Notes: generated from the sequence alone by a model not told the origin. A stretch of DNA of 63,383 bases, filler included, from Nitrospinota bacterium (GCA_030620925.1; 12 parts of 12 records of this genome joined end to end with filler, not necessarily neighbours in it), one strand, 5' to 3'. Positions 1 to 63,383 are shown, counted from the whole stretch's first letter. Made by a program: numbers and translations.

Positions 1-509
1 CGGGCCACAAAAGCGGCCCCCGCGGCGGCCGCCAGCGCGCTTATATCAAAGGGATTGTCCGGCTGCCCGTAAGGCGCGGTGGTTGCGTAGCTGCCCATGG
101 GCGTGGTGGGAGAATACTGTCCGCCGGTCATCCCGTAGTTGTAGTTATTGAAGAGGATAAGGGTGATGTCTATATTCCTGCGGCAGGCGTGTATGAAATG
201 GTTCCCGCCGATGGCCGTTCCATCGCCGTCTCCCGAGACCACGATAACGTTCAGACTGGGCTTGGCCACTTTAACACCGGTGGCAAAAGCCAGGGCCCGG
301 CCATGAGTGGTATGCAGTGTATTGAAGTCCATATAACCGGGGGCCCTGCTGGAGCAGCCTATTCCCGAGACGATGACCGTGTTGTCTTTATCCAGTCCGC
401 AACTGTCTATGGCCCTGATCATGGCTTTGAGCACTATACCGTTCCCGCATCCCGGACACCAGATATGGGGGAATTTATCCATCCGAAGATATTCGTCGTA
501 CTTAAACAT
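1..509 (-). CDS. korB: 2-oxoacid:ferredoxin oxidoreductase beta subunit (3' end outside window)
   Basis: Translated by hand (absent from ORF track): MFKYDEYLRMDKFPHIWCPGCGNG...SGIGCSSR...HTTHGRA...GDGDGTAIGGNH...NNYNYGMTGGQYSPTTP; WCPGCG and TPP-binding GDGD motifs; start overlaps korA stop. Confidence 0.9.
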   Translation of the reverse strand, partial: MFKYDEYLRMDKFPHIWCPGCGNGIVLKAMIRAIDSCGLDKDNTVIVSGIGCSSRAPGYMDFNTLHTTHGRALAFATGVKVAKPSLNVIVVSGDGDGTAIGGNHFIHACRRNIDITLILFNNYNYGMTGGQYSPTTPMGSYATTAPYGQPDNPFDISALAAAAGAAFVA

Positions 510-1647
510 ATGCTCCCTCTCGCACTTTATTGTAGATTGCGTCTGGAGTTATGAGCTCGCCGCTGGCCAGAAAAACCCCTTCTATCTCCACCTTTCCCTT
601 CGCGGCTCGTTCCACTTCAAGGACCATTTGCCCCAGATTCATCTCCGCGACTATGATCGATTTCACCCGCCCGGCCAGCTCTTCTATTCGCTCCGAGGGA
701 AAGGGCCAGATGGTAATGGGCCGGAAGAGCCCGACGTTATGCCCTTCCTCCCGCAGCCTCATAATGGCGCTCCTGGCGGAACGGGCCACTGCGCCGAAGG
801 CCACAATGGCAATATCGGCATTATCCAGATACAGCTCCTGATATTCTATTATATCCGCTCTGTTATTCTCTATTTTACGCAGCAGCCTCTCTTCATCTTC
901 CTGCACCCAGGTCGGCTCGCTGGTGGGGAAACCTGTGCGGTCGTGGTTCAGGCCGGTCACATGGTAGCGGTATCCTTCCCCGAAGGAGGCCATGGGGTTA
1001 ATATCGTTCTCAGTATGATCGTAGGGGAAATATTCCTCCGGCGGACAGGTGGGTTTTACCCTGTCGATAATCTCTATCTCTTCCGGCAGGGGAAGGTGTA
1101 TGGGCTCACGCATGTGCCCTATGACCTCGTCCATCAAAACCAACGCCGGTGTGCGATACTTCTCGGAAAGGTTGAACGCCCTCACCGTTACGTCAAACGC
1201 TTCCGCCACCGAAGCAGGAGAAAGGGCTATTATGGGATGATCCCCGTGAGTCCCCCATCTGGCCTGCATTATGTCCGACTGAGAGGGAGAAGTAGGCAAC
1301 CCCGTGCTGGGACCGCCTCTCATGACGTTGACCACCACGCAGGGTATCTCGCACAGGCAGGCGTAGCCCAGATTTTCCTGTTTGAGGGAGAAACCCGGCC
1401 CGCTGGTTGCAGTCAACGACTTGACGCCGGTAAGCGAAGCGCCGATGACGGCGCCCATGGAAGCTATCTCATCCTCCATTTGAATGAAACTGCCCCCTAT
1501 CTCCGGCAGCTTGATGGCAAGATACTCGGCGATCTCTGATGAAGGGGTAATGGGATAGCCGCCGAAAAACCTGCAGCCCACCGCCAGAGCCCCCTCAGCG
1601 GAGGCTTCGTTCCCCTGTAAAAGCTTTAATCGTTCGTCCTTTTTCAA
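502..1647 (-). CDS. korA: 2-oxoacid (likely 2-oxoglutarate):ferredoxin oxidoreductase alpha subunit
   Basis: GNEA...YPITPSSEI, QMEDEIAS, TSGPGFSLKQE, RGGPSTGLPT motifs. Confidence 0.92.
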   Translation of the reverse strand: MKKDERLKLLQGNEASAEGALAVGCRFFGGYPITPSSEIAEYLAIKLPEIGGSFIQMEDEIASMGAVIGASLTGVKSLTATSGPGFSLKQENLGYACLCEIPCVVVNVMRGGPSTGLPTSPSQSDIMQARWGTHGDHPIIALSPASVAEAFDVTVRAFNLSEKYRTPALVLMDEVIGHMREPIHLPLPEEIEIIDRVKPTCPPEEYFPYDHTENDINPMASFGEGYRYHVTGLNHDRTGFPTSEPTWVQEDEERLLRKIENNRADIIEYQELYLDNADIAIVAFGAVARSARSAIMRLREEGHNVGLFRPITIWPFPSERIEELAGRVKSIIVAEMNLGQMVLEVERAAKGKVEIEGVFLASGELITPDAIYNKVREGAYV

Positions 1648-1762
1648 TTTTCTCCCTTCCGTTCAGGGGTAGAAAAAAACACAAATATATACTCTTCCCC
1701 GCTTCAAAGCTATATAAGAAAAGCAAAGGTCGCGGGAATCTCTCCTTTTCGCTCACGGCTGA

Positions 1763-1972
1763 TCATGAAACGGTGATGCAGAAATCGGGACACCTCAGCT
1801 CGCACAGCATGCACTTGGTGCAGGCGTCAATATCTTTTACCGCCACCACAAGGTCGCGCATCTCGAGGGCATCAACGGGGCAGAGTTTGACACATATTTC
1901 ACAACCCTTGCACCAGGCTTCTATTATCTCTATGGTGGCAGGGGTTTTCTTCTTTTCGGCTTTAGCTTCCAA
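1763..1972 (-). CDS. korD: 2x[4Fe-4S] ferredoxin, delta subunit of the oxidoreductase
   Basis: Two CxxCxxCxxxCP motifs (CKGCEICVKLCP, CTKCMLCELRCP); directly upstream of korA. Confidence 0.85.
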   Translation of the reverse strand: MEAKAEKKKTPATIEIIEAWCKGCEICVKLCPVDALEMRDLVVAVKDIDACTKCMLCELRCPDFCITVS

Positions 1973-2053
1973 GACATCTCTCCCGGGGTACCACTATTTT
2001 CCTGCAAAAATAAAGGAGCAACAGAAGGAGCGCTTCCGTTGCACCCTTAATTA

Positions 2054-2082
2054 ATTTTATCTCTACCTCTGATAAATGTCAA
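2054..2082 (-). promoter_or_regulatory. Candidate sigma70 promoter for korDAB
   Basis: Minus strand TTGACA (2082-2077), 17 nt, TAAAAT (2059-2054). Confidence 0.55.
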
Positions 2083-2091
2083 ACGAGGATG

Positions 2092-2970
2092 CTACGCCCC
2101 CACCGCACTTACCACCTGGGAAGAGGAGACGAAATGCTTGGGAAGCTGGAGCTCTTTGGCGCTTATACCCAGGGCCAGGCCGACGAGTTGTGAAAGATGC
2201 AGGACAGGCATATTCAGTTTAGCCCCAATCTCCTTTTCGGCTTTCTTCTGATATATATCCAGGTTCAGGTGGCACAGCGGGCAAGGGGTAACGACACACT
2301 GAGCGTCGTTCTCCTTGGCGTCCAGCAGGCTTCTCCCCGTCATTCGCAGGGCGGCTTTTTCGTTTTCCAGTATGATGGGGAATCCGCAGCATCGCGTCTT
2401 GCAGCGGTAGTCGACGGCCTGCCCACCCAGGGCCGCTATTATCCTCTCCATGGAGGAGGGTTTTTCCGGATCCTCGTAGCCCAGAGCGTAAGTGGGCCTC
2501 AAAATCTGGCAACCGTAAAACGGCGCCACCTTGAGGCCGTTGAGATTTTTCTGCACCTTGCCTTTCAGGTTTTCCAGCTCCTGACCTTCCGAGAGAACCC
2601 ACATGAGGTGTTTCACCTGCACTCCGCCCTTATATTGATGGCCGCCATCAGAAAGATGGCTGTTGATCCTGGCCAGGTGCTCGCTGTCCTCTTTGAGGGT
2701 CTTGTTGGCCGGGTCCATGTAACCCTGACAGGTGCTGCAGATGGTGACCACCGTATCCAGGCCCTTTTCTTCAGCCAGGGCGAAGGTTCTGGCGGTGTAG
2801 GCATCGGTAAGTTCAGTGTTTTTGGCCTGCATCACACCGGCCCCGCAGCAGGTGGCTTCTGTGAGTTCAACCAGCTCCATGCCCAGTTTTTCGGCTACCT
2901 TGTATGTGGATTGGTAAAGCTCGGGGCATGTCCCTTTGGCGACACAGCCGGGGAAAAAGGCATACCTCAT
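2092..2970 (-). CDS. CCG-domain HdrB-like subunit (SdhE-type anchor of type-E succinate dehydrogenase/fumarate reductase)
   Basis: YAFFPGC, TCCGAG, CSTC, FYGC, RCCG, CPLCHLNLD; translationally coupled to sdhB; no transmembrane helices evident. Confidence 0.85.
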   Translation of the reverse strand: MRYAFFPGCVAKGTCPELYQSTYKVAEKLGMELVELTEATCCGAGVMQAKNTELTDAYTARTFALAEEKGLDTVVTICSTCQGYMDPANKTLKEDSEHLARINSHLSDGGHQYKGGVQVKHLMWVLSEGQELENLKGKVQKNLNGLKVAPFYGCQILRPTYALGYEDPEKPSSMERIIAALGGQAVDYRCKTRCCGFPIILENEKAALRMTGRSLLDAKENDAQCVVTPCPLCHLNLDIYQKKAEKEIGAKLNMPVLHLSQLVGLALGISAKELQLPKHFVSSSQVVSAVGA

Positions 2971-3917
2971 TATTCACCCTCCAGTTTCTTGTAAATCCGC
3001 TGAACGTCTTCCGCTCCGGGTATCGGCTTGTGCTTGAGCGGGAGTTTACCCTTGAGGAACATTTTAATGCCGATGGGAACCATTGAAATCTTGGCCCCGA
3101 TATTTTTAACTGCAAACATGGGCAGTTTACCCTCATCCAACTGGCCCGAATGACCCACCGATTCCATGAATCCCAGGACGTGCCGGGCGCCTACGCTTTT
3201 CTCCATCTGGTTATTAAGTGCTTTTTCCCTCAACTGGATGATATGTTCCGCAGGTCTTACATCCTTGGGGCATACCTGCGTGCACTCGTAGCAGCGCACA
3301 CAATCCCATATACCGCCTTCTTTGACCAGCTCCGTCAGACGCTCTTTGTCAGCGGCGTCCCTGGAATCACCTGCAAACCTGAACGACTTGGCCAGCGCTG
3401 CGGGGGCCAGGAACTTATCATCCGCCTCCAGCGAAGTACAATCCGATACGCATGCGCTGCACCTGATGCAGGTGGCCACCTCGAACACCGTGTCGAACTG
3501 TTCCGGGCTCTGGAGCCTCTCTTTCTCAGGCACGGGCTCGCCGGCGTCCGGAACCATGTAGGGCATGATCGCCTCGATCTTCTCCCAGTATGCTTTCATA
3601 TCCACCACCAGGTCTTTTATAACCGGGAAATTCTGAAGCGGTTCCAACGTTATCTCTTCGTAGATTTCCAGCAGACCGCTGACTTGAGTGCTGCAGGCCA
3701 GGCGAGTGTGGCCGCAGATGCGCATGGCGCAGGAGCCGCATATGGCACTGCGGCAAGACATACGGTAGGTGACTGTTCCGTCTTGTTCACCTTTGATCTT
3801 GTTCAGACAGTCGAGGACGGTATCTCCTTTTTCGCATTCAACCTTATACTCCTGGAAACGGCCGTCCCCTCCCGTTTCAGGATTGAGCCTGTAAATGTTG
3901 AAACGCACTTCTGCCAT
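2970..3917 (-). CDS. sdhB: Succinate dehydrogenase/fumarate reductase iron-sulfur subunit
   Basis: SCRSAICGSC...C ([2Fe-2S]), CIRCSACVSDC and CVRCYECTQVCP motifs; C-terminal extension. Confidence 0.92.
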   Translation of the reverse strand: MAEVRFNIYRLNPETGGDGRFQEYKVECEKGDTVLDCLNKIKGEQDGTVTYRMSCRSAICGSCAMRICGHTRLACSTQVSGLLEIYEEITLEPLQNFPVIKDLVVDMKAYWEKIEAIMPYMVPDAGEPVPEKERLQSPEQFDTVFEVATCIRCSACVSDCTSLEADDKFLAPAALAKSFRFAGDSRDAADKERLTELVKEGGIWDCVRCYECTQVCPKDVRPAEHIIQLREKALNNQMEKSVGARHVLGFMESVGHSGQLDEGKLPMFAVKNIGAKISMVPIGIKMFLKGKLPLKHKPIPGAEDVQRIYKKLEGE

Positions 3918-3918
3918 A

Positions 3919-5640
3919 TCAGTATTTCCTCTCCTCAGGCTGGTAAGTGGTTATGGTGACAGGTTTGTATTCCAACCTGGGCCCGTCGTCGGTGCGGTAA
4001 GCGAGCGTGTGTTTCAGCCAGTTTTCATCGTCTCGCTTGGGATGGTCGGTGCGGTAGTGCGAACCCCTGCATTCCTGTCTGGCAACAGCACCGGTCACGA
4101 TTATATCCGAAAACTCCAGGAGGCGGCTCAACTCCAACGCACCTATCAGATCGGTGTTAAATCGTCTCCCCTTGTCATCTATTTTTACTTTGCTGAAGCG
4201 CTCTCTGAGTTTACTGATGGTCGCCAGCTGCGATTTGAGCTGTTCTTCGGTTCTGAAGATACCGCAGTTTTCCATCATGGAAGTCTGGAGGTCGTCCTTG
4301 ATGGCCATTACTGATTCCGAGCCCTGGTTATTGAGGACCCATTCTATCTCTTCCCTCGCTGGCTGGTTGGCATCGTCAGGCAGCTCGGGCAGCACCTCTC
4401 CCTTGGCGTATTCGGAAGCTGCGGTGCCGGCCCTGCGGCCGAAGACCACCGCTTCCAGCAGAGAGTTGGTGCCCAATCTGTTGGCCCCGTGCACCGATAC
4501 GCAGGAGCACTCCCCTGCGGCGAAGAACCCCTTGATGGGGGTATTACCGGGGTCGCAGGTCACCTGTCCTTCCATGGTGCATGGGATGCCTCCCATGGAA
4601 TAATGGGCCGTAGGTTGAATGGGTATGGGCTCCTCGAAGCAATCCACACCGGTGAAATCGTAGGCGAGATCGTGAATCTGCGGCAGTCGCTCCAGGATAC
4701 GCTCCTTGCCCAGATGTCGAAGGTCGATGTACACGTAGTCCTGCCCGCCGATGCCCCGTCCCTCGTTTATTTCCGTCTGGATGGCGCGTGATGTCAAGTC
4801 CCTGGGCGCCAGCTCCATCATCTCCGGCGCGTAGTTGGTCATAAACCTCTCGCCGTCGTTGTTCAGGATGTAAGCCCCCTCCCCGCGCGCACCCTCGGAA
4901 ACGAGTATCCCCTGGCGCCAGAGCCCCGTGGGATGGAACTGGACGAACTCCATGTCTTCCAGAGGGATGCCGGCACGATATGTGGCGATAATACCGTCGC
5001 CCGAGTTAGCGTGTGCGTTGGAGGTTATCTTGAAAGCGCGCCCGTATCCGCCGGTGGCGAACAGGACGGCCTTGGCACGAATAACGCAGAGTTTGCCCTG
5101 GTCGATATCGTAGGCCACTATCCCGCGGCACACGTTATCCCGAACGATCAGGGAGACCATGTACCACTCCTCATAAACTCTGACCCGGCGTTTCATTATC
5201 TGCTCGTAGAGAACTTGCAGGATGGTATGGCCGGTCCAGTCGGCGGCGAAGCAGGCTCTGGGCTTAGAGTGCCCCCCGAAACGCCTCTGGGCCACCCTGC
5301 CGTCGTCCATGCGGGTGAATACGCAGCCCATGTGCTCCAGCTCGTAGATTACGCCCGGCGCGTCCTTCACCATCATCTCGATCGCATCCTGGTCGCCAAG
5401 GTAATCGCTGCCCTTGACGGTATCGAACATGTGCGTTTCCCAGGAGTCTTCCTCATCGGAGTTTCCAAGCGAAGCGGCGATACCTCCCTGGGCCGCGCCG
5501 GAGTGGGACCTCACGGGATGGAGCTTGGAAACAATGGCTACGTCCAGGCCCTCCCCGGCGGCAATGGCCGCCCGCATCCCTGCCAGGCCGGCTCCCACTA
5601 TAAGAAGATCGTGTGAGAATACTTCTTCCTCCATCGCCAT
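3919..5640 (-). CDS. sdhA: Succinate dehydrogenase/fumarate reductase flavoprotein
   Basis: [16 protein letters not shown] (covalent FAD His), [33 protein letters not shown]. Confidence 0.95.
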
Positions 5641-5645
5641 ATCAA

Positions 5646-6203
5646 TCAGCTCCTCTCATATTGCTTCCTGCCTTCTTTGTACAGATCCCTTCCATGGCAA
5701 TCGTTTATAACTACCACCGGGAAATCTTCCACCATCAGCTTTCTGATGGCTTCCGGCCCCAGGTCTTCATAAGCTATTATTTCAGCCTCCTTAACGGTTT
5801 TGGCCAGCAGAGCAGCGGCTCCTCCGGTGGCCGCCAAATATACGCACTTGTATTTCACCATGGCGTCTATCACTTCCTGCGCCCTGGAGCCTTTGCCCAC
5901 CATACCCTTGAGGCCCTGTTCCATAAGTCTTGGGGAATAAGGGTCCATCCGGTAGCTGGTGGTCGGCCCTGCGGAACCTATAACTTTCCCGGGCTTGGCG
6001 GGAGAAGGCCCCACGAAGTACATCACCTGGCCGGTGAGGTCTATGGGGAGTTTCTCCCCCTTATCCAGGAGGTCGCAAAGCCTCCCATGCGCGGCATCCC
6101 TCCCCGTGAGAAGGGGGCCGCTTAAAAGGACCTGGTCCCCGGCGTTCAACTTCTCCACGTCTTCGTCAGACAACGGTGTTTGTAATTTTATAGCGTCAGC
6201 CAC
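5646..6203 (-). CDS. Class I fumarate hydratase (Fe-S type), beta subunit
   Basis: [32 protein letters not shown] motifs. Confidence 0.9.
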
Positions 6204-6297
6204 TTCATCCTCCCGCTCTGAAACTAAGTCTTTTTCACATCATATCAACCGCTCGTTAAGCAGCCGCACCCCGCTTATCCCCGCCGAGCAGCGGCCG

Positions 6298-7139
6298 CTA
6301 CTTCGCAATGCCATACTCTTTTAAAAGCTTCTCCATATAATCGAAGCGCTTGTTGCAAATTTCCACTTTCTTTTCAGTCTCTTCGTGCACCACCTTGACG
6401 TCTACCTGTTTCCGCGCCACTCCGGTATCCATGGCCGCTTTGGCCACGGCGGCGGCCTCGGTGGGCATCACCCTGGGGTCCACCGGCGAGGTGATAATAT
6501 AATCTTCCTTAAGCTCGTTTTCCGAAACGAGACCCGCTATGGCATGAGCGGCGGCCACCATCATCTCCTCGTTAACGTCGGTGGCCCTCACATCGAGAGC
6601 GCCCCTGAAGATACCCGGAAAACCCAGAACGTTATTCATCTGGTTCGGGTAGTCCGACCGGCCGGTGGCCACTATCGCGGCGCCTGCCTCCTGGGCATCT
6701 TCAGGCATTATTTCAGGTTCGGGGTTTGCCATGGCCATGATTATGGGGGCCGGACTCATCGATTTCACCATATCCTGATCGACCTGTTTGGCTATGGAGA
6801 GCCCCATGAAAACATCCGCCCCCTGCATGGCGTCGGCCAGTGAGCCCCTGATTTTGTCCAGGTTGGTTATCTCGGCGACCTCATCCTTGAAAGGATTCAT
6901 GTTCTCCTCACGGCCTTTATAGATCGCCCCCCTCGTGTCGCACAAAATTATGTCCTCAACTCCAGCGTTATGCAACAATAGGGCGCAGGCGATACCGCTT
7001 GCCCCGGCTCCGTTAACTACAACCTTGACATTCTTCATCTCTTTGCCGGACACTTTCAGGGCGTTTATCATGCCCGCCAGGACGACTACCGCCGTCCCGT
7101 GCTGGTCGTCGTGGAACACCGGAATGTCCATTTCTTTGC
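6298..7139 (-). CDS. NAD(P)-dependent malic enzyme, 5'-truncated by contig end
   Basis: IPVFHDDQHGTA, GAGASG, AMANPEPEI, TGRSDYPNQMNNVLGFPGIFRG. Confidence 0.92.
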
Positions 7140-7239
7140 NNNNNNNNNNNNNNNNNNNNNNNNNNNNNNNNNNNNNNNNNNNNTTAATTAATTAANNNNN
7201 NNNNNNNNNNNNNNNNNNNNNNNNNNNNNNNNNNNNNNN
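7140..7239. other. Artificial contig linker; identical linkers at 10559-10658, 16894-16993, 24489-24588, 28754-28853, 38145-38244, 41712-41811, 46109-46208, 50340-50439, 53701-53800, 58406-58505
   Basis: 44 N + TTAATTAATTAA (stops in all six frames) + 44 N; genes are truncated at the linkers. Confidence 0.98.
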
Positions 7240-7830
7240 CTCCACAAAGAAACGGGCCCTGTTCTCGGCGCTGCCCCCGTATTCATCGGTACGCTTGTTG
7301 AACATGGGTGAGATGAACTTGGCCAGGGTGTAGCCGTGAGCGCCGTGAATCTGCACGGCGTCGAAGCCCGCCTCCCTGGCCCTGCGGGCCGCCGCCCCAT
7401 AGGTGACTAAAATCTGCTCCATCTCATCCCTGGTCACCTCCCTGGGCATGGCGTCCACCGGCTCGCCGGGAGAATAAGGGGAAGGGGCGATGGGCTCGTG
7501 GTTGAAGCGGAAGGGGGGAGCGAGCTGCGTGGTTATTTTTGCGCCTGCACTGTGTACGGCATCAGTCAACTTCCTGAAAGCTGAGATGGCGTCATCGTTG
7601 TCTATTATAAGCGGTTTCATGGGAGGCCCCGCGCTCCAACCGGGGTCGGCGAAAGTGGCGCTGGTGTTTATCATTCCCACCCCGCCCTCAGCCAGCTCGC
7701 CGTACATATCGAACAGCAAAGGGTCGGGGCAACCGTTCTCCAGGGCCATGTTTTCCATGGTGGCCGATCGTACGAAACGGTTGCGCAGTTTTATTCCGCA
7801 AAGCTCATAGGGTTCAAAAAGTATGGACAT
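7240..7830 (-). CDS. Old yellow enzyme family NADH:flavin oxidoreductase, 3'-truncated
   Basis: LFEP...LRNRFVRSAT, AGFDAVQIHGAHGY, SPMFNKRTDEYGGSAENRARF. Confidence 0.9.
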
Positions 7831-7893
7831 GCTCTTCCCTCCAAATCTGAATTGTTTGCGCCGCAGGGTCGCCGCCTGCTATGCCCGATAAAA

Positions 7894-9549
7894 CTAAAAT
7901 GGCGATTCGATGGTCAGCAGTGGATCGTAATCATAGCCGAAAGCGGTGCGCACGGCACCCATGATCTCCCCCTGGGTGGCGTAGGCCCTCACCGCTTCGA
8001 GGATGAGGGGTATGAGGTTCCGGTTATGGTCCCGCCGGGCGGCTTCGTGGATCGTTTCCAGACAGGCTTTGACCTTCTGGTTGTCCCTTTCCCGCCGCAG
8101 CTTATCCAGGGAGTCGGCCACCGACTCCCGCGCCAGGGGGGTGACTTTATGGAACGCCCCGGGTGTCCCTCCCCCATCGTCCTTGGTGAAAGCGTTCTGC
8201 CCCACTACCACCATCTCCCCCGAATCGGTCTCCTTCTGTATTGTCAGGGCGGATTTCTCTATCTCCTTATCCACCCAGCCCTTCTTGATGGCCTCCAGCA
8301 TACCCCCCTGATCTTTTATCTCTTTGAGCAGGGCGCTTATCTCCTCCTCCATGCGGCCGGTGAGTGATTCCATGTAATAGGAGCCTCCCAGGGGGTCCGC
8401 CACACGGGCCACACCCGTCTCGTAAGCCAATACCTGCTGCGTCCGCAGTGCGATGAGCTGAGACTCCTCGGTGGGTATGGCGATGGGCTCATCATACGAG
8501 CAGCAGTGCATGGACTGCGCCCCCGCAAGCACCGCGGCCAGGGCTTCGTAGGACACCCTGATGACGTTGTTCATGGCCTGCTGAGGCACCAGGGAGCACC
8601 CCGCCGTATGCGCGCCGAACCGGAACTGCATCGACTGGGGTTTCCTGGCGCCATACTCTTCCTTCATGAGCCGCGCCCAGACCTTACGGGCCGCCCGCAG
8701 CTTCGCTATCTCCTCGAAGAAGTCTATGTGCGAGGAACAGTAGAAGGTAATCCGGGGGGCGAAATAATCTATGTCCAGCCCCCTCTCCAGCGCTCCCTGA
8801 ACGTAGACCGAGGCTATGGCCTGACCGAAGGCTATCTCCTGCACGGCGTTGATTCCCTGCTCCCTGAGCGCGTAGGTGTCCACGCTCACCGGGTAATAGA
8901 GGGGCATGTGTTGCGCGCAGTATTCTATGCAATCCACCGCCGTTTTCACCGAGAGGTCCAGGGGAACGGAAGGCGAATAGCCGCAATACCGGAACCCCAC
9001 CGGATCGTTCTGCACGGAACCCCTCAATCGGGCGGGGTCCGCACCCTGTTTCTCGGCGGCGGCTACGTATTGGGCCAGATGCACTGGTGCGGCGCAGGTG
9101 TTGCTAACCAGGGAGACGGTGTTCTCGGCGGCGGGTATACCCTCCATCACCATCTCCATGTCTTTAAGCGAGGAGATGGATACGCCCACCACCCCCACCT
9201 CTCTTTCAGCGCGGGGATGGTCGGCGTCTATGCCGAAGGTGGTGGGTACGTCGAAAATGATGAGCAGGCCCGTGGCCCCTTCCGCTGCCTGAAACTTAAG
9301 GCGGCGGTTGGTATCCTGGGGGGTGCCGAAGCCGCAAACCTCGCGGCGGGTCCAGAGTCGCTTTCGGTAAAGGTTAGGGTGTATGCCCCTGGTGAAGGGG
9401 AACTCTCCGGGGTGGTTTATCTCTTCAGAATATTCGATGTCCTTCAGGTCTTCGGGGTTATACGTCTCTTTGAGAGGGAGGCCAGACCATGTCCTGTTCC
9501 CCCTGGCCCCTTCCCGGTAAGCTTTCTGAATATCCCCCCCACTACCCAT
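7894..9549 (-). CDS. B12-dependent acyl-CoA mutase large subunit (divergent methylmalonyl-CoA mutase family) - mutase 1
   Basis: PGEFPFTRGIH, GSVQND, FFEEIAKLRAAR, SYDEP, ALRTQQVLAYETG...DPLGGSYY; no B12-binding domain. Confidence 0.92.
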   Translation of the reverse strand: MGSGGDIQKAYREGARGNRTWSGLPLKETYNPEDLKDIEYSEEINHPGEFPFTRGIHPNLYRKRLWTRREVCGFGTPQDTNRRLKFQAAEGATGLLIIFDVPTTFGIDADHPRAEREVGVVGVSISSLKDMEMVMEGIPAAENTVSLVSNTCAAPVHLAQYVAAAEKQGADPARLRGSVQNDPVGFRYCGYSPSVPLDLSVKTAVDCIEYCAQHMPLYYPVSVDTYALREQGINAVQEIAFGQAIASVYVQGALERGLDIDYFAPRITFYCSSHIDFFEEIAKLRAARKVWARLMKEEYGARKPQSMQFRFGAHTAGCSLVPQQAMNNVIRVSYEALAAVLAGAQSMHCCSYDEPIAIPTEESQLIALRTQQVLAYETGVARVADPLGGSYYMESLTGRMEEEISALLKEIKDQGGMLEAIKKGWVDKEIEKSALTIQKETDSGEMVVVGQNAFTKDDGGGTPGAFHKVTPLARESVADSLDKLRRERDNQKVKACLETIHEAARRDHNRNLIPLILEAVRAYATQGEIMGAVRTAFGYDYDPLLTIESPF

Positions 9550-9587
9550 CGTCTTCCTCCCCTGAAAAGACGGCTAGCAGACCGCGG

Positions 9588-10558
9588 CTAAAACACCAGC
9601 ATCTCCAGGAAAGCATCCATGCGGTTCTTTATCTGCCCTTCAGAATATTCGTTGGGGTCCGTCATGTTGGCCTCGAAGATGAGCACCGGTATGTCCAGCT
9701 CATCCTCCACCAGTTTCATCACGTCGACCCTGTTCATGGACAGGTTCTTGCACCCCCTGTTGGAGTGGCAGATGATGCCGTCCGCGCTGTAATCCCTGGC
9801 CATGTTTGAGTAGTATGTTACCTGGCTCTGAATATCCGCCCCCAGCGGGTTGAAGCAATAATGTTTGGCCACCTCGGTGAGCGCCTCACTCATGTTGGAG
9901 GGTTCGTTCCACTCCAGAAGCCGGTAGCTCTCCTCGTCGTAGCCGCACTGGTACTTTGTCTGCAATCCCCACATGGAGGTATAAGGAGAAATTACCAGCA
10001 CCACCCCCTGCCCCTCCAGGTAGTTCAGAAGGTCCAGGCTGTACCAGAGCGGCACGTTGTCCCACAGTATGCGCGCCTCTTCTTCGGCAACGGCGGCCAC
10101 GCTGCGATTCGCCCTGTCATCAAGCTCGTCCAGCAGACGGTTATAGAAGTCCACGGCGCGCTGTGTGCCTTTCAGGTCCACGGCGGGCACCATTAGGGTT
10201 AGCTGGCTCTTCATGTTGAGCAGGCTGGGCACTCGCTTGCAGTAGTCCAGCACTTTGTCCCACAGTTTCCGCGCCTCGTGGGATAGGATCGTTGCCTCCA
10301 CGAATAGCTCTTCGTTCAGCTTGCGGCCGGTGGCGCTCTCAAGGAAATCCACCAGGCCCTCTATCTGGGCCTGCATGTAATCGATGTGTTGCTGGCGGAC
10401 GCCCCGCTGCAACAAGGGCTGATCGATCACGTAGAAAGGTTTTTCGAAATGACGGCTCAATACCTCCCACCAGCTTATATGCGTGTTGCAGGCTTCCTTG
10501 GAGGATATGATGACGTCCGGCTCAGGCATTTCGCCCAGCGGGCCTTTGTTTATGAGAG
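9588..10558 (-). CDS. 2-hydroxyacyl-CoA dehydratase / benzoyl-CoA reductase B-C family subunit, 5'-truncated
   Basis: PEPD...ACNT, DGIICHSNRGCK, IPVLIFEANMTD...EGQIKNRMDAFLEM (HgdA/B-type C-terminus). Confidence 0.82.
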
Positions 10559-10658
10559 NNNNNNNNNNNNNNNNNNNNNNNNNNNNNNNNNNNNNNNNNN
10601 NNTTAATTAATTAANNNNNNNNNNNNNNNNNNNNNNNNNNNNNNNNNNNNNNNNNNNN

Positions 10659-10996
10659 ACTTCCTCGGCGATGGAAGGGAGCCCGTAGGGTTGTCCCTGC
10701 AGTTTGTCAAGCAGGCGGTTAAAGACCTTTTCCGTGCCCATCAGGAGCACGTCGGTATGATCCGCGCTGCCGTCAATGGTGCCTCTGTTGGTGGCCGCCT
10801 CACCGTCTGCGGCCAGCATTTCCTGCTTCAGGATATGGGCGGCGGCGGAACCCACCCCTTCCAGCTTTATCACTCTGAAGGTGGCCTTCTTGCACATAAG
10901 TTCTATGCCCCGCGGATGGACACCCATGCGTTCCATCTCGGCGCAGGCTTCCTGTGCGCTGTGAAAAAACTTCAGGGTGGGATTATGACCGGTCAT
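10659..10996 (-). CDS. folP: Dihydropteroate synthase N-terminal extension, 3'-truncated
   Basis: AHILKQEMLA...DVLLMGT...LQGQPYGL resembles the extension of long FolP proteins; follows ftsH-folE; catalytic domain not in view. Confidence 0.65.
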
Positions 10997-11045
10997 GGTT
11001 TATCCGTCGGATACTTCATTCGGAAAGCTCTTAGTCGCAGGCGAT

Positions 11046-11627
11046 TCAGGCTCCGGTGGTTATGAGGCTGAGCGCCTCCGCCCTGGTGGATTGCTGCCGC
11101 AACACCCCCCTCACTGCCGATGTCACCGCTTTTGAACCCGGTTTCCTGATACCCCTTATGGTCATACAAGTATGCTCTGCCTCCACCACCACCAGAACAC
11201 CTTGAGGTTTGAGCAGCCGCACAATGGTATCGGCTATCTCCGTGGTAAGCCTCTCTTGCATCTGCGGCCGGCGGGCCAGGGAATCCACCACCCGGGCCAG
11301 CTTGCTCAAGCCGGTGATGCGATTGTCTTTGGGAATGTAGGCCACGTTGGCCTTGCCCATAAAGGGCAGCAGATGGTGCTCGCAAAGGGAAGCAAAAAAG
11401 ATATCCTTCACGATGATCATCTCATCGTGCTCCTGGGTGTAAAAGAGTTTGAGCTCCTCGTCGGGTTCCTGGTTGGTGCCGCCCATTATATCCGCATACA
11501 TCTGGGCCACTCGCCTCGGTGTGTCTCTCAAACCTTCCCGATGGGGGTCTTCACCGACGGCTTCCAGTATCATGCCCACGGCGCGCTCGATCTTTTCCAG
11601 GTCTATCCGATCCTCAGGTCGCTCCAT
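11046..11627 (-). CDS. folE: GTP cyclohydrolase I
   Basis: [51 protein letters not shown]. Confidence 0.96.
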
Positions 11628-13452
11628 CCTTAACGATCTCGTCTATCTCCCCTGCGTCCAGCACTTCCTTCTCCAGGAGTGCGTCGGCGAGGGCGTAAAG
11701 ATTATCGATGTTCATCTGGAGCAAGCTTTTAGCCCGCTCGTAGCTATCAAACACCAGGTGTTTGACCTCCGTATCTATCTCTACGGCTGTCTCTTCGCTG
11801 TAATCCTGATGGCGGGCTATTTCCCGTCCCAGGAAAATAACTTCTTCCTTTTTACCGAAAGAGAGGGGGCCCATCTTTTCGCTCATACCCCACTCGCAGA
11901 CCATTTTACGCGCCAGCTCGGTCGCACGCTCTATGTCGTTGCCGGCTCCGGTGGTGGTATCCTTGAGAACCAGCTCCTCGGCCGCCCTGCCTCCCATAAG
12001 TACGGTCAGGTTATTCTGCAGAAATGTTCGATGGTAGTTATGTTTTTCGTCGATGGGAAGCTGCTGGGTTATACCCAGGGCGCGGCCCCGGGGTATGATG
12101 GAGACTTTGTGTATGGGGTCGGTCTCCGGCAGCAGTTTGGCCACCAGGGTGTGGCCCGCTTCATGGAAAGCTATATTTCTCTTCTCCTCATCGCTGATAA
12201 CCAGGCTGCGCCGTTCAGCGCCCATGAGCACCTTATCCTTGGCATACTCGAATTCGCTCATTTCCACTGTTTTTTTGTCTCTCCTGGCTGCAAGGAGAAC
12301 CGCCTCGTTGACCAGATTGGCCAGATCGGCGCCGGAAAAGCCGGGGGTGCCCCTGGCCAGTATGGAAAGGTCTACGTTGGGGGCCAGCGGAATACCTCTG
12401 GCGTGCACCTTGAGAATCCCCTCGCGGCCCTTTACGTCGGGCGAGGGCACCACCACCTGGCGGTCGAACCTGCCCGGCCTGAGCAGGGCGGGGTCCAGGA
12501 CGTCGGGCCTGTTGGTGGCCGCTACCAGGATAACCCCCTCGTTGGCCTCGAAGCCGTCCATTTCCACCAGCAATTGATTGAGCGTTTGTTCCCGCTCATC
12601 GTGTCCCCCTCCCAGACCGGCTCCGCGCAGACGCCCCACTGCATCTATCTCATCTATGAATATTATACAGGGGGCGTGTTTCTTGCCCTGGTCGAAAAGG
12701 TCTCTGACCCTGGAGGCACCCACTCCCACGAACATCTCAACAAAATCGGAGCCGCTTATGTTGAAGAAAGGCACGTCCGCCTCCCCGGCGATAGCCCTGG
12801 CCAACAGTGTCTTGCCGGTGCCGGGAGGCCCCATGAGGAGCACACCCTTGGGTATTTTACCGCCAAGCTTCTGGAACTTTTGAGGCTCCGTCAGGAAATC
12901 TATTATCTCGCTGAGTTCTTCTTTGGCCTCTTCGATGCCCGCCACATCCTTGAAGGTAACCTTTTTCTTGACGTCTGAGAGCATCCTGGCTTTGCTCTTG
13001 CCGAAAGAGAGCGCTTTGCTGCCTCCACTTTGCATCTGACGCATAAAGAATATCCAGATGCCCAGGAAGAAGAGCAAGGGCAGCCAGGTGATGAACGTAC
13101 TCATGTACCAGCTGGGCTTCTCCATCGGCTCGACCTTTATGCGCACGTCATACTGGCGGAGCATCTTTATGAGGTCAGGGTCTTCGGGGGCATACGTTTT
13201 GAACGCCAGTCTTCCGAAGTTATCATGATACTTACCGGAGATTCTCTCTCCTCTTATATTTACCTCAGCTATTCTCCTGGCCTCGACATCTGCTATGAAC
13301 TCTGTATAGTCAACCTCTTTTTCCTTGACCCCCGGCCGATTGAATATCTGGAACAGGGCCACCATTATGAGCCCCACCACCAACCATAGAGCCAGATTCT
13401 TGTAAATGGGATTCACTTCTCTATCCCCTTGTTTATCTCGTTTCTTAAACAT
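11614..13452 (-). CDS. ftsH: ATP-dependent zinc metalloprotease FtsH (true start possibly GTG at 13416)
   Basis: Two N-terminal TM segments, [19 protein letters not shown] zinc motif. Confidence 0.97.
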
Positions 13453-13573
13453 ATTATCCTGTTTTGTTCGGGTTCCGCGCCTCCACCCTATCCACTAAAT
13501 TTAATAATAACACTGCGAAAACATTTATTTTAAATATATTTTCCCGTTTACAATACGATTCATTATATTCGAT

Positions 13574-14974
13574 TCAGTCGTTTTTTTCCACCCTCAACTG
13601 GAGAACCTGTCCGGTTTCAGGGTCGACTTTCACCCTTTCGGACACCCTGCCACCCACCACCCACAATATTCCGTCTTTATCCGCCACAAGGGGCAGGTCG
13701 TCCCTTTTTGAAGCGGGAACGCGCAGTTCGATGAGGTAATCCTTAAGTTTTTTGCTCCCCGAAAGTCCCAGCGGCGAGAACCTGTCTCCAGCGCGCCTGT
13801 TCCTTATAACCGGGGCACCGCAAAGCTTTCCGTAATCCATAGAGGCGGCATCGCCCCGGCCTGATGACAGATCGAAAGGGGGACTGCTCATTATTTTAGC
13901 AATAAATCTGATCCCCCAGGCGGGCACCGCGGTAACTCCCGGGACGTTGAGCCTTACATACTGTTCCCCCTTTTCCTTCTCAGCCCCCCTCCACAGGATC
14001 AGCCGGTCGAACTCCACCAGTGCTTCAAGGTCTCCCGCCAGGCGGAGGGATTTGCCCGACCTGCGCGATTCGAGCAGTGATTCGATTGCGTATATCTTGA
14101 CGCTGTCCATGCTGGTCGGCTCGGCGTCCATGCGCATCAATATATGTCTCAGGGCGCGCCTTCGGTACCCCGATGGAAGCCCCATGAGGGCCCCGATATC
14201 CACCTCCAGACGATCAGTAGAGCATTCCAGTGAGAGCTGAGGCATTAATTCCTCCACCCACCGCTCGACCGCCCGGTTCTCCTCCCTTATGATATCCCCC
14301 ATCGTAGCAAGCCCCTGCACCAGCCTGGGGTTATAATCTCTCTCCAGGAGGGGAATGAGCTCGAGGCGTATCTTGTTTCTCAGGTAGTTTGTCTTCAAGT
14401 TGGATGGGTCGTTTACGTATTGGACCCCCCTCTCACTCAGATACTTTTCCACCTCTCCCCGCTGTATCTCTATAATGGGGCGCACGTATACGCCTTCTCG
14501 CACAGGCGGTATGCCGGAAAGCCCCGCCGCCCCCGAACCCCGCAGCATGTTCATCAAAATGGTCTCCGCCTGGTCGTTGGCGTTGTGCCCCAGGGCTATT
14601 TTGTCGGCCCCCTGCTCCGCCGCCTTTTCCTTCAGGAAGGAATACCTCACCTCCCTGGCGGCTTGCTGAACGGACAATTTTTTGTTTTCACGCGCATATT
14701 CACTCACGTCGGCGCTGCCCGTAACGCATGGAACGCCCAGTCTCTCAGCCAGTGATACGGCGAACTCCGCCTCCCTCTCAGCCTCCGCTCCCCGGAGCAT
14801 GTGATTCAAATGGGCGGCGCACAGGCTGATGCCCAGCTCATCTCTAAGCTCCAGCAGTAAATGGAGGAGACAAACCGAATCGGCCCCTCCGGAAAGGGCC
14901 ACCATGGCCTTCTCCCCGGTGGCGAACATTCGATGTCTCTTAATCGTTTCCCTGACTTTTCTTATCACCGACAT
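13574..14974 (-). CDS. tilS: tRNA(Ile)-lysidine synthetase
   Basis: ALSGGADS, HLNHMLR, AREVRY, GHNANDQAET, DPSN...RNKIR; upstream of ftsH. Confidence 0.95.
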   Translation of the reverse strand: MSVIRKVRETIKRHRMFATGEKAMVALSGGADSVCLLHLLLELRDELGISLCAAHLNHMLRGAEAEREAEFAVSLAERLGVPCVTGSADVSEYARENKKLSVQQAAREVRYSFLKEKAAEQGADKIALGHNANDQAETILMNMLRGSGAAGLSGIPPVREGVYVRPIIEIQRGEVEKYLSERGVQYVNDPSNLKTNYLRNKIRLELIPLLERDYNPRLVQGLATMGDIIREENRAVERWVEELMPQLSLECSTDRLEVDIGALMGLPSGYRRRALRHILMRMDAEPTSMDSVKIYAIESLLESRRSGKSLRLAGDLEALVEFDRLILWRGAEKEKGEQYVRLNVPGVTAVPAWGIRFIAKIMSSPPFDLSSGRGDAASMDYGKLCGAPVIRNRRAGDRFSPLGLSGSKKLKDYLIELRVPASKRDDLPLVADKDGILWVVGGRVSERVKVDPETGQVLQLRVEKND

Positions 14975-15134
14975 GCAAATCCCTGCGGGCCGCGATGGAA
15001 AACTCATGCTTTCCACCCGAAACAGACGGGAAAAGAGGATACATAAGACGGGGAGGGATAAACCGATAATACGTCAGCACTGTACATGAAACGCAGGGTC
15101 TGTTCCTTGTAATGTAACTTGTAATGTAAGTTGA

Positions 15135-15211
15135 TGGTGGCGGTGGAGGGCTTCGAACCCCCGACTCTGCGGATATGAGCCGCATGCTCTAACCACCTGA
15201 GCTACACCGCC
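15135..15211 (-). tRNA. tRNA with CAT anticodon, most likely elongator tRNA-Met
   Basis: GGCGGTGTAGCTCAGGTGGTTAGAGCATGCGGCTCATATCCGCAGAGTCGGGGGTTCGAAGCCCTCCACCGCCACCA: 77-nt cloverleaf, GTTCGA T-loop, encoded CCA, paired G1:C72 (not initiator). Confidence 0.93.
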
Positions 15212-15367
15212 ACGCCTCTATAGATAAAGCCAGGCGGGGTATATTGTCAACCTTATAATCTCCGATAATCTCCGATCCGGGAGGGAAGCACTTTTTATCG
15301 CAGGTGAAAAGGCATGGACGGGGGAACCCGGCCGGAGAAAGACCATCCCCTACAAACATACCCACGC

Positions 15368-15550
15368 TCAACGCTCCCCGCCGCTATCTTCCTTGGCCCC
15401 TTCCCGTTGCTCGTCGATCTTAATGCTCAAGTCTCTCGTATACTCCTTGCAGTAGAGTGACGGGGAATCCTGGAATCGATATTTCAGCTTGCAGTCCCCG
15501 CGCCAGGCGCAAAGGGAGCAGTAAGACACGCCTTCCTTCTCCTGCACCAT
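15368..15550 (-). CDS. Small Cys-rich hypothetical protein
   Basis: 60 aa, CSLCAWRGDC...C; 3 nt downstream of udk on the same strand. Confidence 0.6.
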   Translation of the reverse strand: MVQEKEGVSYCSLCAWRGDCKLKYRFQDSPSLYCKEYTRDLSIKIDEQREGAKEDSGGER

Positions 15551-15553
15551 GCT

Positions 15554-16201
15554 TCACCCCGTCTCCATCAGGCTGTCTTTATATCCCCGGACTATATTCA
15601 TGATCGTGCCCCGGACTACCTCCACCACGGGTCCATCCAGACTATTTCCCGGCACTATGAGATGCGCGTATGACCTGCCAGGCAGAACGTATTTGAGATA
15701 CATGGGATGCACGGTCTTCTGATACTGCCCCAACACCGACTCGTAGCTCCTCCCCCGCTCTTCCACATCCCGCCTGAGCCGCCTTATGAGGCACTCCGTG
15801 TCGTCCCCTTCAATATATATTCTTAAATCCAGGAGGTCGCGCAGTTGAGGGGGGTGGAAGATGAGCAGCCCCTCCAGCAGCACCACTTTCCCCGGAATTA
15901 TCTCCTTCCGCTGGTCGGTGCGCTGGTGATTGTGGAAATCGTAAACGGGCTGCCTGACGGCGCGGCCGGCCCTCAGTTCCTCCAGGTGCTCCATAAGGAG
16001 AGGCAGATCGAACGCCTGCGGCTGGTCGAAATTCCTTACCTCCCTATCCTCCAGAGGTATATCTCCCAGATCGCGATAGTAGTCATCCTGCTGCAGGAGA
16101 GTCACATCAGCCGGAGAGAAACCGCTGCAGAGTTTTTTGGCGAAGAGCGTCTTACCGCAACAGGACCTTCCTGCCACCCCGATGGTGTAAACGGGCCCCA
16201 T
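15554..16201 (-). CDS. udk: Uridine kinase
   Basis: IGVAGRSCCGKT P-loop, QDDYY, NFDQPQAFD, RRLRRDVEERGR. Confidence 0.9.
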   Translation of the reverse strand: MGPVYTIGVAGRSCCGKTLFAKKLCSGFSPADVTLLQQDDYYRDLGDIPLEDREVRNFDQPQAFDLPLLMEHLEELRAGRAVRQPVYDFHNHQRTDQRKEIIPGKVVLLEGLLIFHPPQLRDLLDLRIYIEGDDTECLIRRLRRDVEERGRSYESVLGQYQKTVHPMYLKYVLPGRSYAHLIVPGNSLDGPVVEVVRGTIMNIVRGYKDSLMETG

Positions 16202-16893
16202 CTAATCCTCCTGCAACCTCTCCAGATGCTCCTTCACCTTTGAGACGAACCTGGCTTCTTCCTCTATGCCTCTGGCCAGCTCCAAATATCTCTGCCACTG
16301 ACTCACCGCGCCGTCCATATCCACCTTCTCAAACCCCTGGGCGAGGTTGTAGTTAACCTTCAGGTGCTCGGGATCAGACTCCAGCGCCTTCTCCCACTCC
16401 TCTACAGCCCTCTTATACTTGCCCTGCTCGAAGTATGTCAGGGCCATGTTATTCCTCGCCTGCAGATGGTAGGGTTTAATATCCAGCGCTTTAAGATACT
16501 CTTTTTCAGCCTTTACCGAGAGCCCTTCCTGGTAATAACTGTTGGCTATATTGTAATGGATGTCGGCTTTATCCTTGGCCAGCGGCAGGGCCTTCCGATA
16601 CTGGCTTATACCCTCCTCATACAATCCCTTGCTGAAATACTCATTGCCCGCTTCCATATAGCGCCTGGCCCGCTCATCCACATCTTTGACGGGTTCCGGG
16701 GGCGGAGTCGCAGATAGCAAGGGGCTGTAAATCCAGCCTTTGACACCTCCGGGAAGGCGTACGTTTGACCAACCCCACTCCTCCCTCAGAAGCTCCAGCC
16801 GCTGGCCCCTGGAGGCCGATCCGACCAGCGGATACTCCAGGCCGCTTCCCTCGCGCACATTAGCCGCGTCGACTGCTACATAGACGTCCGCGG
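16202..16893 (-). CDS. Exported SH3b + TPR protein (C-terminal part)
   Basis: ANVREGSGLEYP...GWSNV...KGWIY (SH3b) followed by several TPR repeats. Confidence 0.8.
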
Positions 16894-16993
16894 NNNNNNN
16901 NNNNNNNNNNNNNNNNNNNNNNNNNNNNNNNNNNNNNTTAATTAATTAANNNNNNNNNNNNNNNNNNNNNNNNNNNNNNNNNNNNNNNNNNNN

Positions 16994-17187
16994 GACCAAC
17001 CCCACTCCTCCCTCAGAAGCTCCAGCCGCTGGCCCCTGGAGGCCGATCCGACCAGCGGATACTCCAGGCCGCTTCCCTCGCGCACATTAGCCGCGTCGAC
17101 TGCTACATAGACGTCCGCGGCCATGGCGGTAGTCTGAGCCAAAAAGAGCGCAATCACCGCCATCAGGCTCAACGCAGTAATTTTCAC
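16994..17187 (-). CDS. N-terminal part (signal peptide + SH3b) of the same SH3b/TPR protein
   Basis: MKITALSLMAVIALFLAQTTAMA signal peptide; 16994-17120 identical to 16767-16893. Confidence 0.8.
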
Positions 17188-17234
17188 AATACCCCTCCGA
17201 CAGTTTATCTTTCCTGAATATTAATCCATTCAGA

Positions 17235-17672
17235 CTATTTGAAATCTTCCGGCCCTACACTGTAAGACCCTTCTATCGTGGAGACAGCCTTTTCTATCTC
17301 CCGCACGCCCTTTCCCACCGGGCACTTGACGAGGTGCCCCCTGCATCTGCAATCTGATGCGCCGAAGCGGGGAATGGGCGTTTCCCCTTCCAGGGTCTCC
17401 AGGATCAGCAGGCTCAACTCGCACTCGGTGAAGGTTTCAACAGAATATATAAATACTCTTTTAATTATGCCATATTGGAGGAGATAGTCAACGTGCCATC
17501 TCAATCTCTTATCTTTTCGGGCGTGTCTGGCCAGCCTTGCACGGAGGTTCCTGCGCGCGATTCCCGTGTAAACGTATAACCCTCCGGCCAGTCCAAAAGT
17601 TCCCAGCTTGCCGGGGGTAAGCAGGGTGCGCCCGGGAAGGGAAATCGCCAGTTGGTAAAGCCCTGAATCCAT
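17235..17672 (-). CDS. DUF123 / GIY-YIG-like nuclease family protein
   Basis: GLYQL...GLYVYTG...RLARH...RWHVDYL...EC...FGASDCRCRGHL. Confidence 0.8.
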   Translation of the reverse strand: MDSGLYQLAISLPGRTLLTPGKLGTFGLAGGLYVYTGIARRNLRARLARHARKDKRLRWHVDYLLQYGIIKRVFIYSVETFTECELSLLILETLEGETPIPRFGASDCRCRGHLVKCPVGKGVREIEKAVSTIEGSYSVGPEDFK

Positions 17673-17703
17673 GGCCGAAGTATTCGATAAGGCCCCTCTG
17701 GCA

Positions 17704-18405
17704 TCAGCGGGTTTTTCGCGCATAGAAAACGATACTCTTGGGAAACATACGGTTGAACAAGCGATCGAAGGATTTAAAAGAGTGCGAGGCTATAGTCCAA
17801 TCAAGGAACATCTTATACAATCGGGGGATAAGGGCCGATTCCCGGCGCAATCCGAAGATGCACCTGAGCATCCAGTAAGCCGTATGAAATGAGTGTTCGT
17901 GCCTCAAGGTTAAAATAGCCAGGGGCTGAGCCTTTAACATTCCGGCCAGTTCTTTTGCTTTATATTTTCTGATGTGTCCCCCGGGAGTATTGAAATATTC
18001 CGCGGAAAGAGTGCCGAAAAGGGCTTCAGAGAAAAACGTAGGGACGCTTATGGCCATCTCGCCGCCTTTCTTCAAAGCACGCACCAGTTCGCTCAATCCC
18101 CGCTGGTCGTCGGGGAGGTGTTCCAGGACCTCAGAGCAGACTATCTTGTGGAACGAGCCATCCTTGAAAGGCAAATGATGAACGTCTGCGATCAGCGCGG
18201 CGGATTGAGCTGATTTTTCTTTTTTGCCGTCCATAAGTGAAATGAAATATTTCACACGTAGCACGTCTTCCTCGAGGAGGTCCATGGCGATGACGAAGCA
18301 GGGCTCCTTGCAGAGGTGAAAGGTGTGCCGGCCTGTTCCGCACCCCGCATCCAGGACCCTCTCCCCATCATTCACCTTCAGCAGATTAAAGTTTATGGTA
18401 AGCAT
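17704..18405 (-). CDS. Class I SAM-dependent methyltransferase
   Basis: VLDAGCGTGRH, LPFKDGSF, SEVLEH, GGHIRKY. Confidence 0.88.
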   Translation of the reverse strand: MLTINFNLLKVNDGERVLDAGCGTGRHTFHLCKEPCFVIAMDLLEEDVLRVKYFISLMDGKKEKSAQSAALIADVHHLPFKDGSFHKIVCSEVLEHLPDDQRGLSELVRALKKGGEMAISVPTFFSEALFGTLSAEYFNTPGGHIRKYKAKELAGMLKAQPLAILTLRHEHSFHTAYWMLRCIFGLRRESALIPRLYKMFLDWTIASHSFKSFDRLFNRMFPKSIVFYARKTR

Positions 18406-19630
18406 TGATGGCTTCCCCGTATACTTTCACCGTCTCTTCAGCCGCCCGCGACCAGGAGAACTCCTCCTCTATTCTGCGTCGCCCCCTTTCGCTGAGCCTG
18501 CATCTGAGGGTCTCGTCGTCGAAGATGGATTGCACCGCCTCGGCTATGGCAACCGGTTTTTTGGGGGGAACGAGTATGGCCGCCCCGTCGTTTCCCACCA
18601 CCTCGGGCAGCGCACCGGCATCGGCGGCCACCACCGGCACCCCGCAGGACATTGCCTCCGCCGCCGGAAAGCCGAAACCCTCATACGTCGAGGGCACGAC
18701 GGCCACTGAAGCTCTGCGATATTCTTCAACCAGCTTCTGGTCATCGATGCCGCTCAGGAATTCCACCTGATGGCTGATGCCCAGGCTCTCCACTAATCTC
18801 CAGCTTCTACGGGGCTTCCTGTCAGCTCCGTTGACCACCGTCAGCCCCACGTTATCCCCCAGCATGCGCAGGGCCTCGGCCAGGTAGAGAAAACCTTTTT
18901 TGCGGTCGTCAGTGTTGCCCACGAAGATAAGCCTTTTATTCGAGTGGGGCCCATCGCCCCGCGCGGGGGAAAACTTTACGGTGTCCACCCCGTTGTAGAC
19001 CACCCTGATTGCGCCGCTATCAACCCTGAACACTTCGGCGATCTTTTCCGCCGAACTGTGGGATACGGCGATCACCCTATCCACGTAACCCGCCACCACG
19101 TGCTGCATGATCACAGGGTAGTAGATTATCCTCTTGAACTTTTCCCTGAACCGTCCGGCCTGGCACAGGTGTTCCTCCCTGTCTATGGACAGTGGATGAT
19201 GGATGGTGGCTACCAGCGGGATGCCCAGCCCTCTCATCAGAAGAAGACCATAGCCCAGTGACTGGTTATCGTGCACCACGTCGAAGCGGTATCGCTTGAG
19301 GAGAGTCTTCAAGAGCAGGTACGCCCTGATGCTGAAGGTAAACATTTCGGGGAGTACGCCCACCCTGGTGGCGGCGAATTCCAGGAAGTTCAGTGGCGAT
19401 AGCAGGGTCGATGCGGGGTATTCAGCCAGTTCCGCCGTCGGCACACCATACATATTGAGGTTATCCACCACGTGCAAGTGTACCCCGTCGGGTTTGCCGG
19501 GCAGAGGCGGGCCGGCCAAAATGTGGACCTCATGTCCCAGTTCCACCAGGGCCTTGCTCAGGTTATATATGTATATCCCCTGACCCCCGCAATACATATT
19601 GCCCCTGTAGCTGAGCAGACAGATTCTCAC
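18386..19630 (-). CDS. Glycosyltransferase family 4 (GT-B)
   Basis: RICLLSYRG..CGGQGIY, HDNQSLGYG, VYNGVD, YEGFGFPAAEAMSCG; GTG start with AGGGAG RBS. Confidence 0.9.
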   Translation of the reverse strand: MRICLLSYRGNMYCGGQGIYIYNLSKALVELGHEVHILAGPPLPGKPDGVHLHVVDNLNMYGVPTAELAEYPASTLLSPLNFLEFAATRVGVLPEMFTFSIRAYLLLKTLLKRYRFDVVHDNQSLGYGLLLMRGLGIPLVATIHHPLSIDREEHLCQAGRFREKFKRIIYYPVIMQHVVAGYVDRVIAVSHSSAEKIAEVFRVDSGAIRVVYNGVDTVKFSPARGDGPHSNKRLIFVGNTDDRKKGFLYLAEALRMLGDNVGLTVVNGADRKPRRSWRLVESLGISHQVEFLSGIDDQKLVEEYRRASVAVVPSTYEGFGFPAAEAMSCGVPVVAADAGALPEVVGNDGAAILVPPKKPVAIAEAVQSIFDDETLRCRLSERGRRRIEEEFSWSRAAEETVKVYGEAINAYHKL

Positions 19631-19709
19631 ACGCCGACTCCCTGAAAGGATTGAAGCAGATGGGCAGGAAACCTTCCACAACATAGATAAGGGGGGGAGT
19701 AGAAACCCC

Positions 19710-19991
19710 CTAAGACTCGGAGGATTCTTCTTCCGTAACGTCGTCGGCTGCTTCTTCGGATTGCCCGGCGGGTGTCGACTCCAAAGTTTCCATAGAGGAA
19801 ACATCCGATTTTATGGTAACGATGGTCCAGCCTATCCAGAAGGCCAGGCCCAGCAGGGTCAGGAAACCTATGATGACCGGTATGGCCACCGCCCAGTAGT
19901 TCTGGTTTTTTATTCCCCAAATGAAAAATACTGCGGCAATCACCGTGCCGATGCATATCAGAAGGCCGTACGCTCTCGACTTATCCTGCAT
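19710..19991 (-). CDS. Small two-TM membrane protein with acidic tail
   Basis: Two hydrophobic segments; GAGGAG RBS before ATG 19991. Confidence 0.7.
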   Translation of the reverse strand: MQDKSRAYGLLICIGTVIAAVFFIWGIKNQNYWAVAIPVIIGFLTLLGLAFWIGWTIVTIKSDVSSMETLESTPAGQSEEAADDVTEEESSES

Positions 19992-20087
19992 TAGCTCCTC
20001 CCCAGAGGTTTCAAACAATCATTCACCTTCACCGCTCGTCGCCGATCGGATGGAGGCCGTAAAAGTTAAAAGAGGCGCTCATCTCGG

Positions 20088-20852
20088 TCAACGCCTGCTG
20101 ACAGCTATTATCACATCCCCGAAAAAAGGCATTCTTGAAGCGACTCTACCCGTGACTTTCAAAACCCCCTGGGTAACCTCACGGGGCAACCTCTCCAGAA
20201 GGCTTCCCCAGTAGGGAAACCCCCACATTAACGAAACCCCCTCCATCTTCTCCAGCCTGAAAGGGCTACCCAGAAGCTCCTTTAAATTGGCATAATGAAT
20301 TAAATGGAGATGGTCTTCAGGAGGCTCCCAGAACCTTCTCCGGCGGCTTTCACTCCCCCTAAACACTGATAAGAAGGGAGAAAGCCTCCTGGAAAGCCAG
20401 CAGCTGAGACTCTCGAAATTGGCCACTGCAATCACCAGCTTCCCCCCCGGCTTCAGATTGTGATAGAGACTACGGACGCTCAGGAGGGGATCGGAAAAAT
20501 GATCCAGGGCCCCCTTGCACATTATGCTGTCGAACACACCGGCTTTAAAAGGTGGCTGCTCGGCAATTCCCTGCACCAGATGTAATTTGCACCCCCCGCC
20601 GTTTTTCCTGGCATAATCCAACATAACACGGGAAGGCTCAAGGCCCACTACCAGCCTCCCGGGGCGGTAGAGCCGCAGGGCGTCTATCCCTCTGCCGCAG
20701 GCAACGTCGAGTATGGCTTTCGGGTTTCCCCGCTCAACTTCCGATAGAGTCGCCTCTGTCATCCTATGGAAGACGAATGTCGTGTCCTCTCTGACGGGGG
20801 ATCGGACGACATCGTCATCGTTCCACTCCACATCTACCTTCAGCTCATTCAC
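20088..20852 (-). CDS. Class I SAM-dependent methyltransferase
   Basis: ILDVACGRG, GLEPS, PFKAGVFD, LKPGGKL. Confidence 0.85.
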   Translation of the reverse strand: MNELKVDVEWNDDDVVRSPVREDTTFVFHRMTEATLSEVERGNPKAILDVACGRGIDALRLYRPGRLVVGLEPSRVMLDYARKNGGGCKLHLVQGIAEQPPFKAGVFDSIMCKGALDHFSDPLLSVRSLYHNLKPGGKLVIAVANFESLSCWLSRRLSPFLSVFRGSESRRRRFWEPPEDHLHLIHYANLKELLGSPFRLEKMEGVSLMWGFPYWGSLLERLPREVTQGVLKVTGRVASRMPFFGDVIIAVSRR

Positions 20853-21094
20853 TTTTCACCCGCAAAGCAAGCGTAAACGCCGTCATTCGGTATTTCAGAC
20901 GACCGGGGCAGGGAGAATTATATCGAAGGATTGTTTTGAAATCAAAAGAAAAAATCTCGTTCGGTCCATCCGAGGATAACTATATCCCACCCTTCTCACC
21001 AGGACCATCTACCACGGCAGTATACTTAAATCCCATCCCGGTGCATGGCGGAAGCGATTGAAACCAATGTCCTGCGGACCGACGAACTCAATTG

Positions 21095-21898
21095 TTAAGG
21101 GACTCGAAAGGTAAGGGAGAGTTTATCCTTATCCCGCAGCACGTTCAAGGAGAATTCCTTTTTATCTTCCAAACGGACGAGTGTATCGTAAAAATCCTTC
21201 AGGTTGGCCGTCTTAACGCCGTCCACCTCTATTATTACGTCCCCCCTGTTTAAGCCGGCTAAATCCGCCATCCCCTTTTCCTCGATATCCGACACCAGGA
21301 CCCCCTCCGCACTGGGCAGACCAAAATATTCCGCCAGCTCCTGGTTTAGTGCCTGTGCGCCGAAGCCGTATCGCCGGCGAACCTTTTCCCCTGCCTCTTG
21401 AAATGCCCCTCCGATTCCCCGGGCCTGCTCCAGCACGAAACTGGCGGCATATATGGGAGCCTCAACCCTGACCGCCAACGCAATGGCATCGCTGGGCCTG
21501 GAATCGATTTCCATGGTTTTTCGGTCTTTCTCCAGCGTTATGGTGGCCAGGAAGATGTCCTCCTTGAGGTCGCTGATGACCACCTTTACCACCTTAATGC
21601 CCGACTTTTCCAGGATGTTCTTCAGCAGATCGTGGGTCATGGGGCGAGGAGTGTTAATGTTTTCCAGTCGAAGAGCTATGGCCTGAGCCTCCGGGAACCC
21701 TATCCATATGAGCAACTCACGCTCGTCATCCACCGACTCCAGAATGACCACCGGGGCATTTGTCTCAGGGTGGACAGATACCCCTTTTATCCTCATCTCT
21801 AACGCTTCTCCATCTTTAGTCTCTGCGTCCACCGATAGGATTAAAGGAGATAATGCCATCGAACAGACTATGATGGCGGCTATCAATAATTTTTTCAT
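21095..21898 (-). CDS. Signal peptide + DUF151 (bifunctional nuclease) domain + PDZ domain
   Basis: PVVIL, IWIGFPEAQAI, RPMTHDL, IDSRPSDAIALA; C-terminal GVLVSDIE...AGLNRGDVIIEVDG. Confidence 0.85.
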   Translation of the reverse strand: MKKLLIAAIIVCSMALSPLILSVDAETKDGEALEMRIKGVSVHPETNAPVVILESVDDERELLIWIGFPEAQAIALRLENINTPRPMTHDLLKNILEKSGIKVVKVVISDLKEDIFLATITLEKDRKTMEIDSRPSDAIALAVRVEAPIYAASFVLEQARGIGGAFQEAGEKVRRRYGFGAQALNQELAEYFGLPSAEGVLVSDIEEKGMADLAGLNRGDVIIEVDGVKTANLKDFYDTLVRLEDKKEFSLNVLRDKDKLSLTFRVP

Positions 21899-21940
21899 GG
21901 TTTTTCACCTCATGGTATCATCCGGACTCGGGTGGTTTTC

Positions 21941-22945
21941 CTATCCGCGCCAACCCTCGATCACCCGCGTCTTATCTCTGGTTAAGATTTTTCCCACACG
22001 GGAATAGCCCGCCTTGACAACCTGATTGCAAAGCTCCTGTGGGGCGTATACCCTGCCTCCTCCTGTAGCCACGAGCATATGAACGGCAAATATCGCTGAC
22101 TCCAGAGGCTCGGTCCTTTCCTCACTGATATCGAAATCGTGTATAACTATTCTCCCTCCAGGCGCAGTGGCCTCGTAACATTTAAGGAGCAGTCCGGCAA
22201 TCTGTTCCTCGGACTGGCTGTGAAGTATGTTGGAGACCAGGATGAGGTCGTAATCGGAGCCTATGTCGTCCACGTGAAAATTCCCCGGAATGGTGGATAT
22301 CCTTTCTTGAAGCCCATGCTCTTCGATCTTCCCCCTGGCTATGTTAACGGCCGGGGGTAGGTCGAAGACGACGCAGTGCAGCGAGGTCTCCTGCGAGGCG
22401 GCCACCAGGCTGTAGGTCCCCGGCCCCCCTCCCAGGTCCAGCATCTTTTTCACACCTTTCAGCGATACCGATTTCCATACCGCCTCCGCCCTCTCCCAAC
22501 CCCTCTGATACATGCACAGGATGAAAGAACGGTTCAGCTCTTCATCTCCATCCAGGAACTTCTTCTCAGACACATCTTCGGGAACTCCGCTTTTCAGTAC
22601 CTGTTCCAGATTGGACCAGGCTTCCCAGGTGTGGAGAGTATGCTTGAACATATCCCCCTTGTATTCCGGTTCGGAGGAAACAAGGAACCGCCCCGCCATG
22701 GGGCTGTTAAAATAGCGGGATTTCTCTTTACGGAGGGTCTTTAAGCCCGCCAGTGAATCGAGAAATATCTCCGCGGCCCGGGGGTCAAGTTCGAATGATT
22801 GAGCGATTTCAGCCGCCGTCCGGCCGCCGGCATGGAGTAAGTCGAATACTCCCAGATGCACGGCCACCAGTATTATCTTGGCCTGCCTGAAACCCACCGA
22901 TATTTTCAGCAGCTCTTCCAGCTCACCGCCTTTTCTGAAAGCCAT
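21941..22945 (-). CDS. O-methyltransferase (methyltransf_2 with dimerisation domain)
   Basis: AVHLGVFD, MLDLGGGPG, VVFDLP, GNFH, SNILH. Confidence 0.85.
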   Translation of the reverse strand: MAFRKGGELEELLKISVGFRQAKIILVAVHLGVFDLLHAGGRTAAEIAQSFELDPRAAEIFLDSLAGLKTLRKEKSRYFNSPMAGRFLVSSEPEYKGDMFKHTLHTWEAWSNLEQVLKSGVPEDVSEKKFLDGDEELNRSFILCMYQRGWERAEAVWKSVSLKGVKKMLDLGGGPGTYSLVAASQETSLHCVVFDLPPAVNIARGKIEEHGLQERISTIPGNFHVDDIGSDYDLILVSNILHSQSEEQIAGLLLKCYEATAPGGRIVIHDFDISEERTEPLESAIFAVHMLVATGGGRVYAPQELCNQVVKAGYSRVGKILTRDKTRVIEGWRG

Positions 22946-23029
22946 TTCCTTCCCTTTTCCTTGCAGCAGCGGCCCGTTCAACGGTGAATATATATCCACC
23001 CAAACTCCATAACAACCGGCCCTGAAAAA

Positions 23030-24488
23030 TCAGCGGCCTTTCATCAGCTCTTTGAGTCTGTACAACTTATCGAGGGCGTCCCTGGGGGTAATATCGTCCG
23101 GATCGATCCCCCTCAGCTCTTCCACCACCTTGAGCCCCGTCCCCGCGAACAAGGATAATTGAGATTCTTCAGCGCTGTCGCCCTTCGATCCTTCTTCCGG
23201 CTGCTCTTTGCTCCTCTTAAGCTCGCCGTATTCGAAGCCGATGAGCAGCTCACTCGCCCTCTTAAGTACTTCGGCGGGGAGACCGGCCAACCGCGCGACT
23301 TGTATGCCGTAGCTCTTGTCCGCGCTGCCTTCAACCACCTTTCGGAGAAACTTTACTTCCTCACCGCTCTCCCTCACCAGCACCTGATAATTCTTCACCC
23401 CCGCTGCCGTTCCCGCCAGCTCGGTGAGCTCATTGTAATGGGTGGCGAACAGCGTCTTGGCCCCGATGCGCGATTCGTCCGCTATGTATTCGGCCACCGC
23501 CCACGCTATGCTCACACCGTCGTAGGTGCTGGTTCCGCGGCCAATTTCGTCCAGGATGATGAGGCTCTTGCCGGTGGCGTTGTTCAATATATTGGCGGTC
23601 TCGTTCATCTCCACCATGAAGGTGCTCAAGCCCCGTGTGAGCTGGTCGTGGGCGCCTACTCGAGTGAATATCCTGTCCACCAGGCCGATTTCCGCACTTT
23701 CCGCGGGCACGAAGCCGCCCATCTGGGCCATGAGAACGATGAGGGCCGTCTGTCTGATAAAGGTCGACTTACCGGCCATGTTGGGGCCGGTGACGATGAG
23801 CAGCCTGTTACTGTCGTTATCCAGATGCACGTCGTTGGGAACGAAACTCTCCTCCAGCTCAAGTCTCTCCAGGACCGGATGCCGCCCACCGATGATCTTT
23901 ATCTCTCCGTCATCCTTTACGGTCGGGCACCGGTAGTCGTAGTTGGCGGCCGTTTCGGCCAGCGAGCAGAGGACGTCCTTCAGGGCGACCCTGTGCGAGG
24001 CCTCCTGTACCCGGGTGGTGAAACCGGCGACCTCCTGGAGCAGTTCCCTGAACAGCTCCTCCTCCAGTCTGCTGGATTCCTCTTCGGCTTTCAGGACTTT
24101 CTCTTCGTACTCCTTGAGCTCCGGCGTGATGAACCGTTCGGCTCCGGTGAGGGTCTGTTTGCGAATGTAGTCGTCCGGTACGTCGTCCAGGTTCTTCCTG
24201 GTCACCTCTATGTAATATCCGAAGACCTTGTTGTATCCCACCCTGAGGCTGTTGATTCCGGTGCGGTCGCGCTCCCGGGCCTCCAACCGGGCGATCCACT
24301 CCTTGCCCTGAGAGGAAAGCTCCCGGCAGGAATCCAGTTTCCCGGAATATCCCTCTCTTATCACACCCCCTTCTCTTACGCTGAAAGGAGCGTCCCTGGC
24401 AACGGCCCGCTCCAGGAGCTGACCCAGCTCCTGCAAGTCGTCCCACTCCTCGCTGAGCTCACGGAATATCTCCGAACTCAACGTACGA
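23030..24488 (-). CDS. mutS: DNA mismatch repair protein MutS, 5'-truncated
   Basis: GYNKVFGYYIE, RKQTL..AERF, TGPNMAGKST, STFMVEM, DEIGRGTST, SYGIQVA. Confidence 0.96.
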
Positions 24489-24719
24489 NNNNNNNNNNNN
24501 NNNNNNNNNNNNNNNNNNNNNNNNNNNNNNNNTTAATTAATTAANNNNNNNNNNNNNNNNNNNNNNNNNNNNNNNNNNNNNNNNNNNNCCCCGCACTCAG
24601 GGCAAGATTCGGTTTTAACAGGTATCTCTTCCAGACATTGCAAGCATTCCCCCCGAAATCTACTGCTTTTGAGAGATACAATATCAGGATAAGGTGGGGG
24701 AATTACTAGTAACGCGAAG

Positions 24720-24750
24720 AAGGGGCGGGAAATTTCATCCCCGCCCCCTC
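24720..24750. terminator. GC-rich hairpin downstream of the OMP gene
   Basis: AGGGGCGGG-aaatttcatc-CCCGCCCC; no clear U tract. Confidence 0.4.
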
Positions 24751-24780
24751 ATACAGCCTGATAAAGTATGTTGTCTTTTT

Positions 24781-25344
24781 TTAATAATGGTATCCGATCA
24801 GCCCCCCGAAATGGTATCCCCCTCCATTGCGATCAATGCCAAACAGGTCTACCCCGGCATACGAGTATTTCAGCTCAACTCCGACATTCAGGTGCTCATA
24901 CAGGGTCCAGTATACGCCTCCCTGGAGCCAGATACCTAAGCCCAAATCATCATCAGAAACACCAAGTCCTCCACGCTCGGCACCTATGATGGCTATTCCT
25001 CCACCCACGAAAGGATGCATATTACCATACTGATCAAAAATCTTTCGAACCCCCAGGTTAAATTCCGAGGTCTCGCTTTTTAAAAGAGCCGCGTTCCCAG
25101 AGGCGTGCATATAATCTACGGCGATGCTGATCGGCCAGGTCTTCATTTTAAAGTCAATTTCCAATCCGATCTCAAACTGGTCATCTGCAGGGAACCAGTC
25201 GCTTTCGTTGAGGAACTTCCCTCCGATAAAAATTTTGGCGTTTCCCGTCCATTGGCTTAAATCTATACCCGCTTGCACCGGAGAAGCGATCGCAAACAAG
25301 AAAAGCAACGGAACGATGGAAAGAACCATAATCCATCTCTTCAC
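24781..25344 (-). CDS. Outer-membrane beta-barrel protein (OmpA/OmpW-like)
   Basis: Signal peptide, alternating beta strands, C-terminal aromatic motif GLIGYHY. Confidence 0.8.
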   Translation of the reverse strand: MKRWIMVLSIVPLLFLFAIASPVQAGIDLSQWTGNAKIFIGGKFLNESDWFPADDQFEIGLEIDFKMKTWPISIAVDYMHASGNAALLKSETSEFNLGVRKIFDQYGNMHPFVGGGIAIIGAERGGLGVSDDDLGLGIWLQGGVYWTLYEHLNVGVELKYSYAGVDLFGIDRNGGGYHFGGLIGYHY

Positions 25345-25548
25345 GGCCTACCCCCTTGTCTATAAGCAAAACTTCAATTTGTTTACATTTTGACGATATT
25401 CTACACCTATCCGACAAAATATGTAAAGAAAAGACTCACTCAGCATAAAGTTACGGCAGTTGAGACAGCGGATTCCGGGAGAGGCGCTAAAGGTGAAAAT
25501 GAAAAGGAAAGGATCCGTTTAATTCAGATCATTTTACTGATGGTTTCC

Positions 25549-26112
25549 TCATGTTGAATCGCCTTCGAGGCCCAATTCTTCTGCGATGCCCCGCATGGCC
25601 TCGACGACGAAATTGATGTGCTCGCTGAGCTCCACTCCCAGCTCTTCGGCACCTTTAGTAATATCTTCCCTGCTCACCGCCCTGGCGAATGCCTTGTCTT
25701 TCATCCTCTTGCGCACCGATTTGGCGGCCAGGTCTGTTATCCCCGAGGGACGCACCAGGGAAGCGGCGGTTATCAGCCCGGTGAGCTCATCCACCGCGAA
25801 CAGCGCCTTGTCCATAAGATTTACCCGCTCAACACCCATCCTGTCGCTGTGCGACCGCATGGCATAGACCACCTCCTCCGGGTAGCCCAGCTCTTCGAGG
25901 ATGGCCGCCCCCTTGGCCGGATGGTCGTCCAGGGAGGGATACTTCTCGTAATCGAAGTCGTGCAGCAGCCCGGTTATGCCCCACAGCTCTTCATCTTCAC
26001 CCAATTTGCGGGCGTAAGCGCGCATGCCCGCTTCCACAGCCAGGGCGTGTTTTATGAGGCTCTCGCTCTCGGTATACTCGGTCAGAAGATCATAAGCGTC
26101 GCTTCGGTTCAT
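25549..26112 (-). CDS. HD-superfamily (HDIG) hydrolase
   Basis: KHALAVE, GLLHDFDYE, DELTGLI, KDKAFAR. Confidence 0.85.
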   Translation of the reverse strand: MNRSDAYDLLTEYTESESLIKHALAVEAGMRAYARKLGEDEELWGITGLLHDFDYEKYPSLDDHPAKGAAILEELGYPEEVVYAMRSHSDRMGVERVNLMDKALFAVDELTGLITAASLVRPSGITDLAAKSVRKRMKDKAFARAVSREDITKGAEELGVELSEHINFVVEAMRGIAEELGLEGDST

Positions 26113-26177
26113 CGTTCCCTCCTTAGCTCACGGGGGAACCTTTTCAGTCAAACGGCTCCCCTAATGAACCAATGAGC

Positions 26178-27359
26178 TCATATCACGCCGTCATGCTGGA
26201 AAGCCTCGTACTCGTCCTTGCTCTTGCCGAGAAGGTCGCAGTATATCTCTTCGTTATGTTCGCCGATTGCGGGAGCCTTGAACGTGCTCCCCGGCGTCTC
26301 GGACATCTTTATCACCACCCCCGCAGTGGGGAAACTGCCTATATCCGGGTAGTCTATGTCCACGAGCATATTACGGGCCGACACGTGGGGGTCTTCGACT
26401 ATCTCCGGGATGGAATATACTTTGCCGCAGGGAACACGGGCCTTCTCCAGCACCTCCAGAATTTCGGCGCAGCTCCTGCTGGAAGCCCACCCTCCTATGA
26501 CCTCGTTCAGCGCATCGCGGTTCTCGTAGCGCAGGAGGTTTGTGGCGAAGCGGGGGTCCTCCAGGATATATTCGGCTTCCATGCTCTCCGCCATGCGCAC
26601 CCATATCCTCTCGCTCAGGGGGCTGATGAACACCCATCCGTCTTTAGCCTTAAAAAGGTCTCCCGGCTGATGGAAGAAATGGTTCCCCAGTTGAGGCCGC
26701 GTCTGGCCGGCGGCGAGATGCTCGCCGTACATACCGCTCATGAAGGAGCAGGCGGTATCCAGCATGGCTATATCCAGAAATTGGCCCACGCCGGTGTTTT
26801 TCTTATGATAAAGGGCCAGCAGCGTGCCCACGCAGGCGTGCATGGCGGTGCTGAAATCGACCCAGGCGATGGCGGAGCGAGTGGGCGGATTGTCGGGGAA
26901 GCCGGTAACGCTCATGTGGCCGGACATGGCCTGCCCCACCGGATCGAAGCTGGTCTTTTCCTTGTAGGGCCCTGTCTGCCCGAACCCGGATACGGATGTG
27001 TAGATTATTCCCGGGTTGATGGCTTTTATGGTCTCGTAATCGAGCCCCAGCCTTTCCATCACCCCGCCGCCGAAGTTCTCAACCAGTATATCAACGTTGG
27101 AGGCCAGCTCCTTGAAAAGCTCTTTGCCTTTATCGCTTTTCAGGTTCAGCGTTATGCCCTTCTTGCATCGGGCGTTATTGTAGAAGCCGACGCTCTGGCC
27201 GTTTTCCAGGAGCACGCCGATGAAGCGGTCGGCGGCGCCGCCGGGCTCTTCCACCCGTATAATCTCGGCCCCCATCTCCCCCAGCAGCGTGCTGCAGTAT
27301 GGGCCGGCGATGAAGCGGCATACATCAAGAACCCTGATTCCCTCTAAAATTTTCCCCAT
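26178..27359 (-). CDS. Family III CoA-transferase (CaiB/BaiF)
   Basis: LEGIRVLD, AGPYC, GAEIIRVE, DILVENF, catalytic Asp in IAWVD. Confidence 0.92.
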   Translation of the reverse strand: MGKILEGIRVLDVCRFIAGPYCSTLLGEMGAEIIRVEEPGGAADRFIGVLLENGQSVGFYNNARCKKGITLNLKSDKGKELFKELASNVDILVENFGGGVMERLGLDYETIKAINPGIIYTSVSGFGQTGPYKEKTSFDPVGQAMSGHMSVTGFPDNPPTRSAIAWVDFSTAMHACVGTLLALYHKKNTGVGQFLDIAMLDTACSFMSGMYGEHLAAGQTRPQLGNHFFHQPGDLFKAKDGWVFISPLSERIWVRMAESMEAEYILEDPRFATNLLRYENRDALNEVIGGWASSRSCAEILEVLEKARVPCGKVYSIPEIVEDPHVSARNMLVDIDYPDIGSFPTAGVVIKMSETPGSTFKAPAIGEHNEEIYCDLLGKSKDEYEAFQHDGVI

Positions 27360-27381
27360 AACTAAGCTCCTCAGGTGGTGG

Positions 27382-28188
27382 TTAGCAACCTTTGAATTTC
27401 GGCTCGCGCTTCTCAACGAAGGCCCTGACGGCCTCCACGTGGTCCTCGGTGTTGAAACAGTGCATCTCAACGGAGAGGGAGTAGTCCAGCACGAGGTTGG
27501 ATACATGTTTGATCATCTTATTAACCGACATCTTGGTGGTGTTGATGGCCACCGAGGGGCCGTTGGCCAACCGTCTGGCGAAACCCCATGCCTCTTCTCG
27601 CAGCTTGTCATGGGGCACCACGTAGTTGACCAGGCCTATCTGCTCGGCACGCTTGGCGTCCATGATATCCCCGGTCATGAGGAACTCTTTGGCCCTGGCG
27701 GCGCCGATCAAGAGCGGCCAGATAACCGCTCCACCGTCACCGGCGGTGATGCCCACCTTTACGTGAGGGTCCCCGAAGCGGGCCTTATCCGAAGCGTAGA
27801 TGACGTCGCAGAAAAGGGCAATGGTGGCCCCCAGGCCTATGGCCGGCCCGTTCACCGCGGCTATGATCGGTTTTTCGCAGTCCAGCATGTCGTCGATGAT
27901 CTTCCTGGCTTCAAATGTGCGGGTGATGGCCGGGGCTTCCTTGATTTTTCCCTCGGCGCGGTCGAGCATGCCCTTGACGTCGCCGCCGGCCGAAAAAGCT
28001 TTGCCCGCCCCGGTGATGACCACCGCGTTGGTCTCCTCATCAAGCTGGATATCGGCGAAAATCCGCGACAGCTCGGTGTGCATTTCAGGGCTCACCGCGT
28101 TCAGTGATTCGGGCCGGTTGAGGGTGAGCGTGAGAACCTTGTCTTCCCGCTCGGTAAGGATTGCCTGATACTTGCTGTAATCGACCAT
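27382..28188 (-). CDS. Crotonase-superfamily protein (enoyl-CoA hydratase/isomerase fold)
   Basis: LNRPESLNA, AFSAGGD, KPIIAAVNG; FGDPHVKVGITAGDGG in place of the catalytic Glu segment. Confidence 0.9.
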   Translation of the reverse strand: MVDYSKYQAILTEREDKVLTLTLNRPESLNAVSPEMHTELSRIFADIQLDEETNAVVITGAGKAFSAGGDVKGMLDRAEGKIKEAPAITRTFEARKIIDDMLDCEKPIIAAVNGPAIGLGATIALFCDVIYASDKARFGDPHVKVGITAGDGGAVIWPLLIGAARAKEFLMTGDIMDAKRAEQIGLVNYVVPHDKLREEAWGFARRLANGPSVAINTTKMSVNKMIKHVSNLVLDYSLSVEMHCFNTEDHVEAVRAFVEKREPKFKGC

Positions 28189-28272
28189 TTCATTTTCCCC
28201 TTCTAAAATACTGTTGAAACTAAATATTCAGATGACCTGATTACTTTTAACATGAATCCTGCCTCTTGTCAT

Positions 28273-28753
28273 TCATAACTGGCGGTCCAGCGTGCGGTAC
28301 TGGATGGCTTCTGCGATGTGCTCCGCCTTAATCTCCTCTTCCCGCTCCAGGTCGGCGATGGTGCGGGCGACTTTGAGTATGCGGTGGTAGGCGCGGGCAC
28401 TGAGCTGCATACGGGTGATGGCCGTCTCCAGAAGCTTCTCGGCAGCATCTTCTCTCTTGCAGTATTTCTTCACCAGCCGGGTGGACATCCGGGCGTTGTT
28501 GTGCACTTTCTCGCTAGCCAGGCGCTTCCTCTGCAACACCCTGGCTTCATTCACCCGTTTCCTTATGGCGGCGGAATTTTCGCTGCTGCTCTCGCTCGCC
28601 AGCTCCGCATATTTCAGCGGGGGAACGTCCACGTGAATGTCGATGCGGTCCATTAGCGGCCCCGAGATGCGGGAGAGATATTTCCTTATCTGGTTTGGCG
28701 TGCATTTGCATTCCCTGGTGGGATCGGTGCTGTAACCGCAGGGACAGGGATTC
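28273..28753 (-). CDS. YifB/ComM family Mg-chelatase-like AAA+ ATPase, 5'-truncated
   Basis: NPCPCGY...[40 protein letters not shown]. Confidence 0.9.
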
Positions 28754-28853
28754 NNNNNNNNNNNNNNNNNNNNNNNNNNNNNNNNNNNNNNNNNNNNTTA
28801 ATTAATTAANNNNNNNNNNNNNNNNNNNNNNNNNNNNNNNNNNNNNNNNNNNN

Positions 28854-28971
28854 CGGTGCGGTCGTTGACCCGGCCCTGTTCATCGGGCAGGCAGGTGCCC
28901 ATGGGAGCGAAAACGATCCTGTTTTTAAGCTTCAGGGAGCCGATTTTGAACTCTGAAAACAGCATGCCCAT
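28854..28971 (-). CDS. OYE-family flavin oxidoreductase, N-terminal fragment
   Basis: MLFSEFKIGSLKLKNRIVFAPMGT is a typical OYE N-terminus. Confidence 0.75.
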
Positions 28972-29165
28972 CTTACTCTCCGGATCAAAAGCGGGCCCCA
29001 TCCGGTATCCCTCTGGAAAAATCTTCTATTATGTATGGACTAACCCCCACGTTTCGGGCCGGGTAAGAACGCGGGGGAATCGTGATTGGATTCATTAAAT
29101 CCGGACCCCGGGCGGAAAAGTTTAACCCATCCCGGTCAACCGTGGGAAAGGATCGAATTCACCGG

Positions 29166-29573
29166 CTAATGTTGTTTGCGGACGTTGTCGCGAATATAGC
29201 CAACCATGTCTTTGGTGAGGGAACCCGCTGTAAACACTTCGTCAATACCCAGGTCTTTCATCTCCGGGATGTCCTCCCTGGGAATGACCCCGCCCACCAC
29301 CACCAGGACGTCTTTTATCTCCTTACCCTGGAGGATTTTGGTGACTTCGGGTGCGAAGGTGAGGTGTTCACCGGAGAGGCAACTCAGGCCGATGACGTCT
29401 ACGTCCTCCTCGAGGGCCGCCTGGACAACGTTTTCCGGTGTCTGGTAGAGTCCCAGGTAGATTACTTCCATTCCCGCCTCCCGAAAGAGTGAGGCGACAA
29501 CTTTCGCCCCCCTGTCGTGTCCGTCCAGTCCCAGCTTGGAAATCAGCACTTTTATCTTTTTATCTTCGTTCAT
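29166..29573 (-). CDS. Cobalamin-binding small subunit of acyl-CoA mutase
   Basis: KLGLDGHDRGAKVV (DxHxxG), IGLSCLSG, VGGVIP. Confidence 0.93.
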   Translation of the reverse strand: MNEDKKIKVLISKLGLDGHDRGAKVVASLFREAGMEVIYLGLYQTPENVVQAALEEDVDVIGLSCLSGEHLTFAPEVTKILQGKEIKDVLVVVGGVIPREDIPEMKDLGIDEVFTAGSLTKDMVGYIRDNVRKQH

Positions 29574-29659
29574 CTATGCTGCTCCTATCCTGTCATTATT
29601 CATGATGCCTCCGGTGGCGAAATGCGGGCCCTACGCCGGCATCCCGCATCCAGGCGGTG

Positions 29660-31321
29660 TTACTTGAAAGGATTTTCTATGACTTTCAGTGGATCGTAGC
29701 TGTAGCCGTAAGCCTCGCGCATGGTGCCCACAATTTCGCCCAGGGTGGCGTAAGCCTTGACGGCGTCAATTATTTCCGGCATAAGGTTGGCTTTTTCGCC
29801 CTGGTCTGCTTTTCTGCTCACCGCCTCAAGGGCGTTTCTGACCTTGGTGTTATCGCGTCGCTCCTTGAGCTCCCTCACTCGTTTGACCTGTATTTCGGTT
29901 GTCTCCGCCGGTATGCGGTGCACTCCGCCGGGGGTCTCCTTTTCCGCTTCAGAGACGAAAGCGTTAACGCCTACGGTGATCTGCTTAGATTCTTCCAGCT
30001 CTTTCTGGCGTTTGAGTGCGGCCTTTTCCATCTCCTTGTCGATCCATTCGGTGCGCATGGCTTCGTACATACCGCCCAACTCTTCTATTTGCGCCAATAT
30101 CTCCTCCGCCTTCTTTTCGATCACCCCGGTCAGTGATTCCACGTAATAGGAACCTCCCAGAGGGTCGGCCACGCGCGCCACGCCCGTCTCATAGGCCAGT
30201 ATCTGCTGGGTGCGCAGCGCCAGGAGCTGGGCTTCCTCGGTGGGGAGGGCTATCGGCTCGTCGTAGGAGCAGCAGTGGAGAGACTGCACTCCGGCCAGGA
30301 CGGCGGCCATCGCCTGGTAGGCGACACGGATGATGTTATTGAGCGGCTGTTGGGGCACCAGTGAGCAGCCGGCGGTGTGCACGGCGAACCTGAACTTGAG
30401 GGACCGGGGGTCCTGTGCCCCATACTTCTCTTTGAGTATCTTGGCCCACAGCTTACGGGCCGCCCTGAGCTTGGCCACCTCCTCGAAAAAATCGACGTGG
30501 GAGGAACAGTAGAAGGCCATGCGAGGTGCGAACTGGTCAATTTTCAGGCCCCGCTCCAGAGCCCCGTCTATGTAGCACATGGCCATGCCCAGCCCGAAGG
30601 CTACCTCCTGGGGAGCGTCGATGCCCTGTTCTCTCAAATCGTACATGTTTACGGTGGTGTTATACCAGTGGGGCATGTTGCGGGCCGTATACTCTATGCT
30701 GTCCACGCCCGTCTTGAGGGCCAGTTTCAAGGGCACGGCGGTCCTGAAGCCGCAGTAGCGGAAGTGCACGGGGTCGTTCTGTATGGTGCCCCTGAGAGTG
30801 GAGGGATCGATTCCTCTTTTCTCAGCCACCACCAGGTACTGGGCGAGAATGACCGGCGTAGAGCAGGAGGTGGTAATGAGGGACATGCTGGTCTTGTCTA
30901 TGGCGATGCCGTCCACGAGGTCTTCCATGTCCTCTAAGGAACAGAAGTTGCACCCGGTGACACCGATTTCGTCGAAAGCCCTCGGGTGGTCGGGGTCTAT
31001 CCCCATATGGCTGGGTATATCCAGGATAACGTTCAGCCCTCCAACCCCCTCCGCCATCTGAAACTTGAGCCTCTTATTGGTGTCGGAGGCGGTGCCGTAG
31101 CCGCAGACCTCGCGCCGGGTCCAATATTTACCCCGGTACATATCGGGATGAATCCCCCTGGTGTAAGGGTATTGTCCGGGGTCGGCTATTTCCTTTTGGT
31201 AATCGATTTGCTCCACGTCTTCCGGCGTATATCTATCAGAGACCGGCAGTCCGGACCATGTCTCCAACCTCTTCGGTTTCTCAAAGTAGGCATCTTCCAT
31301 GCCGCTGTTTTCTTCAGCCAT
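29660..31321 (-). CDS. B12-dependent acyl-CoA mutase large subunit - mutase 2
   Basis: PGQYPYTRGIH, GTIQND, FFEEVAKLRAAR, SYDEP, DPLGGSYY; close paralogue of 7894-9549. Confidence 0.92.
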   Translation of the reverse strand: MAEENSGMEDAYFEKPKRLETWSGLPVSDRYTPEDVEQIDYQKEIADPGQYPYTRGIHPDMYRGKYWTRREVCGYGTASDTNKRLKFQMAEGVGGLNVILDIPSHMGIDPDHPRAFDEIGVTGCNFCSLEDMEDLVDGIAIDKTSMSLITTSCSTPVILAQYLVVAEKRGIDPSTLRGTIQNDPVHFRYCGFRTAVPLKLALKTGVDSIEYTARNMPHWYNTTVNMYDLREQGIDAPQEVAFGLGMAMCYIDGALERGLKIDQFAPRMAFYCSSHVDFFEEVAKLRAARKLWAKILKEKYGAQDPRSLKFRFAVHTAGCSLVPQQPLNNIIRVAYQAMAAVLAGVQSLHCCSYDEPIALPTEEAQLLALRTQQILAYETGVARVADPLGGSYYVESLTGVIEKKAEEILAQIEELGGMYEAMRTEWIDKEMEKAALKRQKELEESKQITVGVNAFVSEAEKETPGGVHRIPAETTEIQVKRVRELKERRDNTKVRNALEAVSRKADQGEKANLMPEIIDAVKAYATLGEIVGTMREAYGYSYDPLKVIENPFK

Positions 31322-31359
31322 GATTATCCTCCAGGTCTCTTGTTACGTGCGTCTTAATT

Positions 31360-31626
31360 TCACATGGGTTTGGGCGGGTCTCCCCTCTCCTCCTCGTCCA
31401 TAACTTTCATGGAGTTTTTTCCCGACCCGCCGTCCTTATCAGCAGCTATCTCGCGGAGGTGCTTTTCCATGAGGTCCAATTTATCCAGCATCTCCTTGAG
31501 CAGCGGTTTGACCCCGAATATGGAAAAGGGTACTATTATCCACAGAATAGTAAGAAATAGACTCAGGCCCAGAAATGCCGCCATTAAGCCCCATATATAG
31601 CCTGGCATATCCTGCAGTAATTCCAT
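31360..31626 (-). CDS. Small membrane protein
   Basis: Hydrophobic N-terminal segment ending LWIIVPFSIFGVK, then a charged helix; GAGG RBS. Confidence 0.6.
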   Translation of the reverse strand: MELLQDMPGYIWGLMAAFLGLSLFLTILWIIVPFSIFGVKPLLKEMLDKLDLMEKHLREIAADKDGGSGKNSMKVMDEEERGDPPKPM

Positions 31627-31919
31627 CTCGACCTCTTTTTTATATAAAAAGGCTCTTTTGGTTAAACATCGTCTGTTTCACTTTCGCAATTAAGTGTAAG
31701 TATTAGCAAATTGAGAAGACCAGTTCAAGAAAAAACCTATGTTCGCTGAGGGGATGAGCGTTGAGAATATTAGGAACCCTTTTTTCCATAGGCCTCCCCG
31801 GATAACATCGAGCTCACTCAGAAGAGGCCATCCCCGGGGAACCGACGACGAGCTCTATACTGACCCCTCCCCCAATTCTGGCACGCCGAGGACAGGATTT
31901 GTCCAGTAATAATTTAATG

Positions 31920-31947
31920 TTGACAATGGGGCTTCATCACCTATAAT
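31920..31947 (+). promoter_or_regulatory. Consensus sigma70 promoter for the MaoC/PrpD/mutase-3 cluster
   Basis: TTGACA, 16 nt, TATAAT about 100 nt upstream of ATG 32048. Confidence 0.65.
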
Positions 31948-32047
31948 CGAAAGCGGACAGCTGTCACCTGCCAAACGTATTTACGGAGTATTCTTAGAGA
32001 TAAAGGCCTTAACCTGGGCGATTCGCTCATTCTGAGAGGAGGCGGGC

Positions 32048-32470
32048 ATGGTAGACCAGAGTCACATCGGTAAAGTTTTTGACCCCTTTGAGGTAGAAGT
32101 GGAGAAGGGAGCAATAATAAAATTTGCAGATGCCGTGGGAGATCAGAATCCCCTGTACAGTGATCGCAAAGGAGATTTGGAGGCTCCTCCCACGTTCGGA
32201 ACGACCTTCCGCCCCGCTGAAGGTTTCTTCCAGACCTTTACGGACCTGGATATAGACCTCACCAGGGTGCTCCACGGCGAGGAAGAATACGAATATTTAA
32301 AGCCTATTAAGCCCGGCGATACGTTGGTTTGCCAGACCAAGGTGGCGAATGTGTTTGAGAAATCGGGGAAGAGCGGGGGCATGGATTTCGTGGTGCTGGA
32401 GACGGAGTGCAAGAACCCCGCCGGTGAACTGGTGCTCATACAGCGGGGCACCATAGTGGTGAGGAAATAA
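32048..32470 (+). CDS. MaoC-like hot-dog dehydratase, N-terminal type
   Basis: VEKGAIIKFADAVGDQNPLY, APPTF, VLHGEEEYEYLKPIKPGD; GGAGG RBS. Confidence 0.85.
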   Translation: MVDQSHIGKVFDPFEVEVEKGAIIKFADAVGDQNPLYSDRKGDLEAPPTFGTTFRPAEGFFQTFTDLDIDLTRVLHGEEEYEYLKPIKPGDTLVCQTKVANVFEKSGKSGGMDFVVLETECKNPAGELVLIQRGTIVVRK

Positions 32471-32614
32471 CTGACCGCCGTTGTCTGTCAAGCCTCTGTA
32501 GGGTTATTATATTGAAAACGGGCTGTCGCCTTTCGCGTGCCCGTTTTCGTGTATAATAGACTAAAAGACCGGCGTATGACTTCTTAAACCAAAAGTATCG
32601 CAATAGAGGAAGAG

Positions 32615-34003
32615 ATGGGGATAACCGCCGAACTGGTGAACTTCTACCAGGGGTTAAAGTTTACGGGCCTTCCCCCGGAAGCCGCGGATAGAGCCAAATA
32701 CTTTCTGCTCGATTACCTTGGGGTAGCTGCCAGGGGCTCGCTTGAGGAGTCCTGCAAGGTCATGTACGGGACACTGCGGGCCATGCATCCCTCCGATGAC
32801 GGTTCGGTGATAATAGGGCGGAAGGGCCGGCTGCCGGCATACATAGCCGCCCTGGTCAACGGCACCTCAGGCCATAGTATCGAGCTGGACGATGTGAACA
32901 ACAGCGCATCCCTTCACCCCGCAGTGGCCATATTCCCTACCGCGTTAGCCGTGGCCCAGGAGCAGGGCAGCGGGCCGGAAGAATTCATCACCGCCGCGGT
33001 TGTCGGCTACGATGTTGCCGTTAGGCTGGGAATGGCCCTTGATCCCGCTATGCATTACGCTCATGGCTTCCACCCCACAGCCACCTGCGGTACGCTGGGA
33101 GCAGCGGCGACGGCGGCCAAGCTTCTGGGCCTGAATGAGGACCAGACGGCCTCCGCCCTGGGCGTTGCGGGTAGCCAGGCGGCGGGGTCGATGGAGTATT
33201 TGAGTAACGGCGCCTGGACCAAGCGTATGCATCCCGGTTGGGCGGCCCACAGCGGAATTACCGCCGCCTATCTGGCAAAAAACGGCTACGTGGGCCCCGC
33301 CACCATCATCGAAGGCAAATCGGGTTTCCTCCATTCATATTCCGACCATTCCAATCCCGGCGTGGTGCTTGAGGAATTGGGAGAGGTGTTCCACATCACC
33401 CGCACCAGCATCAAACCGCACGCCTGCTGCCGCTATAAACAGGCGGGCATAGACGGCGTGCTTAAAATAGTGGGAGAGAACGACCTCACCCCTGCCGATA
33501 TTAAGAAAATAAGGGTGGGCATTCTGTCCGGGGGGTGGGACATAGTGGTCGACCCGCCGGAACAGAAGCGCAACCCCCGCTCCACCGTTGACGCCCAGTT
33601 CAGCATGCCCTACGGGGCGGCGGTGGCGGTCGCACGACGCAGGGCATTCATAGACGAGTATCAGGTGGAATTATTGTCAGACCCGGTTTTAAAAGAGTTG
33701 ATGGGGAAAGTCGAGTGTTTCAAAGACCCCGATCTTGACAAGGAATACCCCGCCCACTGGCCGTCCAGGGTCGAAGTCGAAACGGTCGAGGGGGCCAAAC
33801 ACAGCGTAAAAGTGGATTTCCCGAAGGGGGACCCGGAGAACCCTCTCTCCTGGGAACAGATAGAAGATAAATTCAGATCACTGGGCTCTTCCGTTTATAG
33901 CGGTGAGCGATTGGAGGAGATTATAAAGACCGTAAGGGGCCTGGAAACGAAGGAGATGGGCGCCCTTTACGGGCTTCTGGAAGCCGATCCGCCCACCTCC
34001 TGA
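32615..34003 (+). CDS. MmgE/PrpD family protein
   Basis: NGTSGHSIELDD, HPAVA, GFHPTA, KRMHPGWAA, KPHACC, AQFSMPY, PKGDPENP. Confidence 0.92.
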   Translation: MGITAELVNFYQGLKFTGLPPEAADRAKYFLLDYLGVAARGSLEESCKVMYGTLRAMHPSDDGSVIIGRKGRLPAYIAALVNGTSGHSIELDDVNNSASLHPAVAIFPTALAVAQEQGSGPEEFITAAVVGYDVAVRLGMALDPAMHYAHGFHPTATCGTLGAAATAAKLLGLNEDQTASALGVAGSQAAGSMEYLSNGAWTKRMHPGWAAHSGITAAYLAKNGYVGPATIIEGKSGFLHSYSDHSNPGVVLEELGEVFHITRTSIKPHACCRYKQAGIDGVLKIVGENDLTPADIKKIRVGILSGGWDIVVDPPEQKRNPRSTVDAQFSMPYGAAVAVARRRAFIDEYQVELLSDPVLKELMGKVECFKDPDLDKEYPAHWPSRVEVETVEGAKHSVKVDFPKGDPENPLSWEQIEDKFRSLGSSVYSGERLEEIIKTVRGLETKEMGALYGLLEADPPTS

Positions 34004-34030
34004 AAGAAGGGCATCGAGGAGATATCCGAC

Positions 34031-35701
34031 ATGTATGAAAAGAAGAAGCTTGAGGAGATAAAAAAGGAGCGTGAGCGCTACGAAAAGACCACCCTGGAAA
34101 AAGTCCTCAGCAAGGTGCCGGAGAAGGACCGTAAGTTCACCAACCTGTCGGGGATAGAAATCAAGCGGCTCTATACCCCGGAGGACGTCAAGAGCAGTGA
34201 TTATCTCGGTGATATCGGCTTCCCCGGTGAGTATCCGTTCACCAGGGGGGTGTTCCCCGGCGGTTTCAGGAGCAGGGAGTGGACCAGGCGGCAGGTGTGC
34301 GGGTTCGGGACGCCGGTGGAGACGAACGAGCGATTGCGCTTCCTGTTCGAAAACGGGCAGACCGGCTTCAGCGTGGTCTTCGATCATCCCACCAACAACA
34401 ACCTGGATAGCGACCATGAGCTTTCCGTGGGTTTCGTGGGGCGCGAGGGTTGCCCCATAGACACCCTCTGGGACATGCAGACGCTGCTGGAGGGGTTGGA
34501 CCAGCGCGAAATATCCGCCAACCTGATCACGGGCTCGCCCTCCCTGTACGCCATGTACCTGGCCGTGGCCGACGAGCGGGAGGTGCCCCGGGATTGCCTG
34601 CGGGGGACACTGCAGAACTTCGCTCTCACCGGCTGGTCCAGCGGCCCCAAGGTGCGGGACAACATGCGATACAGCGTGGACCAGCTGGATTTCGCCGCCC
34701 TCCACCAGCCACTATGGAATCCCCTGAGCATATCCGTGCGAAACGTTCGCGACGGGGGCTGCACCGCCGTGCAGGAAGCGGCTTTCGGGCTTGCCGGGGG
34801 CATAGCCTATATCGAGCACATGCTGAAGCGCGGCCACGATATAGACAAGTTCGCCTCGCGCATCACATTCTTCCTTAATGCGCATAACGACCTCTTTGAG
34901 GAAGTAGCCAAGTACAGGGCCATGCGCCGCATGTGGGCTAGAATTCTTCGGGAACACTTCGGGGCAAAGGACCCCCGGTCGTGGATGATGCGATTCCACG
35001 TGCAGACTTCCGGCGATTCGCTCACTGCCCAGCAGCCCCTCAACAATATAGTGCGCACCAGCCTCCAGGCCCTGGCCGCCGTGCTGGGAGGGGCGCAGTC
35101 CATGCACGTGAACTCTGTGGACGAGGCCTTCGCCATACCCACCGAGGACGCCGCCGTGCTGAGCCTTCGCACCCAGCAGATAATCCTTTATGAGTCCGGC
35201 GTGGCCAACACCGTGGACCCCCTGGGCGGCTCCTATTTCGTGGAGCATCTCACCGACCGCATTGAAGAAGAGGTCAACCAGCTCATAGAGAAGATAGACG
35301 GCATGGGCGGCATGGTTGAAGCCTGCGCCTCGGGGTGGGTGGCCCGCCAGACACAGGATTCGGCGTGGGAATACCAGAAGCAGGTGGAGAGGAATGAGAG
35401 GATAGTGGTGGGGGTTAACGAGTTCCAGAGCGAGAAGGAGAGCATGCCCATAGAGGTTTTCGAGGTGGACCCCGTGCTGGAAAAGAAGCAGATTGAGCGC
35501 CTCAAAAAAGTTCTCAAAGAAAGGGATGAAGCGAAGGCGGAGAAAGCCAAGAAAGATCTGCTCGACGTATGCCGCGGCAAGGAGAACACCATGCCCGCCA
35601 CGATCGAGGCGGTTAAAGCCTACGTTTCAGTCGGCGAGATCGGGGGCATATATGATGAAGCCTTAGGGGAAGATCTTTCAAACGCCTGCGCCAGCCAGTA
35701 G
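34031..35701 (+). CDS. B12-dependent acyl-CoA mutase large subunit - mutase 3
   Basis: PGEYPFTRG, EEVAKYRAMRRMW, RFHVQTSG, QQPLNNIVR, NSVDEA, DPLGGSYF. Confidence 0.92.
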   Translation: MYEKKKLEEIKKERERYEKTTLEKVLSKVPEKDRKFTNLSGIEIKRLYTPEDVKSSDYLGDIGFPGEYPFTRGVFPGGFRSREWTRRQVCGFGTPVETNERLRFLFENGQTGFSVVFDHPTNNNLDSDHELSVGFVGREGCPIDTLWDMQTLLEGLDQREISANLITGSPSLYAMYLAVADEREVPRDCLRGTLQNFALTGWSSGPKVRDNMRYSVDQLDFAALHQPLWNPLSISVRNVRDGGCTAVQEAAFGLAGGIAYIEHMLKRGHDIDKFASRITFFLNAHNDLFEEVAKYRAMRRMWARILREHFGAKDPRSWMMRFHVQTSGDSLTAQQPLNNIVRTSLQALAAVLGGAQSMHVNSVDEAFAIPTEDAAVLSLRTQQIILYESGVANTVDPLGGSYFVEHLTDRIEEEVNQLIEKIDGMGGMVEACASGWVARQTQDSAWEYQKQVERNERIVVGVNEFQSEKESMPIEVFEVDPVLEKKQIERLKKVLKERDEAKAEKAKKDLLDVCRGKENTMPATIEAVKAYVSVGEIGGIYDEALGEDLSNACASQ

Positions 35702-35751
35702 AGACTCTTTGGGTGTTTTGATATGACCGAGAGATAAGGATAACTTAAGAT

Positions 35752-36165
35752 ATGATAGCTGACAGAAGGATAAGGGTGCTTTTAGCCAAACCGGGGTTGG
35801 ACGCCCAGCACGACAGAGGCTATTTCATTGTGGGCAGGGCCTTGAGAGAAGCGGGCATGGAGGTGATAATGGCGGGTAAATATCTTACCCCCGCCCAGAT
35901 AGCCCAGGCCTCCATACAGGAGGACGTGGATTTCATCGGCCTCAGCCTCCTCTCAGGCACGCCGCTGGCGATAGTGACGCCCCTCCTGGAACGACTCAAG
36001 GAAATGGCGGGAGAAAACATTCCCATCCTGCTGGGGGGCATCATCCCCAAAAGGGAGGTTCCGGAGCTTCAAAAGCTGGACATTCTGGGTCTGTTCGGCC
36101 CGGGAACGCCGACCAATAAAATAGTAGAGTTTATCCGACAGAAAGCCGGGGCGGCCAAAGAATAA
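35752..36165 (+). CDS. Cobalamin-binding small subunit with altered His loop
   Basis: RVLLAKPGLDAQHDRG, IGLSLLSG, LGGIIP, FGPGTP. Confidence 0.88.
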   Translation: MIADRRIRVLLAKPGLDAQHDRGYFIVGRALREAGMEVIMAGKYLTPAQIAQASIQEDVDFIGLSLLSGTPLAIVTPLLERLKEMAGENIPILLGGIIPKREVPELQKLDILGLFGPGTPTNKIVEFIRQKAGAAKE

Positions 36166-36242
36166 CCAGAGTCTTTTTTGGTTTTGAAATATGTTTTGGG
36201 TATTTGCATGCCTGCGCAGTTACTTCAAGGCGAGCCGGTATA

Positions 36243-37184
36243 ATGGGTGAGAACAGGATAGCTGTCATAGGAATGGGGCCTATAGGCTCTCTGATGGCGG
36301 CGCTGCTGCTGGCAGAAGGTGAAGACGTGATACTGGTGGGGAGGCCCAACGCTCACCTCCAGGCCGTAAGGGAGCATGGGCTGACGCTGCGGGGCGTCTT
36401 TGAGGCCGGTGTACGGCCTCAGAAGATATGCGATTCGGTGTCCGAGCTGAGAGAACACGACGTAGACCTGGTCTTCGTGACGGTGAAGACGCCCGACCTG
36501 TTGTCCCTGATGGATGAGCTTCAGCCTCTGCACCGGCCGGGAATCAGGTACGTCAGCGCGCAGAACGGGTTGGATACCGAGAAAGTCATTGCCGACCGGA
36601 TGGGCCCGGAATCGGCTTTCAGGATGGTCCTCAACATGGGTTCCTCCATAGTAGAGGAGGGGGTAATTGAAACCACCTTTTTCAACCGCCCCCATCAGTT
36701 GGGGTGTTTGACCGAGGAGAACCGCGAAGAGGGCCAGCGGATAGCCCGCATGCTTACCGATGCGGGGTTGGAGACCGTCTTCACCGATGATATAGACATG
36801 CTGATCTGGAAGAAGTCCATCATGAAATCCACCCTGGCCCCTATATGCGCCCTGGCGGATACCACGCTCAAGGGGAGCATAGACCACCCCATGACCAAAC
36901 AGGTGGCGGAGGGGGCGCTGCGGGAGGGAATCGAGGTGGCGCTGGCCGTGGGGATAGAACTCCCTCCCGACTTTTTCGAGCAGTGTATGGATTTTTTCAA
37001 CAGGGCGGGCTATCATAAAGACTCCATGCGTGTGGACATAGAGAACAGAAAACCAACCGAAATAGATTATCTGAACATTAAAATCATGGACTACGCCCGG
37101 CAGAAGAACATCCCCACCCCTTATCTCCTTACTACTGCCAGCCTGGTGAAAGCGCTGGAGTCGCAATACGCGAAGGATAAGTAG
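36243..37184 (+). CDS. Ketopantoate reductase (PanE/ApbA) family oxidoreductase
   Basis: IAVIGMGPIG, VTVK, AQNGL, IWKK, DSMRVDIENRKPTEIDYLN. Confidence 0.85.
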   Translation: MGENRIAVIGMGPIGSLMAALLLAEGEDVILVGRPNAHLQAVREHGLTLRGVFEAGVRPQKICDSVSELREHDVDLVFVTVKTPDLLSLMDELQPLHRPGIRYVSAQNGLDTEKVIADRMGPESAFRMVLNMGSSIVEEGVIETTFFNRPHQLGCLTEENREEGQRIARMLTDAGLETVFTDDIDMLIWKKSIMKSTLAPICALADTTLKGSIDHPMTKQVAEGALREGIEVALAVGIELPPDFFEQCMDFFNRAGYHKDSMRVDIENRKPTEIDYLNIKIMDYARQKNIPTPYLLTTASLVKALESQYAKDK

Positions 37185-37320
37185 CTTTACTTCACGTAGA
37201 AACGGCGCCGAGTGGGTGTATACTAGTTGTGTTTGGAGGATTAGCTTAAGCACCGCAGCGCGTTCGGCGGGGATGGTATATTAAAGGTAGTTTGAGGAGA
37301 CCTTTTTTCGAGGGTTAATC

Positions 37321-38144
37321 GTGCAGATCGATTACCGAAAGATAATAAAAGTCGTTTTATCGTTCCACGTGATTGTCCCCATCGTGATCGGCACGGTAAT
37401 AGGGTCGGTAATAGCCGCCCGGGGGAACCTCCCTTCAGTGGACCTCCTGGAGAACTATAAGCCCAGCACCATCACCCGGGTATACGACGTGAATAACGAG
37501 GTAGTAGCCGAATTTTACCATCAGCGCAGGACCGTCGTCCCCCTGTCCAGCATGCCTGACCACCTTATAAAAGCCGTGCTGGCGGTGGAAGACACCGATT
37601 TTTACAAACATCGGGGGCTGGATTTCTCGGGTATTGCCCGGGCCATGTGGCGGAATATCATGGCGGGGCGGATCAAGGAGGGCGGCAGCACCATCACGCA
37701 GCAGCTCTCCAAGCTGCTGTTTCTCACTCCCGAGAGGAGTTTCATGCGGAAACTAAAAGAGGCCATTCTGGCGCTGAGGATAGAGCGGCGCTACACTAAA
37801 GACGAAATCCTCGCACTCTACTTGAACCAGGTCTATCTGGGCGGCGGGGCCTACGGGGTGGAATCCGCCTCACGGCGCTATTTCGGGAAGGGGGTTTCCG
37901 ACATCAACCTTTCTGAAGCCTCCCTCCTCGCCGGTCTCTTGAGAGCACCCTCGGCTTACTCCCCCTTAAAGCATCCTGAGCGCGCCAAGCGCAGAAGGTC
38001 GCTGGTCCTTCGGCGCATGGTAGTGGAAAAATTCATTACCCGAGAGAAGGCCCAGCAAGTTAATTCCGAGCTGTTAAACGTCGTCGTAGGGGGTGGGGAG
38101 AGGATCAACAGGGCGCCATATTTTGTCGAATATATACGCCGATA
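37321..38144 (+). CDS. Class A penicillin-binding protein (PBP1A), transglycosylase part, 3'-truncated
   Basis: AVEDTDFYKHRG, GGSTITQQL, RKLKE, KDEILALYLN. Confidence 0.92.
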
Positions 38145-38244
38145 NNNNNNNNNNNNNNNNNNNNNNNNNNNNNNNNNNNNNNNNNNNNTTAATTAATTAA
38201 NNNNNNNNNNNNNNNNNNNNNNNNNNNNNNNNNNNNNNNNNNNN

Positions 38245-39873
38245 GGCGGCGCGCTTGAGGATGTACTTCAGCTCCGAACCTCGCACCTTGAATTTCAGGG
38301 GAATGGTAGCTACGAACTCCTGGAGAAGGTGGTCCAAAAACGGGGATCTCACCTCTAGCGAGTGAGCCATACTCATGCGGTCCACTTTTACCAGTATGTC
38401 ATCGGGCAGGTAGAACTGTATGTCGGCCCGCATCATCTCTGCCAGCCGCTCGAGACCCCTGTGCCCTTTTGCCCACTGTTCGACGGGGTCTTCCTCGGCT
38501 TCTCGCTGGATACGGGCGTTAAACCGGGGATCGTAAAGCCGCTCTTTCTCCTGAGGGCTGAAGGTGATGTACCAGCTTGCGAACCCGGTTTCGCCAAGGT
38601 TGGCAAGGTGCTCAGAGAATAGGCGCAGTTTCTTGGTGAAGCTATCCCCGTAGTATTCCGTCCCCTCCGGGAACATTCCCAGAAACTTTCCCAGCAGTTT
38701 CCCCCGGAGGGCTGCGGGCAGCAAAGAGGCATAGCGGGTCAGCCTGGCGGCGGCGTATCGCCTGTAGCCTCCCAGCGTCTCGTCGCATCCGTCACCGGAC
38801 AGGGCTACCGTCACCCTCTCCCTGGTCATTCTGGAGAGATGGTAGACGGGCAGCGCCGAGGAATCGCCGAAAGGCTCATCGAAATGCCGCACCAGCTCGG
38901 GCAGCGTCTCCTGCACGTTGTAATCCACCATTTTTTCGTACGCATCGGTTTCCAGCAGTGTGGCGACCCGCCCGGCGGCAGGCAGTTCGTTGAACGAGCG
39001 GTCGCTGAATCCGATGGAGAAAGATTTCACCGGCTTCTCCGATATGCGGCTCATGAGCGCCACTATAAGGCTGGAGTCGATTCCTCCGCTTAAAAAGGCC
39101 CCCAGGGAAACATCGCTCATGAGACGAATTTCCACCGATTCGTGAAGCAGCTCCAGGAGCCTTGCGGTGCATGCCTCTTCTCCCATGTTGACGGTCTCTC
39201 CCGGGGGCTCCCAGTAGCGGCGGAGTTCGAATTTTCCATTCTCCCAGACGGCCGTATGGGCGGGCAATAGTTTCCGCACCTCCTTATAGATGGTCAAGGG
39301 GGCGGGTATGAACTGATTGGTTAGGTAGCTGTCCAGCGCAGAGTAATCCAGGCCCTCCTCTACGAGTCCGGGGGTCAATATCGACTTTATCTCTGAACCG
39401 AATACTATTCCCTCCTTATGGAGGCTGTAAAAGAGCGGCTTCTGCCCCAGGCGATCGCGGGCAAGGAGCAGGCGCTTTTTATCTGTATCCCAGAGGGCAA
39501 AAGCGAACATTCCCCGCATGTAACGGGGGGCTTCTACTCCATATTCCTCGTAAAGATGGGGGATAACCTCGGTGTCAGAACGGGTGGTGAACTTGTGCCC
39601 CTTGCGTTCCAGCTCTTTGCGGAGGGCCAGGTAATTGTATATTTCACCGTTGTATACCACCGCCAGGGAGCGGGACTCGTTATACATGGGCTGTTCTCCG
39701 GTGTTCAGGTCGATTATGCTGAGTCTTCGATGGCCCAGGGCCGCATGCTCGTCCAGGTAGTGCCCCTCCGCGTCGGGGCCACGGTGCCTCACCGCGCTGC
39801 ACATCTTTTCCAGCGTGGAGCGGTCGGGAGCTTCCGCTCCCTGCCGGTGCACTATGCCGCAGATGCCGCACAT
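38245..39873 (-). CDS. asnB: Asparagine synthase (glutamine-hydrolysing) family amidotransferase, 3'-truncated
   Basis: MCGICG Ntn N-terminus, HRGPD, HRRLSIID, NGEIYN, FLSGGIDSS, KVDRMSMAHSLEVRSPFLD; in a glycosyltransferase operon, so probably modifies surface polysaccharide. Confidence 0.9.
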
Positions 39874-41069
39874 CACTCTTCTCCTCTTATCCGGCGGTAG
39901 CAGCGGATGTACCTCTGGGCGCACATCTCCCAGGTCAGGCCGCGGTCTACCAGGCGCTGCCGCAGCTCAGCCCCTGCTTTTACTTTCACGTCTCCGTTTA
40001 TGATTTTGATTATGGCCTCGGCCATATCCGCCGCCTCTCCGGGTCTGAACAGGCGGAAGTCTTCCTCCTCTCCGCCCAGTTCGCGTATCCCGGGTATGTC
40101 GGAGGCGGCCACCGGCGTCCCGCAGGCCATGGACTCCAGGACAACGTTGGGCCTGCCTTCCGAGTAGCTGGGCAGTACCAGCAGGTCGGCACTGTTATAC
40201 CAGTAAGGAAGCCGGTTCTGGGCCTGTATTCCCGCGAACAGCACATGTTCCTTCAACCCGTATTCGAGAGCCTTCCCCTGCAGCTCCGCCTCGAGGAGAC
40301 CCTGGCCCACCAGAGCCAACAGAACGTCCTTCCTGCTCCGATGGACCGTCTGAAAAGCCTTCAGCAGGGGGTGGAGGCCTTTATTCTCAGTGAGGTTGCC
40401 CACAAAAAGTATGATGCGCTTGTCCGGGGGCAGCCCCAGGTGCGACCGGAAATCCTGCTGAGGCATGGGTGAAAAGAGGGAGAGATCGACTCCGTTGGGG
40501 ATAGTCTCTATCCTATCTTTTCTCAGGCCGATCCGGCGGGCGGATTCTTCCAGCGCCAGGCTGACGGAGGTCACGCGGTCCACGCTGGAGAAAATGAGCC
40601 TGGCCGCCGGTTGAAGCATTTTGCTACTCTGCATATATTTCATGTCCGAGCCCCTGAGGGTAAGCAGAGAGGGCACCCTCAGGAACTTTCTCAACGTTCC
40701 CGCCACGAGGCCCGAATAAAGCCACTGTGCGTGGACCACGTGGCAATCCCTGGCTATTTCAACCGCCCTGGCCGTAAATGATAGAGTAAGCAGAGGCAGC
40801 GCGGAGAGGACCCCCGGGTTGTCCTTCACCTTCTCGGGTATTCCTCCCCCGCCGTAGACTATGTTAAGCCTGCTCCAGGGCGAATATTTGAACCGGTGTA
40901 TCCGGATTCCGTTCGCTTCCTCGCACAACTCAGAGCCCGCATCCCAGGGGGCCACTACCTCTACACCGGTTCCGGCGTCGACCAGCGCCCGGGCCAGGTG
41001 GTATACGAATATCCCTGCGCTGTCCCCTTCGAAGCGGGGGAAGCTTGTGGTCAGCATGCAGACTTTCAA
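39873..41069 (-). CDS. Glycosyltransferase family 4
   Basis: TTSFPR, IPNGVD, ILFVGNL, PSYSEGRPNVVLESMACG. Confidence 0.9.
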   Translation of the reverse strand: MKVCMLTTSFPRFEGDSAGIFVYHLARALVDAGTGVEVVAPWDAGSELCEEANGIRIHRFKYSPWSRLNIVYGGGGIPEKVKDNPGVLSALPLLTLSFTARAVEIARDCHVVHAQWLYSGLVAGTLRKFLRVPSLLTLRGSDMKYMQSSKMLQPAARLIFSSVDRVTSVSLALEESARRIGLRKDRIETIPNGVDLSLFSPMPQQDFRSHLGLPPDKRIILFVGNLTENKGLHPLLKAFQTVHRSRKDVLLALVGQGLLEAELQGKALEYGLKEHVLFAGIQAQNRLPYWYNSADLLVLPSYSEGRPNVVLESMACGTPVAASDIPGIRELGGEEEDFRLFRPGEAADMAEAIIKIINGDVKVKAGAELRQRLVDRGLTWEMCAQRYIRCYRRIRGEE

Positions 41070-41711
41070 TCCCCTGTCCCTTTCAGCGCGTAGACCGTCT
41101 CGTCCCCCGTGGTATACAAGGGGTATAGGTGCTTGTTGATAAAATCCTGGAAGACTGACGCTTCATCCGGCGGAACGCTTTCCCGGAAGTTAGCGGTAAG
41201 AAAATACCAGTTTATGAACAGGTGAGTGATGCCTATTTTCTCCAGCTCGTCAGCTACCTGGCCCCCATCGGCGGCCCTCTTCAAAATATTCTTCATGGTA
41301 TAGCCCAGAAAGTAACTGTCGTAGAAATACTCCCGGTCCAGGTAGTAACCGTCGTTCCCCGTAAAAAGGAACATTACTTTCACATTCCGCGGGAGCTTGC
41401 TGTTCATGAATTCGTAGGCGTCGTAATCGTGAATCTTTTCCCGCAGGTATTGGGCCCTGTCCAGCCGGCCTGTTAAAAACGCGGGTGGAGATACGACCGA
41501 ATAGAGGGGCAGTATCAGGTAGAGGTTGATCGCCAGTATCGCCGCCACCGCCGTCGTCGTTGCCGATACTCCCCACCTCCTCCCCCTGGCCGCCAGTCCG
41601 TGCAGGCCGTGTATCCCGAGCAGGATCAGGAATGGATAAATAGGGATCAGGTATCGCAGCCGTATGCCGCTGGCGGAGAGGGTGAACAGGTAATAGACCA
41701 GCGCCATTCCC
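41066..41711 (-). CDS. Membrane protein C-terminus (GT-C/ArnT-like), 5'-truncated
   Basis: RYLIPIYPFL TM motif followed by a soluble domain; coupled to the GT4 gene. Confidence 0.55.
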
Positions 41712-41874
41712 NNNNNNNNNNNNNNNNNNNNNNNNNNNNNNNNNNNNNNNNNNNNTTAATTAATTAANNNNNNNNNNNNNNNNNNNNNNNNNNNNNNNNN
41801 NNNNNNNNNNNGCATGCTCCTTTTTTCTCCTTTGAGCTGGGACATAAAAGCTTATCGGTAAATCTACCTTTTTT

Positions 41875-42555
41875 TCAATTATATTTCCATACTTCCACTA
41901 TCTCAACATTATCTGGTGGTGAAAACTGAAAGAGGTTGGGGGGTAAATCGGGGTCGGTCACTATCTGTTCAAACGATATTGAAATCAAGTTGCCCATGGA
42001 ATCGTACATATCGCTTTTTATTATAAGGTAGCTTTCGCTATCCACCTCCAGAATCAGCTTAGAGAGGTTCAACTGTGGCCTTTTCGGCTGCAGGTCTATT
42101 CTGAATAATGACCCTTTCTGTTCATCGTTTACAAGCGTCGAGTTTACGTCAAATTCTTCCTGGAGGTTTCCTTTTCCGATCAGAAAGGACAACGGGGTGC
42201 GCGAAATATACTCTTCGCTTAACTTTGCCACATAAACCTGGTTCTGCTCCGGAAGGTAGGTCCAGACCGTTTCGCCGTCGCTGACGATGAGCCTACGCTC
42301 CGGTTCCTCATACTCCCAGCGCATCTTTCCGGGTTTGCTGAAGTAGACCGTCCCCCGGGATTCCTCTCTCATCATGGAAACCTTGTTCACCGAGAGTTGG
42401 CTGAATTTAGCGCTGATTGTCGTCAACCCATTATACCTGGTCTGAACCTTATCCACCACCTCGGCGGCGGAAGCCGTGCCCATGGAAGCGGCATACAACA
42501 GGATGAGCATAAAAAACAGGGCCGTCGCGCCGGTTATTTTTTTGCGCTTTCTCAT
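41875..42555 (-). CDS. lolA: Outer-membrane lipoprotein carrier protein
   Basis: Signal peptide, AKFSQ, KPGKMRWEY, IVSDGETVWTY, LFQFSPP. Confidence 0.88.
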   Translation of the reverse strand: MRKRKKITGATALFFMLILLYAASMGTASAAEVVDKVQTRYNGLTTISAKFSQLSVNKVSMMREESRGTVYFSKPGKMRWEYEEPERRLIVSDGETVWTYLPEQNQVYVAKLSEEYISRTPLSFLIGKGNLQEEFDVNSTLVNDEQKGSLFRIDLQPKRPQLNLSKLILEVDSESYLIIKSDMYDSMGNLISISFEQIVTDPDLPPNLFQFSPPDNVEIVEVWKYN

Positions 42556-42675
42556 AATAAGTACCCCAGTGATAATTGCATAAAAGTCGCGGAGGGTAAA
42601 AATATTTTCACCTGTAAAAATATAGACCCTCTAACCTGATATGGCTATCCATTTAGTCAAATAGACAGAAAGGGT

Positions 42676-43368
42676 TCATCGCATCCTGAGGCCTCTCATA
42701 TAATCCGGGCGTCTGAACAACTTTATGAGCAGGAGGCCCGCTCCGAAGCCTCCTATATGGGCGAACCACGCTACCCCGCCGCTTCCCCTGGAGCCGAGGC
42801 TTACAGTCCCGTTTATTACGTTCAGTATTATCCAGAAAAGGAGAACCCATACGGCCGGGATGGTAGCAAGCCTTGCGAACAATCCTATAAAAATAAGCGT
42901 GAGCACCTTGGCTCGCGGGAACAACAGCAAATAGGCCCCAAGTATTCCTGAAATAGCACCACTTGCTCCTACCATGGGTATTTTACCGGCGGGTTCTGTT
43001 GCCACATGAGAAAGGGCGGCAAGGGCGCCGGTGAGAAGATAAAACAGGATGAAGCGCAAGGGGCCCATGGAGTCTTCAACGTTATTACCGAAAATCCACA
43101 TGTAAAGCATATTGCCTATCAGATGCAAGTATCCGGCATGCACGAACATGGATGAGAAGATGCTCAGGAATGGATTTAAGTTGCCATCAAATTCTGCGTA
43201 AAAAGGGTTGGTCAAATTACTAGGGACCAGCCCATAAGTGCTAATGAAGTTTTCGTTTCCTTTTCCCAGGTAGATTTCATATCCGAAGACAAGTACATTA
43301 ATGCCTATAATTATGACGGTGACGACGGGAAAAGCCTTGGTGGGTACGCTATCCTTAAGAGGGATCAT
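42676..43368 (-). CDS. Rhomboid intramembrane serine protease
   Basis: HLIGNM, GASGA, AHIGG. Confidence 0.92.
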   Translation of the reverse strand: MIPLKDSVPTKAFPVVTVIIIGINVLVFGYEIYLGKGNENFISTYGLVPSNLTNPFYAEFDGNLNPFLSIFSSMFVHAGYLHLIGNMLYMWIFGNNVEDSMGPLRFILFYLLTGALAALSHVATEPAGKIPMVGASGAISGILGAYLLLFPRAKVLTLIFIGLFARLATIPAVWVLLFWIILNVINGTVSLGSRGSGGVAWFAHIGGFGAGLLLIKLFRRPDYMRGLRMR

Positions 43369-43826
43369 TTATACGTGCTCTCATTTTTTGCTGCCGCTAC
43401 CTCGAACCCGGCACTGGAAAGCAAGGCTGCGCAAACACCTGCCCCTTCAACTTTCTTCCCGTCTCGATGGATATATTTTACCCCACACGATGGGCTTCCC
43501 TCAAATAATAGGACTTCCGAAGCTCCTAAGTCTCGAGCCAACTTGAGGACTTCACCGGCACCCTTCAGGAATTGCTCGGTAACATCCCGGCCTTCCGAGT
43601 TTATCACTCTGGCTTTTCCGTTCACCACGTCGAATCCATCGCCATTGATAATTTCAGCTTTCTCGCGGGGAGTGGGCAGCCCTCCTAATTGCTCCGGGCA
43701 TAATGGGATGGCTTCTCCGCACTTGACCTTTTCAATGAAATATGAGTAACCCTTGTCCCCTCCATCGTATCTGCAAGGGTACCCTGCCAGGCAGGCGCTG
43801 ATTATAACGGGCTTCTTTTCAACCAT
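43365..43826 (-). CDS. DUF523 / TudS-like (2-thiouracil desulfidase family) Fe-S protein
   Basis: SACLAG..CRYDG, CPEQLGGLPTPR, SPSCG. Confidence 0.85.
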   Translation of the reverse strand: MVEKKPVIISACLAGYPCRYDGGDKGYSYFIEKVKCGEAIPLCPEQLGGLPTPREKAEIINGDGFDVVNGKARVINSEGRDVTEQFLKGAGEVLKLARDLGASEVLLFEGSPSCGVKYIHRDGKKVEGAGVCAALLSSAGFEVAAAKNESTYK

Positions 43827-43898
43827 TGAGACGACTCGCTCTTAAAAACTGTATCTATTTCTTCGGAACCGCTGTCTGAACGCTCCCCTGCCCTATAC

Positions 43899-44576
43899 TC
43901 ATATTTCAACACCGGGATTTTGTATGGCCGGATAGTGCGATTCGGTTTCGGCCTTTTCCAGCAATACTTTTCTACCCCGCAACTCGAGCCGTCCCTCAGC
44001 AATGAACTGTATTGCTTGAGGATAGATCTTGTGCTCTTCGGTCAGTATACGTGCGGACAGGGTTTCCTCATCATCGTCGTCAAGCACCGGAACCACTGAT
44101 TGTATTATTATGGGCCCGGTATCCACCCCTTCGTCTACAAAGTGCACCGTGCAGCCGGAGAACTTTACCCCGTGCACCAGGGCCTGCCTCTGGCCGTGCA
44201 GACCGGGAAAGGAGGGGAGCAGCGCGGGGTGGATGTTCAATATTCGGTTCGGGAACTCCCTGATCAAGTGGGGGCCGACTATCCTCATGTATCCCGCCAG
44301 GCATACCAGTTCCACGCCGTGCTCTTTTAAATGCCGGCATATCTGTTTTTCGTATTCCTGTTTGTTGGCGAAGTCTTTAGGATTGACATGGACGGCGTCT
44401 ATTCCGTGTATACGAGCCCTTTCCAGCGCATAAGCATCAGTTATATCGCTTACTACGCAAATCACTTCCGCAGCCAGACCACCTTTTTCGGAGGCGTCAA
44501 TTATGGCTTGAAGGTTGGAACCTCTTCCCGAGGCCAGCACTCCTACTTTAAGCTTATTATTCCGGCCGTTTGCCAT
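43899..44576 (-). CDS. purN: Phosphoribosylglycinamide formyltransferase
   Basis: SGRGSNLQA, LAGYMR, NIHPALLP, GCTVHFVD..VDTGPII. Confidence 0.96.
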   Translation of the reverse strand: MANGRNNKLKVGVLASGRGSNLQAIIDASEKGGLAAEVICVVSDITDAYALERARIHGIDAVHVNPKDFANKQEYEKQICRHLKEHGVELVCLAGYMRIVGPHLIREFPNRILNIHPALLPSFPGLHGQRQALVHGVKFSGCTVHFVDEGVDTGPIIIQSVVPVLDDDDEETLSARILTEEHKIYPQAIQFIAEGRLELRGRKVLLEKAETESHYPAIQNPGVEI

Positions 44577-44603
44577 TGCGACCCGCCCTCCGAATAATTA
44601 CCG

Positions 44604-45647
44604 TCAGATAACGACCACCTTATCACTACCTTTTCCTTTCTTTACTTCGCCCAATTGATATACCTCTTCGCCGATTTTCCTCAGCTCAGCAGTGATGGCC
44701 GAAGCGGTTTCCCGGGGAACTACGATAATCATACCCACACCCATGTTGAAAGTGTTAAACATTTCACTTTCTTCCACTTTCCCAAGTCTTTCTATAAGCT
44801 TGAATATGGCCAAAGAGGGTAACGAACTCTTTATAACTTCTGCGGTTAGACCGTTTGGGATAACCCTGCCCAGGTTTTCGTGTATACCCCCCCCGGTGAT
44901 ATGGGCCATGCCGTTAATCTGGTGGCTTGCCAGCAGGGGGATGATGATGCCCGAATATATTCTGGTAGGTCTCAACAGCTCTTCGCCCAGGGGTATGTCA
45001 AGCGGGTCGGCAATTTCGTGCAACGGGAGATTAGCGCTTTCCAGAAGAATCTTTCTAGCCAGGGAGTAACCATTGCTGTGCAGCCCGTTGGAGGCCAACC
45101 CCAGGAGCACATTTCCCTCAGCCACCGCGTTCCCATCCACGATATTTTTTTCGTCGACTATTCCCACGGCAAAACCCGCCAGATCGTATTCCCCCTCCGC
45201 GTAAAAACCGGGGAGTTCCGCAGTTTCGCCACCCAGGAGGGCGCAGTTGGCTTCACGACATCCCTGAGATATGCCTTCGATAATTTCGACGGCAATCTCG
45301 CGTTGCAGTTTCCCGGTGGCCAGATAATCGAGAAAAAAGATAGGCTCCGCCCCCTGGCATATCAAATCGTTTACACACATGGCCACCAGATCTATTCCCA
45401 CGGTGTTATGGAGATCCAGGGCGAAAGCGATTTTGAGTTTGGTGCCCACGCCATCGGTGGCGGATGCGAGTACCGGATTAGCGTATTTTGAAAGATGAGG
45501 TCGGAAAAGACCGCTGAATGCACCCCAGGAGCCTATAACTTCTGGTCTGAAGGTTGCTTCTATCAAGGGTCGGATGCTGCTGATGAAATTGCGGCTGGCT
45601 TCCGTATCTACTCCCGCATCCTTATAAGTTAGTTTTTTTTCTCCCAT
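44604..45647 (-). CDS. purM: Phosphoribosylformylglycinamidine cyclo-ligase
   Basis: YKDAGVD, TDGVGTK, GGETAELP, SNGLHSNGYS, AHITGGG, TFNMGVG. Confidence 0.96.
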   Translation of the reverse strand: MGEKKLTYKDAGVDTEASRNFISSIRPLIEATFRPEVIGSWGAFSGLFRPHLSKYANPVLASATDGVGTKLKIAFALDLHNTVGIDLVAMCVNDLICQGAEPIFFLDYLATGKLQREIAVEIIEGISQGCREANCALLGGETAELPGFYAEGEYDLAGFAVGIVDEKNIVDGNAVAEGNVLLGLASNGLHSNGYSLARKILLESANLPLHEIADPLDIPLGEELLRPTRIYSGIIIPLLASHQINGMAHITGGGIHENLGRVIPNGLTAEVIKSSLPSLAIFKLIERLGKVEESEMFNTFNMGVGMIIVVPRETASAITAELRKIGEEVYQLGEVKKGKGSDKVVVI

Positions 45648-45674
45648 ATTTTAATTCTCGAAGACATTTGAGCT

Positions 45675-46108
45675 TCAGTCTAAAGAGCGCTGTTGTTCAA
45701 GCTTATAAGCTTTTATTTTGTTATAGAGGTTGTTGCGTCCTACCTTCAATTCCTCAGCGGTTTTGGAAATATTCCAGTTGTTGCTCTCTAGTAATTTTTG
45801 AATGTACTCTTTCTCAAAGGAATTCCTGGCGTCTCGCAGAGAACCATAATTGATTTCGAAACGGGGTTCGGACGCCTTCTGGGATTGAAGGTGTACCGGT
45901 AAATCCTTCGCCTTGATTGTATCGGAAGGTAACATTATCACCAACCGCTCGACGATATTCTTCAACTCACGTACGTTGCCAGGCCAGTGGTATGCGCAGA
46001 GTACTTCCAGAGCATCAGCGTCTATCTTCTTAAGTTTCTTTCCGTTTTCCATTGAAAGCTCTCGGAGGAAATATTCGACTAGCAACAGGATATCCTGGCC
46101 CCGCTCCC
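45675..46108 (-). CDS. Sigma54-dependent regulator (NtrC/NtrX family), C-terminal fragment
   Basis: YHWPGNVRELKNIVERL and Fis-type HTH WNISKTAEELKVGRNNLYNKIK. Confidence 0.88.
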
Positions 46109-46208
46109 NNNNNNNNNNNNNNNNNNNNNNNNNNNNNNNNNNNNNNNNNNNNTTAATTAATTAANNNNNNNNNNNNNNNNNNNNNNNNNNNNNNNNNNNN
46201 NNNNNNNN

Positions 46209-46632
46209 GGAAGCCCTGGCTTATCTCCACCGTCTTATGCTCTACCTGACAATAAGATACGTAAGCGCCTTCACCATCCTCGTAGAACAGATAGAAGGGA
46301 ATTTATACCCCCACCAGGGTCTCCTCCATCGCCATGCGGACATCCTCCAGGCGGGAATGCTTGAGCGCATCCGTGCAAAGCCGGCCCCGGGAGAGGCGGG
46401 AGTCATCCCTACCCTTCTCCGAGCGCCTGTTGAGAATACCCACCAGCAGTCCTTTGCTGTTGAGCCCCAGCCAGGTTCCCCCTTCCTCCAGGTCCTTACC
46501 GGCAAAGAAGGCCGGACTGCCTTCCCAGAGGGAGGGCGGTTGGGACTTTCGGCTGCGGTATTCGTCCCGATTAGCGGCCACCACAACAGGATGGCCGGGA
46601 ACCGTCTTATGAAGTATCATCAGTGTACACAT
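46209..46632 (-). CDS. NRDE/TANGO2 family protein, with in-frame TAA at 46303-46305, 3'-truncated
   Basis: MCTL...AANRDEY, GGTWLGLN, SRGRL; plausible protein sequence continues in frame past the stop. Confidence 0.75.
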
Positions 46633-46648
46633 GGTCTCCGATCGCTCA

Positions 46649-47740
46649 TCAGGTATCCAGTTCGGTGAGCCAGAGGGAGGATTTCTTCAGAGAAAGAGTA
46701 AGCTCCTTGCCCGGCGCCAATCCCCACCTACCCAGCACATGGTTCGGAATTTCCACGTAAAACTGCAGGGGTCTGCCCGTCATCTGGAAGACGATCTGCG
46801 TCGAAGAGTTCCTCTCTATCATGTCCAGAATGGAGCCCTTGAAAGCGTTCTCTTTGACGTTCCTCCGCAGGGGGCGGTCGGGCTTGATGAGCATTATCTC
46901 CTCCGGCCTTATGCACAGCAGCACCCTGTCCCCCTTGCGGTAAGAGTAGAGAGGCGCCCTGATAACCACCCCGTCGATGGACACCAGCGTCTCTTTCTGC
47001 CCGGAATCCACGTCCACCACTTCTCCGCTGAAGATATTTTTAACCCCCACGAACTCGGCGATCTTTCTGTTCCGCGGGCGGTGGAAGACTTCCTTTGGGG
47101 AGCCGCATTGAACGAGGGTGCTTTCCATCATCACCGCCACCCGGTCGCCGAGGGTAAACGCCTCTTCCAGGTCGTGCGTAACGTGCAGTATGGTTACCTC
47201 GAACCGCTTCTGCACCTTCTTGAGCTCCATGGACAGCGAGGTGCGGGAGACGTTATCCAGGGCCGCCAGCGGCTCGTCCAGCAGAAGCGCCCTGGGCTCT
47301 ACCGCCAGCGCCCTGGCCAGTGCCACCCTCTGCTTCTCGCCGCCGCTCAAGTTATGGGGCATGCGCCGGAGCAGATGCTCTATGCCGAAGAGAACCGCCA
47401 GCTCTTTCACTACCTCTTTAACCGACTCCCTGGAAGAGAGCTTCAGCGAGAGGGCGAAAGCTATGTTGTCCTCCACGGGCATGTTGGGGAAAAGGGCGTA
47501 ATCCTGGGGAACGTAGCCTATGCGTCTATGTTCAGGGGGCAGGCGGGAAGCATCCATCCCGTTCATCAGTATCCTCCCGCTCCGGGGGCGGTGGACGCCG
47601 GCCAAGGTCTCTATTAGGACGGTCTTTCCCGCCCCCGTGGGCCCCAGAAGGACCACGTACTCGGCCGTTCCCAGCCTGATGTTTATGTCCCGGAGGTGGA
47701 AATCACCCACGTCGACCTTTAAATCTTCTATCTCTATCAA
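46649..47740 (-). CDS. Molybdate/tungstate ABC transporter ATP-binding subunit (ModC/WtpC-like)
   Basis: GPTGAGKT, LSGGEKQR, LLLDEP, HVTHD, C-terminal TOBE-like region. Confidence 0.85.
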   Translation of the reverse strand: MIEIEDLKVDVGDFHLRDINIRLGTAEYVVLLGPTGAGKTVLIETLAGVHRPRSGRILMNGMDASRLPPEHRRIGYVPQDYALFPNMPVEDNIAFALSLKLSSRESVKEVVKELAVLFGIEHLLRRMPHNLSGGEKQRVALARALAVEPRALLLDEPLAALDNVSRTSLSMELKKVQKRFEVTILHVTHDLEEAFTLGDRVAVMMESTLVQCGSPKEVFHRPRNRKIAEFVGVKNIFSGEVVDVDSGQKETLVSIDGVVIRAPLYSYRKGDRVLLCIRPEEIMLIKPDRPLRRNVKENAFKGSILDMIERNSSTQIVFQMTGRPLQFYVEIPNHVLGRWGLAPGKELTLSLKKSSLWLTELDT

Positions 47741-48576
47741 AGCGGATACCCCTTTCCGCCCACCCTGCGCAGGAAGACCAGGGTCACAAGCGAAATGGCA
47801 ACGAGCACCAGTATGACCGCCACCGCCTTCTCCACATCAGCCGATGAAAGACTCAGATAGATGGCTACGGGCAGCGTTTCCGTCTTCATTCGGGTGGCTC
47901 CGGCCAGCGTCACCGTGGCCCCGAATTCCCCCGCCGCCCTGGCCCAGGCCAGAATGGCTGAGGCTATGAGCCCGTTCTTGGCCAGGGGCAGCGTTATTTT
48001 GAAAAAAACCTGCCATCGGTTGCACCCCAGGGTGCGGGCAACGGTCTCGTAGCGCAGGCTTATGCCGTCGAAGGTGGACTTCATGAGCCGCACCGCCAGG
48101 GCGGTCACCACCACGAACTGGGCCAGCACCACGCCCGGCACCTCGAACACGAAGTGCAGCAAGTTCTTCTCTATTCCCGAACCCATGGAGGTATTAAAAA
48201 ATATAAGCAGCGCGGCGCCAAGTGCAATGGGAGAGAGGACTATGGGCAGGTCCAGGATGGTATCCACCACCCGTTTGCCGGGAAATTCCGCCCTGGAGAT
48301 GGCATAACTGGCAGGCACGGCGAAAACGACGGCCAGAAGCGTGGAGAGTGAAGCGGTTATAAGCGTGAGCCGTATGGAGAACAGCAGCTCACCCGACCTG
48401 ATGGTCTCCAGCATCACCCCCCAGTCCACCATGGTGGTGAGGGAATATATGAGCAGAAGCAGAAAAAAGACCAGAGCGCCCAGCGCGCCCAGCATCACTC
48501 CCCAGAAGCTCGCATCGCTTCCTCGATGATGCCAGCCGCTCTTCGATCCCTGGTCCAGGCCGGAGACATCGTTCAT
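47737..48576 (-). CDS. Molybdate/tungstate ABC transporter permease (ModB/WtpB-like)
   Basis: DLPIVLSP, ARTLG, WARAAGEFGAT, TETLPVAIY. Confidence 0.85.
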   Translation of the reverse strand: MNDVSGLDQGSKSGWHHRGSDASFWGVMLGALGALVFFLLLLIYSLTTMVDWGVMLETIRSGELLFSIRLTLITASLSTLLAVVFAVPASYAISRAEFPGKRVVDTILDLPIVLSPIALGAALLIFFNTSMGSGIEKNLLHFVFEVPGVVLAQFVVVTALAVRLMKSTFDGISLRYETVARTLGCNRWQVFFKITLPLAKNGLIASAILAWARAAGEFGATVTLAGATRMKTETLPVAIYLSLSSADVEKAVAVILVLVAISLVTLVFLRRVGGKGYPL

Positions 48577-48586
48577 GGAGCGGCCT

Positions 48587-49516
48587 CTAAAGCTCGAGCA
48601 ACTGCTTTGCGTTCTCCCCCAGTATCCCCTCCACCTCCTCGGAAGTGAAGCTGATCCCCTGAGGCGCAGTCTCGGGGAGGTTCCTAACCAGCTCTATCCA
48701 GTCGCCGTCGGGATGATCCCTGCTCAGGGTGGGTCCATCGGTCCCGAACATGACCTTGTCCGGCCCCAGCCTGTTCAGCATGGCTCTCAACGCACGGCAG
48801 AAGGTATCGAAATCGTTACCCACAAGCCGCTGCCAGCCGCTTATATCGGCGTACATGTTGTTTCGCCGCCAGCCCAGGAAGGAGAGCTCCTGCCACCACC
48901 CGAAGCCCAGGTGGGCGCAGATAAGCTTCAGCTCCGGAAAATCTACGAGCACGTCGTCCAGGTATAGGGGCTGGGTGAACTTGCTGCGCATAGGGGGAAT
49001 GATGTTCCCCGTGTGGGTCAGCACTATCGCGTCCAGCTCCACCGCCTTGCGGTAGATAGGATAGCAGCTCTCATCATTGGGGTAAAACCCGGCCGAGGGG
49101 TGTATCTTGAGCCCCTTCGCGCCCCACTCCCGAACACCCTTCTCCAGCAGCTCCACCGCATTCGGTCGACGGGGGTCCACCGCCACGAAGGAGACCAGCC
49201 GCCCCGGATGCCGCTGCACCATTTCGCCGTAAAGCCGGTTGACCTCTTCGATGGATACTTTCCCCTCGCCCATGCCAAGGCCCCAATCCACGGGGAAGAT
49301 TACGGCCATGTCTATACCCGCCTGATCCATGCTCTCTATCAACTTATCGGCCTGGGGATCGTCGTACCAGGTGTCCACTTCCTTCCCCACGTCTTCCAGG
49401 GTAACCTTTTCCCCCTGAGAGAGCATGAAATTGTGCCTCAAAGTCAACATCATCTCATGCCAGGTCTCCGAAGACCAATCCTTGTGCTGTACATGGCGGT
49501 GAACGTCTACTATCAT
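48587..49516 (-). CDS. Amidohydrolase family 2 protein
   Basis: IVDVHRH, GLKIHP, HTG, ICAHLG, ADIS, MFGTDGP. Confidence 0.88.
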   Translation of the reverse strand: MIVDVHRHVQHKDWSSETWHEMMLTLRHNFMLSQGEKVTLEDVGKEVDTWYDDPQADKLIESMDQAGIDMAVIFPVDWGLGMGEGKVSIEEVNRLYGEMVQRHPGRLVSFVAVDPRRPNAVELLEKGVREWGAKGLKIHPSAGFYPNDESCYPIYRKAVELDAIVLTHTGNIIPPMRSKFTQPLYLDDVLVDFPELKLICAHLGFGWWQELSFLGWRRNNMYADISGWQRLVGNDFDTFCRALRAMLNRLGPDKVMFGTDGPTLSRDHPDGDWIELVRNLPETAPQGISFTSEEVEGILGENAKQLLEL

Positions 49517-49586
49517 CAGATATTTCGCCTCCCATCGAATACCGGAAAATTGTGGGGCCAATGACTGCCCCAAAATTGTTGCTTAC

Positions 49587-50339
49587 CTACTTTTCCTCCC
49601 CCGGGACGAGGATCACCTTTATGGCTTTCCTTCCGATCAGAAGCTCGAACCCCTCCACGGCTTGGCTCACGGGCAGCGCGTGGGTTATCAGGGGTCGAAG
49701 GTCCACCACGTTAGAGGCCACCATGTTTATGGCCCTGTACCAGGTGGAAGGCTGTCGCCGGAAAGACCCGTGCACGGTCACCTCCTTAGCCACCAGGTCA
49801 GTGTAGTTGAACTCTCCCGGCGGCCCCAGACCGACCTCCACCACCTGCCCCCCGGGTTTGACCATCCTGATGGCCTGCGTAAGCGTGTCCCTCCCGCCGC
49901 TGATATCGAGCACGAGGTCCGCGCCCTTGCCCTGGGTGATGTCAGATACCGCTTGATAAAAGTCGACCTCTTCGACATTGATAGCCTCGGCGCCGAAACC
50001 CTCCGCCATCTCCAGCCTTTCTCTGTCAATATCCAGGCCCAGCACCATCACCTTGCCCGCGCCTCCGGAGAGAGCTATCTGCGCCGCCAGCAGGCCGATA
50101 GGCCCCGGCCCGATGACCAAGACGTCATCCCCCGGCTTGAACTCGCAGCGCTCGTAAGCATGCAGCGCCACCCCCAACGGCTCTATTACCGCCGCCTCCT
50201 CCGTGTTCACCTCGTCGGGAATCCCGTAAAGACTGAAATAGGGCACCACGACGTAATCGGTCATGGCCCCGTCCACCTGCTGCCCTATCCTGGTCTGGTG
50301 CATACAGTGGTTGAACCTGCCCAGGCGGCAAAAGTAGCA
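49587..50339 (-). CDS. Zn-dependent alcohol dehydrogenase (MDR), 5'-truncated
   Basis: C..C...RFNHC structural zinc, EPLGVALHA, GPGPIG. Confidence 0.88.
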   Translation of the reverse strand, partial: CYFCRLGRFNHCMHQTRIGQQVDGAMTDYVVVPYFSLYGIPDEVNTEEAAVIEPLGVALHAYERCEFKPGDDVLVIGPGPIGLLAAQIALSGGAGKVMVLGLDIDRERLEMAEGFGAEAINVEEVDFYQAVSDITQGKGADLVLDISGGRDTLTQAIRMVKPGGQVVEVGLGPPGEFNYTDLVAKEVTVHGSFRRQPSTWYRAINMVASNVVDLRPLITHALPVSQAVEGFELLIGRKAIKVILVPGEEK

Positions 50340-50439
50340 NNNNNNNNNNNNNNNNNNNNNNNNNNNNNNNNNNNNNNNNNNNNTTAATTAATTAANNNNN
50401 NNNNNNNNNNNNNNNNNNNNNNNNNNNNNNNNNNNNNNN

Positions 50440-50833
50440 AGAAGTAGCCGCGCTCTTGGAAGAAATGGATGTCGAGATAGGTAAAATCAACTACAGCGAA
50501 TATAAGGGTTTCCCTCCCGGCGTAGTAATAAAGCAGAACCCCCGGGCCGGATACCAGGTTTCAAAAGGGAATAAGGTGGAACTCTCCCTTTCGCGAGAAG
50601 TAAAGGGTTCCTCGGTCCATACCGGTTCCTTCGCCATGTTCCGCTACCGGCTACCTGATGAAGGAGGCCCCAGCAGAGTGAAGATAGTGGTGGAGAACGA
50701 ATCGGAGGTGAGCGAAGTGTTTAATGCTATCCGCGACCCTGGTACCGAAGTGGAGGTAATGGTGAAAGTGGATGGGGATACGGTCGCCAGGGTCTATCTG
50801 GACGGTGGATTGGTTTATGAGAAGAGGTTTTAA
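50440..50833 (+). CDS. PASTA-domain protein, 5'-truncated
   Basis: [25 protein letters not shown]; coupled to rpe. Confidence 0.75.
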
Positions 50834-51504
50834 TGCTAATGGGGAAAATGGATAACATAAAAATCGCTCCTTCGATCCTCTCCGCCGATTTCTGGAAGCT
50901 GGGCCAGGAAATTGCCGAGGTAGAGGACGCCGGTGCGGACATGCTGCACATCGACGTAATGGACGGCCATTTCGTGCCCAACATCACCATGGGGCCACCC
51001 ATAGTGAATTCTATTAAGAAAAAAGCTCGCATTCCTTTAGACGTGCATCTAATGATAGAGAACCCGGAGAAATACATCACCGATTTTGTGGACGCCGGCA
51101 GCGATATACTCACCGTTCATGTAGAGACCTGCTCCCACCTTGAGGGGGTTGTATCTTCCATCAAGCGGCTCGGAGTAAAAGGGGGAGTGGTCCTCAACCC
51201 TGCTACACCCCTGATTTTCCTGGATCATATTCTTGAGCAGGTGGATATGGTGCTGCTAATGTCCGTTAACCCGGGCTTCGGAGGCCAGCAGTTCCTCCCC
51301 TCGGTATTACCCAAGATAGAGAAACTTCGCGAAAAGATTGATAACGCGGGCCTGAATACGGATATTCAGGTGGACGGAGGCATAAATCCATCAAACTGCC
51401 GGTCGGTGGTCGAGGCAGGGGCCAACGTTCTCGTGGCCGGCTCATCCGTTTTTCATAGTACAAACTACAAAGAGACCATCGCCGAACTGAGGAGCAAAAA
51501 GTGA
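50833..51504 (+). CDS. rpe: Ribulose-phosphate 3-epimerase
   Basis: [41 protein letters not shown]. Confidence 0.96.
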
Positions 51505-51585
51505 AATTAAAGGCCTTGCCGGCACGCCTCACTGAGCTTCCTGTCACGAGGTTTCGGCAGCTCATCCTTCAAGGAGAAGAAAAGG

Positions 51586-52917
51586 TTGTTTGACAACTTA
51601 TCCAACCGGCTGGAAGTGGTATTTAAAAAGCTTCGCAGTCGCGGCAAACTCAATGAAGCCGATATAAAAGACGCCATGCGGGAAGTGCGCCTGGCCATGC
51701 TGGAGGCGGACGTAAATTTCAAGGTGGTTAAGGATTTCGTAGAAAGGGTAAGCCAGCGTGCGGTGGGGCAGGAAGTACTGGAAAGCCTTACCCCCGGACA
51801 GCAGGTAATAAAGATAGTCAGGGACGAGCTTGCCGAGCTGATGGGGGGAATACAGAGCAAAATTCAGTTCTCCAGGAATCCCCCCACCATCATCCTGATG
51901 ACGGGGCTTCAGGGTTCGGGAAAAACCACCACCTCCGCCAAACTGGCCGGAAAGCTTCGCGAAGAAGGGCACAGACCTATGCTCGTTCCTGCAGACCCCA
52001 GACGCCCTGCGGCAGTTGAACAACTGAGCATACTGGGCGGGGATCTGGGTATAGAAGTATATCAGTCGGGCAAAGAGAAAAACGCTGTGAAAATCTGTAC
52101 AAAGGCCAGGGACCAAGCCTCCCGCCAAAACCTCGATGTCCTGATCATAGATACCGCGGGCAGACTGCACGTAGATGAAGAATTGATGAAAGAGCTCCAA
52201 GCAATAAACGATAAGCTCAAGCCCCATGAAAACCTGCTGGTTGTGGACGCAATGACCGGACAGGACGCGGTAAATGTGGCGCAGCAGTTCAACCAAGCAA
52301 TCAGAGTGGACGGGGTCGTCCTTACAAAGATGGACGGCGATGCCCGGGGAGGTGCGGCCTTATCCATTAACGCCACCATCGGCAAACCCATAAAGTTTGT
52401 GGGCGTCGGAGAAAAGCTCGATCAGATAGAGCCTTTCCATCCTGACAGGATGGCCTCACGCATTCTAGGTATGGGAGACGTCTTAAGCTTAATAGAAAAA
52501 GCGGAAACGACTTACACTCAAGATAAGGCGCAGGAGCTGGAGCGGAAACTGGCGGAAGACAGCTTTACGCTGGAGGATTTTAAGGAACAACTGCTGGAAA
52601 TACAAAAGATGGGCCCCCTGGACCAGTTACTGGAAATGGTACCGGGATTCAATTCTCTCAAGGGAATGAATGTGGATGAAAGAGAGCTTAAAAAGGTCGA
52701 AGCCATCATAAACTCCATGACCCCCCGGGAACGCAGAGACCACTCAATAATCTCAGGGGGCCGAAGGAAGCGGATAGCAAAAGGCAGCGGCACTACAGTG
52801 CAAGACGTTAATAGATTGCTCAAACAGTTCATTCAATCCAGGAAAATGATGAGAGCAATGACCAAGGGAGGCAAAGGGAAATCGATGAGCATCGGAAAAG
52901 GCCTCTTCCCAATGTAA
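51586..52917 (+). CDS. ffh: Signal recognition particle protein
   Basis: GLQGSGKTT, DTAGR, TKMDGDARGG, RILGMGD, M domain. Confidence 0.97.
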   Translation: MFDNLSNRLEVVFKKLRSRGKLNEADIKDAMREVRLAMLEADVNFKVVKDFVERVSQRAVGQEVLESLTPGQQVIKIVRDELAELMGGIQSKIQFSRNPPTIILMTGLQGSGKTTTSAKLAGKLREEGHRPMLVPADPRRPAAVEQLSILGGDLGIEVYQSGKEKNAVKICTKARDQASRQNLDVLIIDTAGRLHVDEELMKELQAINDKLKPHENLLVVDAMTGQDAVNVAQQFNQAIRVDGVVLTKMDGDARGGAALSINATIGKPIKFVGVGEKLDQIEPFHPDRMASRILGMGDVLSLIEKAETTYTQDKAQELERKLAEDSFTLEDFKEQLLEIQKMGPLDQLLEMVPGFNSLKGMNVDERELKKVEAIINSMTPRERRDHSIISGGRRKRIAKGSGTTVQDVNRLLKQFIQSRKMMRAMTKGGKGKSMSIGKGLFPM

Positions 52918-53020
52918 ATTTAACCGGCTGAATATGAAGAAATTACTTGTAAAACCGATGATCGAGCATCCAGCTGAAGAGAAAAAAATAGATCAAATTG
53001 ACACCTGAGGGAGGTGAACG

Positions 53021-53302
53021 TTGGCGGTAAAAATCAGACTGAAGAGAATGGGCGCAAAAAAGAAACCTTTCTACCGAATCGTGGTGATCGATTCAAGAAC
53101 GCGCAGGGACGGCAAGGAAATTGAAAGTATAGGATATTACAATCCCATGACGGACCCTGTGGAAGTGAAAATCGACCAAGAAAAAGCGACGGAATGGATG
53201 AGCAAAGGCGCCCAGTGCTCTGAGACAGTCAAAGTGCTTTTCGATAAATCCGGAATTAAACAGGCCCCTTTAGAGGCAACGTGTTCGGGAGAAGAAGAAT
53301 AG
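53021..53302 (+). CDS. rpsP: 30S ribosomal protein S16
   Basis: [39 protein letters not shown] start. Confidence 0.96.
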
Positions 53303-53426
53303 CCGATGGAAGGAAAACCTGAAGATTACACATCTGGATATGCTTGTAGAAGCTGTGAGAACCCATCACCAAAGATAATGCCCCTGTCGCAACTTCTCCA
53401 AAGAAATTACTGTGGAGGTAGGGCTG

Positions 53427-53657
53427 ATGAAGGAGTTGATAACCTATATAGCAAAGTCTCTTGTAGACAAACCGGAAGAAGTGGAGGTCATGGAATTTGA
53501 AGGCGAAAAGACAACTGTTATCGAACTGAGGGTATCCCCTGAAGACCTTGGAAAAGTCATAGGTAAACAGGGTCGGACGGCCAGGGCCATGAGGACTATT
53601 CTCAACGCCTCCGCCACCAAGATTAAAAAGAGGGCCGTGCTGGAAATACTTGAATAA
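53427..53657 (+). CDS. khpA: KH-domain RNA-binding protein
   Basis: [25 protein letters not shown]; conserved position after rpsP. Confidence 0.9.
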
Positions 53658-53800
53658 CGTGAGAGAGACTTAGCCTGAAGATGGCTGAAAAACTAGTGGC
53701 NNNNNNNNNNNNNNNNNNNNNNNNNNNNNNNNNNNNNNNNNNNNTTAATTAATTAANNNNNNNNNNNNNNNNNNNNNNNNNNNNNNNNNNNNNNNNNNNN

Positions 53801-54018
53801 CCCAGAGCGGTGCAGGCGGTCATCAGCTTTTCGGCGTTCTCCTCCGTGATGGCCAGTTTCCCGGCGACGGCGGCAACTGTGTCCGCTCCCTGGGATACGT
53901 TGGTGAAAAGGTCGAGCTCGATGCCCGCCCACAGGGTCGTGGCCTGTTTGAAGGCGTTGCCCATCTCCTGCAGCCGTCTGGTGCCCTTTATCTTCTTGCC
54001 TTTCTCGCCGGCGCTCAT
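53801..54018 (-). CDS. O-methyltransferase dimerisation domain, N-terminal fragment
   Basis: AGIELDLFT...AGKLAI..ENAEKLMTACTAL, like the N-terminus of 21941-22945. Confidence 0.65.
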
Positions 54019-54033
54019 GGGTTCTTTTCTCCT

Positions 54034-55920
54034 TTATGTGTCAATACCCAATTCGTTAAGCTTCTGAGGTCCGGGATTGCCTGTATCGGCCTCCCAACCT
54101 CGTTCCTCATAATATTCGTTGAGAAGTTGTTCCACCATCTCGGGGTCGGCGGCCGGAATCTCCCCTTTTCTCAGCGTTACGGATTCCTTCATGAGGCGTT
54201 CAGGGAAAAAGTCGTCGGTTTTGGTCTTCCCTTCCCGCATGTTGAAGGCCCTGGAGAGGTTCCAGGCGCGCTCGCCGGCCTGCCGTATCTCCTCAGGGTT
54301 CATTTCCAGGCCCGTGGCCGTTGAATAGAGACGGGCGAACAGATCGAGGTTGTAGTGCTGGGAGATGGGTGTCCTGTGGCAGAGGCCCAGTGAGAAGAGG
54401 ATAGTGTTATAATCCTCAACCCAGCGCGTGAGCCGGGCAACGTTGAAATTTTCGGGCCCCGTGCAGACGGCCTCTACCCTGTCCTCGGGCACTCCTATGG
54501 ACCGGCAGTACTTGACGTAGGACTCCTTTTTACGTCCGGGCATGAAGCTGATGGACGGCGAACGGTCCAAATGAGCGCCGCGGGGGTTGGTGGCCTGGCC
54601 GAAGTTCTCCGTGCTCAGGCGTCCCCTGAGCCCCAGGCCAAGGTCCATACCTTTTATATGAACGGCATAGTAGTCCGCTCCCTTTCCTATCTCCTCAGCG
54701 GCTCTCACCACACCTTCCCCCAGGAGCCTGCCGAAGCCGTCCCGTTGCGCTATTCTGTCCAACAGTGTTCGCACGGTCTCCGTGCCCCAGTCCAGCTCCA
54801 GACCGCCGGTGTCTTCATCGGTGAGTATACCTTTCTGATAAAGCTCGATGGCGAAACCGATGGTAGCGGTGAGTGAGTCCAGGTCCATGCCGTAACGGTT
54901 GGATAGTTCGGCGCACTTCATGACTTCATCGAAGCCCTCCACGGCTACCAGACCCCCGAAAGCCCCCACCGCCACAGCGGGAGTGGACAGGCGGAACCGC
55001 AGGCCCTCATATTTTCCGTCCTGCATTTCCACCCTTCCTTTGCAGCCCAGCGAGCAGCCGGGGCAGGAGGTGGAGCCCTTGCGCACGCGGCTAAGGTATT
55101 CCTTGATGGGGAAGCGCTCCATTATGTCTTCGGCGCTCTCGGTATTGTTTTTCCCCAACATATAGCCCATGGAGGTATATGGCTCAAAAGCCATGAAGAA
55201 ACCCACCGTGCGCCACTCTTTGAGCAGGGGAAATGCCGCTACCTTGTCCAGCAATTCTTTGGTCAGGTTCATAAACCCCGGCCCGTCGGCCACCTCAATT
55301 CCCCTGGTCCCCCGGGCGGCGATGGCCTTGAGGTTTTTGGAGCCCATGACCGCACCCAGGCCGGTGCGGGAAAACGCGGAGTGCTTGTTGTTGAGGATGA
55401 GGGCATAGCGCACCAGGCTTTCCCCGGCGACCCCGATGGCGCTTATCCAGAAGTTGTCGCCCAGCTCATCCCACAGGGCGTCTGTGGTCTCGAAGGTGTC
55501 TTTACCCCATAGATGGTCAGCGTCGCATATCTCGACCCGGTCATCATCTATCTTTAAGTAGACCGGCTTATCCGCCTTTCCGGTCACCACCAGATGGTCG
55601 TAGCCGGCGTATTTGAGCATAATTCCGGGCGTGTTGCCGCCGTTTGATATTCCTATTACTCCGGTGAGGGGTGATTTAGCCGTGACCTCCACCCGCGCCG
55701 AGCCTGGAATCAGGGTTCCCACCAGCGGGCCGGCGCCCATGATGAGGGCGTTGTCGGGCGAGAGAGGGTCTATACCCGCCTTTATGTGCCGGTAAGCCAG
55801 GAGCGCATTGACCCCCGTGCCTCCTATGAACTTCCTGGCAACGGCTTCTTCTAATGGCTCCCTCTTGATTGAACCGTCGGTGAGGTTTACAAAGAGGATG
55901 TTACCTGCGTATCCTTTCAT
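54034..55920 (-). CDS. Tungsten-type aldehyde:ferredoxin oxidoreductase family protein
   Basis: GYAGNIL.VNL, KSPLTG, RTGLGAVMGSKNLKAI, CPGCSLGC, YGMD, SLGLC, EYYEERGW. Confidence 0.92.
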   Translation of the reverse strand: MKGYAGNILFVNLTDGSIKREPLEEAVARKFIGGTGVNALLAYRHIKAGIDPLSPDNALIMGAGPLVGTLIPGSARVEVTAKSPLTGVIGISNGGNTPGIMLKYAGYDHLVVTGKADKPVYLKIDDDRVEICDADHLWGKDTFETTDALWDELGDNFWISAIGVAGESLVRYALILNNKHSAFSRTGLGAVMGSKNLKAIAARGTRGIEVADGPGFMNLTKELLDKVAAFPLLKEWRTVGFFMAFEPYTSMGYMLGKNNTESAEDIMERFPIKEYLSRVRKGSTSCPGCSLGCKGRVEMQDGKYEGLRFRLSTPAVAVGAFGGLVAVEGFDEVMKCAELSNRYGMDLDSLTATIGFAIELYQKGILTDEDTGGLELDWGTETVRTLLDRIAQRDGFGRLLGEGVVRAAEEIGKGADYYAVHIKGMDLGLGLRGRLSTENFGQATNPRGAHLDRSPSISFMPGRKKESYVKYCRSIGVPEDRVEAVCTGPENFNVARLTRWVEDYNTILFSLGLCHRTPISQHYNLDLFARLYSTATGLEMNPEEIRQAGERAWNLSRAFNMREGKTKTDDFFPERLMKESVTLRKGEIPAADPEMVEQLLNEYYEERGWEADTGNPGPQKLNELGIDT

Positions 55921-55923
55921 CGC

Positions 55924-56166
55924 TCACTCCTCCTCGCCGGTCGGCTGCAGAGCGCCGTACGTGCAGTACTCGACGCACAGGCCGCACTCCGTGCACTCCT
56001 CGGTGAACTCGATCCTGTAATCATCCCGCAGGTTGATCCGGATGTAGGCGCACAGCGGGTTGAAGCGCCCTGTGTGCGTGTAAGAGCAGATGAGCTGACA
56101 GCTCAGACAGCCTGCGCACTTCTCCGGGTCTGTTACTATGCTTTGGGGAACCATCGTTTCGGCCAT
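55924..56166 (-). CDS. [4Fe-4S] ferredoxin-like partner of the AOR
   Basis: CAGCLSCQLIC and CTECGLCVEYC motifs. Confidence 0.85.
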   Translation of the reverse strand: MAETMVPQSIVTDPEKCAGCLSCQLICSYTHTGRFNPLCAYIRINLRDDYRIEFTEECTECGLCVEYCTYGALQPTGEEE

Positions 56167-56322
56167 GGGTAGGGTCCTCCAGGGCAGGTGTAAGAGATGC
56201 GACCGGTCGAGAGTCGTTATTGTCCATCGTAATCCCGCTTCTTCGGGTCTGCCCCTCATTTATCATAACCGACACTAGGATGTCAACAAATGTAGGGAAT
56301 AATGAATTAACATGGAAATTTT

Positions 56323-56379
56323 ACCACCAAGGCGCAAAGGTTGAAGCAATTGATCCCGATGTCTTTGTGCCTTTGTGGT
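56323..56379. repeat. 17-bp imperfect inverted repeat; a third half-copy near 56643-56659
   Basis: ACCACCAAGGCGCAAAG ... CTTTGTGCCTTTGTGGT (15/17 complementary). Confidence 0.65.
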
Positions 56380-56565
56380 TGAATTAAATTCTACACCTCA
56401 CCCTCCCTTAGTCCCTACACCGGAACGCACCGCGTGTGGTTGGGTCAAGTGAGGGAAACTCTAGTATCCTGTGAAATTCTGAGTCGTTAATAGGAGCACT
56501 ACGCGGCTGGCGGGGGTAAGGGAGGAGAACCTATTACGTTCGACTGCACATCGGAAAAAGCCAAT

Positions 56566-56588
56566 GTAGGAGCGCCTTCCAGGCGCGA
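56566..56588 (+). repeat. GTAG-type REP-like palindrome
   Basis: GTAGGAGCGCCTTCCAGGCGCGA; inverted GTGG variant at 57762-57785. Confidence 0.75.
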
Positions 56589-56705
56589 CCAATGAGTGGA
56601 TAATTCACTATAAAGGTGCGAAGGCTGGAAGATGTTATAACTGGTGCCTTTGTGGTAAACTTGTTTCTGAACCCGCACTGGCATGAGATTAACGGCCATG
56701 CTCGT

Positions 56706-57530
56706 TCAGTTTCCGAGGCGAATTTTTCGGAATTCGGCTATTAACTTGCGCTGTGTTCGCGCTATCAGGGCGGGGTGGAACCAATACAGCTTCCGTACAA
56801 TGCCGGCGTCTCTGCCGACGGTAATAATGGCCTTGTTGTGGGCGACGCCGTGCAGGATGATGCGCGCACCTTTATCCGGGTCCATCATTTTGATTTGCTC
56901 CAGGAGGGAGTCCATATCCTCACGCTCGATATTGATGTAGTTAATCGCATCAACTATGCCTGTCCGGATGAACCCCGGGCATATCACGCTCACCTTGACT
57001 CCCAGCCCGACCGCCTCGGCCCTCAGCGAAGTGGAAAGGCCCACCACGGCGTACTTGGTGGTGGAATATGCCGTTAATCCCGGAGAGGGTATCAGACCGG
57101 CCATTGAAGCGGTGTTGACGATATGGCCGAAACCCTGCTCGATCATGACCTGGTAGGCGGCTGTCGTGCCATAGATGACGCCCCACAGGTTGACGTCGAT
57201 GATGCGCCGCCAGTGATCGAGGTCCATATCGCGCACCTCGCCCACTATCCCTATGCCTGCGTTGTTGAACATATAATCGATGCGCCCGTGCGTGGAGGCC
57301 GTTTCTTCCACGAGTTTTCGCACGTCTTCTTCCCGGGCGACGTCGATGTGTGTCGCTTCCGCCTTGCCTCCGTTTTCGACGATGGCCGAAGCGACCTTTT
57401 GAGCCGCCTCCATGTTGATGTCCGCTGCGATTACCAGGGCTCCTCTCCGGGCTATCTCCTCGCAAACCGCCCGCCCGATGCCGGAGCCTCCACCGGTAAC
57501 AACGGCGACTTTATTATTGAACAGTTTCAT
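56706..57530 (-). CDS. Short-chain dehydrogenase/reductase
   Basis: TGGGSGIG, NNAG, YSTTK catalytic motif. Confidence 0.93.
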   Translation of the reverse strand: MKLFNNKVAVVTGGGSGIGRAVCEEIARRGALVIAADINMEAAQKVASAIVENGGKAEATHIDVAREEDVRKLVEETASTHGRIDYMFNNAGIGIVGEVRDMDLDHWRRIIDVNLWGVIYGTTAAYQVMIEQGFGHIVNTASMAGLIPSPGLTAYSTTKYAVVGLSTSLRAEAVGLGVKVSVICPGFIRTGIVDAINYINIEREDMDSLLEQIKMMDPDKGARIILHGVAHNKAIITVGRDAGIVRKLYWFHPALIARTQRKLIAEFRKIRLGN

Positions 57531-57574
57531 AGTTCCCCCACTGCTTTTGGCATACCAAACATTAACCCTTTACT

Positions 57575-58190
57575 GTATGAGCGGCATCTTGCCGCGATTA
57601 GTTAAATAAATTCACCCTCACATCGATCCTTCCCCCTTCAAGGGGGAGAAGAATAAAAGCTTCTATCCGGCCGCGCCTACGACTCTCAACGTTCCCTATA
57701 ACGTCCCGTAGGGGCGGGTTTATAACCCGCCCAACTGGGGCGTATGCAATACGCCCCTACAATCGCGCCTGGAAGGCGCTCCCACCTGGTTCTTGTAGGA
57801 GCGGCATCTTGCCGCGATTCTACCAGCAATAAGTTTCCCCTCCCCTGGTGGGAGGGGATAAAAGGGAGGGGGGTTAACAAAAAGTCTCAAAGAAAACGTG
57901 TTTGCACGGGTAGGCGAGATTCTTCACTCCGTCCCGCGTACCGCGGGCCTACGTTCAGAATGACAAGATGCAGTGTCGTAGGGGCGGGTTTATAACCCGC
58001 CCTAGTGGCGCTTGCGGGTCTGTCCCTACACGTCCCCCACTCAAACGCGGGCCTGCCCTCTGAAGAAAAAAACGTGTTGCGTAGAGACCATTCATGAATT
58101 GTCTCTCCAGATGTTTATTTATGCGTTTTTCTCTTATCGCGCCTGTCCCGCGTTCCGCGGGACTACGTTGGTGGGTAGGAGCGGCATCCC
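57575..58190. repeat. Cluster of REP-like palindromes from several families
   Basis: GTAGGGGCGGGTTTATAACCCGCCC x2 (57708, 57978); GTA[G/T]GAGCGGCATCTTGCCGCGAT x2 (57575, 57795) plus partial 58175; inverted GTAGGGGCGTATTGCATACGCCC (57738-57760); GTAGAGACCATTCATGAATTGTCTCT (58081); CCCCTCCC..GGGAGGGG-type hairpins (57613, 57836). Confidence 0.8.
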
Positions 58191-58224
58191 GAGAAAGAAG
58201 GTTATCGGAGGGTATGTCCGGTTA

Positions 58225-58405
<181 letters not shown>

Positions 58406-58505
58406 NNNNNNNNNNNNNNNNNNNNNNNNNNNNNNNNNNNNNNNNNNNNTTAATTAATTAANNNNNNNNNNNNNNNNNNNNNNNNNNNNNNNNNNNNNNN
58501 NNNNN

Positions 58506-59775
58506 CGATAACCATCTCGTGGATGATGTCCGTGGCGTGAGCGCCTATTATATGAGCTCCCAGGAGGCGGTCGGTCTCTTCGTCGGCGACCAGCTTCACC
58601 ATGCCCGCTATTTCGCCCAGCACCTGCGCTTTCCCCAACGCCCGGTAGGGGAAACGCCCGAGTCTGACCTTGTAGTCGCGCTCGACAGCCTCCTGCTCGG
58701 ATAGACCCACGCTGGCGATTTCCGGATCGGTGAATACGGCCCCGGGCACGGCGTTGTAATCCATCATCCGGTCGATGCCCGCGGCGTTATCGGCGGCCAC
58801 GATTCCCTCGGTGGAGGCGGCGTGAGCCAGCATGTACCCGCCGATGACGTCTCCGATGGCGTAAATACCGGGGACGTTGGTCTGCATCTTCTCGTTGACC
58901 ACTATATGACCCCGCGGCCCCTGCTCGACGCCCAGTTCCTCCAGACCCAGGTCTTCCACGTTGAAGGCCCGGCCCACGGAGACCAGTATCTTATCCACGG
59001 TGATATCGCCGCCTTTATCCAGGACGGCGGTCACCCTCCCGCCCTGTTCCTGGCGGACGGAGGTGACGCTGTCTTCCACGATGAGCTTGATCTTTTTCTT
59101 CTTGAGCTCCCTGGCCATGAGTGCGGAAATTTCCTCGTCCTCCAGGGGGACGCAGCGGGGGAGAAGCTCAACCATGGTGATGGCGCTGCCCAGGGATTTG
59201 TAGAGGCAGGCCATCTCGCAGCCGATGACGCCGGCCCCCACGATGAGCATCTCGCCGGGGACCTCCTTAAGCTCCAGCGCGTCGTCGCTGGACAGCACGC
59301 TGCTGCCGTCCAGCGGCAGGGAGGGCAGTTGAGCGGGCCTGGAACCGGTGGCGATGATTACTTTTTCGACTTCTATGGTCTGCTCGGCGCCTGATGAGTC
59401 TTTGACGGAGAGGAGCCCGCTTCCGGCCAGCTTCCCCTGGCCTTCGTAAACGTCCACTTTGTTGCTCTTGAGGAGAGCCCCTACGCCTTTTACCAGCCCC
59501 TCAACCACTTTCTGCTTGCGGGCCATGAGTTTTTCCATCTCGGCCCTGACCTCTCCCTCCACGGTTACGCCGAACTCTTCGGCCCGTCTGATGAGCTCGA
59601 GGACGTAGACGGAGTGTATGAGGGTCTTGGTGGGGATGCAGCCCCTGTTAAGGCATACCCCGCCCAGCTTCTCCTTTTCCACCAGGCAGGTCTTGAGGCC
59701 CCGCTGGGAAGCCCTTATGGCTGCCACGTAACCCCCCGGGCCGCCGCCTATAATCGCCAACTGATAATCGCTCAT
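58506..59775 (-). CDS. lpdA: Dihydrolipoyl dehydrogenase, 3'-truncated
   Basis: GGGPGGYVAA, GGVCLNRGCIPTK redox disulfide, GAGVIG, LAHAAS. Confidence 0.93.
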
Positions 59776-59890
59776 ATCATCTCATCATTAAGGAAAATGG
59801 TTTATTGAATGTAAAGTTAATTCCTAAAAGGTCGACTATCAAGGAATGAATAACTTAATTTGACGACCACAGTATTTAATTCTTACGCAA

Positions 59891-59919
59891 ATTCTATTTT
59901 CCATGTAGTGCCTTGTCAA
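59891..59919 (-). promoter_or_regulatory. Sigma70 promoter for lpdA
   Basis: Minus strand TTGACA (59919-59914), 17 nt, TAGAAT (59896-59891). Confidence 0.6.
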
Positions 59920-59948
59920 GTTTTTTAAAAATTTTTTAAAATTCGCGC

Positions 59949-59977
59949 TTGACATGTTATTATCGACAAACTATTAT
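59949..59977 (+). promoter_or_regulatory. Sigma70 promoter for the leu leader and leuA
   Basis: TTGACA, 17 nt, TATTAT. Confidence 0.65.
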
Positions 59978-60090
59978 TTGCAATCACTTGGTAATCAAAA
60001 CAGATTCACTAGCCGGATAAACGGCTATCATTCCTGGCAATTTACGCTAAGGTTTGAACCTGTCGTCAATATTAAAGGTAGTTAAAGAAA

Positions 60091-60192
60091 ATGTTTTACG
60101 GTGTTACTCAGATAATCGGCGGGCTTATCAGCCTGGTCCTTTTAGGGCTGCTCCTATTAGTGCGGGAGCCCGTTGCATTGAGTAGCGCCTGA
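60091..60192 (+). CDS. Leucine-rich attenuator leader peptide (33 aa)
   Basis: MFYGVTQIIGGLISLVLLGLLLLVREPVALSSA*; 9 Leu including the run CTG CTC CTA TTA; directly upstream of leuA. Confidence 0.8.
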   Translation: MFYGVTQIIGGLISLVLLGLLLLVREPVALSSA

Positions 60193-60219
60193 AGATAAAT
60201 TAAATAACCGGAATACTCG

Positions 60220-60255
60220 ATGCCATGGGCTTCAAAAACCCATGGCATTTTTTTT
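60220..60255 (+). terminator. Attenuator terminator
   Basis: ATGCCATGGG-cttcaaaaa-CCCATGGCAT then T tract; competing antiterminator 60165-60184 pairs with 60214-60233. Confidence 0.85.
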
Positions 60256-60296
60256 GGTCATGGGTGCCCGAATCACCTTTTTCAAAGGAGCGTCAG

Positions 60297-61805
60297 ATGA
60301 GCAGAAAAATAATGATATTCGACACCACACTGCGGGATGGGGAACAGGTTCCCGGTGCGAAACTGAACGCAGAGCAGAAACTGGAGCTGGCCCGTCAGCT
60401 TGCGAAACTGAAGGTGGACGTAATCGAGGCCGGGTTCCCCGCGTCCTCACCGGGAGACCTGGAGGCGGTCGGCAGAGTTGCCCGTGAGATAAAAGGCCCC
60501 ATAATAACCGGCCTGGCCCGCACGGTTCAGGAGGATATAGACGACCTGTGGGAGTCCCTAAAGCATGCCGAGCGGCCCCGCATCCATCTGGTCCTGGGAA
60601 CTTCGGACATCCACGTGGAGAAGAAGCTCAGGCGAGACCGCGAAAAGGTGCTGGAAATGGGTGTGGAGGCGGTCAAATACGCCAAGAAGTATTGCCCGGA
60701 GGTGGAATATTCCACCGAGGACGCCTCCCGCAGCGATTTCGATTATATGGCCCGCACCCTGGAGGCGGTCATCGATGCAGGGGCCACGGTGGTCAACGTT
60801 CCCGATACCGTGGGTTACGCCATACCCGAACAGTACGGGGAGATGGTCAGGCGCGTCAAGGAATCGGTGCCCAACATAGACCGCGCGCTCCTCAGCGTCC
60901 ACTGCCACAACGACCTGGGTATGGCCACCGCCAACACCCTGGCGGCCATAAAGAACGGTGTGGACCAGGTGGAGCTCACCATGAACGGCATCGGCGAGCG
61001 TGCGGGCAACTGCTCGCTGGAAGAAGTGGTCATGGCCCTGCACACCCGGAAAGATTACTACGACGCCCATACGGATATAGACATCTCTCAGATTTACCAT
61101 ACCAGCCGTCTGGTCAGCAGCCTCATGGGTATACCCGTGCAGCCCAACAAGGCCATCGTGGGCAGCAACGCCTTCGCCCATTCCTCCGGCATACACCAGG
61201 ACGGCATCCTCAAAGACCGAAGCACTTACGAGATTATCCGGCCCGAGGACGTCGGCGTGCAGAGCCACGAGATGATACTCACCGCCCGCTCCGGCCGGGC
61301 GGCGGTGCGCCACCGTCTCGGCGAGCTGGGCTACGACCTCGCCAACGAGGTCTTCGAGAAGGTGTTCATCCGCTTCCTGGAAGTGGCGGACAGGAAAAAA
61401 GAGGTTGTGGACGAAGACCTGGAATCACTGGTGAGGGAAGAAATCTCCAGCGTGCCGGATATCTTCTCACTGGAAACCTACCAGACGGTCAGCGGGATTA
61501 ACATAACCCCGCAGTCGGCGGTGGGGATGCGGCGCGACGGCGACGTCATCACCGACGCCGCGGTGGGCAACGGCCCGGTGGACGCCGTCTTCAACTGCAT
61601 AGAACGCATCTCCGGCGTGAGCGCCAAGCTGGTGAGCTACGACCTCAAGGCGGTCACCCAGGGCAAGGACGCCCTGGGTGAGGCCACGGTGCACGTGGAG
61701 GTGGACGGGAAACTGCTCACCGGCCAGGCCAGCAGCACAGATGTCATCGAAGCCAGCGCCAGGGCCTTCATCAAGGCGATCAACAAAGCCCTGGCCGGCG
61801 TATAA
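60297..61805 (+). CDS. leuA: 2-isopropylmalate synthase
   Basis: IFDTTLRDGEQ, IEAGFP, HCHNDLG, GIGERAGN, HSSGIHQDG, regulatory domain GNGPVDA; AAGGAG RBS before ATG 60297 (the ORF-track start 60225 lies in the terminator). Confidence 0.95.
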   Translation: MSRKIMIFDTTLRDGEQVPGAKLNAEQKLELARQLAKLKVDVIEAGFPASSPGDLEAVGRVAREIKGPIITGLARTVQEDIDDLWESLKHAERPRIHLVLGTSDIHVEKKLRRDREKVLEMGVEAVKYAKKYCPEVEYSTEDASRSDFDYMARTLEAVIDAGATVVNVPDTVGYAIPEQYGEMVRRVKESVPNIDRALLSVHCHNDLGMATANTLAAIKNGVDQVELTMNGIGERAGNCSLEEVVMALHTRKDYYDAHTDIDISQIYHTSRLVSSLMGIPVQPNKAIVGSNAFAHSSGIHQDGILKDRSTYEIIRPEDVGVQSHEMILTARSGRAAVRHRLGELGYDLANEVFEKVFIRFLEVADRKKEVVDEDLESLVREEISSVPDIFSLETYQTVSGINITPQSAVGMRRDGDVITDAAVGNGPVDAVFNCIERISGVSAKLVSYDLKAVTQGKDALGEATVHVEVDGKLLTGQASSTDVIEASARAFIKAINKALAGV

Positions 61806-61843
61806 CAACCCTGCCCGCCAAACAAGCGGAGGGAGGGTAGAAT

Positions 61844-61874
61844 GGGGCCCCTTACAAAGGGGCTCCTTCTTTTT
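61844..61874 (+). terminator. Intrinsic terminator after leuA
   Basis: GGGGCCCCTT-aca-AAGGGGCTCC then TTCTTTTT. Confidence 0.7.
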
Positions 61875-61992
61875 GTGCATTTTCGCGGCATCCGGCTTTC
61901 TGCTTGACGCACGAGGAACCCGGGCCCGGAACGCGCTCTTACAACTCTATGGGGATGTCTGCAGCAAAATCGAGGGTGCCGCTGCTATCCTG

Positions 61993-62023
61993 CGTAGTCC
62001 CGTGGAACGCGGGACAGGCGCGA
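61993..62023 (+). repeat. 31-bp dispersed palindromic mini-repeat
   Basis: 30/31 identical to the reverse complement of 58137-58167 on another contig. Confidence 0.8.
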
Positions 62024-62036
62024 GCACATGGTTTGA

Positions 62037-62065
62037 TTGACACGCTTATCCCTGCCTGTTATAAC
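62037..62065 (+). promoter_or_regulatory. Sigma70 promoter for the CoA-transferase
   Basis: TTGACA, 17 nt, TATAAC with extended -10 TG. Confidence 0.6.
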
Positions 62066-62147
62066 TGAACGGGTAATAAACAATATAAGCCATCAGGGGC
62101 GACAGGTGCCCTGCATCAATATCAATGGGCGATAGGGAGGCAGGGGA

Positions 62148-63308
62148 ATGAGGGGACCACTCACAAACATAAAAGTCATCGACCTATCGAGGTTCAGGGC
62201 GGGGCCTACCTGCGCCAGGCAGCTTGCCGACTGGGGGGCGGACGTCATCAAGGTCGAGCAGCCGGGGGGAGATGAGGGAGACCACGAGGGGTTCGACTTC
62301 CTGGAGCTTCACCGCAACAAACGTAGCATCACCATCGACCTCAAAAAGGAAAAAGGCGTCGAAATACTCAAGAAGCTCGTGGCCGACGCGGACGTGCTCA
62401 TAGAAAACTATCGTCCACAGGTAAAACAGCGCCTGGGCATATCTTACGACCATCTCAAAGACCTCAACCCCCGCCTCATCTACTGCAGTATCTCCGGCTT
62501 CGGGCAGCGCGGCCCTTACAAGGACAGGCCCGGCTACGACCAGATAGTTCAGGGTATGTCGGGGATCATGAGCGTCACAGGCTTCGAGGATACCGGCCCC
62601 ATCCGGGTGGGAAGCCCCGTGGGCGATCTCTCCGCCGGCCTGTACGCCGCCCAGGGAGTGCTCCTGGCGATTATCGAAAGAGAAAAGAGCGGTCAGGGGC
62701 AGGTAGTGGAAACCTCTCTCCTGGAGGCGCTCATGGGGATGCTCGGCTTCCAGGCCGCCAGGTATCTGGTGACCGGCCAGGTGCCCCCGCCGGTGGGGAA
62801 CCACCACCCCTTGAGCGCGCCCATGGGTGTCTACCAAGCCGGGGACGGCGCACTTAACATAGCCGTGGGCACGGAGGATATGTGGGGTAAGTTCTGCCGG
62901 GCGATGGGCCTGGAGGAGCTGCCGGACGATCCCCGCTTCGCAAGCCGCGGCAAGCGTATCAAAAACAGGCCGGAGCTCAACGACATCATCAATAAACGCC
63001 TGGCGGAAAAAGGCCGCATGGAATGGGTGGAAATTCTCAACGAAGCAGGTGTCCCCTGCGGCCCCATCTATAACCTGGCCGAGGCTTTCAACGACCCCAA
63101 CACCCGGCAATTGGACCTGGTAGCCGAAGTCGACCATCCCACCGTCGGTAAATATAGTGTTCTGGGCCTTCCGGCGAAACTGAGCAGGACTCCCGGCGGC
63201 GTCCACTCGCCGGCCCCCCTGGCCGGTCAGCACACAGAAGACATCCTTAAGGAAGCGGATTACAGTCTCGATGAAATAGCGGAGCTGAGGGCGCAGGGAA
63301 TCGTTTAA
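62148..63308 (+). CDS. Family III CoA-transferase (CaiB/BaiF)
   Basis: LTNIKVIDLS, AGPTC, GADVIKVE, RNKRSI, DVLIENYRP, catalytic Asp in SPVGD. Confidence 0.93.
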   Translation: MRGPLTNIKVIDLSRFRAGPTCARQLADWGADVIKVEQPGGDEGDHEGFDFLELHRNKRSITIDLKKEKGVEILKKLVADADVLIENYRPQVKQRLGISYDHLKDLNPRLIYCSISGFGQRGPYKDRPGYDQIVQGMSGIMSVTGFEDTGPIRVGSPVGDLSAGLYAAQGVLLAIIEREKSGQGQVVETSLLEALMGMLGFQAARYLVTGQVPPPVGNHHPLSAPMGVYQAGDGALNIAVGTEDMWGKFCRAMGLEELPDDPRFASRGKRIKNRPELNDIINKRLAEKGRMEWVEILNEAGVPCGPIYNLAEAFNDPNTRQLDLVAEVDHPTVGKYSVLGLPAKLSRTPGGVHSPAPLAGQHTEDILKEADYSLDEIAELRAQGIV

Positions 63309-63330
63309 CCGAAAAGCAGGGCGGTGCCCG

Positions 63331-63383
63331 GTGACGGAAAAACTCTACCTCACCGACTCCTACATGATCGAGTTCGAAGCCCG
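63331..63383 (+). CDS. Probable AlaX-type alanyl-tRNA editing protein, N-terminal fragment
   Basis: GTG start, TEKLYLTDSYMIEFEA resembles AlaX N-termini; only 17 codons visible. Confidence 0.55.
   Translation, partial: MTEKLYLTDSYMIEFEA

Follow-up and report, generated by a model that had tools for sequence, protein, structure and literature searches.

A conserved and uncharacterised subfamily of putative adenosylcobalamin-dependent acyl-CoA mutases with an altered active site in a Nitrospinota genome

The B12-dependent acyl-CoA mutases are a known enzyme family, of which two genes of a Nitrospinota genome, mutase 1 (M1) and mutase 2 (M2), represent, as judged from alignment, a real, conserved and uncharacterised subfamily. 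Their products are very probably active acyl-CoA mutases. In our preferred reading, to which we give a probability of roughly 60%, they would be radical mutases that remove the β-oxidation-blocking branch of bulky acyl-CoAs, the substrate being a prediction, and they probably help to degrade branched acids without oxygen.

The window, i.e., the whole stretch of DNA analysed (63,383 nucleotides), is made of 12 contigs joined end to end by spacers of 44 N, 12 A/T bases and again 44 N (e.g., at 7140-7239 and ten similar places). Since the spacers mark contig joins, reading frames that run across them are artefacts, and since M1 and M2 lie on separate contigs they are unlinked (Table 1). The small subunit that had been suggested as a partner adjoins M2, but none accompanies M1 on its contig of 3.3 kb, and the DxHxxG cobalt-ligand motif of this small subunit is intact. 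The HGD-D subunit upstream of M1 remained under the BzdO and HadB cut-offs in a profile search and is probably cut, because its Pfam match begins at model position 55, near the contig end at 10558. The order HGD-D, M1, flavoenzyme is also kept in G001, the only other genome of the phylum in the collection, where the same HGD-D C-terminal tail precedes the M1 orthologue and the flavin oxidoreductase gene that follows it is 82% identical to that of the window. The window also carries a third mutase, whose Arg243 could be another relocated carboxylate clamp. In the gene run around it, the small subunit has a one-residue insertion ahead of the cobalt-ligand His, and the gene order of the run is found again in G001 at 73-83% identity.

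Table 1. Features of the window and active-site residues in methylmalonyl-CoA mutase (MCM) numbering.
Feature	Position	Strand	Remarks
M1, large subunit	7894..9549	-	Intact ORF, 551 aa; acyl-CoA mutase family
M1, residues			Val89, Gly207, Asp241, Ala244, His330, Cys366, Glu370 (sequence alignment)
M2, large subunit	29660..31321	-	Intact ORF, 553 aa
M2, residues			Val89, Gly207, Asn241, Asp244, His330, Cys366, Glu370 (sequence alignment)
HGD-D family subunit, benzoyl-CoA reductase / 2-hydroxyacyl-CoA dehydratase type, upstream of M1	9588..10529	-	PF06050
Old-yellow-enzyme flavin oxidoreductase, downstream of M1	7240..7830	-	PF00724; truncated at contig end
B12-binding small subunit, 86 bp downstream of M2	29166..29573	-	135 aa; PF02310; TIGR00640 above cut-off
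Third mutase	34031-35701	+	Val89, Gly207, Arg243, Asn244, Asp247
Gene run around third mutase	32048-37184	+	MaoC-type dehydratase half, PrpD/MmgE-family gene, small subunit, PanE-like reductase

Residues were numbered by HMMER alignment to chains of Propionibacterium shermanii MCM, including the mutant structures 5req (Y89F) and 1e1c (H244A). The numbering is anchored by these two structures, as Val71 of M1 aligns with the residue exchanged in Y89F and Ala227 with that exchanged in H244A; Gly190, Tyr226, Glu230 and Glu354 of M1 are the equivalents of Arg207, Tyr243, Glu247 and Glu370. The same columns were obtained when named reference mutases were aligned with MAFFT. The first-pass annotation had proposed that both enzymes carry Val89 and Gly207, lack His244 and keep Tyr243 and Glu370; HMMER and MAFFT agree on this, and proper alignment to MCM restored Tyr89, Arg207 or His244 in neither mutase. 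The four motifs it had quoted are present in both genes and both frames are intact. Gln197 and Glu247 are retained as well, and the MAFFT alignment revealed additional altered positions (Ile116, Arg204, Asn/Asp241, Tyr287, Gly/Ala328, His330) together with Cys334 and Cys365-Cys366. An alignment artefact is ruled out by the concordance of HMMER against PDB chains, profile search and MAFFT. The functional roles of Tyr89, Arg207, His244, Gln330, Asn366, Glu370 and the HcmA Asp are generally known; His244 in particular is central to carbonyl activation and oxygen protection in characterised mutases, and it is kept in all the characterised references aligned. Two other descriptions hold in part. 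The signature had been called Cys-rich, and Cys indeed makes up 1.6% of residues compared with 0.9% in 64 His244-bearing mutases, but the excess is modest and Cys334 occurs in 27 of those 64. The two genes had been called a pair, and they share the signature at 57% identity, but they are unlinked and only two of four signature-bearing paralogues (54-64% identical) in the genome.

Both proteins score well above the family thresholds (PF01642, 582 and 585 bits; TIGR00641, 550 and 552 bits against a cut-off of 304), and the AlphaFold model of M1 (pLDDT 89.7) has TM-scores of 0.90 to HcmA and 0.88 to MCM. The barrel domain above cut-off and the matching fold place them in the adenosylcobalamin acyl-CoA mutase family, as do the B12-binding subunit with DxHxxG and the MeaB available in the genome, and the retained Tyr243, Glu247, Glu370 and CoA-binding Arg/Ser/Thr positions. 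The residues that distinguish the known members are different. The MCM signature Tyr89, Arg207 and His244 is replaced by Val, Gly and Ala/Asp, and Phe89, Gln207 and His244, which we take to be the signature of isobutyryl-CoA mutase (IcmA/IcmF), is absent. Likewise, the (S)-type HcmA signature (Ile89, Asp116, Gln207, His244) gives way to Val/Leu, Ile, Gly and Asp/Ala, and that of pivalyl-CoA mutase (Leu89, Asn207, His244) is missing. For the ethylmalonyl-CoA mutase (ECM)/MatB/IaaG type, compared by description and presumably defined in ECM by a carboxylate clamp (Tyr89 and Arg207) and by small residues at 328 and 366, the small residues are found and the clamp is absent. The ESM Atlas offered only generic family names.

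Conservation was counted in the best 120 homologues listed (53-80% identity, and M1 itself); those with a name come from deltaproteobacterial, Desulfobacteraceae, Dehalococcoidia and similar genome bins, and their source names, where given, read methylmalonyl-CoA mutase. Among these 120 homologues, Arg87, Glu88, Tyr243, Glu247, Arg283, Tyr287, His330, Ser362, Cys366 and Glu370 are invariant (120/120 each), Gly207 is found in 119, Asn241 in 118, Asp244 in 117, Gln197 in 115 and Arg204 in 112, and position 89 is Val in 97 and Leu in 23; Ile116 is found in 119/119. Because its residues are near-invariant, the signature is not due to chance. Asp244 is the norm of the subfamily and Ala244 of M1 the exception, paired with Asp241 in M1 and its G001 orthologue as if the acid had moved, a single evolutionary event; an Asp at either 244 or 241 is present in 196 of 197 tabulated sequences, a set that contains duplicates. 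In a library clustered at 50% identity, one representative (872 bits) bears the signature and the next scores 699 bits. Only 69 of 150 distant representatives have His244, and 142 have Glu370; as read from these alignments, the loss of His244 is widespread among unstudied mutases. Position 366 is mixed in the same 150 (Asn 35, Cys 24, Ala 23, Ser 21, Thr 15) and therefore tolerates any small residue. For the three orthologue pairs tested between the two genomes, dN/dS was 0.13, 0.08 and 0.07, indicating purifying selection, and a pseudogene or drift is ruled out by these values, the intact frames and residue invariance. An offshoot of the subfamily with Gly/Ala89, Arg117, Ala197 and Tyr207 was observed in loci L255, L258, L277, L278 and L280, always beside one same second mutase type.

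Trees were midpoint-rooted and included references from named plasmid records, namely HcmA of Methylibium and Xanthobacter, Xaut_5043 of Xanthobacter autotrophicus, which we take to be a pivalyl-CoA mutase, rhizobial MCM and split MCM forms; ECM, IcmF, RcmA, IaaG, MatB and any characterised isobutyryl-CoA mutase are absent from them. With FastTree (109 sequences), 43 signature carriers formed one group (support 0.937), itself part of a larger set of sequences lacking His244 (0.993), in which no reference falls. This larger split was kept by fast IQ-TREE with 50 of the 109 sequences (SH-aLRT 99.2); the narrow signature group was not recovered there, one divergent sequence nesting beside M1. The HcmA branch is separate from the subfamily in both trees, the F89/Q207-type sequences form a separate branch in FastTree, and M1 and M2 do not nest with Xaut_5043. 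The expectation that the mutases would not nest in a characterised clade was borne out in both trees for the MCM, HcmA, pivalyl- and isobutyryl-type references tested.

The subfamily is present in other lineages. In the class of the genome behind locus L007 (a record labelled Desulfobacteraceae), 36/209 genomes pass E 1e-225 and the signature was read in 35/38 loci; in an even sample of its phylum, 20/401 genomes pass E 1e-240. Nine of these 20 (G311, G344, G376, G406, G491, G518, G565, G588 and G611; 1.9-3.1 Mb) have at least three matches each, with 20-41 first-look mutase candidates, which are not copy numbers (the genome of the window, G000, gave 31). These nine, of another phylum than G000, show a second expansion similar to that of G000. 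A metagenome scan was unspecific (signature whole or partial in 4/80 loci), and a scan of genome contigs gave one member in seven loci.

For 77 members, located on 76 loci (many contigs being short and related genomes not independent, with neighbours labelled by similarity to Pfam-annotated representatives), we found within 6 kb a small subunit for 42, an acyl-CoA dehydrogenase for 30, another mutase for 22, TetR for 20, MeaB and enoyl-CoA hydratase for 18 each, an AMP-type ligase for 15, an SCP2-type thiolase for 13, an SDR for 11, a ChsH2-like partner for nine, a flavoenzyme for six and an HpaB-family gene for two. Any acyl-CoA enzyme was found for 53/77 and none was labelled for 24/77; epimerase and biotin-carboxylase probes gave no match within 6 kb of the 77. 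A Leu89 subgroup lies in a recurrent β-oxidation cassette (dehydrogenase-SDR-mutase-hydratase-dehydrogenase-thiolase; e.g., L245, L248 and L256), and a Val89 subgroup stands at the head of arrays that also contain MeaB and as many as two further mutases. Eight arrays (L100, L102, L107, L108, L112, L114, L124, L129) consist of the subfamily gene, a small subunit, MeaB and a Leu89/Gln207/His244 mutase, followed in three of them by a third mutase with Leu89 and without His244; such arrays possibly perform sequential rearrangements. A glycyl-radical enzyme adjoins the subfamily mutase in metagenome loci L166 (6640-10052) and L168 (1269-3683), the former with a radical-SAM activase. A Shinella plasmid operon (L283, 9086-15967) encodes an aminotransferase, a small subunit, MeaB, a mutase, a hydratase and a ligase; its HcmA-like mutase (Val89/Asp116/Gln207/His244) may act on an amino-acyl-CoA.

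G000 (2.5 Mb, 89% complete, 3.55% contamination) has 26 PF01642 matches, 15 of them in full-length frames and the rest including partial genes, with one gene split by an apparent frameshift and one gene across two overlapping contigs, and we estimate its large-subunit genes at about 21-24. Their pockets vary widely, with MCM-type, F89/Q207-type (isobutyryl-type) and pivalyl-like enzymes. The F89/Q207-type gene, L031 (G000:C197) 707-2451, is split into two overlapping frames, by either a true frameshift or a fault of the assembly. The genome has seven small subunits, hence about three large subunits to one small, and one MeaB (G000:C209), besides 35 matches to acyl-CoA dehydrogenase and, over cut-off, 23 to HGD-D. 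G001 follows a similar pattern, with 21 mutase matches against 24 for G000 in the same search, and for 13/19 of the G000 sequences placed in the tree the sister comes from G001; these figures and the contamination value make a binning artefact unlikely as the source of the expansion. The two genomes (2.5-3.1 Mb) show about 21-24 large-subunit mutase genes, 35-38 acyl-CoA dehydrogenase matches and at least 23 HGD-D subunits each, and the lineage looks like an anaerobic acyl-CoA specialist. An alkylsuccinyl-CoA mutase of fumarate-addition pathways was rejected on account of the absence of the Tyr/Arg clamp and of any PFL-like gene (0/2 genomes, each about 89% complete), and sulfate reduction was rejected for want of a DsrA over cut-off in either genome (0/2).

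M1 and M2 would be catalytic large subunits of two-component adenosylcobalamin acyl-CoA mutases, in which a separate small subunit would bind the cofactor and the single MeaB service it. The genes themselves are present and the pairing of large with small subunits is presumed; with seven small subunits for at least 21 large ones, the small ones would have to be shared. The CoA arm would thread the TIM barrel through the retained Arg/Lys82, Thr85, Arg87, Ser164, Arg283, Arg326, Gln361 and Ser362, which we assume to be its contacts. Co-C homolysis would give an adenosyl radical, handled by the conserved Glu370, Tyr243 and Glu247, which would abstract a hydrogen from the methyl beside a branched α-carbon, and the thioester would shift 1,2. 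The carbonyl polarisation exerted by His244 in MCM may be taken over by Asp244 (Asp241 in M1) and/or His330. Val/Leu89 and Gly207 would clear the space in which MCM holds the carboxylate, and the substituent would accordingly be large: a plausible substrate is an α-branched or quaternary acid whose remainder is cyclic, aromatic or terpenoid and which would be turned into a β-oxidisable form. The paralogues probably take different substrates.

The first-pass annotation had described active radical mutases with an enlarged pocket for a bulky, probably non-dicarboxylic acyl-CoA. Activity agrees with the kept cofactor and CoA contacts, purifying selection and the B12-subunit, MeaB and β-oxidation neighbours, although the substrate class stays conjectural. 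The pocket would be opened by Val/Leu89 and Gly207, but Ile116, Tyr287 and His330 are bulkier than their MCM counterparts. The suggestion of a non-dicarboxylic substrate is weakened by the conserved Arg204, one helical turn away from the lost Arg207; Arg204 could still bind a carboxylate.

The same chemistry might indeed be exerted on polar substrates, Arg204, as a relocated clamp, gripping a longer branched dicarboxyl-CoA by its distal carboxylate or the pocket binding hydroxy-acyl-CoAs destined for a radical dehydratase (e.g., 3-hydroxyisobutyryl- or hydroxypivalyl-CoA turned into a 4-hydroxyacyl-CoA). We hold this unlikely. In its favour, Arg204 is present in 112/120 homologues listed against Tyr/Phe in 64/64 His244-bearing mutases, the near-invariant Asn241, Asp244, Tyr287 and His330 are polar, an HGD-D gene precedes M1 in both genomes, and the HpaB-family genes beside 2/77 members are presumably 4-hydroxybutyryl-CoA dehydratase-like. 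Yet Arg204 is replaced in 8/120 homologues listed, including paralogue C363, and may pair instead with Glu88 or Asp/Glu199 (no clear co-occurrence of Glu88 and Arg204 was seen by eye in 150 representatives); moreover, no epimerase or biotin carboxylase was found near the 77 members and dehydratase neighbours are rare. A bolder, separate and doubtful reading is that the lineage debranches recalcitrant cyclic, terpenoid or aromatic acids anaerobically with more than 20 mutases sharing few cofactor subunits, the subfamily giving undescribed rearrangements through Asp244, His330 and Cys366 in place of His244, Gln330 and Asn366 (as acid catalyst, thiyl-radical or metal site), a catalytic device that is not known from any characterised mutase.

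It is improbable that the subfamily catalyses an already known reaction of small substrates by a divergent route (RcmAB-type 2-hydroxyisobutyryl-, pivalyl- or isobutyryl-CoA mutase), its oxygen protection having been relaxed in anaerobes. Among solved relatives HcmA scores best (423 bits), distant relatives of the 2-hydroxyisobutyrate-CoA (hcl) ligase (25-29% identity) lie on five loci, and RcmAB, as one paper relates, is no more than a distant relative of HcmAB, a like enzyme occurring in a deltaproteobacterium (PMC7176365). However, Ile replaces the HcmA Asp116 in 119/119 and Gly207 replaces Gln/Asn, F89/Q207 and pivalyl-like paralogues are already encoded elsewhere in the genome, and four paralogues of 54-64% identity would then duplicate one another; no named cultured organism is found among the 120 homologues listed, most of them without name, and the best of 426 plasmid records is 44% identical. 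Least probable is that the proteins do not shift thioesters at all, being non-catalytic partner subunits or performing other radical chemistry (a thiyl relay or metal) at the His330/Cys366/Asp244 site. The invariance of His330 and Cys366 in the 120 homologues listed, the roughly 3 to 1 excess of large subunits and the other mutase near 22/77 members could be read in this way, but the cofactor- and CoA-contact positions are invariant, 42/77 members have a small subunit nearby, position 366 is varied in the 150 distant representatives and the inactive MCM β chain scores 90 bits against 323. A Cys cluster or metal site was set aside, to be kept as a low-probability rival, as most conserved Cys would point away from the pocket, judging by strand register, or are common elsewhere.

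Large substrates, too, can be rearranged by members of the family (PMC8360864, PMC5719088): phenylsuccinyl- and benzylmalonyl-CoA are interconverted by IaaGH (PMC8360864), and MatB/ActD were proposed for hexylmalonyl-CoA (PMC5719088). IcmF rearranges isobutyryl- and pivalyl-CoA (PMC10481361). HcmAB has been engineered, and engineering for the rearrangement of larger acyl-CoAs is described as limited by few, slow enzymes (PMC11599936); a passage on mutase genes of marine Dehalococcoidia does not subdivide them (PMC7506110). The available portions of PMC6759758, PMC6129605, PMC9850924 and PMC13188929 contain nothing on the signature. Our literature search, from which the primary structural mutase papers were out of reach, found no paper on it. 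The 2015 paper on the IcmF structure reportedly lists uncharacterised mutase groups.

If the debranching reading is correct, the subfamily suggests a way in which uncultured anaerobes may get past methyl and quaternary branches, which block β-oxidation, and it offers candidate scaffolds for rearranging larger acyl-CoAs. The conserved Asp at 244 in a rebuilt pocket makes the role of this residue directly testable, and the label methylmalonyl-CoA mutase carried by the homologues misleads metabolic reconstructions. Scale is an added point, a small genome giving more than 20 genes to mutases with differing pockets. Nevertheless, unstudied mutase groups are many and the subfamily is but one of them, as His244 is retained in less than half of the distant representatives.

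Compared with known systems, the subfamily shares with MCM (P. shermanii 1req, Sinorhizobium meliloti ScpA, split bacterial and archaeal forms) the barrel, the CoA contacts, Tyr243/Glu247/Glu370 and 38-44% identity, but M1 and M2 miss Tyr89, Arg207 and His244 altogether, no epimerase was found beside any of the 77 members, and M1 and M2 score 445-455 bits against the NCBIfam MCM equivalog cut-off of 876, which is set for a fused protein. ECM, IaaGH and MatBQ/ActD, compared by description only, differ by their dicarboxylic CoA ester substrates; ECM keeps Tyr89/Arg207, and the small residues at 328/366 of the subfamily presumably resemble its space-making changes. Isobutyryl-CoA mutase (IcmF, PDB 4xc6, and the F89/Q207 split enzymes) has the family fold (TM about 0.8) and a monocarboxylic chemistry that serves as model for the proposed reaction, but the subfamily is devoid of Phe89, Gln207, His244 and the G-protein fusion, and IcmF reaches 192 bits. 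Pivalyl-CoA mutase Xaut_5043 is similar in its aliphatic residue 89 (Leu in 23/120 members listed), the lack of Arg207 and its MeaB and TetR neighbours; it differs in Asn207, Gln243, His244, Gln247 and Asp366, is only 35-36% identical to the subfamily, and has as its sister the genome paralogue C398, not M1 or M2. The closest solved relative is HcmAB of Aquincola tertiaricarbonis (PDB 4r3u; 423 bits, about 40% identity, TM 0.90), which has the same split of large and small subunits, an aliphatic residue 89 and Gln197, Tyr243, Glu247 and Glu370, whereas the Asp116, Gln207, His244, Gln330 and Asn366 of HcmA-type references are Ile, Gly, Asp/Ala, His and Cys in the subfamily.
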